Shown here piece by piece: positions 1 to 46,504 of a stretch of DNA of 46,504 bases. Numbering within the stretch: position 1 is the first letter of the stretch; every line of letters begins with the position of its first letter. Both the position numbers and the translations under genes were made by a program. The stretch is from Planctomycetota bacterium (GTDB lineage Bacteria; Planctomycetota; UBA1135; UBA2386): positions 1 through 46,504 of the forward strand of contig DAIMFJ010000002.1 of NCBI GenBank assembly GCA_036724695.1, read 5' to 3'. A model generated the notes under the pieces. That model made no database searches and was not told the origin of the DNA. It saw only the letters and a list, made by a program, of their open reading frames with translations.

Positions 1-323
1 ATCACCAGGACGCGGCCGCGTTCGCCGGCGACGAACCTGCCTTCGGGCACCGCGGTCGCCAGCGCGCCGCCGACCCGTTCGAGGAAGTCGATCGCCGCGA
101 CGACGCGGCTGGTCAGCAGCTGGTCGCCATCGAGGGCGAGCAGCACCAGCACCGGCGCGCCCGCGGCATCGCGCGCCAGGCCCTCGACGTTGCCGAGCTG
201 GCCGTGGCTGCAGTCGAGCGCCGATTCGATCAGTTCGAGGCCATGCTCGACGGTGCCCAGACGGCTGGCCACCAGGGCCCACAGCCGTTCGCGGGCATTG
301 GGCAGGACGGGACCACGGATCAT
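1..323 (-). CDS. hypothetical protein, N-terminal part only (gene runs off the window start)
   Basis: Reverse translation from CAT at 321..323 gives an uninterrupted frame down to position 3 (MIRGPVLPNARERLWALVASRLGTVEHGLELIESALDCSHGQLGNVEGLARDAAGAPVLVLLALDGD...). Codon position 3 is strongly G/C. The ORF is missing from the track because it has no stop in the window. No family recognised. Confidence 0.45.
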   Translation of the reverse strand, partial: MIRGPVLPNARERLWALVASRLGTVEHGLELIESALDCSHGQLGNVEGLARDAAGAPVLVLLALDGDQLLTSRVVAAIDFLERVGGALATAVPEGRFVAGERGRVLV

Positions 324-559
324 GACCGGCTCCTCGGGACTGCGGCATCGGTCCCCGCCAGCACGCCGGATCGGCGCGTTCGGGACGCCCTCAGGCGACA
401 CGGATCCCACAGACGCCGCAGCTTTCGCCACTGGCGCCCCTCCACCTTGCGGGCGCGGCGGAACACCGCGCTCGCCAACCGCTGGGAAGGGTTCAAGAGT
501 GGAACCGTACTGACCGGCTGGCCATGGTACGGTGTTCGGCCGACGGAAAACAAGGGGTT

Positions 560-578
560 GTCGACGATTACGGTCGAC
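560..578 (-). terminator. possible weak intrinsic terminator after ruvC
   Basis: GTCGAC-N7-GTCGAC hairpin lies 7 nt downstream of the ruvC stop. On the minus strand it is followed by AACCCCTTGTTTTCC. The stem is short, so support is weak. Confidence 0.25.
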
Positions 579-584
579 TGACTC

Positions 585-1217
585 TCAAGGGCCGAGCCCG
601 AGCAACGGCGAGCGCCGCTGCTCGAGCCTCGCCCATGCCGCCGCCAGGGCGTCGGTGGCGTCGAGCGGCAGGTCGGTGCGCGCTGCCGCGGTGCCGCGCA
701 GCAGCTGCTCCATCATCGCCGCCACCGTCTCCTTCTTGGCGGCCCCTCGCCCGGTGACGACCCGCTTGATGCGCGCCGGCGCGAACTGGTGGACCGCGAC
801 GCCGGCCCGCGACGCCTCGGCAAGCACCACGCCGCGCGCTTCGCCGATGCGGAGCGCGGCCGACACGCTCTTGCCGTAGAACGCCTCCTCGATCGCCACT
901 TCGTCGGGGCGCAGTTCGTCGACCAGGGCCCGGAACTGGTCGGCGAGGCTGCGCAGGCGCTGACCGAGGTCGGTACCGGAGCGCCCGAGCCGCAGCACCC
1001 CCATCGCCACCAGCTCGACCCCGGAGCCGGTGGCACCGGCGAGGATCGTGTTGCTGGCCCGCAGAGCGATCGGCACGTCACCACGGGCGCGCATGGGTGC
1101 CGACGACGCCACCGCCAGGCAGCCATAACCGACCACCTGGGTGCCCGGGTCGATACCCAGAATCCGCACCACCGCCACGAGCTGGAGTGTAAGGTCTCCG
1201 GCCGTGAAGGTCGCCAT
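585..1217 (-). CDS. ruvC: crossover junction endodeoxyribonuclease RuvC
   Basis: VRILGIDPGTQVVGYG N-terminus, ..EEAFYGKSVSAALRIGEARGV.. and ..KKETVAAMM...DATDALAAAW.. are typical RuvC blocks. The ATG is at 1217. By homology (M-R-ILGIDPG) a GTG at 1169 is an equally plausible start. Confidence 0.85.
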   Translation of the reverse strand: MATFTAGDLTLQLVAVVRILGIDPGTQVVGYGCLAVASSAPMRARGDVPIALRASNTILAGATGSGVELVAMGVLRLGRSGTDLGQRLRSLADQFRALVDELRPDEVAIEEAFYGKSVSAALRIGEARGVVLAEASRAGVAVHQFAPARIKRVVTGRGAAKKETVAAMMEQLLRGTAAARTDLPLDATDALAAAWARLEQRRSPLLGLGP

Positions 1218-1896
1218 GTTGCTGCTCGCCGCCGGCCGCGGCACACGCTTCGGTGGCAGCGTACCCAAGGCGTACCTGCCGCTCGCCGGCGTCCCGATCC
1301 TGGTGCACGCCGCCGAACGGCTCTGCCGCGCGATCCCGGCCCGCCACGGCAACCGGCTGGTCGTGCTGGTCCACCCGGACGACGAGGCGCTGCTGGCTCC
1401 GTGCCGCGACCGGCTCGCTCCGCTCGGCGACGTGCGTTACGCATTCGGCGGCGCCACCCGCCAGGAGTCGATGCTGAGCGGCCTTGCCGCCGCGGGCGAC
1501 GACGTCGACCTGATCCTGGTCCACGACGCGGCCCGCGCGCTGCTGCCGATCGCCGCGACCCGCGAATGCGTCGCGGCGGCGGCGAGCCACGGCGCCGCGC
1601 TGCTGGCGCTGCCGGCCCCCGACACGCTGAAACGAGTGGTCGACGGTTGCGTCGAGCAGACCGTCGACCGGGCCGGGATCTGGCTCGCGCAGACGCCGCA
1701 GGTGATCCGCCGCGAGCTGCTGGTCCGCGCCTCGGCGCACGCCGCGGCGACCGGCTTCGCCGGCACCGACGACGTGTCTCTGGTCGAGCACTTCGGCGCC
1801 CCCGTGGCGGTGGTCCTGGGCACGCCGACCAACCTCAAGATCACCCAGCCAGAGGACCTGCCACTGGCCGAACGCATCTTCGCGACCCTGCAATGA
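1216..1896 (+). CDS. ispD: 2-C-methyl-D-erythritol 4-phosphate cytidylyltransferase IspD
   Basis: MLLLAAGRGTRFGGSVPKAYLPL (AAGxGxRxG motif), ..LVHDAARAL.., ..TPQV.. blocks. Alternative GTG start at 1204. The stop overlaps the ispF start (ATGA at 1893..1896). Confidence 0.85.
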   Translation: MLLLAAGRGTRFGGSVPKAYLPLAGVPILVHAAERLCRAIPARHGNRLVVLVHPDDEALLAPCRDRLAPLGDVRYAFGGATRQESMLSGLAAAGDDVDLILVHDAARALLPIAATRECVAAAASHGAALLALPAPDTLKRVVDGCVEQTVDRAGIWLAQTPQVIRRELLVRASAHAAATGFAGTDDVSLVEHFGAPVAVVLGTPTNLKITQPEDLPLAERIFATLQ

Positions 1897-2381
1897 ACGA
1901 CCTGCCCCGGATCGGCATCGGCATCGACGTGCACCGCCTGGCCCAAGACCGCCCGTGCGTGGTCGCCGGCGTGCCGTTCCCGGACGCCGCGGTCGGCCCG
2001 GTCGGGCACAGCGACGGGGACGCCGTGCTGCACGCCGCCTGCGACGCCGTGCTCGGCGCCGCCGGGCTCGACGACCTCGGCACGCTGTTCTCCGACCGCG
2101 ATCCCGCCAACGCCGGCCGCCCGTCGGCGGAGTTCTGCCAGGCGACGATGCGGCTGGTGCGCGAACGGGGGCTGCGCGTGCTGTCGCTGGACGCGGTGCT
2201 GGAGACCGAGGTGCCCAAGCTCAAACCGCAGCGCGGGGCCATGCGCGAACGGCTCGCGGCCCTCTTCGAGTTGCCGGTCGACCGCGTCAACATCAAGGGC
2301 AAGACCGGCGAGAAGGTCGACGCGATCGGTCGCGGCGAGGCGATGCGGGCGACGGTCGTGGCGCTGCTCGGCCCGGTCTAG
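1893..2381 (+). CDS. ispF: 2-C-methyl-D-erythritol 2,4-cyclodiphosphate synthase IspF
   Basis: RIGIGIDVHRL...GHSDGDAVLHAACDAVLGAAGLDDLGTLFSD is the characteristic IspF metal-binding/active-site region. It is the C-terminal 162 codons of track ORF 789..2381. Confidence 0.9.
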   Translation: MNDLPRIGIGIDVHRLAQDRPCVVAGVPFPDAAVGPVGHSDGDAVLHAACDAVLGAAGLDDLGTLFSDRDPANAGRPSAEFCQATMRLVRERGLRVLSLDAVLETEVPKLKPQRGAMRERLAALFELPVDRVNIKGKTGEKVDAIGRGEAMRATVVALLGPV

Positions 2382-2396
2382 CGCTGGCCGGGTCGC

Positions 2397-4262
2397 TCAG
2401 ACCGCCTGCCGCTCGTACATGCGTTTGTAGGCGCCGCCCTTGGCGACCAGCTCGTCGTGGCGGCCGACCTCGACGACCCGCCCCTTCTCGAGGACGACGA
2501 TCAGGTCGGCGGCGACGATCGTCGACAACCGGTGCGCGACCACGAACGAGGTGCGGCCGCGGCGCAGGTTGTCGAGCGCGTTCTGGACCAGCTTCTCGTT
2601 CTCGCTGTCGAGGGCCGAGGTGGCCTCGTCGAGGAACAGGATCGCCGGATCGCGCAGGATCGCCCGCGCGATCGTGATGCGCTGCATCTGGCCGCCGGAC
2701 AGGTTGCTGCCGCGTTCGCCGGCCAGCGTGTCGTAGCCATCCGGCTGTTGGACCAGGAAGTCGTGGATGTTGGCGGCCTTCGCCGCCGCTTCGATCTCCG
2801 CCTGGCTGGCGCCAGGCTTGCCGTAGGCGATGTTGGCGCGCACCGTCGTGTTGAACAGGAACGGCTGCTGGCTGACCACCGCGGTGTGGGCGCGGTAGTC
2901 GGCCAGCCGGATCTGGCGCAGGTCCTTGCCGTCGATCAGGATCGCGCCGCGATCGGGATCGTGGAACCGCATCAGCAGGTCGAGGAGCGTCGACTTGCCG
3001 CCGCCGGACTCGCCGACGAACGCCACGGTCTGGCCGGCGCGCACCTGCAGGTCCACGCCGCGCAGCACCGGTTCGTCGCCGTACGCGAACCACAGGTCGC
3101 GGAGCTCGACGTCGCCGCGGATCTGCCCCAGCGGCTCGCCGCCGTCGAGGGCACGGTCGATCGGCTGCTGCAGGATCTGGTCGATCCCCGCCAGCGCCCC
3201 CGACGACTCCATCAACACGTGGTACGAGCGGGTGATGCGTTTGACGTGCTGGTAGGTCGTCGACAGCGCCAGCAGGCCGACCGTGACCTCGCCGAGGCTG
3301 GTGCTGCCGCGCACCAGCACCACCCAGCCGGTCAGGACCAGCAAAGCGGCGAAGCCGACCTGGTAGCTCAGGAAGGTCTGCGCCATCGACCGGCCCTTGA
3401 CCCGGAACATCTTCTTGGTGCGGTCGAGGAACGTCGCCGTGCTGGCCTCGTACTCGCGCAACCGCAGTTCCTCGATCTGGAACGCCTTGACGGTCCGGAT
3501 GCCGGTCAGGATCTGGTTCAGCGACTCGGTGGTCTCGCCCATCGACTGCAGCGTCTTGCTGCTGCGCTTCTGCACCTTGCGGCCCTGGCGGTACATCGGG
3601 ATCGCCATCGCCGGCACCATCACCAGCAGGATCCAGATCGCCTCGGGCATCGTCACCGCGAGGATCGCCAGGTTGCCGACGATCATCAGCGGGTCGACGA
3701 CGATGTTGTCCGACGCCAGCTCGAACGAACGCTGCATGACCTGCGTGTCGTTGGTGACCTTGCTGATCATCTCGCCCATGCGCTGCCGGCCGTAGAAGCG
3801 CAGCGGCAGGCGCAGGAAGTGCGCGGCCAGTTCGCTGCGCAGGTCGGCGACGATGCGGACCGAGAACAGCCGCGAGTAGGTCTGCACGAAGTAGATCGTC
3901 ACGGCCCCGGCGGCGCCGCAGACCACGGCGACCAAGGCGCAGAGCACGACGACCTGCATGCCGGGCGAGTCGAATTCCAGCCCGAGCCACCCGCACACCT
4001 CCGGCGCCACGCGATCGAACCAGGCGTTCAACGCCTGGTTGACGCGTTCGCCGAAGTCGGGGTCCTCGGGCAGCGGGCGCGGCGCCTCGCCGAGCGCCCG
4101 CATCAGCGGCGTCAGCAGCAGCAACGGCAGCTTGGTGAACACCGCCTCGAGGAACCCGAACAGCAGCATCACCAGGACCATGCTGCGGTACCGCAGCACG
4201 GCCGCCCACAGACGCCGCAACAGCGCCCGCAGTTCGGAAGAGGAAGGATTGCCGTCGCTCAC
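2397..4262 (-). CDS. ABC transporter, fused permease/ATPase (MsbA-like lipid/drug exporter)
   Basis: 621 aa. The N-terminal half has about 6 hydrophobic helices. The C-terminal NBD carries Walker A GESGGGKST, signature LSGGQMQR and Walker B ILFLDEATSALD. Confidence 0.9.
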   Translation of the reverse strand: MSDGNPSSSELRALLRRLWAAVLRYRSMVLVMLLFGFLEAVFTKLPLLLLTPLMRALGEAPRPLPEDPDFGERVNQALNAWFDRVAPEVCGWLGLEFDSPGMQVVVLCALVAVVCGAAGAVTIYFVQTYSRLFSVRIVADLRSELAAHFLRLPLRFYGRQRMGEMISKVTNDTQVMQRSFELASDNIVVDPLMIVGNLAILAVTMPEAIWILLVMVPAMAIPMYRQGRKVQKRSSKTLQSMGETTESLNQILTGIRTVKAFQIEELRLREYEASTATFLDRTKKMFRVKGRSMAQTFLSYQVGFAALLVLTGWVVLVRGSTSLGEVTVGLLALSTTYQHVKRITRSYHVLMESSGALAGIDQILQQPIDRALDGGEPLGQIRGDVELRDLWFAYGDEPVLRGVDLQVRAGQTVAFVGESGGGKSTLLDLLMRFHDPDRGAILIDGKDLRQIRLADYRAHTAVVSQQPFLFNTTVRANIAYGKPGASQAEIEAAAKAANIHDFLVQQPDGYDTLAGERGSNLSGGQMQRITIARAILRDPAILFLDEATSALDSENEKLVQNALDNLRRGRTSFVVAHRLSTIVAADLIVVLEKGRVVEVGRHDELVAKGGAYKRMYERQAV

Positions 4263-4300
4263 GCGGCGCAGTCTAGCGCCGGCGTCGCCCGAACCCTACC

Positions 4301-5899
4301 TCACTCGATCTTGGCCTTGGCGATCACGCCGTTGGCCCATTCGAAGAAGCGGTACGTCACGTAGTCCTCGCGGACCAGTTCGCGCTCCTTCTCGCCGTTG
4401 ACGTCGACCTTGCGGCGCGCCGGCGTGCGCGAGTTGATCCGCGCGACGAAGTAGCCGTCCGGACCGGCGACCGGGCCGACGATCGTGCCGACCTCGGCGT
4501 CGAAGAACAGGTGGTGCGAGATCGAGAAGCCGTCGTGCAGTTGCGTGAACTCGTTCTCGCGCAGTTGCTGCTTGAGCTGGTTCAGCGGCAGGAAGCCGAG
4601 GCGGCCGCGCTTCTCGTCGTTGGCGAAGAACTCGTTGTGGGCGTTCAAGAGGTCGTCGAACGACTTCTCCTTCTTCTCGATCGCCGCGAACGCCGCTTCG
4701 CAGCGCTCCTTGGCCCGCTCCATGCCGTCCGGCTGCCAGGCGCCCGACTTCGGATCGCGGGCCAGGAACGGGATCACGTCGACGCTGACCTGGCCGTCGG
4801 CGAAGAACGCCGCGAACTTGTCGGCGTGCGCCTGCAGGTTCTCGGTGGTGATCTCGTCCTTGATCATGTCCTGGTACGAGGTCATCAGGCGCCAGCGGGC
4901 CCGGTAGGCCTCCAGGCACGGGTAGCCCTTGAAGCGCGTCGCGATCACCTCGACGGTGAACGGCGTCGAGTCGTACGGCTGGCGGTAGGCCTCGTAGCGC
5001 TCGTTGAACACCTCGTCGCTGACCAGCGCGTTGGCCTTCTCGAGCTCCTGACGCAGCGCCTCGCGGACCGCGACCTCGTGCATCGCGCGCTCGAGATCCT
5101 GCACGTACAGGCCCTTCTTGACGAACTCGAAGGCCTCGTCGGTACGCCACGTGAAGTCGTTGACCTGCAGCACGATCTCGGCCGGCAGGCCGTTCGACGC
5201 GTAGCGCACGTCGCTCCAGCTGCGCAGGCCCTTCTGCACGAAGCCGCGCATCATGTTGATCCAGAACTCCGGCAGCTTGCGCGGGTTGCCCTGCTCGTCG
5301 ACGCCTTCGGCGGTCTTCTCGAGCTGGGCGATGAACTGCGGGCCCTGCTCGCTGTTGGTCTGCGCCATGATCGCCTGCTTGGTGATCTCCGGCCAGTCCT
5401 TCGGCGTGCCCGGGAAGAACAGCAGGTCGAACAGCATCGTCTGCTTGCGCTGCTCGAGGAACGTCTCGCGGCTGAGCCCGAACTGCGTGCGCACCACCTC
5501 CCAGAAGTCGACGCCGGGGTTCTTGGTCTCGAAGTCGGCCTTCATCGGCTCGAGTTCGCGCAGCACCTGCTCCTCGGTGATGTCGAACTCCTCGGCGCGG
5601 CGCTTGCCCGACTCGACCTGCCGCTTGAGCTCTTCGAGGATGAAGAAGTCGGCGACCTTCGCCTCGACCAGCTTGCCGCCGGTCAGGTAGACCGCCTCGC
5701 GCTTGACCTCGCGCGCGTCGAGCGGCCGACCGTTCACCTTGAGGCCGAACAACAGTTTGGCGCGCTCCTCGATCACCTGGTCGGCGAGCACGTCGACCTG
5801 CTTGCGGAGCATCTTGATCTGCTCCTGCGGGTCCTGGGCGAGGGCGGTGGTGGCGAGGGCGGCCGCCAGGCAGGCGGCAGTGGCGAGGATGCGGAACAT
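4301..5899 (-). CDS. secreted SurA/PpiD-like protein with a degenerate parvulin-type PPIase domain
   Basis: Start chosen at MFRILATAACLAAALATTALAQDP (signal peptide), inside track ORF 4301..6427. The C-terminus ..SFDDLLNAHNEFFANDEKRGRLGFLP...FFDAEVGTIVGPVAGPDGYFVARI.. follows the parvulin pattern (DF..LA..yS.d....gG.LG...F.l..G.isgPv.t..GyHii). Confidence 0.6.
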   Translation of the reverse strand: MFRILATAACLAAALATTALAQDPQEQIKMLRKQVDVLADQVIEERAKLLFGLKVNGRPLDAREVKREAVYLTGGKLVEAKVADFFILEELKRQVESGKRRAEEFDITEEQVLRELEPMKADFETKNPGVDFWEVVRTQFGLSRETFLEQRKQTMLFDLLFFPGTPKDWPEITKQAIMAQTNSEQGPQFIAQLEKTAEGVDEQGNPRKLPEFWINMMRGFVQKGLRSWSDVRYASNGLPAEIVLQVNDFTWRTDEAFEFVKKGLYVQDLERAMHEVAVREALRQELEKANALVSDEVFNERYEAYRQPYDSTPFTVEVIATRFKGYPCLEAYRARWRLMTSYQDMIKDEITTENLQAHADKFAAFFADGQVSVDVIPFLARDPKSGAWQPDGMERAKERCEAAFAAIEKKEKSFDDLLNAHNEFFANDEKRGRLGFLPLNQLKQQLRENEFTQLHDGFSISHHLFFDAEVGTIVGPVAGPDGYFVARINSRTPARRKVDVNGEKERELVREDYVTYRFFEWANGVIAKAKIE

Positions 5900-6061
5900 G
5901 TGGTTCGGACGGGAAATGGTGCGGGGGAGCTTACCCAGGATCGGCCGTGAAACGAGCACCCCCCGCATTTCCTCCCGGTTCGACCACATCGGACGCGAAC
6001 GCCGCAAACTTGGGCATCCTTGGCCGTTGCGGCGCAGAACCCGTAGCATCGACGGAACCCG

Positions 6062-6745
6062 ATGAGCTACGACCCGCGCACGATCGCCTACACGGCCGAG
6101 ATCCTGTACCCGCCGCAGCAGCTGCGGGCCGACCTGCTGCAAGGCCTTCACAACGCCTTGTTCCGGCAGCCGGCGATCGGCTACCAGAACTTCCAGGTCG
6201 CCGCCGACGGGGTGCACCTCAGCAACGTGCCGCAGGCGCCCGGGCAGGTGTCGGTGGCGACCTTCCAATGGGACCGGCTGATCCTGCGCGAGGAGCTGCG
6301 CGGCACCACCGTCGAGGACTTCGCGATGCGGGTCGTCAACGTCACCACGGCGGCGTTCCAGGCGCTGTCGGTGCCGACCAGCCTCGCCAGTCAGTTCGTG
6401 GTGCGTTCGTTGGTGGCGCCGCGCCACTTCCGCGACGGCCGGGAGTTCTTGAGCCGCCGTCTGGTGGCGCCGGACACCGAAGGCTGGCAGGCGTTCGGTC
6501 GGCCGTTACAGGCCGGCGGGGTGCGCTTCGTGTTCCCGCCGAGCGACCAGCACCGCGAGAGTTTCCAGGTCCGGATCGAAACGTGGCCGCAGGATGCGCG
6601 CTCGTTGTGGCTCGAGAACACCGGCAGCTTCCCGGTGCCGGTGCCAGCCGGGGAGTTGCCGCAACTGGCTGGCCAGCTAGACACCACCTACCGCTTCCTG
6701 ACCGGCCCGGTCTCACGCTTCCTGGCCACCCTCGACACCCCCTGA
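6062..6745 (+). CDS. hypothetical protein (cytoplasmic, no family recognised)
   Basis: 227-aa ORF with a normal amino-acid composition, unlike the Arg/Pro-rich shadow frames around it. ATG start, no signal peptide. Confidence 0.6.
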   Translation: MSYDPRTIAYTAEILYPPQQLRADLLQGLHNALFRQPAIGYQNFQVAADGVHLSNVPQAPGQVSVATFQWDRLILREELRGTTVEDFAMRVVNVTTAAFQALSVPTSLASQFVVRSLVAPRHFRDGREFLSRRLVAPDTEGWQAFGRPLQAGGVRFVFPPSDQHRESFQVRIETWPQDARSLWLENTGSFPVPVPAGELPQLAGQLDTTYRFLTGPVSRFLATLDTP

Positions 6746-6752
6746 CGCCGCC

Positions 6753-7418
6753 GTGCTCCGCCGCCTCACCTGGTTCCTGTCCGCCTGCGCTCTGGCCCTG
6801 GTCGGCTGCGAGGAGCAACCCGCTGCGCCAGCCTACGGACCGGACGTCGTGCTGGTCGTCGACGGTCTGGAGATCCGCCGGCAGGAGATCGAACGGTTCC
6901 ACGCGATCCACGCCAGCACCGCCCCCGAGCTGGGCCGCCGGACGATCGTGCGCTACCTGCTCGAGAACCACGTGCTGCCGCTGCGCTATGCGCAGCGCGC
7001 CTTCGCCGCGAAGCGCGCCGAACTGCTCGAGCAGGCCCGACTCCTGACCACGGTCGCCGGCAACGTGGTGGAGCTGGAGCAGCGCTGCGAGCCGTTCTTC
7101 CACCAACGCAAGCTGGTCAACCGCCGACAGATCGAAGCCCCGGTCGCCGAGTTCGCTTTCGACCGCGAACGACTCGGCGCGGTCAGCGGTCCGCTCGAGG
7201 TCCCCAAGGGTTTCGTCGTTGCGGGTTGCTTCGACATCCAGGAATCGGCGATGGTCTCCGAGGACCTCGCCGACCTGCTGCAGGTCGGGTTCCTGACCCA
7301 CACCAACGCCGAGTGGGTCGCCTGGCTGCGCAGCGAGTTCGAGCGCACCGCCGACAAGGTCAGCTACGTCCACCCCGACTACCGCGAAGCCCTGCCCTTC
7401 TGGTTGAAACTGCCGTGA
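6753..7418 (+). CDS. lipoprotein, possibly a degenerate parvulin-like chaperone
   Basis: GTG start. Signal peptide plus lipobox (LALVGC). The C-terminus ..AEFAFDRERLGAVSGPLEVPKGFVVAGCFD.. resembles the last parvulin beta-strands. Confidence 0.6.
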   Translation: MLRRLTWFLSACALALVGCEEQPAAPAYGPDVVLVVDGLEIRRQEIERFHAIHASTAPELGRRTIVRYLLENHVLPLRYAQRAFAAKRAELLEQARLLTTVAGNVVELEQRCEPFFHQRKLVNRRQIEAPVAEFAFDRERLGAVSGPLEVPKGFVVAGCFDIQESAMVSEDLADLLQVGFLTHTNAEWVAWLRSEFERTADKVSYVHPDYREALPFWLKLP

Positions 7419-7420
7419 CC

Positions 7421-8287
7421 ATGAACCGCTCCCTGCTGCATCGGCTGCTCGCCATCGTCGCCGCGACCGGCACCGCCGCCCTCGCCGTCGCCCAGGATCC
7501 CGCCGCAGAGGCGCCGCCCATGGCCAGCGCCTGGCCGAAGCTGAGCGCCACCGACGTCGACCGCGTCGTCGCGCTGGTGACGCAGTTCAAGAAGGAGGAC
7601 GTGCAGCTGCACACCGACGCGACGGCCAAACTGCTGCAATTGGGTGCCGGGGCGGCGCCGTTCCTGATGCAGCGGGTGCACGACAAGGAACCGAACCAGA
7701 ACCCGCAGATCTTCGCCGTTCTCGACGGCATGGTGGGCAGCGAACACGCCGAGCTGCTGGCCAAGGAACTGAAGAAGCCCTCGGTGGAACTGCGCGGCTA
7801 CCTGACGCAACGGCTGTGCCGATTCGGGGATCCGCGCCTGCGCAAGTCGCTCGAAGGCCTGCGCAAGGACGCCAACGAACGCATCGCCTTCCACGCCGCG
7901 CTCGGCTGCCTCGCGCTCGGCGATGCGGCTGCACTCGACCAGGTGGTCGCCTACAGCAAGACGCATTGGGCCGACGAGGTCGGGATCGTATCCGAGGTGC
8001 TGAGCAAGGTGCGCTCGGCCGCGGCCGGCAACGAGGTGTTCGCGGCGATCGCCAAGCAGAAGCCGGTCGACCAGATGGCGACGTTGCGGATCGCACGCTA
8101 CCTGGCGATCCCAGACCACCAGGTGATCGTCAAGACCTACCTCGCGTCGGCCGACCACACGGTCAAGAAGGAGGCGGTCAACGTCTGCCGCGTGCTGGCC
8201 GGCGAACCCCCGCTCGAGAAGCTCGACGTCTTCCAGACCATCAAACACGCCAACGAATGGCTGCAGAAGCTCGGAGGCAAGCCATGA
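7421..8287 (+). CDS. secreted HEAT/armadillo-like repeat protein
   Basis: Start at MNRSLLHRLLAIVAATGTAALAVAQDP (signal peptide), in frame within track ORF 7226..8287. Repeated ~30-aa helical units resemble PBS-lyase HEAT repeats (..LLQLGAGAAPFL.., ..RLCRFGDPRLRKSL.., ..ALGCLALGDAAAL..). Confidence 0.65.
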   Translation: MNRSLLHRLLAIVAATGTAALAVAQDPAAEAPPMASAWPKLSATDVDRVVALVTQFKKEDVQLHTDATAKLLQLGAGAAPFLMQRVHDKEPNQNPQIFAVLDGMVGSEHAELLAKELKKPSVELRGYLTQRLCRFGDPRLRKSLEGLRKDANERIAFHAALGCLALGDAAALDQVVAYSKTHWADEVGIVSEVLSKVRSAAAGNEVFAAIAKQKPVDQMATLRIARYLAIPDHQVIVKTYLASADHTVKKEAVNVCRVLAGEPPLEKLDVFQTIKHANEWLQKLGGKP

Positions 8288-9522
8288 GGACCGCGTCGCT
8301 GGCGCTGACCGCGTTGCTGCTGGGCGCCGCCCCGGGGATCGCCCAGAAGGACAAGGACACCCCGAAGTGGCGGATCGACCCGTACACGAAGAACGAGCCG
8401 AAGGCCCTCGAGGCCGCCGGGTACGTGTCGTACGGGCCGTTCCTGTTCGGCAACGTGGCCGACAAGCCGACCCAGAGCACCGACGTCGACGCACGCCTCG
8501 AATACGCGCCGATCCTGTGGGTCGAGACGAAGCACTTCCGGATCGGCAGCAACCTGCCGAAGTTCACGGTGCCGCAGGACATGGAGACGCGCACCAAGAT
8601 CCGCACCGAACTCGAACGGCTGCAGAAGAGGATCCCGAGCGTCAACCCCAAGACCCGGGAGCTCGATCCCTGGTTGCGGCTGCACCTGACCGCGCAGCGG
8701 GCCGAGGAGCTGTACGCCGAGGTGCAGGAGCTGTGGGGCGTCACCGACGCCGACTTCCCGGCCGACCCGAGCAAGGTCGTGCGCATGCCGGGCGCGCGCT
8801 ACATGGGGTTCGGGCCGTACCTGGGCATGAAGGAGAAGTACCAGGTGCTGATGTTCGAGAAGCTCGATCCGTACCGGGCCTACCTGAAGGACTTCCTCGG
8901 CAAGGACTCGAAGTTCCCGCAGCGCTGGCACTTCAAGGAGACGGGTTGCATCCTGTTCGCGTTCTCGACGGAGTGCGACGGCGGCAACCTCAAGCACGAC
9001 ACCGCGATCCACTGCGCACTGGCCTTCAACGTCGGCCAGAACCTGCTCGACGGCTTCCGTTCGTACACCTACGACCTGCCGGTCTGGATCAAGGAGGGCT
9101 GGAGCCACTGGTTGCTGCGCCGCATCGACGGCAAGTGGAACCAGTTCGACCAGCAGGAGGGCTCGGCAGCCGACATGAAGAAGGTCAGCGACTGGGCCCC
9201 GTACGTGCGCAACCTGGTTTCCACCAACGGCAAGTTCGCGCCGTTCAGCGAGGCCTACACCTGGCGCGACTTCGGCGCGATCACCTTCAACGACCACACC
9301 GCGATCTGGTCGCGGATGGACTTCCTGATCGCCCAGGGCAAGGACAAGTTCCAGAAGTTCCTGTTCGCCGTGAAGGGGCGCGTCGACGACCAGTGGTACC
9401 CCGACCAGAGCGACCTCGTCGGCGCGACCCGCGACGCGTTGCGCGACGCGTACGGCATCAGCGTGCTGGACTTCGACCGCAAGTGGGGCGAGTGGGTGAA
9501 GGCGAACTACCCCAGCAAGTGA
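8284..9522 (+). CDS. secreted protein, peptidase-MA-like (DUF1570-like) fold suspected, HExxH absent
   Basis: Start MRTASLALTALLLGAAPGIAQ (signal peptide) overlaps the upstream stop (ATGA at 8284..8287). ..IHCALAFNVGQNLL...WIKEGWSHWL.. resembles the HExxH...W(L/I)xEG arrangement of MA-clan/DUF1570 proteins, but without the Glu and second His. Confidence 0.6.
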   Translation: MRTASLALTALLLGAAPGIAQKDKDTPKWRIDPYTKNEPKALEAAGYVSYGPFLFGNVADKPTQSTDVDARLEYAPILWVETKHFRIGSNLPKFTVPQDMETRTKIRTELERLQKRIPSVNPKTRELDPWLRLHLTAQRAEELYAEVQELWGVTDADFPADPSKVVRMPGARYMGFGPYLGMKEKYQVLMFEKLDPYRAYLKDFLGKDSKFPQRWHFKETGCILFAFSTECDGGNLKHDTAIHCALAFNVGQNLLDGFRSYTYDLPVWIKEGWSHWLLRRIDGKWNQFDQQEGSAADMKKVSDWAPYVRNLVSTNGKFAPFSEAYTWRDFGAITFNDHTAIWSRMDFLIAQGKDKFQKFLFAVKGRVDDQWYPDQSDLVGATRDALRDAYGISVLDFDRKWGEWVKANYPSK

Positions 9523-9569
9523 CCGCGCAGCGGCGGGGCGCCCGCGCAGTGCAGGCCCCCCCTCTCCTC

Positions 9570-10277
9570 TCACGCATCCGGGTCCCAGAGCACGAACTGG
9601 TAGACCGGCAGCAGCGCCAACAGCGACGTGCGCACCCAGGCCTCGGCCTCGAGCCCCATCGCCACGGCGTCCTCCTTCGGCAACTGCCGCTGCACGTGCA
9701 GCCAGTGGTTGCCCGGCGTGTAGAACTCGAGCACCTCTTCGAGGTCGCCCGGCTTGATCACGCTGCACCAGTGGTCCTTCTTCCAGTCGTGCAGCTTCAG
9801 GTGGAAGCCGGCCGGCAGGTTGCGCAGCAACTGGCAGAACTGGTCGCGCGCCGCGCGATCGGCCTTCAGCTTCTTCTTCCAGTTCTCGCCGTCCCACCAC
9901 GCCTGCGGGTGGATGCGCAACGCGGCCTCGACGATCTGGTCGTCGAGACAGACCTCGAGCACGGTCTGGATGTAGTGCGTCTCGGCGTCCTTGCCGAGCG
10001 CGTCGCCGAAGAACGCCGCCAACTTCTTGCGCTGCTTGGTGCCGCGGCACAGGTAGGCACGCTGCTCGCGGACCCGGTAACTGTTGAACGTGTACGGATT
10101 GTGCAGGCCGGCCTGCGCCGAGAGGTCGACCCCGAGGGCCTTGGCCTCCTTGAGCGTCGCATCGGCGATCGCCTTGAGCTTGCGCCGCACGGACAGCCGC
10201 AGCGCATTGTATTCGGGGTCGTCCTGACGGTGGCGCTCGTAGGCCTTGAAGTCGCGTTCGAGGAAGGCTTCGGACAT
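9570..10277 (-). CDS. hypothetical protein (cytoplasmic)
   Basis: Start at MSEAFLERDFKAYERHRQDDPEYNAL, inside track ORF 9570..10691. 235 aa, Lys/Trp/His-containing, clearly non-shadow composition. No family recognised. Confidence 0.6.
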   Translation of the reverse strand: MSEAFLERDFKAYERHRQDDPEYNALRLSVRRKLKAIADATLKEAKALGVDLSAQAGLHNPYTFNSYRVREQRAYLCRGTKQRKKLAAFFGDALGKDAETHYIQTVLEVCLDDQIVEAALRIHPQAWWDGENWKKKLKADRAARDQFCQLLRNLPAGFHLKLHDWKKDHWCSVIKPGDLEEVLEFYTPGNHWLHVQRQLPKEDAVAMGLEAEAWVRTSLLALLPVYQFVLWDPDA

Positions 10278-10363
10278 GGTGCGACGCACCACGGTAGCGC
10301 CTGGCTCCGGCGCGACAACGGCAGATTGGTTGAGGCCGCCGCCGACCGCAGTACGCTGTCGGC

Positions 10364-11182
10364 ATGCGCGGCCTACTCGTCGTCCCCGTCGGTGCCCTGT
10401 TCGCGGCCTGCAGCACCCCGTCGCTGCGCGACCCGCAGATCCTGGTCTCACCGTACATGGCGGTCTACCAACTGCGCGGCGACACCAAGATGGAGTCGCA
10501 ACCGGGCGGGGTCGGGCCGATCGTCGCCAACGACAGCCAGGATCTCGGGCAGTTCGGTGTCGGCGGCCACGAGGAGGACGTCGGCGTGCGCATCGACCTC
10601 GGCGACGGCTTCGGCGGCTTCCGGCTGGACTACTACCAGCTGGACATGGCGACGTCGAAGTTCGGCGTGCTGAGCGACGACTGGGGCGCACTGCCGGCCG
10701 CCTCGCGCGTGCAGATGGAGCAGTCGATGGACGAGTACCGGCTCGGCTTCGTCGAGCCGATCTACGCGACGAAGACCGAGTTCCGCGACCGCCCGCTCGA
10801 CCTCCGCTTCGGCGCGGGCGCGGTGCTGTCGCAACGCACCCTGCACCTGCGCGGCACCACCGACGACTACCTGACCCGGCAGAACGTCAAGGCGACCGGC
10901 CAGAACGTCTACCCGGCGGTGCGCGCGCAGGCGAAATGGCGCGAGTTCCGTGTCGACCTCGAGTACGCGCTCTGCCCGGACCTGCAGCTCGGCGGCGATT
11001 TCGACGGCGTGTTGCAGGACCTGGAGATGCGACTGACCTACGAGGTGCCGCTGCGCGACCTGCGGCTGTTCGCCGGCTACCGGTACAGCACGTTGCCGAT
11101 CGCCGGTACCCAGGGTTCGTTCGACTACGAAGCGGACCTGGTACTCGACGGCCTGCAGATCGGCCTGCAGCTGACCTTCTAG
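10364..11182 (+). CDS. outer-membrane beta-barrel lipoprotein (predicted)
   Basis: Signal peptide plus lipobox (LFAAC). Alternating hydrophobic beta-strand pattern and an aromatic C-terminus (..GLQIGLQLTF), typical of BAM substrates. Confidence 0.65.
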   Translation: MRGLLVVPVGALFAACSTPSLRDPQILVSPYMAVYQLRGDTKMESQPGGVGPIVANDSQDLGQFGVGGHEEDVGVRIDLGDGFGGFRLDYYQLDMATSKFGVLSDDWGALPAASRVQMEQSMDEYRLGFVEPIYATKTEFRDRPLDLRFGAGAVLSQRTLHLRGTTDDYLTRQNVKATGQNVYPAVRAQAKWREFRVDLEYALCPDLQLGGDFDGVLQDLEMRLTYEVPLRDLRLFAGYRYSTLPIAGTQGSFDYEADLVLDGLQIGLQLTF

Positions 11183-11222
11183 GCTGACCTTCCCGGCTGA
11201 CCTGCCAGGCTCGTCCGCCAGG
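11171..11222. repeat. decaying 13-bp tandem repeat (3-4 units) straddling the stop codon of the beta-barrel gene
   Basis: CTGACCTTCTAGG / CTGACCTTCCCGG / CTGACCTGCCAGG / CTCGTCCGCCAGG at 11171, 11184, 11197 and 11210. The TAG stop (11180..11182) lies inside unit 1. Confidence 0.6.
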
Positions 11223-11243
11223 CCGTCGCGCCACCGCGCTGGC

Positions 11244-12692
11244 TCAACTGCCGGCGATCGCCGCCAGCTCCTGCACGAACGCGTCCATCGCCGCGCGGGC
11301 TTCGCCGTTCGCACAGGTGTAGTCGTTGAGCAGCAGCGAGAACACCAGCGGCGGTGCATTCGGGTCGGCGCGCGGCACGTAGCCCGACAAGCCGGCGACC
11401 CGCGCGATGTAGCCGGTCTTCGCGGCCACGCGCCCGTTCGCCGGCCCGTCGGCGAAGCGGTTGCGGAGCGTGCCGCTGCGGCCCGCGACCGGCAACCCGG
11501 CGACGAAGGCGTCGCGCCACGGCGAACGCTGCGCCGCGACCAACAACGCAGCGAGCTGCCGCGGCTGCACCAGATTGCGCCGCGACAGCCCCGAACCGTC
11601 GGCCAGCACCATGCCGTCGGTCGGCACGCCCAATTCGGCCAACACGGCCTTGGCGTGCCGTTCGGCGGCAGCCGTCGAACCATCGCCGGTGCGCAGCCGC
11701 GCGGCCCACCGCCAGACTTGCTCGGCGTACAGGTTGTTGCTGTCCCGCAGCAGCGGCACGACGATCGACGCGAGCGGGGGTGACACGTGCGTCGCCAGCA
11801 CTTCCTCCACCGCCGACTCCGGCACCTCGGCCGCGACCAGCTCGACGCCCGCCTGCTGCAGCGCCACCATCAGGCGCTCGGCCGCGGCCGCGGCCGGATC
11901 GGCGACGGCGACACGCAGCGCACGCGGCTTCGCATCGGCAGCGATGCGACCCCGCACCCGTACGACCATGCTGCCGAGCGGCCGCTGCACCGTCAGGGCC
12001 GTCTCCTGGCCCGCGGCCACCTGCTCGACCTCGGCGACCAGCGCGACGCTCGGCAGGTCGGCGACCACGGTGGGCCGGCCCTCGGCACCCGGGGCCACCG
12101 TCAGCGTGACGACGTTGCCAGCACAGCACAAGCCGCCGAACGGCGCGGCGTAGTCGGCCTCGAGGTAGTCCCACTGCCAGCCGAGGCCGAGTGTCTCGTC
12201 GCCTTGCCACGACCCGTCGCCGCGCACGCGCCCGACCACACGCTGGATGCCACGCTGCCGCACTGCCGCCGCGAACGCCGCCAGCGCACGTCCGTCGTCC
12301 TCGCCGAACGTCGGATCGCCACCGCCACGCAGCACCAGTTCGCCGCGCAGTTCGCCGCCCGCGACGACGCCAGAGAGCGACAATTCGGTGCGTGTGGTGG
12401 CCGTCGGACCGAGCGCGGCGAGCGCCACCGCCGTGCTGACGACCTTCATGTTCGAGGCCGTCGCGTAGCCCAGATCGGCGCCATGGGCCGCCAACGTCGC
12501 CCCGGAGCCGGCGTCGACGACGATCGCACCGACCCGACCACCGGCCAGTTGTGGCGCGGCCACCAGCTTGCCAAGGGCCGCGGCCACGCGCGCGGCGTCG
12601 CCAGCCGGCGCCGCGACCGGTGTCGTCGTCGTGGCGCACCCGGCGGCGAGCCACAGCAAGGCCATTCCAACCAACGAAGAGGTGCGCACCAT
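11244..12692 (-). CDS. dacB: D-alanyl-D-alanine carboxypeptidase/endopeptidase (PBP4, peptidase S13)
   Basis: Lipobox LAAGC. SxxK motif ASNMK. DGSGLSRRN (SxN region). AKTGYI (KTG). Length of 482 aa is typical of PBP4. Confidence 0.85.
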   Translation of the reverse strand: MVRTSSLVGMALLWLAAGCATTTTPVAAPAGDAARVAAALGKLVAAPQLAGGRVGAIVVDAGSGATLAAHGADLGYATASNMKVVSTAVALAALGPTATTRTELSLSGVVAGGELRGELVLRGGGDPTFGEDDGRALAAFAAAVRQRGIQRVVGRVRGDGSWQGDETLGLGWQWDYLEADYAAPFGGLCCAGNVVTLTVAPGAEGRPTVVADLPSVALVAEVEQVAAGQETALTVQRPLGSMVVRVRGRIAADAKPRALRVAVADPAAAAAERLMVALQQAGVELVAAEVPESAVEEVLATHVSPPLASIVVPLLRDSNNLYAEQVWRWAARLRTGDGSTAAAERHAKAVLAELGVPTDGMVLADGSGLSRRNLVQPRQLAALLVAAQRSPWRDAFVAGLPVAGRSGTLRNRFADGPANGRVAAKTGYIARVAGLSGYVPRADPNAPPLVFSLLLNDYTCANGEARAAMDAFVQELAAIAGS

Positions 12693-12740
12693 CGCCGCAT
12701 CCTACGTGCCGCCGCGGCGCGGTTCGCCTACGCTGTCGTG

Positions 12741-14123
12741 ATGTCGCAGCAGCAGCGTTTGCCGCTCTGGTTCCTGGTCGTGAACTGGGCCCTCCTGGTG
12801 ATCGCGTTCGTGTCCGGCGCGCTGCTCGGCTCGCGCAACCGGGCCCCCGACCTGCCCGAGCCGCAGGCCACCGCGCTGGCCCGCATCCACGCCGAGATCC
12901 TGCGCTCGCACGTCGACGAACAGGACGGCCAGGCGCTGGTCGACCGGGCGATCGCGGCGATGGTCGACAACCTCGACGAATACAGCAAGTACGTGCCGCC
13001 GGCCGAACTGGCGCGCTATCTCGAGCACAGCACCGGTCGGTACGAAGGGGTCGGCATGTTGCTGACGCAACAGGGCGAAGACCTGGTCGCGCTGTTCCCG
13101 TTCGCCGGCAGCGCCGCCGAACGCGCCGGCCTGCGGCCCGGCGACCGCATCCTGGCGATCGACGGCAAGCCGGTCGCCGAGCTGCCGCTCGAGAACCGTT
13201 CCACCGCCGCCACCGAACGGGTGCGCGGCCCGGCCGGCACGACCGTGCAGCTGCGCATCGGCCGCGGCGACGAACGACTCGACGTCACCGTCGAACGCGC
13301 CCCCGTGCAGCGCCAGGTGGTCAAATGGGTGCATCGCCCCGACGCCGAAGCCGGGATCGGCTACCTGTACCTGTCGGACTTCCACCCCGGCGCCAAGGCC
13401 GCCGTGCAGGCCGCCCTGACCGGTTTGACCGCCCAGGCGCCGCTGCGCGCCCTGATCCTCGACCTGCGCTTCAACGGCGGCGGCAGCCTCGACGAATGCG
13501 TCGCGATCGCCCGCCTGTTCGTGCGCGAGGGCACGATCGTGTCGATGCGCCGCCGCGACGAGATGCTCGAGGAATACAAGGCCGATGCCCGGCAGTGCAC
13601 CTACCCCGAGCTGCCGCTGGTCGTGCTCGTCAACGGCCACTCGGCGAGCGCCAGCGAAGTGCTCGCCGGCGCGCTGCAGGACCACGGCCGGGCGACGATC
13701 GTCGGCACCCGCAGCTACGGCAAGGGCTTCGTCAACACCGTGTACTCGTGGCCGGACCTGCCGCTGCGCTTGAAGCTGACCACCGCGCACTACTACACGC
13801 CCAAGGGCCGCAACATCGATCGCCCGCACCACCAGCACCCCGACGGCCAGCCCGCGGGGCCGGCACCGACTGCCGACGACACCGGCGGCATCCATCCCGA
13901 CGTGCCGATCGAGGTCGCGAAGGAGCAGTTCGTCGCGACGATGCGCCAACTCGACGCCAGCGAGGTGCCCGAAGCCCATCGCGAGGCGTTCGCGGCGGTC
14001 GCCCGGCAGTTCGACCTGCCGGTGCCAGGCCCGTTGCAGCCGGCGGCCGACGCACAGCTGGCCGCCGCCCTGCAGGCTGCCAAGGACCGCCTCGCCAGCC
14101 CGAACGGCAGCTCCGGGCGATGA
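12741..14123 (+). CDS. C-terminal processing peptidase, S41 family (PDZ-containing)
   Basis: Start at MSQQQRLPLWFLVVNWALLVIAF (TM anchor), in frame within track ORF 11787..14123. PDZ region GLRPGDRILAIDG. ..DLRFNGGGSL.. Catalytic Ser region NGHSASASEVLAGAL. ..GTRSYGKG.. Confidence 0.9.
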   Translation: MSQQQRLPLWFLVVNWALLVIAFVSGALLGSRNRAPDLPEPQATALARIHAEILRSHVDEQDGQALVDRAIAAMVDNLDEYSKYVPPAELARYLEHSTGRYEGVGMLLTQQGEDLVALFPFAGSAAERAGLRPGDRILAIDGKPVAELPLENRSTAATERVRGPAGTTVQLRIGRGDERLDVTVERAPVQRQVVKWVHRPDAEAGIGYLYLSDFHPGAKAAVQAALTGLTAQAPLRALILDLRFNGGGSLDECVAIARLFVREGTIVSMRRRDEMLEEYKADARQCTYPELPLVVLVNGHSASASEVLAGALQDHGRATIVGTRSYGKGFVNTVYSWPDLPLRLKLTTAHYYTPKGRNIDRPHHQHPDGQPAGPAPTADDTGGIHPDVPIEVAKEQFVATMRQLDASEVPEAHREAFAAVARQFDLPVPGPLQPAADAQLAAALQAAKDRLASPNGSSGR

Positions 14124-14211
14124 TCGACAGATCTACGCAAATCGTTTTATTGCAACTACTTAGGAATTCCCCCCGCAGACCAGCACAGACCGTTACCCTG
14201 CTCGCCCGACC

Positions 14212-15255
14212 ATGTCCCTGATCCTCGGCATCGAGACCTCGTGCGACGAGACCGCCGCCGCCGTGGTGGCCGACGGGCACGTGATCCGCAGCAACGTCGT
14301 GCATTCGCAGATCGAACTGCACCAGCGCTGGCGCGGCGTCGTGCCCGAGGTCGCCAGCCGCTCGCACACCGAGCGCATCCTGCCGATCGTGCGTGCCGCC
14401 CTCGAACGCGCCGTCGTACTGCCCGAGGACCTGACCGCGATCGCCGTCACCCACCGCCCGGGCATGATCGGCTGCCTGCTGGTCGGCCTCGCCGCGGCCA
14501 AGGCGCTGGCGTGGCGGTTCGGCCTGCCGCTGGTCGGCGTCGACCATGTCCAGGCGCACGTGCACACCGGCCTGCTGGTCGAACCCGACCTGCCGCTGCC
14601 CTGCCTGTCCCTGGTCGCATCGGGTGGCCACACCGCGCTCTACCTGCTGCACGAACCCGGCCGCAGCGAACGGCTCGGCACCACCCGCGACGATGCCGCC
14701 GGCGAAGCCCTCGACAAGGCCGCCGCATTGCTCGGCCTGCCCTACCCCGGCGGGCCGGCGATCCAACAAGCGGCCCGCGGTGGCGACCCGCGCCGTTTCG
14801 ACCTGCCGCGCACCCTGCTCGATGCCGAGTCGCTCGACTTCTCGTTCTCGGGCCTGAAGACGGCGCTGCTGTACACGCTGCGGCCGCAAGGCGCGCCGGA
14901 ACGCGCCGCGCCGCCCACCGGCGACGAACTGCGCGACCTCGCCTGCAGCTACCAGGAAGCGATCGTCGACGTACTGATCAAGAAGCTGCGCCGCGCCGCC
15001 GAACGCCACCCGGTGCGTTCGCTGTGCATCGGCGGCGGCGTGGCCCGCAACGAACGGCTGCGCGACCGGCTGCGCAGCGACCGGGTCCTGTCGGCGCTGC
15101 ACCTGGTGCTGCCGGCCCCGGACCTCTGCTCGGACAACGGGGCGATGATCGCCGGCCGCGGCGCGATCCGGCTGCGGCGCGGCGAAGTCGCCGACCTGTC
15201 GCTCGACGCCCTGGCCACCCCGCAGGCCGGCGGCAAGGCCAAGGTGGTGCGGTGA
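14212..15255 (+). CDS. tsaD: tRNA N6-adenosine threonylcarbamoyltransferase TsaD
   Basis: [19 protein letters not shown]...[10 protein letters not shown]...GGHT..., the canonical Kae1/TsaD motifs. 347 aa. Confidence 0.95.
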
Positions 15256-16051
15256 ACACCCCACCGGACCACGACCTGCTGGCGCTGCTGCAGCAGGTCC
15301 GCGACGGCCAGCTCGCGCCGGCCGAAGCCTTGACGCAGCTCGCCAGCGCGCGGCCCGCCGGCGACCTGGGTTTCGCAACCGTCGACCACGACCGGGCCCG
15401 CCGCTGCGGCTTCCCCGAGGTCGTGTTCTGCCAGGGCAAGACCCCGGCCGACACCGCCCGGATCGCCGCCGAGATCCTGCGCGCCGCCGACCGCTGCCTG
15501 TTGACCCGCGCCACCGCGGAACACGCCGCCGCCGTCCAGGCCCTGCTGCCGCAGGCCCACTGGCACGAACGCGCGCGCTGTATCACGATCGGCGGCGACG
15601 ACACGCCCGGCGAAGGACTGGTCGCGGTGGTCTGCGCTGGCACCGCCGACCTGCCGGTCGCCGACGAAGCCGCGGTGACGCTGCGCTTGTTCGGCAACCG
15701 CGTCGCGCAGTTCACCGACGTCGGCGTCGCCGGCCTGCACCGACTGCTGGCCCGCCTGCCGGAAATCCGCCAGGCACAAGCAATTGTCGCCGTCGCCGGG
15801 ATGGAGGGTGCGTTGCCGTCGGTGCTCGCCGGGCTGGTCGATCGGCCGGTCTTCGCGGTGCCGACCAGCATCGGCTACGGCGCCAACTTCGGCGGCCTCA
15901 CCGCGCTCTTGTCGATGCTGAACTCGTGCGCCGCCGGGGTCGCGGTCGTCAACATCGACAACGGTTTCGGGGCTGGCTATCTTGCTTCCCTCGTGAATCG
16001 CCGCCGCCCCACTGCGGCCACCCCAACGACCACCCCACCGAGCGCAGCACG

Positions 16052-16055
<4 letters not shown>
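15252..16055 (+). CDS. larB: LarB-like AIR carboxylase/hydrolase (PurE-related, nickel-pincer cofactor pathway family)
   Basis: GTG start overlaps the tsaD stop (GTGA at 15252..15255). ..[20 protein letters not shown].., ..[17 protein letters not shown].., ..[18 protein letters not shown]...[13 protein letters not shown].. match the COG1691/LarB pattern. It is the C-terminal part of track ORF 14241..16055. Confidence 0.75.
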
Positions 16056-17190
<1,135 letters not shown>

Positions 17191-17197
<7 letters not shown>

Positions 17198-18087
17198 CCG
17201 AACTCACGGTGCCGGCCGCATTCGCCGGCAAACGCCTCGACGCCGCCGTGCACGCCCTGCGCGGGCTGTCGCGGCAGCAGACCCGCGACCTGCTGGCGAT
17301 CGGCTGCTTCTGCGTCAACGGCGTGGTGGCCGACGCGACGACACGCCTGCGCGAGGGCGACCGCATCGGCAGCTACGGCGAGGACCAGGGCCTGGCATTG
17401 GCCATCGGCGTGCCGGTCGTGCATCAAGACGACGACACGCTGGTGCTGCACAAACCGGCGGGGCTGGCCGTGCACAGCGGGCCGTTGGTCGACCGTTCGG
17501 TCGCGGGGCTGATCGAGGACCTGTTCCCCGAGGGTGGGCTGGCCCACCGGCTCGACCGCGAGGCGTCGGGCCTGCTGCTGCTCGGCAAACACCCAGAAGC
17601 GCTAGCCCGCCTGGGGGCGGCGATGGAGCAGAACCAGATCCAGCGCAAGTACCTGGCGATCGTTGCGGGGATTCCGGAATTCTCGCAGCGCACGATCGAC
17701 CTGCCGCTGCGCACCACCGACGAACCGCGCGGCGATCGGCCGAAGACGGTCGTCGACCACGAACGCGGCCAACCGGCGATCTCGCACGTCGAGGTGCTGA
17801 TGACGCGCAAGGACAGCACGCTGGTGGCGGTGCGCCTGGCGACCGGCCGCACGCACCAGATCCGCGCCCACCTGGCGGCGATCGGACATCCGCTGCTCGG
17901 CGATCCGCGCTACGGCGATGCCGCGGCGAACGCGGCCGCGAAGGCGACGTTCGGCATCGCCCGCACGCTGCTGCACGGCGCGGAGCTGACGTTCCCGGGG
18001 GCTGGCGGGCAGGACGTGACGGTGACGGCGATGTTCGAGGTCGACTTCGTGCGGTTGTTCCCGAAGCTGCGCAGCTGGACGAAGTAG
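17191..18087 (+). CDS. RluA-family 23S/tRNA pseudouridine synthase (S4-like N-terminal domain)
   Basis: GTG at 17191 overlaps the carA stop by 7 nt. ..[20 protein letters not shown].., catalytic-Asp motif [14 protein letters not shown], ..KYLAIV.., ..[25 protein letters not shown].. Confidence 0.85.
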
Positions 18088-18117
18088 CGGCGGGGTGACC
18101 GCGCGGGCCTGGGTGGC

Positions 18118-19365
18118 TCAGCACCGCACCTCCTTCGCCTCGATCGCCAGGTGCTCGCGCCGCGCCCACTGCACGATCGCCTGCGCACACGAACGCGTCG
18201 GAGCGGCATTGTCCGGCCCGCGAACCTGCACGATCGCCTGCGTGTCGGGGCGCACTTCGACCGTCGCGAGCGAACGCACGACGGGACCGCGCCGGCTGCG
18301 CAGCGACCAGATGCGCGCGGTGCCGGCCTGGCAGCGGGCGGCATAGGTCGCGACGCAATGCTGCATGGCGCGACTCTCGAGTTGCAGGTCGCGCGGCGAG
18401 CGCAATTCGACCAGTTCCCAGAGCAGCGGGTCGCGGGCGGGCTCATCGGCGGTGGCCGGGCGCCCGGCTTCGCGCAGCAAGGTCAGCGGCGCATACGCGG
18501 AAGCCGGCCAGCGCGCGGTTCCCGCGCTGCCGCGACCGAGGGCGGCGTGCCAATGCCGCGCCAGTCGCAACACCGAGGCCAGCGTGCGGCCGGTGAGTTC
18601 GAAGTCGGGTTGCGGCGGCTCGAGCACCAACGGGCCGTCGGGCCCTTCGACCTCGGTGCGGTGCAAGCGGACCCCGTGCACGAAATCGACGACGACACCG
18701 ACGTCGAGCGGGTCGAGCGTGGCCTGCACCCGCACGAGGAACTGGCCGACCGTGCGCCAGAAATCGGCGTTCGTCAGGTCGTGGCCCATGCGGGTGGCGA
18801 GGACGCACTGCGCCAGCTCGGCGCTCGCGCCCAGCCCGAGCAACTCGGCACGCCGCAGCGCCTGCGCGATCGTCAGGTGCGGCGGCGAGGTCTGGAAGTG
18901 ACGCTCCATGCGCCGCGTCAGCGGCAACGGCAGGTCGAGGTGACGCAAGGGCCGGCCGGCGGCGTGGTCGAGGAACCAGCGGCGCGCCCGCACGGCTTGC
19001 TGGTCCATGCCGCCACGCCAGACCTGGTGCAGCACGCGCGGCACCGGGTAGCGCGCCAGCAGGTGTGCGGTCAACGACACCGCGGCGTCGTTGGCCGAGC
19101 CGGTGCAGCCGGGCCAATCCGCGGCGTCGCGCACGAATTCGTCGCGCGCCGCGGCGAGATTGCGCAGCCATTCGAGTTGGGGTTCGCCGGTGTCGGGCAG
19201 GGCGTCCTGGTGCAGCAGCACGGACCGCTGGCGCACCCGTAGGCAGAGGTCGAGGAACGTCGCGCGGGTCGCGGCGGTCGGCAGGGAATTCAGGTAGTGG
19301 CGGCAGCTGCGGTCCAGGCGCAATCGGGCATGGCGCGAGCCGCCGTGGGTACGGAGGGCTGGCAT
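18118..19365 (-). CDS. PcfJ-like domain protein
   Basis: The C-terminal block ..LVELRSPRDLQLESRAMQHCVATYAARCQAGTARIWSLR...VEV... matches the conserved L..L.eEG..M.HCV..Y...c..G...I.S.R core of PcfJ-like proteins. The N-terminal 300 aa are unassigned. Confidence 0.65.
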   Translation of the reverse strand: MPALRTHGGSRHARLRLDRSCRHYLNSLPTAATRATFLDLCLRVRQRSVLLHQDALPDTGEPQLEWLRNLAAARDEFVRDAADWPGCTGSANDAAVSLTAHLLARYPVPRVLHQVWRGGMDQQAVRARRWFLDHAAGRPLRHLDLPLPLTRRMERHFQTSPPHLTIAQALRRAELLGLGASAELAQCVLATRMGHDLTNADFWRTVGQFLVRVQATLDPLDVGVVVDFVHGVRLHRTEVEGPDGPLVLEPPQPDFELTGRTLASVLRLARHWHAALGRGSAGTARWPASAYAPLTLLREAGRPATADEPARDPLLWELVELRSPRDLQLESRAMQHCVATYAARCQAGTARIWSLRSRRGPVVRSLATVEVRPDTQAIVQVRGPDNAAPTRSCAQAIVQWARREHLAIEAKEVRC

Positions 19366-19601
19366 GAACGTCGGTTCGGGGAAGGGTCGGTCGGGACGGA
19401 CCGCACCCGGGCTGCGACCGGAGGGCGCGCGGGTGCGAGGGACGCTGCGGGGCGCGCGGGGCGCCGCCGGGTCGACCGATCCGTCAGACGAACGCGAAGT
19501 TCATGGCGCGGTGCAGTGTGCGGACCGCGGGCGAGACGTCAAGGGGGTGGTTCTCCGGATGGCGCATTCGGGTCGTCCCGCGGCCTTGGTACAAAGTCGC
19601 G

Positions 19602-20369
19602 ATGAGCGAGCCCATCCATGTCCGTCTTGCCGTCGACGGCGCGGTCGCGATCCTGACCCTCGACCGTCCCGAGGCCCGCAACGCCTACAGCGAGGCGATG
19701 TGCGAACAGCTGGTCGCGGCCCTCGACCGGGTCGATCGCGACGACGCCGTGCGCTGCGCGATCCTGACCGGGGCCGGCAGCGCGTTCCACGCCGGCGGCG
19801 ACACCAAGGCGATGAAGGAACGGTCGGGCATGTTCGCCGGGGATCCGGCCGAACTGCGGCAGCGTTATGTCGCCGGCATCCAGGCGGTGCCGCGGCGGAT
19901 CGCCGAATTCGCGAAACCGCTGCTGGCGGCGATCAACGGCCCGGCGATCGGGGCTGGGTTGGATCTGGCCTGCATGTGCGATCTGCGCATCGCGGCGGCT
20001 GGCAGCAAGCTGGGGTCGACCTTCGTGCGCGTTGGGTTGGTGCCCGGCGACGGCGGCGCGTACTTCCTGCAGCGCACGGTTGGGTTTCCGCGGGCTCTCG
20101 AATTGATGATGACCGGGCGCATCCTCGATGCGGCAGAGGCCCTGGTGATCGGCCTCGTGCACGAGGTGGTGCCAGACGAGCAGCTGCTGCCGCGCGCGCT
20201 GGCGCTGGCCAACCAGCTCGCGACGTTGCCGGCCACGGCGCTGCAATACACCAAACGCGCCGCGTACCGTGCGTATGAGGGCGACCAGGCGGCGGCACTC
20301 GAGCTCGCGGCGACCTACCAGGGCATCGTGCAGAACCTGCCGGCGCATCGGCAGGCGTTGGGCGGCTGA
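19602..20369 (+). CDS. enoyl-CoA hydratase/isomerase (crotonase) family protein
   Basis: ..VAILTLDRPEARNA.., ..CAILTGAGSAFHAGGDTKAM.., ..KPLLAAINGPAIGAGLDLACMCDLRIA.. are crotonase oxyanion-hole motifs. The ATG at 19602 was chosen inside track ORF 19503..20369. Confidence 0.85.
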   Translation: MSEPIHVRLAVDGAVAILTLDRPEARNAYSEAMCEQLVAALDRVDRDDAVRCAILTGAGSAFHAGGDTKAMKERSGMFAGDPAELRQRYVAGIQAVPRRIAEFAKPLLAAINGPAIGAGLDLACMCDLRIAAAGSKLGSTFVRVGLVPGDGGAYFLQRTVGFPRALELMMTGRILDAAEALVIGLVHEVVPDEQLLPRALALANQLATLPATALQYTKRAAYRAYEGDQAAALELAATYQGIVQNLPAHRQALGG

Positions 20370-20456
20370 GGCAGGGGTTCGCCGACGGCCTCGCTTCGCC
20401 GATGGGAGCCGAGGAAACCGTTGCGTGGGCCGAACCGTCGGCTGTGATGTGCCTGC

Positions 20457-21617
20457 ATGGGCGTGTGTCGCACCACCTGGGCGGTGGCCGGCTGCTGCAC
20501 AGTGATCGTGGGCGGCATGGCCCTTGCGTCGTGGACGCATCGGGCGAGCGACGACCTGCGGCTGGAACTCGAGCGCAAGGTGGCGGCGATCCTGGCTCGC
20601 CAGCCGGCCCCGGTGTACCGCGACTCGGCACTGTGGGGCGAGACGCTCGCGGGCGAGGCTTCGACCCACTATGCGAGCGCGGTGGCGGCACAGGGGACCC
20701 TGGAGATCATCCGTTGGAATGCCAAGGCGGGCGAGTTCTTGGAAGGGGGTGCGGCGGTGCCCCGCGAACGCCAGGAACGACTGCGCGAGCAATGGGCACC
20801 GTTCCTCGACGCCGTGCGGGCCGGGGCGCATCGCAAGGTGGCGCCACCATCGACTTGGCAGATGGGCAGGCTCGGAAACGTCGATGCGGCACTGACGCTC
20901 GAGCTGCGCTCGCGGCTGCGTGAAGGGCGCACGGAGGCGTTCCTCGAGCTGTGGCTCGATGCGTTCACCTGTGCCGTCGACTACTGGCTGGCAACCAGTG
21001 GGAACTGGCGCGAACAGTGGCCGCGGAATCTCCTGCACCTCCTCGACGACGACGTGCTGCGGTCGCTGCCAGCCCAGCAGTTGGAGCAACTCGAGCAATG
21101 CCTGGGCAACGCCGACCGCCTGGCAGCGACGCCGATCGACCCGATGGCCATCCTGGCGCAGTGGATCGAGCATCGGCTCCGGACCGCGCATCTCACACGG
21201 CATGGCGTGCGCAGCCACTTGGCCGCGTGGCAGCATGGCTTCGATCCGCTGCGTGCCGACCTGCTCGGCTTCGACGAGCTCCTGGACCTGCAATCCCTGC
21301 TCGAACCTGCAGCCACCGACACCGCGGCACGAGCGGCCCAGTGGGCTGCGTATCGGGCGGCCCCGCGTCCGCGGATCACCCCGCTCAGCGATCAGTACCA
21401 CCAGCTCCTGGAGGCTGCCGAACGGCAACACCTCCAGGTCGTGGCGCAGATGCGGGTCCTCCGGATCGCCGCCAACTTCCACCGCGGTGGCGAGCTGCCG
21501 GTGCTCGCCGATCCGTTCGCCGCTGGGCCGCTGCAGGTGCAGGTCGACGGCGACGAAGCCACCATCGGCAGCGCCAGCAGGTTCGATGGCAGTCAGCGCA
21601 TCGCGCGGCGCCGCTGA
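20457..21617 (+). CDS. hypothetical membrane-anchored protein
   Basis: 386 aa. One N-terminal hydrophobic segment (TWAVAGCCTVIVGGMALASW), then a helical Leu/Trp/Glu-rich body. No family recognised. Confidence 0.55.
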   Translation: MGVCRTTWAVAGCCTVIVGGMALASWTHRASDDLRLELERKVAAILARQPAPVYRDSALWGETLAGEASTHYASAVAAQGTLEIIRWNAKAGEFLEGGAAVPRERQERLREQWAPFLDAVRAGAHRKVAPPSTWQMGRLGNVDAALTLELRSRLREGRTEAFLELWLDAFTCAVDYWLATSGNWREQWPRNLLHLLDDDVLRSLPAQQLEQLEQCLGNADRLAATPIDPMAILAQWIEHRLRTAHLTRHGVRSHLAAWQHGFDPLRADLLGFDELLDLQSLLEPAATDTAARAAQWAAYRAAPRPRITPLSDQYHQLLEAAERQHLQVVAQMRVLRIAANFHRGGELPVLADPFAAGPLQVQVDGDEATIGSASRFDGSQRIARRR

Positions 21618-21631
21618 GCGCGGCGCCGCGC
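21603..21631. terminator. GC-rich palindromic duplication/hairpin between convergent genes, with the stop codon in the loop
   Basis: GCGCGGCGCCGC-TGA-GCGCGGCGCCGC. Each copy contains the palindrome GCGGCGCCGC, so the two copies can pair as a ~10-bp stem with the TGA of the 20457 gene in the loop. No U-tract follows. Confidence 0.35.
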
Positions 21632-21638
21632 GACACCG

Positions 21639-22610
21639 TCACAGGTTGGTGCGCAACGCCGTCAGGATCCGCTGCGCCCGCGCGCCGACCTTGCTGCCCT
21701 CGGCCCCCTTGAGGAAGGCCTCCAGCCGCTTTGGCGCACCTTCGCCGTTGCCATCGCGCAGGGGTTTGATGACCTTGGCGAGTTTGCCGTCGAGCGACAA
21801 TTCGGCCTTGCCGTTCTCGGTCGCGAACGTCGCGAGCAGCTCCGCCGCTTCGCTCGCCCAGGGCTCGTGTCGGCCGACGCCCTTGACGAGTTCCTTGGCG
21901 AGATCGTGGGCCCGATCCCAACGACCGTCCTCCTGCAGGGCCGTGACCGACTTCTTCCGACTGGCATAGCGGGTGTCGATCTCCAGTTGCAGTGCCGTGC
22001 GGGCGTCGCCTTCGGGCATCGCCTGCACGACCGCGAGGGCGGCGGCGAAGTTGGACTTGCCGTAGAGCGCCTGCCGGACCTTGCGCGCTTCGGCGGTGTC
22101 GCCCCAACCCTTCTTGACCTTGTCGAGTTCGACCGCGATCAGCTCTTCGACCTTCTTGGCATCACGGATCGGGTTGCCCCACCACAACAACTTGCCGTCG
22201 ACGCCGATCAGGGCACCGTTGGGCAAACCGCCGCTCGACGGGGTCGGTACGGCCCCGTTGACGCAGGCGAACGCATCGCAATCCGGGAACTTCATCCACA
22301 GGAAGCCTTCGAGCGCCGCTTCATCGGCACCCTGGCGTTCCATCAGGATGGTCACCAGACCCTTGCTGGAGAGTTCCTTGTCCTTCTTGACGGCGCTCGG
22401 CACGGAGACGCCAATGCAAGGGCCTCAACGTGTGCCCCAGAAGTCGATGACCACCGGCTGGCCGAAGAACTCGGCGAGATTCTGCCGGCCGTCGCCGTTG
22501 AGCAACTTGGGGAAGGCGAAGTCGGGGACCTGGTCGCCGAGGCTGGCGGCCTGCTGGGCGCAGAGCGACGTCGCGAGGAGCGCCAAGGCGAGGAACGGTG
22601 AGGCTTTCAT
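21639..22610 (-). CDS. secreted TlpA/ResA-like thiol:disulfide oxidoreductase with in-frame UGA at the CxxC position (candidate selenoprotein, U-G-P-C) plus a C-terminal helical extension
   Basis: Track ORFs 22425..22670 and 21639..22403 share one frame and are separated only by the TGA at 22425..22427. Start at MKASPFLALALLATSLCAQQ (22610). The junction reads VVIDFWGTR-[TGA]-GPCIGVSVPSAVKK, which aligns with FWGTWCxPC of the TlpA/ResA family. The remainder of the Trx fold (..GLVTILM.., ..LPNGALIGVDGKLLWWG..) is downstream of the TGA. Confidence 0.55.
22392..22412 (-). promoter_or_regulatory. bSECIS-like hairpin 12 nt downstream of the in-frame UGA
   Basis: mRNA GGCG-U-CUC[CGUGCC]GAG-CGCC: 4 bp, a bulged U, 3 bp, then a 6-nt loop containing GU. 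Folded by hand only. It resembles the E. coli fdhF SECIS apical hairpin (bulged U, GU in the loop, ~11-nt spacer). Confidence 0.4.
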
Positions 22611-22684
22611 ATGGCACGGCCCGGGGCTGTCCTGGATGGTACCCTGGCATCTGTCGCACGATTGTCGCAACCCATCGAGACCCT

Positions 22685-23659
22685 GTGGAACATCGCCCGA
22701 TCCCCGGCACCGAACTGCAGATCGCCCCGCTCGCCCTGGGCGGCTGGTTGACCTTCGGCGGTTCGCTCGACGACGACACGTCGCTGAGGTTGCTGCATCG
22801 AGCCACCGCCGCTGGGGTCAACTTCCTCGACCTCGCCGACGTCTACGCGCACGGCGCGGCGGAACGGGTCGTCGGTCGCTTCCTGCGCGAGACCGACGCA
22901 AGTCGACTGGTGGTCAGCAGCAAGGTGTTCTGGCCGATGAGCGACGACCCTGGTGATCGTGGCCTGTCGCGGCGCCACATCCACGCGTCGATCGACCGCA
23001 CGCTGCAGCGCCTCGGCCGTGAGCACGTCGCCCTGTATTTCTGCCATCGCGAGGATCCGAGCGTGCCGCTCGCCGAGACGGTGCAGGCGATGGGCGATTT
23101 GGTGGCGATCGGCAAGGTGCGGGCCTGGGGCACCAGTTGTTGGCAGGCCAAGACGTTGCGCGAATCGCATCGGTTGGCCGCGCAACTCGGCGTGGCGCCG
23201 CCGCGCGTCGAGCAACCGAAGTACAACCTGTTCGACCGCTGGATCGAGCTCGACGTGGTGCCGGCATGCCAGGAACTCGGCATCGGCATCGTCGTCTGGA
23301 GCCCGTTGGCCAGCGGGGCGCTGACCGGCAAGTACCTCGACGGCAAACCGGCCGGCAGCCGGGCTGCGACCAGCCGCTGGGTCGACGACTACCTGACGCC
23401 GGAACGACTCGCCGCGGTGCGGGCGTTCGTGGCGCTGTGCCGCGAGCTCGGCCACCCACCGGCCGCGGTCGCACTGGCGTGGGCGATGGCGCAGCCGGGC
23501 ATCACCAGCGCGATCATGGGTGCGACCAGCGAGGCGCAACTCACGAGCAATCTGGCCGCCAGTTCGGTGGTGGTCGATGCGGAGCTGGGGCGGCGGCTGG
23601 ACGCGATCTTCCCGCCGCCGCGGCGTTCGTGGTGGAAGCGGATGTTGCGGCGCGGGTGA
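22685..23659 (+). CDS. aldo/keto reductase (Tas/Kv-beta-like)
   Basis: ..LQIAPLALGGWLTFGG.., ..GVNFLDLADVYAHGAAERVVG.. (Asp/Tyr), ..VVSSKVF.. (Lys), ..ALYFCHRED.. (His), ..GIVVWSPLASGALTGKY.. GTG 22685 is preferred over the track's 22598 start, which would overlap the divergent gene's start. Confidence 0.8.
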   Translation: MEHRPIPGTELQIAPLALGGWLTFGGSLDDDTSLRLLHRATAAGVNFLDLADVYAHGAAERVVGRFLRETDASRLVVSSKVFWPMSDDPGDRGLSRRHIHASIDRTLQRLGREHVALYFCHREDPSVPLAETVQAMGDLVAIGKVRAWGTSCWQAKTLRESHRLAAQLGVAPPRVEQPKYNLFDRWIELDVVPACQELGIGIVVWSPLASGALTGKYLDGKPAGSRAATSRWVDDYLTPERLAAVRAFVALCRELGHPPAAVALAWAMAQPGITSAIMGATSEAQLTSNLAASSVVVDAELGRRLDAIFPPPRRSWWKRMLRRG

Positions 23660-23712
23660 GTTCGGCCGAACAAGCCCTGGCTGGCGCGCAGGTCTGCACT
23701 GCGGGCATTCCA

Positions 23713-23727
23713 AGGCACGCACCTTGC
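23713..23727 (+). promoter_or_regulatory. sigma54-type promoter motif (aGGCACgcaccTTGCt) with no annotated gene downstream
   Basis: GGCAC-N5-TTGC with correct -24/-12 spacing. It lies in the 265-bp region between the convergent AKR and proS genes. Confidence 0.4.
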
Positions 23728-23884
23728 TCCCGAGCGCCGCGGACCGTCTCGCGGACCGCTCCGACATGCCACTTCGGCGCGCTTCAGCGCCCCCCCATCG
23801 TGTTGGCGAGCCCAAGAGGGGTCGTCAATAGACCTCGCCATCTGCAATCGCAAGATGTGACCGCAGAGTGACTTCCATCAAACG

Positions 23885-23917
23885 CTGCGCATACGGGACC
23901 GGGTGAGGTATGCGCAG
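23885..23917 (-). terminator. hairpin terminator candidate after proS
   Basis: Perfect 10-bp inverted repeat CTGCGCATAC-N13-GTATGCGCAG, 7 nt downstream of the proS stop. On the minus strand it is followed by CGTTTGATGG (short U run). Confidence 0.5.
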
Positions 23918-23924
23918 AGGCGAG

Positions 23925-25622
23925 CTAGGCGCGCAACGCGGCGAGCACCTTGGCGCGAACGTCGGCCGCGGCGCACTCGCTCTTCTGCAGGCCCTTGCGG
24001 ATCAGGAACTCGACCTGGCCTTCGGCGGCCTTGCGGCCGACGAAGACCTGGAGCGGCATGCCGAGGAGTTCGTGGTCCTTGAACTTGGCACCTGGGCTCA
24101 TCGGTCGGTCGTCGAGGCAGACGTCGACACCGGCGGCCTTGAGTTCGTCGTAGAGCTGCTGGGCCAGCTGTTGCTGTTCCTGCCGCGACGGATCGAGCAT
24201 CGCGACGACGCACTCGAAGGGCGCGATCGACGGCGGCCAGACGATGCCCTTGTCGTCGTGGCTCTGCTCGACCGCCGCCGCGGGCGTGCGCGAGACACCG
24301 ATGCCGTAACAACCCATCACGAACGGGGTCGGCTTGCCGCCCTGGTCCATGAACGTCGCACTCATCGCCTTGCTGTACTTGATGCCCAGCTTGAAGATGT
24401 GGCCGACCTCGATGCCGCGCGCCTGCTGCAGCGGTGCGCCGGAGATCGGACAGCCTTCGCCGGCGCGCGCCGTGCGCAGATCCTTGAACGACGGCATCCG
24501 GCAATCGCGACCGAGGTTGACGTCGAGGCAGTGGAAGCCGGTCTCGTTGCAACCGACCAGCAGGTTGGTGCGGCCCTGCAGCGACTCGTCGGCCAACAGC
24601 GGCACGTCGTCGCGCAGGCCGACCGGCCCGGCGAACCCGACGTCGGCACCGGTCGCCGCCTTGATCTCGTCGTCGGTCGCGAGCCGCACCTTGAGCGCGT
24701 CCAGCGCGTTGGCGAGCTTGACCTCGTTGATCTCCAGATCGCCGCGCATCATCACCGCGACGACCTTCTCCTTGGCCTTCCACGTGACGTGGTAGAGCAC
24801 GGTCTTGGCCATGCGCCCCGCCACCCAACCGGGGAAGAACGCTTCGAGCTGGGCGACGGTCTTGACGTCCGGCGTGGCGACCTTCTGCATCGGCCGCACC
24901 TCGCCGCCGTCCGGGGCCTCGGGCAGTTTGCTGGTCGCCTTCTCCACGTTGGCCGCATAACCGCTCGCCTGACAGAACAGGATCGAGTCCTCGCCGGAAT
25001 CGGCGATCACCATGAACTCCTCGCTGCCGGCACCGCCGATCGCGCCCGAATCGGCCTGTACGACCGTGTAGGCGAGCCCGCAGCGTTCGAAGATCCGGCA
25101 ATACGCATTGCGCATCTTCTGGTAGGCGACGTCGAGCCCTTGCTGGTCGGCGTCGAACGAATACGCATCCATCATCACGAACTCGCGCCCGCGCATCAGC
25201 CCGAAGCGCGGCCGGATCTCGTCGCGGAACTTGTCCTGGATCTGGTAGCAGTTGACCGGCAGCTGCTTGTAGCTGTTGACCTGCGCGTTCACGTAGGCGG
25301 TCATCACCTCTTCGTGGGTCGGGCCCAGGCACATGTCGCTGCCCTTGCGGTCCTTGAGCGTGAACATGATGCCGTCGGTCACCCACAGTTCCTTCGGCTG
25401 GATGATCGGCAGCATCACCTCGTTGGCGCCCTCGCGATCGAGTTCCTCGCGGACGATCTGCGCGAACTTGCGCACGACCCGCCACATCAGCGGCGCATAC
25501 GTGTAGACGCCGGCGGCGGTCTTGACGATGAACCCGCCACGGGCGAGCAGCTTGTGGCTGGGGATCTCCGCGTCGGCAGGGTCCTCGCGAAGGGTCGAGA
25601 TCAGGATCTGGCTGAGGCGCAT
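23925..25622 (-). CDS. proS: proline--tRNA ligase (bacterial type with editing insertion)
   Basis: MRLSQILISTLREDPADAEIPSHKLLARGGFI.., ..LGPTHEEVMT.., ..YQIQDKFRDEIRPRFGLMRGREFVMMDAYSF.. (class II motif 2), an INS editing domain, and a C-terminal anticodon-binding domain. 565 aa. Start inside track ORF 23925..26189. Confidence 0.95.
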   Translation of the reverse strand: MRLSQILISTLREDPADAEIPSHKLLARGGFIVKTAAGVYTYAPLMWRVVRKFAQIVREELDREGANEVMLPIIQPKELWVTDGIMFTLKDRKGSDMCLGPTHEEVMTAYVNAQVNSYKQLPVNCYQIQDKFRDEIRPRFGLMRGREFVMMDAYSFDADQQGLDVAYQKMRNAYCRIFERCGLAYTVVQADSGAIGGAGSEEFMVIADSGEDSILFCQASGYAANVEKATSKLPEAPDGGEVRPMQKVATPDVKTVAQLEAFFPGWVAGRMAKTVLYHVTWKAKEKVVAVMMRGDLEINEVKLANALDALKVRLATDDEIKAATGADVGFAGPVGLRDDVPLLADESLQGRTNLLVGCNETGFHCLDVNLGRDCRMPSFKDLRTARAGEGCPISGAPLQQARGIEVGHIFKLGIKYSKAMSATFMDQGGKPTPFVMGCYGIGVSRTPAAAVEQSHDDKGIVWPPSIAPFECVVAMLDPSRQEQQQLAQQLYDELKAAGVDVCLDDRPMSPGAKFKDHELLGMPLQVFVGRKAAEGQVEFLIRKGLQKSECAAADVRAKVLAALRA

Positions 25623-25762
25623 TGGGGCCGGCAGGTTACCCGCTCGACGGCCCGCACGGAACCGCGCGCCCGCGGCGATGCCATCGGCGCGACGACGCAC
25701 CGCCGCGCCGCCCACGCCGCCGGACCGCCGACCGCGGGGTAGGGTTCTGTCGGTCTCTCCGC

Positions 25763-27976
25763 ATGCAACGACCGAACCTCCCCCTCGCGACGTGGCTGGC
25801 GGGCGCCCTGGCCTGGGTGCTTGCCGGCGACCTGTGCGCGCAGCGCCCGACGCCGGTCGCAGCGCCGGCTCCCGCCCTGGCCGCCGCTGGCGTCTGGCAG
25901 CACGACGGGGCGCTGCTCGCGGCCGCTCGGAACTACCGCGCCGAGTTCGGTCCGCGCGGCGTCGAGTTCCTGCCCGCGCTCGGCAGGCACGCAACCCGGG
26001 CCGAGCCACTGCACCTCGCCCTCGCCGGCATCCGCCGTGGCGATCGCCCTTGGCTCGCAGCAGCAGGCCACCAACCCGAACGCAGCCACGACCGCTGGCA
26101 CGTCGCCTACAGCTGGCCCGGGGTCGTCGAACGCTACGACGCCACCGCCGCCGGCCTCGAACAGAGCTTCCACTTCGCCGCACCGCCATCCGGCGATGGC
26201 GATCTGGTCGTGCAGCTCGACGTCGCCACGCGCCTGCGCCCCGCCGCCGGCCCGGCGATCGCCTTCACGAACGGCCGCGGCGGCGGCGTGCAGTTCGGCG
26301 CCGTCACCGGTATCGCCGCCGACGGCACCACCTGCCGCGGTGCCATCCGCCACGTCGACGGCGGCCTCGAGCTCAGCCTGCCGGGCTGGTTCGTCGACCA
26401 GGCCAGCTACCCCCTGGTGCTCGACCCGCTGATCGGCACGCTCGCCGAAGCGCTGCCGGGTGCCGACTCCGACTACGGCGACGTCGCGTACGACGCCTAC
26501 ACCGACACCTACTGCGTGGTCTGGACGCAGTTCTACGGCGGCGGCACGACCGGCGTGGTCGGCAGCGTCTGGCAGCGCCAGGGGCTGTCGCGCGCCTACG
26601 CGTTCGCGATCAACCAGAACGGCGACGAGGACAGCATCCGCGTCTGCCTGATCGGCGGTGCTGGCGTGTTCGTGCTGGCGTGGGTCAACCGCACCGGCAA
26701 CGGCGACAGCATCTGCGGCATCGCCCTCGAACCGGCCCAGGCGCAAGGCACCAACGTGTGGACCTTGTGGGGCCCAGGCACGCTCGGCGGGCCGATCCTC
26801 AGCGGCGAGGCGACGCCGTTCGACGACGACTGCCTGATCGCGTGGCTCGACGACCAGTACGGCCTGCTCGGCTGTTCGCTGTCGGTCGATCCGCAACTGC
26901 AGGTCGGCGCGACCCAGGTCGTGCAGATCGCCGGTGGCAACGTCGCCGAACCGGCGATCAGCAAGCAGGGTGGCGCGATCGGCATGCACGTGGTGACCTG
27001 GGTCGACCGGCCGGTCGGTTCGCCCGGTTGGATCCGCGCACAGGTCGTCGACCACGACATGAACCTGGTCGGTCCCGGGGTCTGGGTGCAGAACGCCGCG
27101 CAGGACTGCGGGTATCCCGCCGTCGACGGCGACGGGTTCCTGTTCCTGGTCGCCTGGGAACAGCAGGAGGTCGCCAATCCATCGGGCTACGACGTCAAGG
27201 GCCGCCTGCTGACGGTCGGGCCGAGTGGCTTCACCAGCGTCGGCGGCGAACTGCCGCTGGTCAGCTACCCAGGCGACCTCGACATCGCCGTCGACGTGGC
27301 GCGGCTCGGCGACAAGTTCGGCATCTGCTACGAAGGCCGCCCCGCCGCGAGTCCGGGCGTCGGCGACGTGTACTTCCAGGTGCTGGCCCGCAACGGCAGC
27401 ACGATCGGCGGCGAACACCGCGTCGACCTGACGCTCGGCAACCAGTACCTCAGCGAGTACGCGCCGCGGCTGATCGGCCGCTGTGCCGGCGACGCCAGCC
27501 TGCTCGACGACACCGGCCTGTTGGTGTTCTCCGACCAGAACATCGCCACCGCCGACGCCAACCTCGGTCTGCAGGAGATCGCCGCGATGGGCGGCGGCGG
27601 ACCGGTGCAGGACCTCGGCGGCGGCTGTGGTCCCGGCGGCCTGCTGGTGCCGAACGGCCCGTTCGCGCTCGGCAACAGCCAGTTCGCGCTCGAACTGTTC
27701 GGCGCGCAGCCGCTGGCGGTGCCGTTCCTGCTGATCGGCTGGCCCCAGCCACTGCAGAGCTGCGGCGTCTGCACCGCGATCGCACCGTGGTCGTCGAGTT
27801 TCGTGGCGAACACGGCGGGCTATGCGATCGGCACGCTGCCGCTGCCCGGAGCGGCCAGCCTGGTCGGCCTGACGCTCGACTTCCAGTTCGCGAGCTTCCT
27901 GGTGCCGTACGTCGGTTGCCCGTACGCAGCCGGCCTGGCGCTCAGCAACGTGCTGCGCGCGACGCTGGACCACTGA
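25763..27976 (+). CDS. large secreted protein of unknown function with a Cys-containing C-terminal beta-domain
   Basis: Start at MQRPNLPLATWLAGALAWVLAGDLCAQ (signal peptide), inside track ORF 25622..27976. 737 aa, Trp/Tyr/Asp/Gly-rich, beta-like composition. The C-terminal ~120 aa are related to the C-terminus of the 33500 protein. Confidence 0.7.
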   Translation: MQRPNLPLATWLAGALAWVLAGDLCAQRPTPVAAPAPALAAAGVWQHDGALLAAARNYRAEFGPRGVEFLPALGRHATRAEPLHLALAGIRRGDRPWLAAAGHQPERSHDRWHVAYSWPGVVERYDATAAGLEQSFHFAAPPSGDGDLVVQLDVATRLRPAAGPAIAFTNGRGGGVQFGAVTGIAADGTTCRGAIRHVDGGLELSLPGWFVDQASYPLVLDPLIGTLAEALPGADSDYGDVAYDAYTDTYCVVWTQFYGGGTTGVVGSVWQRQGLSRAYAFAINQNGDEDSIRVCLIGGAGVFVLAWVNRTGNGDSICGIALEPAQAQGTNVWTLWGPGTLGGPILSGEATPFDDDCLIAWLDDQYGLLGCSLSVDPQLQVGATQVVQIAGGNVAEPAISKQGGAIGMHVVTWVDRPVGSPGWIRAQVVDHDMNLVGPGVWVQNAAQDCGYPAVDGDGFLFLVAWEQQEVANPSGYDVKGRLLTVGPSGFTSVGGELPLVSYPGDLDIAVDVARLGDKFGICYEGRPAASPGVGDVYFQVLARNGSTIGGEHRVDLTLGNQYLSEYAPRLIGRCAGDASLLDDTGLLVFSDQNIATADANLGLQEIAAMGGGGPVQDLGGGCGPGGLLVPNGPFALGNSQFALELFGAQPLAVPFLLIGWPQPLQSCGVCTAIAPWSSSFVANTAGYAIGTLPLPGAASLVGLTLDFQFASFLVPYVGCPYAAGLALSNVLRATLDH

Positions 27977-28115
27977 CCGCGGGTCGCAGCGGCAGTCGGG
28001 ACGGAATCCGGTTGCAGAGCGCCAGCCGCGCGCCGAAGTTGCCCGGTGTACGGATTCGGTACAAGACCCCGGACCGGGCGTCCGGATCGTGGACACGGAG
28101 GCGCCGACGCCCCGG

Positions 28116-28130
28116 CGGCACACCGTTTGC
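28116..28130 (+). promoter_or_regulatory. sigma54-type promoter (cGGCACaccgtTTGCc) upstream of the lipoprotein/activator operon
   Basis: GGCAC-N5-TTGC, 48 nt upstream of the ATG at 28179. Intergenic, correct orientation. Confidence 0.6.
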
Positions 28131-28178
28131 CTTGCACAGCCGGGCCTGGACGCCTTCGTCCAGCCCCGCGAGGCACCG

Positions 28179-29561
28179 ATGACCAGAACCAACTTCCTCC
28201 TCCTCCCCTTCGTCCTGCTGGCCGCTTGTGGCGGCGGGGGCGGCAACAGCGGCAGCGCCAGCGGCGCTCCGCTGCCGAACCCGCTCGGCTCGGTGCACGT
28301 CGTGCTCGACACCGCGACCGGCAGTGACGCCCTGGTGCAGCTCCAGGTCGCCGCCGCCTTCCTCGAACGAGGCGACGGCAGCACGACCGGCAACCTGCTG
28401 CCCGCCGCGACGATGCTGACGTTCGCGGACCCGATCGGCGAAGCAGCCGGTCTGGTGCTGCGCGCCGCCCCGACCGGCGTGTATGCCAACCTGCACCTGG
28501 TGCTCGCCCCGGGCAGCGGCACCCTGCTGCGCAGCGACGGCTCGACGGCGGCGATCGCCGCCCCGGCCGACCTCGTGGTGCCGATCTTCGACGGCCTGCA
28601 ACACGACGGCAGCCGCCGGTCCTGGCTGGAGGTCGCGCACCTCGGTGCCCCACCGAACGCCGGCACCTGGCAACCGCGCCTGCAGGCGCGCGCCGACGGC
28701 GGCAGCCGCACGCTCGCGGCATTGCGCGTCGCCGCCAGCACGGCGAGCGCGGTGACCGCGATCTGGACGCCGGCCGCGGACGGCCCGCTTGGAGTCGAGT
28801 TCGCAACCAACTGCCGCTTCCTCGACGACGCCGGTGCGGCCCTGGGTGGCGCCGCGGCGTTCCTGACCGGGCTCGGCGCCAGTGACGATCTGGTCGTCGC
28901 CGGACGGCTGTTCCGCGACGGCACGTTCGCCTGTGACCAGGTGCAGCGCCAGAGCCGCAACGACCAGCCGCGCCTGCTCGGCCGCATCACCGCGATCGAC
29001 CCGTTGCATCGGACGTTCTGGCTCGACGTGTTCGCCGAGGTCCGGCGCGGCGAACGCCGCCTGCTGGCGACCGCGCGGCCGACCGCGGTGGCGGCGGCGA
29101 CGGCGCGCCTGCACCGCCATGGCGAACGTCTGCCAGCTGCGTTCGGCGACCTGGCGGTCGGTCAGGTGGCGAAGGTCGAGTGGCGCAGCAGCTCGACGCT
29201 GCCGAACAACCTGCCGCAGGTCGTCGCAACCGAGATCGAGTTCGCCGGGCCGGGCACCTGGGCACCTCTGCAGCCGGAGTGGGAAGGTCGGGTGCTCGCC
29301 GTCGACACCCAGCTCGGCACCATCACGGTCGTGCCGCGCGGCAACGATCCGATCGTCGTGCAGGGCCAGAACGTCGCGCAGGCGACGGTGACGGTCGACG
29401 CCAACACCTACCTCGAGCGCCGCCAGCGCCAGGGCGGCGCTCGATCGCGCATCGCGCTCGATGCGATCGTCGCCGGTGGCGATCGCATCTGGTGGCGTGG
29501 TACCGTCGAACAGACCGGATCGATCCAGGCGACCTGGGTCCGGGTGCGGGACGACAGCTGA
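28179..29561 (+). CDS. lipoprotein (DUF4382-like N-terminal domain and DUF5666-like repeats suspected)
   Basis: MTRTNFLLLPFVLLAACGGGGG (lipobox LAAC plus a Gly linker). ..VHVVLDTATGSD...PTGVYANLHLVL.. resembles DUF4382. ..GRITAIDPLHRTFWLD.. and ..GRVLAVDTQLGTITVVP...TVTVDANTYLE.. resemble DUF5666 units. It ends 5 nt before the activator gene. Confidence 0.7.
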   Translation: MTRTNFLLLPFVLLAACGGGGGNSGSASGAPLPNPLGSVHVVLDTATGSDALVQLQVAAAFLERGDGSTTGNLLPAATMLTFADPIGEAAGLVLRAAPTGVYANLHLVLAPGSGTLLRSDGSTAAIAAPADLVVPIFDGLQHDGSRRSWLEVAHLGAPPNAGTWQPRLQARADGGSRTLAALRVAASTASAVTAIWTPAADGPLGVEFATNCRFLDDAGAALGGAAAFLTGLGASDDLVVAGRLFRDGTFACDQVQRQSRNDQPRLLGRITAIDPLHRTFWLDVFAEVRRGERRLLATARPTAVAAATARLHRHGERLPAAFGDLAVGQVAKVEWRSSSTLPNNLPQVVATEIEFAGPGTWAPLQPEWEGRVLAVDTQLGTITVVPRGNDPIVVQGQNVAQATVTVDANTYLERRQRQGGARSRIALDAIVAGGDRIWWRGTVEQTGSIQATWVRVRDDS

Positions 29562-29566
29562 GGACC

Positions 29567-33364
<3,798 letters not shown>

Positions 33365-33377
33365 TCGCGACGCCCGT

Positions 33378-33423
33378 GTCCGGATTCCGGGCAGCGCCGC
33401 GTCCTGGTGCCCGGAATCCGGAC
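33378..33423. repeat. perfect 16-bp inverted repeat (hairpin/terminator after the activator gene and/or activator binding site)
   Basis: GTCCGGATTCCGGGCA-N14-TGCCCGGAATCCGGAC. It starts 14 nt after the activator stop and ends 22 nt before the -24 element of the next promoter. No U-tract follows. Confidence 0.6.
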
Positions 33424-33444
33424 GGTTGGGCGGCTGGAGGCGCG

Positions 33445-33459
33445 CGGCACGGCGATTGC
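33445..33459 (+). promoter_or_regulatory. sigma54-type promoter (cGGCACggcgaTTGCg)
   Basis: GGCACG-N4-TTGC matches the TGGCACG-N4-TTGC consensus in 14/15 positions. It is 40 nt upstream of the ATG at 33500. The predicted TSS lies downstream of the alternative ATG at 33467, which supports 33500 as the start. Confidence 0.65.
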
Positions 33460-33499
33460 GATACGGATGGTGTTCCGCGCAACCCACACGAATCCGCTC

Positions 33500-34084
33500 A
33501 TGCACCCGATCATCGCCACCTTCGCCCTGCTGCTCGCTGCGACCCCCGCCTTCGCCCAGTCGCAACGCCTCCTCGGCGCCGTCGAGGACGTCCAGAACAC
33601 CGCGAACCGGTTCTACCTGGAGTGCACGCAGATCCCGGTCGTCAGCACGGCCGTCGACCTCAACCTCTGGCTCGGCCAGGAGGCGATCCTGGACGTCACC
33701 AACGTCGGCACCGCGCAGGTGCCGGTGCTGCATGTCGATGCGATCGCCGCCACCACCAAGGTGTTCGACATGGGCAACCTGCGCATCGGCCAGACCAGCC
33801 GCTGGGAAGTCCGCGCGGCGGCCGGTTCGCTGGCGTTCCTGTTCCTCGACTTCACCGCCAGCACCGGCTACTCGCCGTTCGGCGCGTACGGCACCTGGCT
33901 GCTGGGCCCGGGTGCGGCGACGCTGGCCTTCGGCAGCACCAACGCGCTGAACCTCTGGCAGTTCGACTACCCGGTGCCATCGGTCCCTGCCCTGGTCGGC
34001 GCTTCGCTGACCGGACAGGCCCTGGTCGGCACCAACGGCGCCTGGACACTCAGCAATCCGGATTGCCGAATCCTGCGCCAGTGA
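33500..34084 (+). CDS. small secreted protein, paralogous to the C-terminal domain of the 25763 protein
   Basis: MHPIIATFALLLAATPAFAQS (signal peptide). 194 aa. ..MGNLRIGQTSRWEV...YPVPSVPALVGASLTGQALV...WTLSNPDCRIL.. parallels ..ALGNSQFALEL...LPLPGAASLVGLTLDFQFASF...LALSNVLRATL.. of the 25763 protein. Confidence 0.7.
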   Translation: MHPIIATFALLLAATPAFAQSQRLLGAVEDVQNTANRFYLECTQIPVVSTAVDLNLWLGQEAILDVTNVGTAQVPVLHVDAIAATTKVFDMGNLRIGQTSRWEVRAAAGSLAFLFLDFTASTGYSPFGAYGTWLLGPGAATLAFGSTNALNLWQFDYPVPSVPALVGASLTGQALVGTNGAWTLSNPDCRILRQ

Positions 34085-34137
34085 ACCCCAGGGCGCCTGC
34101 CCCACCGTTTGCGCACCACCGCCGTCCCGAGGGTACA

Positions 34138-35811
34138 ATGTCCCGCTCCATGCTGTTTCGAATGCTGACTCCACTGCTGCTGGCCTGGCCCCTGGTCGGC
34201 CAGCAGATCACGATCGCCGAAGGCAGCCCCGGGGCACTGCAGATCGTGACGATCGCCGAGACCGCACCGAACGCCGGCGACACGGTGGTCCTGCAAGGCA
34301 TCGAGTTGCTGCCGATCGAGATGACCGGCCGCACCCTGGCGATGGAGTACGATCGCACGCGCGCGCGCCGTCTCGACCGCGATGGCGTCGTTCGCATCGA
34401 ATTGCCCGACGGTGGCCGGCTGCTGCGCTACCAGCGCCTCGGCGGCCAGTTCTGGGGCTATCTGTGGATCCGTGCCGACGGCAGCGCGCAGGTTGCACTG
34501 GAAGCGGCGGGCGCCGGGCCGAATCAGCTCGACGATCCCTTCGTCGATCGCATCGCCGTGGCTGCCGACGGCCGTCACGCGGCGATCGCCAACCTGGACC
34601 AGGACGCGCTGCACCTGCTCCGCCTGGACGGCGGCACGTTCGCGAGCACCGGGCGCGTCGACCGCCGCTTGACGAACACCGAGGTACTGCCGCTGTCGGT
34701 GATGGTCGGCAGCACCAGTGTGTTCTTCCAGGACGAGAACGCGCGACTGTGGCGCTGCGGGCTCGCCGACGGCAACCTGCCGGTCGACGTCTCGCCGCCG
34801 GCGGTCCCGAACGGCGAATGGAAGGACCAGATGGCGATGTCGGGCGACGGTTCGCGCCTGGTCTTCCTGTACGGCCCGCGCGACCAGCAGCTCCTGTTCA
34901 CCGTCGAGGACGTCGGGCCAGCCCAGCAACTACCAGCACCGCCGAGCAAGTACGAGGAGCCGGGCTACCTGCCCGAGGAGGCCGGTGAGCCGGCGATGCT
35001 GCTCGACCACGCCGGTTCGCGACTGCTGTACGTCGACGGCATCGTGCGCGACGAGCTGTTCCTGATGGACCTCACCGGCGCGCTGCCGAACCTGCAGATC
35101 ACCCAGAACAGCATCTTCCAGCCGTACATCGGCGTGCACATCCTGCCGAAGTTCCACGCCCAGCAGCTGCTGATCGCGATCGGCGATCCGGCCAGCATGG
35201 ACTGGTACCGCGCCGACCTCACGGCGGCCGGTGGTCAGGTGGTCAACCTGACCGGCACCGGCTCGCTGCAACAGCCGTTCGTGTCGGGCACGCTCGATCC
35301 GGTGCAAGCGGCGGATGCGAACGGCACGTTGCTGGTCGCCGAGAACCGGAATGGACAGATGGGGCTGCGCCGGCTCGATCCGGCGACCGGCCTCTCGACC
35401 GTCGTACAACAGGGGTTGACCGGACTGCCGGTGGCCGGCAGCTCGGTGCTCGGCGCCGCCGACCTGTTGGTCGCGGACGCGACGGGCACGCGCCTGTACC
35501 GCGGCGACACGGCGACGGTGCTCGCCGCGGCGCCCAACGGCGTCCGCCTGACGCCACCGGTGCACGGCCCCGTGTTGGCCGCCACCTGGGTCGAACTGCT
35601 CGGCACCTTCGGCGCTCTGGCGTTCTACCTGCCGGACGGCACGGTCGTCGCAGGCCCGATCGAATTCGGGGTCACCCAGGTGTGCGCGACCCCGACCGGC
35701 GCGTTCGTCGTCGACGGCAACCAGCCGCGCGTCCTGCGCCCTGGCGGCAACCTGCCGATCGTCCGCCCCAGCGCGGCGATGCGCCGCATCCTGTCGGGCG
35801 CGGGCGCCTGA
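34138..35811 (+). CDS. secreted beta-propeller-like protein (TolB/PD40-like repeats suspected)
   Basis: MSRSMLFRMLTPLLLAWPLVGQQ (signal peptide). Recurrent ..S/A-x-DG-x-x-(L/A)-(V/A/L)-(F/I/Y).. blocks (ADGRHAAIANL, SGDGSRLVFLY, DHAGSRLLYVD). 557 aa. C-terminal part of track ORF 33376..35811. Confidence 0.65.
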   Translation: MSRSMLFRMLTPLLLAWPLVGQQITIAEGSPGALQIVTIAETAPNAGDTVVLQGIELLPIEMTGRTLAMEYDRTRARRLDRDGVVRIELPDGGRLLRYQRLGGQFWGYLWIRADGSAQVALEAAGAGPNQLDDPFVDRIAVAADGRHAAIANLDQDALHLLRLDGGTFASTGRVDRRLTNTEVLPLSVMVGSTSVFFQDENARLWRCGLADGNLPVDVSPPAVPNGEWKDQMAMSGDGSRLVFLYGPRDQQLLFTVEDVGPAQQLPAPPSKYEEPGYLPEEAGEPAMLLDHAGSRLLYVDGIVRDELFLMDLTGALPNLQITQNSIFQPYIGVHILPKFHAQQLLIAIGDPASMDWYRADLTAAGGQVVNLTGTGSLQQPFVSGTLDPVQAADANGTLLVAENRNGQMGLRRLDPATGLSTVVQQGLTGLPVAGSSVLGAADLLVADATGTRLYRGDTATVLAAAPNGVRLTPPVHGPVLAATWVELLGTFGALAFYLPDGTVVAGPIEFGVTQVCATPTGAFVVDGNQPRVLRPGGNLPIVRPSAAMRRILSGAGA

Positions 35812-35842
35812 CGCGGCGCCGGCGGCACCTGCAGACGTCGGA

Positions 35843-37774
35843 TCAGACCGCCACGCGGTGCTCGGCGCACCACCGCATCAACACGTACAGGGACCAGATT
35901 CGCGACCAGTAGAGGCCCGGTGCCCCGGCGGTGAAGGCCCGCCACAGGTCACCGACCGCTTCCGGGCGCAAGCCGACCGCGGTGCAGGCCGCACGGTCGG
36001 TGAGCACTGCGTCGACCGCCCCGTGCAAGCGCTCCTTGCACCAGCGTTCGATCGGCAGCACGAACCCCGACTTCGGCCGCTCGAAGATCGCGGGATCCAG
36101 CCCGACGAGTCCGAGGTCGCGCAGCAACTGCTTGCGGCCGAGCGGCTCGAAGCGACGCCCGAACGGCACCGCCGCAGCCGCCTCGACGACCACGTGATCG
36201 AGCAGCGGCACGCGCACCTCGATCGACGGCGCCATGCCTGCCCAGTCGGTGTCCCGCAGCAACCGTTCGCCGAGGAACAGCGCCAACTCGAGGGTTGCGA
36301 CCCCGTGGCGCGCATCGACGCCGTCGACCAGTTCGCGCAGCTCGGCAGCACGGCCGCGGGGCAGGCCACGTTCGACCCCAGCACCGGGCGCTGCCAACAG
36401 CCGAGCATGCAGGTCCGAGGTGAACAGTCCGTAGGCGGTCTGGTACGCGGCCAGCAGATCGCCGCGCGTCGCCAACAGGTCGCCCAGCTTGCCCCAGCGG
36501 GTCTGCGGCGGCACGGCTCCGAAACGCCCGTGCTTGACCCGGACCACCGCCGCTGCGAGTGCGCGCAGGATCCCAGCCGGCAGCCAGCGCAGACGTCCGG
36601 CGACCCGCGCAGCGCGCGGCACTTCGCGAAAGCTCCGGTACCCCCCGAACAGCTCGTCGCCTCCGGTGCCCGCCAACGCCACGGTCACCCCAGCGTCGCG
36701 CACCGCGCGGCTGACGAAGTACGAGTTGACGCCGTCGAAGGTCGGCTGGTCGATCGCCGCGAGCGCCGCATCGAGGCCGCCGACGAAGTGCTCCTGCGTC
36801 AGGCGGATGTCGGTGTGGGTCGTGCCAAGCCCTGCTGCCACCGCCTTGGCGAAGCGCGACTCGTCGAACGCCGCCTCGTCGAACGAGATGTTGAACGTGC
36901 GCACGCTGCCAGCCCCGTCGGCAGCCACGCGTGCCGCCAGGGCCGCGACGGCACTCGAGTCGATCCCCCCGGACAGGAACACGCCCAGCGGCACGTCGCT
37001 GACCAGGTGTTGGCGCATCGAGGAGTCCAGCGCGTCGCGGAGCCGCTCGACGCCGTCCGGCTGCGGTGCTGCCGCCGGCAGGCGCCAATAGAGCTCGGTC
37101 TCGCACTGCAGCGACGCCGGATCGACGCGCATCGTGCAACCCGGCGGCAGCAGGCGGACGCCGTCCACGAGGGCGTCCGGACCGACCACGAAGCCGTTCC
37201 AGACATAGGTGTCGAGCGCTGCGCGCGACAGGCGTCGCGTCGTCCACCCCGTCGCCAGCAACGAGCGCAGCTCCGATGCGAACAACAGCGAGCGCACGCC
37301 ACCGCGCACGACCTCGCACCAGTACAACGGTTTGATCCCGAGGCGATCGCGGGCCAGCAACACGTCACGACGCCGGGCATCCCAGATCGCCAGGCCGAAC
37401 ATGCCGCGCAGGCGTTCGATCGCCGCCGCCCCCCACCGTGCATAGGCGGCGAGGATCACCTCGGTGTCGGTCCGCGACCGGAACACCGCCCCGGCCGCCG
37501 CCAATTCGGCGCGCAACTCGGCGTAGTTGTAGATCTCGCCGTTGAAGACGATCACGTTGCCGGTGGCCGGATCGACCATCGGCTGGTGCCCGTCGGCGGT
37601 CAGGTCGAGGATCGCCAGACGACGGAACCCGAAGGCAGCGCCGATCCCCGACGCGGAGCTCTGCCAGGCCCCGCTGTCGTCAGGCCCCCGATGGATCTGG
37701 CGCCGGCTGGCTGCTGCCACGGCCGCCACCACGTCGGCGCCGATCGCGCCCACCGCACCGGCGATGCCGCACAT
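35843..37774 (-). CDS. asnB: asparagine synthase (glutamine-hydrolysing)
   Basis: MCGIAG N-terminal nucleophile (hence the start at 37774 rather than 37780), ..FNGEIYNY.., PP-loop VFLSGGIDSSAVAA. 643 aa. Confidence 0.9.
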   Translation of the reverse strand: MCGIAGAVGAIGADVVAAVAAASRRQIHRGPDDSGAWQSSASGIGAAFGFRRLAILDLTADGHQPMVDPATGNVIVFNGEIYNYAELRAELAAAGAVFRSRTDTEVILAAYARWGAAAIERLRGMFGLAIWDARRRDVLLARDRLGIKPLYWCEVVRGGVRSLLFASELRSLLATGWTTRRLSRAALDTYVWNGFVVGPDALVDGVRLLPPGCTMRVDPASLQCETELYWRLPAAAPQPDGVERLRDALDSSMRQHLVSDVPLGVFLSGGIDSSAVAALAARVAADGAGSVRTFNISFDEAAFDESRFAKAVAAGLGTTHTDIRLTQEHFVGGLDAALAAIDQPTFDGVNSYFVSRAVRDAGVTVALAGTGGDELFGGYRSFREVPRAARVAGRLRWLPAGILRALAAAVVRVKHGRFGAVPPQTRWGKLGDLLATRGDLLAAYQTAYGLFTSDLHARLLAAPGAGVERGLPRGRAAELRELVDGVDARHGVATLELALFLGERLLRDTDWAGMAPSIEVRVPLLDHVVVEAAAAVPFGRRFEPLGRKQLLRDLGLVGLDPAIFERPKSGFVLPIERWCKERLHGAVDAVLTDRAACTAVGLRPEAVGDLWRAFTAGAPGLYWSRIWSLYVLMRWCAEHRVAV

Positions 37775-37989
37775 CAGCAACTCCTGCGCGCCAGGGGCGT
37801 TGCATCGATCGAACGGGGGGTTGCGGAACGCACCATGCGCACCTCATCGACGATCGCCGTCGAGGTTCCCAAGTGCAAGCACCTTGGCTGGGCAGGATGC
37901 CCCCTCGCCACCACGCCCTGTGCAGAATTCTCCACATCGGCAAGACCGACCTTTTCCCTCGCGCGAGCCCGGCCCCATCGCTGTAATCC

Positions 37990-41265
<3,276 letters not shown>

Positions 41266-41313
41266 CGCGTCGGCGCGGCCATCCCGGTCGTCCGTGCGCG
41301 CAATCGCACCGCC

Positions 41314-42588
41314 ATGATCGAGACGCCGCACCACGATTCCCGCCTCGCCCACGAAGTCGCCCGCTTCTGCAAGGAGCAGGTCACCGAGCCGCAGCGGCAG
41401 CGCAGCGAGTTCCCCAGCTCACCGCTGTGGGCTGCCGTCCGGAAGACCGGCACGTCCTTGTGGCTCGACACCGGCGACATCGACGCCGCCCGCGAACTGT
41501 GGGTCCGCGAGTTCGACGCGCTGACCACCAACAACACGCTGCTCAACAAGGAGGTCCAGAAGGGCCTCTACGACCAGCTGGTGCCGAGCGCAGCACGGTT
41601 GATCAAGGCCGCCGGCGGCGCGTTGCCGAACGCCCAGCTGGTCCAGGAGATCGCGTTCGTCCTGAACGCCGTGCACGGCCTGCGGCTGGTGCGCAACTTC
41701 GACGCCGACGTCTCGGTCGAACTGCACACCGCGAGTGCCGACGACGCCGAGGCCAGCTACCAGTACGGCAAACGCTTCCACGCGATCTGCCCGGACCGCT
41801 TCATCGTCAAGGTGCCGCTGACACCGGCCGGCCTGCTGGCCGCGCGCCGCCTGTCGGACGACGGCATCCGGCTCAACTTCACGCTCGGCTTCTCGGCGCG
41901 CCAGAACTGGCTGATCGCCGCCGTGGCGCGGCCGACCTGGGTCAACGTGTTCATGGGCCGCATCAACGCCTTCGTCAGCGACAACCAGCTCGGCGACGGC
42001 AAGAACGCCGGCGAGAAGGCGACGCTGGCCAGCCAACGCGGCCTGCGCCGCCTGCGCCAGCAGCAGGGCGTCGACGTGCGGCAGATCGGCGCGTCGATGC
42101 GCAACGGCCAGCAGATCGCCGACCTGCTCGGTCTGGACGTGTTCACGATGCCCACGGCCGCCGCCAAGGGCTTCCTGGACGCGAAGCCGAGCCCGGCCTC
42201 GCTGGCCGATCGCACTGCGAACGACCCGTCGGTGCAGTTCGCCGCCGGCGTCGACGTCGCCGGCAACCACCTCGACTGCTTCTGGCGACTCGACGCCACG
42301 TGCGAAGCGGCGACGGCCGCGGTGGCGCGCCTGAACGCGAAAGCCGCGACCAGCCGCGACGTGCTGCGCGAACTGGCCGCGCACGGCGCCGGCGACCTGT
42401 TCCCGCAATTCACCGCCGACGAAGCCGCCCGCATCGCCAAGGAGGGCAAGATCCCGGCCTCCGCATCCTGGCAGCAGCGCGTGCAGGCCGGGACCGCCAG
42501 CTGGGACGGCCTGCTGACCGCGGCCGCCTTGGCCAGCTTCACCCAGGATCAGGAAGCGCTCGACCGGCGCATCGCTGGATTGCTGTAA
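41314..42588 (+). CDS. transaldolase-family protein (long form, variant TTNNT motif)
   Basis: ..LWLDTGDIDAA...ALTTNNTLL.. (compare TalB ADTGD...TTNPSL), ..VSVELH.. (compare STEVD), Schiff-base Lys context ..RFIVKVPLT.., ..IRLNFTLGFS.., ..VNVFMGRIN.. 424 aa. Confidence 0.75.
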   Translation: MIETPHHDSRLAHEVARFCKEQVTEPQRQRSEFPSSPLWAAVRKTGTSLWLDTGDIDAARELWVREFDALTTNNTLLNKEVQKGLYDQLVPSAARLIKAAGGALPNAQLVQEIAFVLNAVHGLRLVRNFDADVSVELHTASADDAEASYQYGKRFHAICPDRFIVKVPLTPAGLLAARRLSDDGIRLNFTLGFSARQNWLIAAVARPTWVNVFMGRINAFVSDNQLGDGKNAGEKATLASQRGLRRLRQQQGVDVRQIGASMRNGQQIADLLGLDVFTMPTAAAKGFLDAKPSPASLADRTANDPSVQFAAGVDVAGNHLDCFWRLDATCEAATAAVARLNAKAATSRDVLRELAAHGAGDLFPQFTADEAARIAKEGKIPASASWQQRVQAGTASWDGLLTAAALASFTQDQEALDRRIAGLL

Positions 42589-42800
42589 GCCGTTCCCCAC
42601 AAGCCTCTTCTGAGATCCGCTGCGGCCCCTCCGAACCGGTCCGATCATACGCTATGGCGTATTCATCGCCAGAGGGCCGGGAATCTCGCCGCGGACGGAA
42701 CCGTCGCCGCGACTTTGCGTTGTGGGGATTCTGCGGCCGCCAGCCCGGCAGCGGACCTGTCCCATCCAGCCCCGCGCCGGCCATCACCCAGGTGCCGGTG

Positions 42801-42816
42801 TGGCACCCGATTTGCA
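42801..42816 (+). promoter_or_regulatory. sigma54 promoter, perfect consensus (TGGCACccgatTTGCA)
   Basis: TGGCAC-N5-TTGCA, intergenic. The -12 GC lies 19 nt upstream of the ATG at 42835. Confidence 0.7.
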
Positions 42817-42834
42817 TTGCCGCACGACCCTCGC

Positions 42835-45800
42835 ATGAACCGCCATCGCTCCGCCAGCGCCCGCGCGCTGCTCACGTTCGCCGCCTTGGCCACCGCATTG
42901 ACCGCCCAGGGCACGCCGATCGGTTTCGCCGAGACCTATGCGCTGGCCGCCGAGCGCAGCAAGGCGGTGGCGAGCCTGGTGCAGGGCACCGACGAGTGGT
43001 ACCGCTACCACTGCCGCGAACGGCTCGATGCCCGTGACTTCGCAACGGTCCGCGAGCTGCTCGGTGCGTGGGAACGCCAGCACGGTCGCAACCGTCACGT
43101 GACCGAAACGGCGCGCCGGCTGGCGCTGCTCGACTTCGCCGGCGATCCCGCGGCGACGTACCAATACCTGCGCGAGACCCTCGCTCTGCGTTTCGAACAT
43201 CGCCAACAGGTCGGCAGCGAGGCCACCGGTCTCGGCAGCGCCCTGCCGGCGTCGGCGATCGCCACCGCGACCCTGCGGCAACGAGCACTGCAGCGCGACC
43301 CGAACACCGTCGACCGCTTCACGGACGCCGCCCTGCCCGAGCTCCTGCAGACCGACCTGAGCGACAACCAGCTGCACAGCCTGCTGACCCGGCTGCGCCG
43401 CGCCGACCTGCCGAACCTGCCGGCGGCGATCGTGCGCAACCTCGGCCATCGGCAGAGCCGCGGCTTCGGCTCGCTCGACGTGCACGGCCTGCTGTTCCTG
43501 GACCAGCTCGAAGCCTGCGCGCAGTTGCGCCCGCAGCTGCTCGACGAACCGCCGTTCGTCGGCCAGATGCTCCGTGCCTTGACGCCGAACGGCGACCGCC
43601 GCTGGCAGGAGGACCCGGCGCTGCGGCACCAGCAGCTGCTGCGGCTGCAGGCGTTCGCCGACCGGTTGTCGCCGAGTTTCAACTCGTTCAAGGCCCACGT
43701 GCTGCACCACCTGCTGCAGCACGACCTCGCGAACGGCACCGTCGACGAAGCCCGCTTCGTCGCCTACCTGCGACTGCCGCGCCGCGCCGCCTACAGCAAC
43801 CAGCTGTACGTCGACTCGTTCGACCGCACCGCCCTGGCCAACCTCGGGACCGAATACGTCACCGGCCTGCCACCCGTCGGCGACGACCAGGCGCTGGTCC
43901 GCGATTGCCTGGAGCACTGCTTCGCCCGCCGCGACGACGTCGGTCCGTTCGGCAGCTTCCTCGATGCCGACTACGTCAGACACGTGCTCGCCGAGACCAA
44001 GCTGCTGCTCGGCCAGGGCGCCGCCGAACGCTGGTACACGCTGCGCAACGACGCCGGGGCCATCGAGCGGCTCGAACAGCGCGTCGAGATCCGCTTCCCG
44101 CACACACGCAAGTCGACCTACGCCGCGGACGAACCGGTGTCGATCGACGTCGACTGCAAGAACGTGCCGACGCTGCTCGTCAAGGTGTACGCGATCGACG
44201 CCCATCGCTACTACACCGAGGTCGGCCGCGAGATCGGCGCCGACATCGAACTCGACGGCGTGGTGCCCAACCACGAACAGACCGTCACCAGCCAGCTGCC
44301 CAGGATCCGGCGCCAGCGTCATACGTTCGCACTGCCGCAGCTGGCCGGGCCCGGCGTCTACGTGATCGAATTCGTCGGCAACGGCACCAGCAGCCGGGCC
44401 GTGATCCACAAGGGGGCGCTGCACCACACCGTGCGTACCACCGCCGCCGGCCATCGGTTCCGCATCCACGACGAAACCGGCGCGCACCGGCGCGATGCCA
44501 CCTTGTGGCTCGGCGGGCGCGACTACGCCACCGACGACCAAGGCGAGATCCTGGTCCCGTTCACCACCGACGCCGGGAGCCGCACCGCCGTCGTGCGCGC
44601 CGGCGCGCGCGCCAGCCGAGTGCAGTTCGACCACCAGTCCGAAGGCTACACGCTCGACGCCGTGGCCCACGTCGAGCGCGAGAGCCTGGTCGCCGGCCAA
44701 CGGGCCAAGGTCCTGTTGGCACCTCGACTGCGCTGTGCCGGCGCACTGGCGTCGATCCGCCTGCTCGACGAACCGGTGCTCGAGCTGGTCGCCACCGACC
44801 GCGACGGCGTGACGACGCGGCAGGAGGTGCGTGGGTTGCAGCTCGGCGACGACCAGGAACTGGTCCACGAGTTCGTCGTGCCCGAACGGCTGCAGCGCGT
44901 CGCCTTCTGGCTGCGCGGCCGCGTGCGCGAACTCGACGGCGACACCTTGCCGATGAGCTGCCAGGCCGGCACGTTCGACGTCAACGGCGTCGATGGCGGG
45001 TCTGGCCGCATGAGCCCGGCCCTGCTGCGCGGCGAACGCGGTTACGAGCTCGAGCTGCGCGGCAAGAACGGCGAGTTGCGCGCCGGCAAGACGTTGCAGA
45101 TCACGTTGCAACACCGCCACCACCGCGATGCGGTGCACGCGACCCTGGCCAGCGACGGGCGCGGGCGGATCCTGCTCGGGCCGCTCGACGGCATCGAGTC
45201 CCTGTACGTGCAGCGCGACGGCGAGTTCGGCGGTTCGTTCCAGTTGCTGCGCGGCGGTGCCACGTTGCCACAGGCTCTGCACGCGCTGGCCGGCGAGGCA
45301 CTGGCCTTGCCGTTCCCGACCACTGCAACGGCACCGAGCCGCAGCGAGTTGTCGCTGACGAGTGCGGTTGCCGACCACTTCGAGCACCTGCGCCTCGCCG
45401 ACGGCGAGCTGCGCATCGCGCCACTGCCGCCCGGCACCTACACGCTGCGACTGCACCGCACCGGCCAGCAGCTGCCGATCCACGTGCTGACCGGCCAGCG
45501 CGACGGCGGCTGGCTGGTCGGCGCCGAGCAGATCCGGCAGGCTGCCGCGACGGTGGCCTTGGCGCTGCGCGCCCCGCGGATCGACGACGAGCAGTTGGTG
45601 TTGCGGATCGCCGGACACAGCCAGGCGGCCCGGGTCCACGTCACTGCCACCCGCGGCACGCCGACGTTCCGCTTGCCGGCGCTGGCGTGGCCGGCCGACG
45701 CACTGCGCGGCTTCGAGTCGCTGGACCTGCCCTGCCAGTACGAAGCGGGCCGCGCCCTCGGCGACGAGTACCGCTACGTGCTCGAGCGGCGTTTCGCGCA

Positions 45801-46504
45801 GAAGTTCCCCGGCAACATGCTGCCCCGACCGAGCCTGCTGACCAACCCGTGGCGCCTCGACGACGACTCGCGCAACGAGGCGGTCGGTCTCGGTGGCCGG
45901 AGCGGCGGGCGCTTCGGCGGGCGCGCCGGCGGCCGCGGCGGCGTGTCGGGCAACCCGGCCGGCCCCTCCACCGGCGGCCCAGCGCCGGATCTCGGCGGCT
46001 ACGCGAACCTGGACTACCTGCCGCAAGCGGCGAGCGTGCTCGCCAACCTGCGGCCCGACGCCAACGGCGAGGTGCGCATCGCGCGCCGCGACCTCGGCCA
46101 GGGCAACCTGGTACACGTCCTCGTCGTCGATGGCGACCGCAGCGTGCACGACAGCGTCGTGCTGCCCGAGGTGGCACTCACGCCACGCCCACGCACGTTG
46201 GCCACGGCACTCGCTGCCGACCAGGCGTTCGCGGAGGGCAAGACCATGCAGTTCGTCGGCACCGGTGGCACGACCAGACTCGGCGATCCACGCAGCGTGC
46301 AGGTCGAGGCCTTCGAATCGCTGGCCGACGTGCATCGCGCGTTCGCGGCGATCCGCCCGGACGCCGCGCTGCAGCAGTTCGCGTTCCTGCTCGAGTGGCC
46401 GACGCTGCCGCGCGAGAAGCAGCTGCAGCTGTACGGCGAACACGCCGGTCACGAGCTGCACTTCTTCCTGTACCACAAGGACCGCGCGTTCTTCGACGCG
46501 GTCG
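42835..46504 (+). CDS. very large secreted protein of unknown function (N-terminal 1223 codons; continues past the window end)
   Basis: MNRHRSASARALLTFAALATALTAQG (signal peptide). I checked the frame by hand at 43441, 44101, 45001, 45841, 46381 and 46441 and found no stops. It is absent from the track because no stop lies in the window. The 1230-aa minus-strand ORF 42784..46476 is its antisense shadow. Confidence 0.75.
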   Translation, partial: MNRHRSASARALLTFAALATALTAQGTPIGFAETYALAAERSKAVASLVQGTDEWYRYHCRERLDARDFATVRELLGAWERQHGRNRHVTETARRLALLDFAGDPAATYQYLRETLALRFEHRQQVGSEATGLGSALPASAIATATLRQRALQRDPNTVDRFTDAALPELLQTDLSDNQLHSLLTRLRRADLPNLPAAIVRNLGHRQSRGFGSLDVHGLLFLDQLEACAQLRPQLLDEPPFVGQMLRALTPNGDRRWQEDPALRHQQLLRLQAFADRLSPSFNSFKAHVLHHLLQHDLANGTVDEARFVAYLRLPRRAAYSNQLYVDSFDRTALANLGTEYVTGLPPVGDDQALVRDCLEHCFARRDDVGPFGSFLDADYVRHVLAETKLLLGQGAAERWYTLRNDAGAIERLEQRVEIRFPHTRKSTYAADEPVSIDVDCKNVPTLLVKVYAIDAHRYYTEVGREIGADIELDGVVPNHEQTVTSQLPRIRRQRHTFALPQLAGPGVYVIEFVGNGTSSRAVIHKGALHHTVRTTAAGHRFRIHDETGAHRRDATLWLGGRDYATDDQGEILVPFTTDAGSRTAVVRAGARASRVQFDHQSEGYTLDAVAHVERESLVAGQRAKVLLAPRLRCAGALASIRLLDEPVLELVATDRDGVTTRQEVRGLQLGDDQELVHEFVVPERLQRVAFWLRGRVRELDGDTLPMSCQAGTFDVNGVDGGSGRMSPALLRGERGYELELRGKNGELRAGKTLQITLQHRHHRDAVHATLASDGRGRILLGPLDGIESLYVQRDGEFGGSFQLLRGGATLPQALHALAGEALALPFPTTATAPSRSELSLTSAVADHFEHLRLADGELRIAPLPPGTYTLRLHRTGQQLPIHVLTGQRDGGWLVGAEQIRQAAATVALALRAPRIDDEQLVLRIAGHSQAARVHVTATRGTPTFRLPALAWPADALRGFESLDLPCQYEAGRALGDEYRYVLERRFAQKFPGNMLPRPSLLTNPWRLDDDSRNEAVGLGGRSGGRFGGRAGGRGGVSGNPAGPSTGGPAPDLGGYANLDYLPQAASVLANLRPDANGEVRIARRDLGQGNLVHVLVVDGDRSVHDSVVLPEVALTPRPRTLATALAADQAFAEGKTMQFVGTGGTTRLGDPRSVQVEAFESLADVHRAFAAIRPDAALQQFAFLLEWPTLPREKQLQLYGEHAGHELHFFLYHKDRAFFDAV

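Follow-up and report, generated by a model that had tools for sequence, protein, structure and literature searches.

A probable selenocysteine-containing TlpA/ResA-like oxidoreductase with a C-terminal helical domain, cut in two by gene callers in Planctomycetota

In E. coli fdhF the bSECIS is a SelB-binding hairpin of the coding sequence that follows the UGA closely on its 3' side and has a bulged U and a G-U in its small apical loop. Among proteins with a thioredoxin/AhpC-TSA-type fold, the 'Prx-like thiol:disulfide oxidoreductase' (PF00578) and the 'Redoxin family protein' (PF08534, the GOS 'Prx-like 3') have already been catalogued in selenocysteine (Sec) form (PMC13188914 Table 1, PMC1794560, PMC2398784). 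In these UxxC proteins Sec occupies the first position of the motif, Cys homologues exist, and a bSECIS follows directly downstream inside the coding sequence; their status is predicted and not experimentally verified. The same holds in each of these respects, fold included, for the protein described here, which is encoded in a 46,504-nucleotide stretch of Planctomycetota DNA (contig DAIMFJ010000002.1; hereafter the window, meaning the whole stretch that was analyzed). With the catalogued 'Redoxin family protein' (representative HEU0032618.1), compared at the level of domain and motif, it shares PF08534 and U-x-x-C. It differs from the Prx-like and Redoxin UxxC proteins in adding a C-terminal helical domain of about 155 aa that has no Pfam or PDB relative.

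The Cys enzymes TlpA, ResA and CcmG (DsbE) (PDB 1jfu, 1st9, 3gl3, 2b1k) have in common with the window protein an exported thioredoxin fold (export being predicted in the latter), the W-x-x-x-C-x-x-C arrangement and a cis-Pro loop, and probably also a role as periplasmic disulfide reductant. Unlike them, the window protein has a proposed Sec in place of the nucleophilic Cys as well as the extra helical domain, and no cytochrome-maturation or Sco/Cox gene was found among the neighbors of its gene. Comparison with NCBIfam cut-offs rules out orthology with ResA (PRK03147, 27.3 bits against 170) and with TlpA (NF047696, 19.4 bits against 230). Membership of the ResA-like WAxxUGC selenoproteins (NF041054) is likewise ruled out (14.6 bits against 300): the two have in common a TlpA/ResA-like selenoprotein character, a similar length (the profile has 354 positions) and a thioredoxin domain near the N-terminus, but the motif is U-G-C in NF041054 and U-G-P-C, within WGTR-U-GPC, in the window protein.

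We are confident, if short of certain, that the locus is one gene for a 323-residue exported thiol-disulfide oxidoreductase, in which a TlpA/ResA-like fold is joined to a C-terminal helical-repeat domain and Sec stands for the first Cys of CxxC. It is a new, unannotated protein of the already catalogued class of Sec-containing Prx-like/TlpA-like/Redoxin UxxC oxidoreductases, an ordinary type of bacterial selenoprotein, and it leaves the known principles of bacterial selenoprotein synthesis unchanged. It is conceivable, although we lean slightly against it, that it represents a selenoprotein family present in no catalogue yet, namely an exported TlpA-like plus helical-repeat fusion, so far seen only in Planctomycetota MAGs, with Sec dominant alongside redox-dead paralogues and with a possible upstream recoding context.

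The gene and its mis-split annotation

The locus had been singled out in a sequence-only reading, which noted that two minus-strand ORFs, 22425..22670 and 21639..22403, lie in a common frame and are separated by a single TGA. Both ORFs were recovered at these positions, and the TGA at 22427..22425 is their sole separator. The gene starts at ATG 22610 and terminates at TGA 21641..21639, and its features are as follows.

21639..22610, minus strand: complete coding sequence of the proposed selenoprotein, 323 codons, a single open frame save for one TGA
22551..22610, minus strand: predicted N-terminal signal peptide (MKASPFLALALLATSLCAQQ), a hydrophobic N-terminus kept in relatives
22116..22538, minus strand: TlpA/ResA/DsbE-like thioredoxin-fold domain, about residues 25-165, with an invariant cis-Pro-type P130
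22428..22433, minus strand: the two codons before the UGA (ACA CGT), a conserved and unusual nucleotide context
22425..22427, minus strand: in-frame UGA, proposed selenocysteine codon, codon 62, first position of the redox motif
22416..22427, minus strand: U-G-P-C redox motif, equal to thioredoxin CGPC (C-x-P-C) in alignments with Cys homologues
22392..22412, minus strand: bSECIS-like hairpin, with 5' arm 22412..22405 (GGCG-U-CUC), loop 22404..22399 (CGUGCC) and 3' arm 22398..22392 (GAGCGCC)
21642..22103, minus strand: C-terminal all-helical domain, about residues 170-323, eight helices by AF2
21601..21633, no strand assigned: perfect 14-bp GC-rich inverted repeat with a 5-nt loop, 5 nt past the stop, between two convergent genes

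With translation continued from ATG 22610 across the TGA, the junction reads ...QPVVIDFWGTR-U-GPCIGVSVPSAVKK..., and the peptide across the Sec site is ...DFWGTR-U-GPCIGVSVPSAVK. PDB sequence matches align their CxxC to U-G-P-C, in agreement with the earlier proposal that the UGA replaces the first Cys of the motif. Homologues keep both halves of the coding sequence 22610..21639, on either side of the in-frame TGA. The TGA itself is reproducible: an identical 48 nt comprising the TGA and the hairpin is present in four independent assemblies (JGI, two from ENA, and Logan). The exact 254-aa product is listed in 29 collection blocks, and contigs carrying it were read from 23 of these. A genome-wide reassignment of TGA is ruled out, as TGA is the normal stop of 14 of the 16 Pfam-supported genes in the window, the selenoprotein gene itself included.

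As had been anticipated, gene callers split the gene, into ORFs of 61 aa and 254 aa, and the 3' piece bears the NCBI label 'hypothetical protein'. ORF finders begin the 254-aa fragment at a GTG in the hairpin loop (22403..22401), which is a false start codon. About 85 of the 98 database homologues are 252-257 aa long and called from just past the TGA, while the other 13 are full-length and have C-x-P-C. In public data, splitting or truncation affects at least about 85 clusters of proteins (90% identity); among the top 148 representatives at 50% identity 86 are short, and most of these look similarly affected. Public databases and gene callers routinely cut this family in two, leaving 'hypothetical protein' entries without signal peptide and active site; once the Sec codon is recognized, the gene again encodes a complete exported redox enzyme.

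The Sec/Cys column and the hairpin in relatives

All named database matches and genome records with the gene are Planctomycetota MAGs. TGA occupies the exact Sec codon in 28 of 31 species-representative genome loci of this phylum; two others have TGC (L016 and L024), and the remaining one (L028) is without the part of the gene that holds the codon. One locus (L006) has a TGC paralogue beside its own TGA copy, and the divergent L037 and L038 also have TGA. Assemblies with TGA-bearing members include JACKIC01, JAWKUN01, JACKHZ01 and the JGI 3300048574 bin with Ga0498941_000146; JBKDXM01 and JAGQRB01 have TGC only. Together with the C-x-P-C of the full-length database homologues this makes a clean Cys/Sec column, as the sequence-only reading had expected, with no scattered stops or frameshifts in any of the 31 loci. 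The in-frame UGA is hence aligned with Cys or Sec and flanked by coding conservation on both sides; 5' of it the N-terminal 61 residues are kept, which take in the signal peptide and the beginning of the thioredoxin fold.

The Cys forms are interspersed among the Sec forms, which implies repeated Sec/Cys exchange. A pair of syntenic orthologues illustrates this, L035 having TGA and the hairpin and L036 having TGC, with the upper stem gone. The ratio of Sec-type to CxxC members is about 5:1, in contrast to GOS 'Prx-like 3', for which 68 Sec and 2,608 Cys sequences are recorded, and Sec may be not only the dominant but also the ancestral state of the redox-active branch of the family. Many distant full-length relatives are without any Cys motif. 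As a clean natural collection of Sec/Cys exchanges, the family also lets gain or loss of the SECIS hairpin be followed between syntenic orthologues.

The hairpin GGCG-U-CUC[CGUGCC]GAG-CGCC is present at 22412..22392 just as first described, its onset 12 nt 3' of the UGA. It has in common with the fdhF bSECIS the position within the coding sequence 3' of the UGA, the bulged U and the apical-loop G-U, and differs from it in sequence and in its shorter stem of 7 bp and one bulge. Folded alone it has an MFE of -10.4 kcal/mol and a 6-nt loop with G at position 2 followed by U, and the spacing from UGA to loop is 20 nt. These values lie within all the published bSECIS rules that we compared, namely a loop of 3-9 nt, G within the first two loop positions, a UGA-to-loop distance of 16-37 nt and an MFE <= -7.5 kcal/mol (PMC13188914). 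In most relatives the bulged nucleotide of the stem is G or A and comes one position before that of the window copy. At gathering thresholds the hairpin matches no Rfam family, and permissive E-values on 22340..22460 return only chance snoRNA/miRNA matches.

The significance of the hairpin comes from comparison with relatives and not from the window sequence alone, as the single-sequence fold of 61 nt has a z of -0.81 and is matched by 41 of 200 shuffles. RNAalifold independently arrives at the hairpin from the alignment, in which 95% of the cells are paired, against 31-56% in slid controls, and none of 500 shuffles reaches the observed values. Five of the seven pairs show double (compensatory) changes, the covariation being supplied by five divergent sequences only (L027, L030, L031, L037 and L038), with the rest nearly identical in this region. 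The CGUGCC loop is invariant even in L037 and L038. Codon choice within the hairpin is equally rigid: GTG encodes the Val in all 28 sequences (29% usage elsewhere), TCC the first Ser in 25 of 25 (24% elsewhere) and AGC the second Ser in 25 of 25 (35% elsewhere). A possible lower stem, 22420..22416 with 22386..22382 (alignment columns 14-18/48-52), is 74% paired, with some covariation at one synonymous pair only. The hairpin is conserved wherever TGA is present and degraded in the TGC forms (the L006 TGC copy, L016, L024 and L036), so the earlier expectation that the two would go together is borne out. These comparisons indicate that the hairpin is under selection at the RNA level and that it goes together with TGA.

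The two codons that precede the UGA are also unusual. Codon -1 ends in T in all 28 close-clade sequences (CAT in 24, CGT in 4), against 16% CAT for His elsewhere in the same genes, and codon -2 is ACA in 14 of the 21 cases of Thr, against 2% elsewhere; the divergent L037 and L038 lack the ACA-CAU/CGU context. The recoding signal may extend upstream, with this context as a second determinant of Sec-insertion efficiency beside the hairpin. The biased codons offer a concrete handle on the context features that aid bacterial Sec insertion.

Domain architecture and genomic setting

The Pfam match to Redoxin PF08534 over residues 25-89 is marginal (26.8 bits, cut-off 26.6), and that to PF00578 lies below threshold (19.1 bits, cut-off 26). 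Sequence matches in the PDB are to a redoxin-domain protein, DsbE and ResA, with E-values of 1e-5 to 2e-3, and U-G-P-C aligns with WCGPC of DsbE 3gl3 and NCPPC of 28db. The AF2 model of a Cys homologue that is 57% identical to the window protein (P0004) has a pLDDT of 93.3; in Foldseek it retrieves DsbE 3gl3 and ResA 2h1b at TM 0.73-0.80, and it displays the CxxC at the N-terminus of helix 1 and the cis-Pro loop of a thioredoxin fold. The sequence-only reading had posited this fold followed in frame by a helical extension of ~190 aa; the fold stands, and the extension is in fact shorter, about 155-170 aa.

AF2 models residues 165-323 of the window protein with a pLDDT of 94.8. Against PDB structures this helical domain gives nothing better than E = 0.36, with weak TPR-like matches only, and it has no Pfam match. 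It probably supplies substrate or partner recognition. At the other end of the protein, a hydrophobic N-terminus (e.g. MK..LLLALPLAAQQ) lies upstream of the TGA in nearly all relatives, and residues 1-20 of the Cys homologue's AF2 model have low pLDDT. The predicted signal peptide suggests export to the periplasm.

Comparison of neighbors across related loci gave no conserved operon partner hinting at a substrate. Synteny is confined to the closest relatives, and the recurrent neighbors in the others are unrelated genes (ROK, metallo-beta-lactamase, DUF2959 and FAD/FeS oxidoreductase). ARAGORN found no tRNA-Sec in the window and the 31 loci, and tblastn with E. coli SelA, SelB and SelD found no selA, selB or selD in the window and related loci (~490 kb); this absence of selA, selB, selC and selD is uninformative, because such genes usually sit elsewhere in the genome. 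A scan for further genes with an in-frame TGA, by GC3 on either side, returned only the window selenoprotein's family and ordinary adjacent genes. Sec decoding has been documented in some Planctomycetes (PMC4807772), and the gene described here marks out an entire clade of uncultured Planctomycetota whose members probably use Sec.

Decoding model and alternative explanations

We propose that SelB with GTP and Sec-tRNA(Sec) would recode the UGA at 22427..22425, tethered by the hairpin via the CGUGCC apical loop, with G-U at loop positions 2-3, and the bulged stem. The ribosome would then insert Sec rather than terminate, and the nucleophilic first Cys of CxxC would be replaced by Sec to give U-G-P-C. 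After export the Sec/Cys pair would form a selenenylsulfide and would reduce or exchange the disulfides of periplasmic substrates.

Since TGA and TGC are one base apart and gene callers read TGA as a stop, the same locus might be seen as an ordinary TlpA-like gene inactivated by a nonsense change from TGC to TGA, or as an error of sequencing or assembly. The comparative data effectively refute this, and we give it practically no weight: 28 species-level genomes share this TGA, as do divergent subfamilies, both halves of the gene are under coding constraint with no other lesions, independent assemblies carry the identical sequence, and conservation of the hairpin at the nucleotide level would be left unexplained. 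The original argument against a decayed pseudogene is upheld on these grounds. A true split gene is a very improbable alternative, in which translation would stop at the UGA, a separate 254-residue protein would start at GTG 22403 and the hairpin would serve reinitiation or attenuation. Its appeal lies in the GTG or ATG found 8 codons past the TGA in most members, which explains the callers' choice, and in the distant relatives without a Cys motif, because of which the scaffold can evidently work without redox chemistry. However, such a split would divide the active-site motif of the thioredoxin fold and leave G-P-C without its partner, and it would place the signal peptide on the 61-residue piece, so that the 254-residue piece would not be exported. 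Moreover, where the genomic context is the same, Cys orthologues are uninterrupted, and the supposed start GTG is the Val codon of an invariant V-P pair in the hairpin loop, which accounts for its presence without invoking a start.

Read-through of the UGA without Sec, by a near-cognate tRNA-Trp or tRNA-Cys or through some other recoding, would make the hairpin a generic stimulator. That no Sec machinery was found in the window or the ~490 kb is in keeping with such a reading, and the strongly biased codons just 5' of the UGA suggest effects of context on termination efficiency; we nevertheless judge it quite unlikely. The UGA falls exactly at the nucleophilic Cys of the Cys homologues, the classic Sec/Cys pair, and the position, loop size and loop G-U of the hairpin match the SelB-dependent bSECIS consensus. 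Further, Trp at this site would destroy the redox motif, and a TGA read as Cys would bring no advantage over TGC. Sec insertion at codon 62 is the reading that we prefer.

Past the stop codon of the gene, the inverted repeat at 21601..21633, which is without a U tract and receives no score in the terminator scan, is possibly a hairpin marking the end of the transcript.

The proposed Sec codon and its column among relatives

The gene forms a single 323-codon frame on the minus strand (22610..21639) with a TGA at 22427..22425 as its sole interruption, just as the sequence-only reading had described it: two ORFs in one frame parted by a single TGA. One ORF-finder piece, 22425..22670, has its true start at the ATG at 22610, and the other, 21639..22403, is called from a GTG eight codons 3' of the TGA. 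The junction reads ...QPVVIDFWGTR-U-GPCIGVSVPSAVKK..., and the elements around it are:

22427..22425, minus strand: proposed selenocysteine (Sec) UGA, residue 62, first position of U-G-P-C
22412..22392, minus strand: bSECIS-like hairpin, GGCG-U-CUC[CGUGCC]GAG-CGCC, 12 nt past the UGA
22428..22433, minus strand: two codons of biased usage before the Sec-UGA, at the same position in the related loci L001-L031

The exact protein occurs in 29 assembly-collection blocks, the carrier contigs having been read from 23 of these, and at all three places shown it is split alike into 61-aa and 254-aa products. A read or assembly error at the TGA is excluded because a 48-nt segment containing both the TGA and the hairpin recurs identically in assemblies from JGI, ENA (two) and Logan. 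Reassignment of the genetic code is likewise rejected, since TGA is the ordinary stop codon of 14 of the 16 Pfam-supported genes in the window, the selenoprotein gene itself among them. NCBI records label members of the family as truncated hypothetical proteins.

A protein search recovered 98 homologues, and all matches bearing an organism name come from Planctomycetota MAGs. About 85 of them are 252-257 aa long and start at [M/V]PSAI directly past the TGA position, while 13 are full length (315-329 aa) with C-x-P-C at the aligned position. A locus scan using one genome per GTDB species yielded 31 loci, again all from Planctomycetota MAGs. At the DNA level 28 of these have TGA at exactly the Sec codon, and TGC replaces it in L016 and L024; L028, counted among the 31, is cut off with the site outside its sequence. 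Scattered stops or frameshifts are absent from the 31 loci, leaving the clean Cys/Sec column that a selenoprotein had been expected to show. Every locus encodes a signal peptide of the same kind and a conserved stretch (...FPxFLNGDGRQxLxEFxGQPVxID.WGT[HR]) 5' of the TGA, and the gene starts at an ATG about 61 codons 5' of it. The Cys forms are interspersed among the Sec forms instead of making up one clade, and L035 (TGA) and L036 (TGC) are orthologues in a common gene neighborhood. The finding is real, and its earlier interpretation holds on every point that could be tested.

L006 carries a TGC paralogue in tandem with its TGA copy, the two occupying 10001-10975 and about 11150-12120. This Cys copy could serve as a selenium-independent backup; Cys-form backups are known for some Sec/Cys enzyme pairs.

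The hairpin and the codons flanking the UGA

The predicted hairpin is present at its proposed distance 3' of the UGA. As a single sequence its fold is statistically unremarkable (z = -0.81, in a sequence of 70% G+C). RNAalifold, run on the ungapped alignment of TGA-bearing sequences, predicts the same hairpin unaided (3 bp, one-base bulge, 4 bp, 6-nt loop), the sole difference being that the bulged base is U26 in the window copy versus position 25 in the alignment. Covariation was assessed in 32 sequences, namely the TGA-bearing set with the divergent L037 (U-P-S-C) and L038. Here 95.1% of the hairpin cells are paired, against 31-56% after the partners have been shifted by 1-3 columns; five of the seven pairs show changes on both sides, which none of 500 shuffles reaches, and the loop CGUGCC is invariant (32/32). 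The hairpin codons are also fixed against the usage of the same genes elsewhere: Ser TCC at +7 from the UGA (25/25 vs 24%), Val GTG at +8 (28/28 vs 29%), Ser AGC at +10 (25/25 vs 35%) and Ala GCC at +11 (28/28 vs 46%). Hence amino-acid conservation does not account for the hairpin. Synonymous conservation across the gene peaks at these codons (0.98 vs a gene mean of 0.77). The TGC forms have altered hairpin codons (S to A, S to N/T/A) and a lost or replaced stem, so that conservation follows the TGA. By these comparative criteria the hairpin is conserved as RNA and goes together with the TGA.

It fits the published bacterial SECIS consensus in having a loop of 6 nt (3-9), a G at loop position 1 or 2, as a rule with G or U after it (here C-G-U), a UGA-to-loop distance of 20 nt (16-37) and an MFE of -10.4 kcal/mol (<= -7.5) (PMC13188914). 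A candidate lower helix pairs 22420..22416 with 22386..22382 on the minus strand (CxUGC with GCAyG). Among relatives 74% of its cells are paired, so that many are unpaired, and one pair of synonymous sites varies among G-C, U-G and A-U.

On the other side of the UGA, codon -1 is CAT (24) or CGT (4), placing a U before the UGA in 28/28 sequences, and at other positions of the same genes CAC encodes 84% of the His residues. At codon -2, 14/21 Thr cases use ACA versus 2% elsewhere. This bias, which may tune termination or Sec insertion, is limited to the closer clade and is missing from the divergent L037 (AAA) and L038 (CGC).

Fold, proposed mechanism and family

Searches with Cys in place of the stop gave a Pfam Redoxin (PF08534) match just over threshold, with AhpC-TSA just under, and PDB sequence matches to a redoxin-domain protein (28db), DsbE (3gl3) and ResA. 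These align their CxxC on U-G-P-C, in agreement with the assignment of the UGA to the first Cys of the TlpA/ResA motif. In the AF2 model of the Cys homologue P0004 (57% identical; pLDDT 93.3), a disordered N-terminal signal region is followed by a thioredoxin fold, and the C-terminal half is helical. Foldseek matches its first domain to DsbE (3gl3), ResA (2h1b, 1st9) and related periplasmic thiol-disulfide oxidoreductases (TM 0.73-0.80). The C-terminal 159 residues of the window protein are modeled as eight helices (pLDDT 94.8), for which the PDB search gave no significant match (best E = 0.36) and faint TPR-like ones to proteins such as P58IPK, BamD and YbgF. Against the NCBIfam models of ResA, TlpA and the Sec-containing 'WAxxUGC_long' the protein scores far under the cut-offs, and membership in these is therefore rejected and the family taken as separate; no NCBIfam model covers it.

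Standard bacterial Sec insertion is the most likely mechanism. When the ribosome arrives at the UGA, SelB with GTP and Sec-tRNA(Sec) would bind the hairpin at its apical loop and bulge, and Sec would be put in as residue 62. The predicted signal peptide would direct export, and the U-G-P-C pair would alternate between the selenol/thiol and selenenylsulfide states, reducing or isomerising disulfides of periplasmic targets, with the helical domain as a candidate module for substrate or partner binding. Neither the window nor about 490 kb of related loci contains selA, selB, selD or tRNA-Sec; among other Planctomycetes, Gemmata, Isosphaera and two strains associated with Porphyra are reported to have complete Sec-insertion gene sets (PMC4807772).

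An HMM search of 1.84 billion representatives gave 665 clusters at E <= 1e-3 and 281 at E <= 1e-10. Among the best 148, 86 are under 300 aa, most starting at [MV]PxA[IVL] as in the Sec-type truncation, and 60 are full length: about 17 with CxxC, a few with xxxC and about 38 without any Cys motif. The Sec state was checked in DNA for 28 genome loci and seven look-ups (L034, L035, L037-L041), that of other short proteins being read from the start of the called ORF. From these cluster counts, Sec appears to be the most frequent state within the redox-active branch, predominating over Cys, and the approximately 38 motif-less relatives look like redox-inactive paralogues.

Such distant relatives (e.g. 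P0139, P0144, P0145, P0147, P0150) keep the thioredoxin-like scaffold and helical domain, with sequences devoid of Cys or Sec, such as W-x-D-x-x-x-G-M-D or F-R-R-H-I-P-D-G-L-H, at the active site. In the 2,581-residue P0122, 23 separate stretches match the family profile, the best at profile positions 120-197 inside the helical part, which suggests that this giant protein contains the helical module too, in a long tandem array.

Among predicted bacterial selenoproteins, thioredoxin-fold UxxC proteins make up the most frequent class, and catalogued families include 'thiol-disulfide isomerase-like protein', 'UGC-containing TlpA disulfide reductase' and 'Redoxin family protein' (PF08534, UxxC), the last being GOS 'Prx-like 3' (PMC1794560, PMC2398784, PMC13188914). 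Our family would work like these; with the last, compared by description, it shares domain and UxxC motif and may be the same family. The selenoprotein is thus new, or at least unannotated, but of a known kind, and implies no new mechanism. Its distinctive features are the excess of Sec over Cys forms, the uncharacterised helical domain, the clean record of Cys orthologues that have lost the SECIS hairpin and the strong codon bias at two positions before the UGA.

Genomic neighborhood

The window is ordinary chromosome: its genes encode IspD, an ABC exporter, a PPIase, S13 and S41 peptidases, TsaD, CarA, an enoyl-CoA hydratase (ECH), an aldo-keto reductase (AKR, the divergent neighbor), ProRS, a kinase/sigma-54 activator, AsnB, CarB and transaldolase. 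No conserved operon partner was found among the related loci; synteny is limited to the closest relatives L001, L002 and L034, and neighbors are otherwise unrelated. Features of the region are:

18118..19365, minus strand: PcfJ-like gene
20457..21617, plus strand: 386-aa ORF, no Pfam match
21601..21633: GC-rich inverted repeat of 14 bp without mismatch (TCGCGCGGCGCCGC / GCGGCGCCGCGCGA) around a 5-nt loop, 5 nt past the selenoprotein stop
22598..23659, plus strand: AKR ORF, whose listed GTG start overlaps the selenoprotein start by 13 nt
29180..33364, plus strand: 1,394-aa regulator with Ser/Thr protein kinase, TPR repeats, GAF, sigma-54 AAA+ activator and Fis-type HTH

The selenoprotein gene and the 386-aa ORF converge on the inverted repeat, which has no U tract and is situated between their ends. 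As L034 has an AKR orthologue called with 324 aa (353 in the window), translation probably begins near 22685, in which case about 74 nt would separate the two divergent genes. The PcfJ-like gene and the 386-aa ORF sit inside the syntenic block CarA ... ECH ... selenoprotein ... AKR ... ProRS, lack counterparts in L001 and L002 and are both present in the 96%-identical L034; they look like a lineage-specific insertion. The regulator combines all five of its domain types in one polypeptide.
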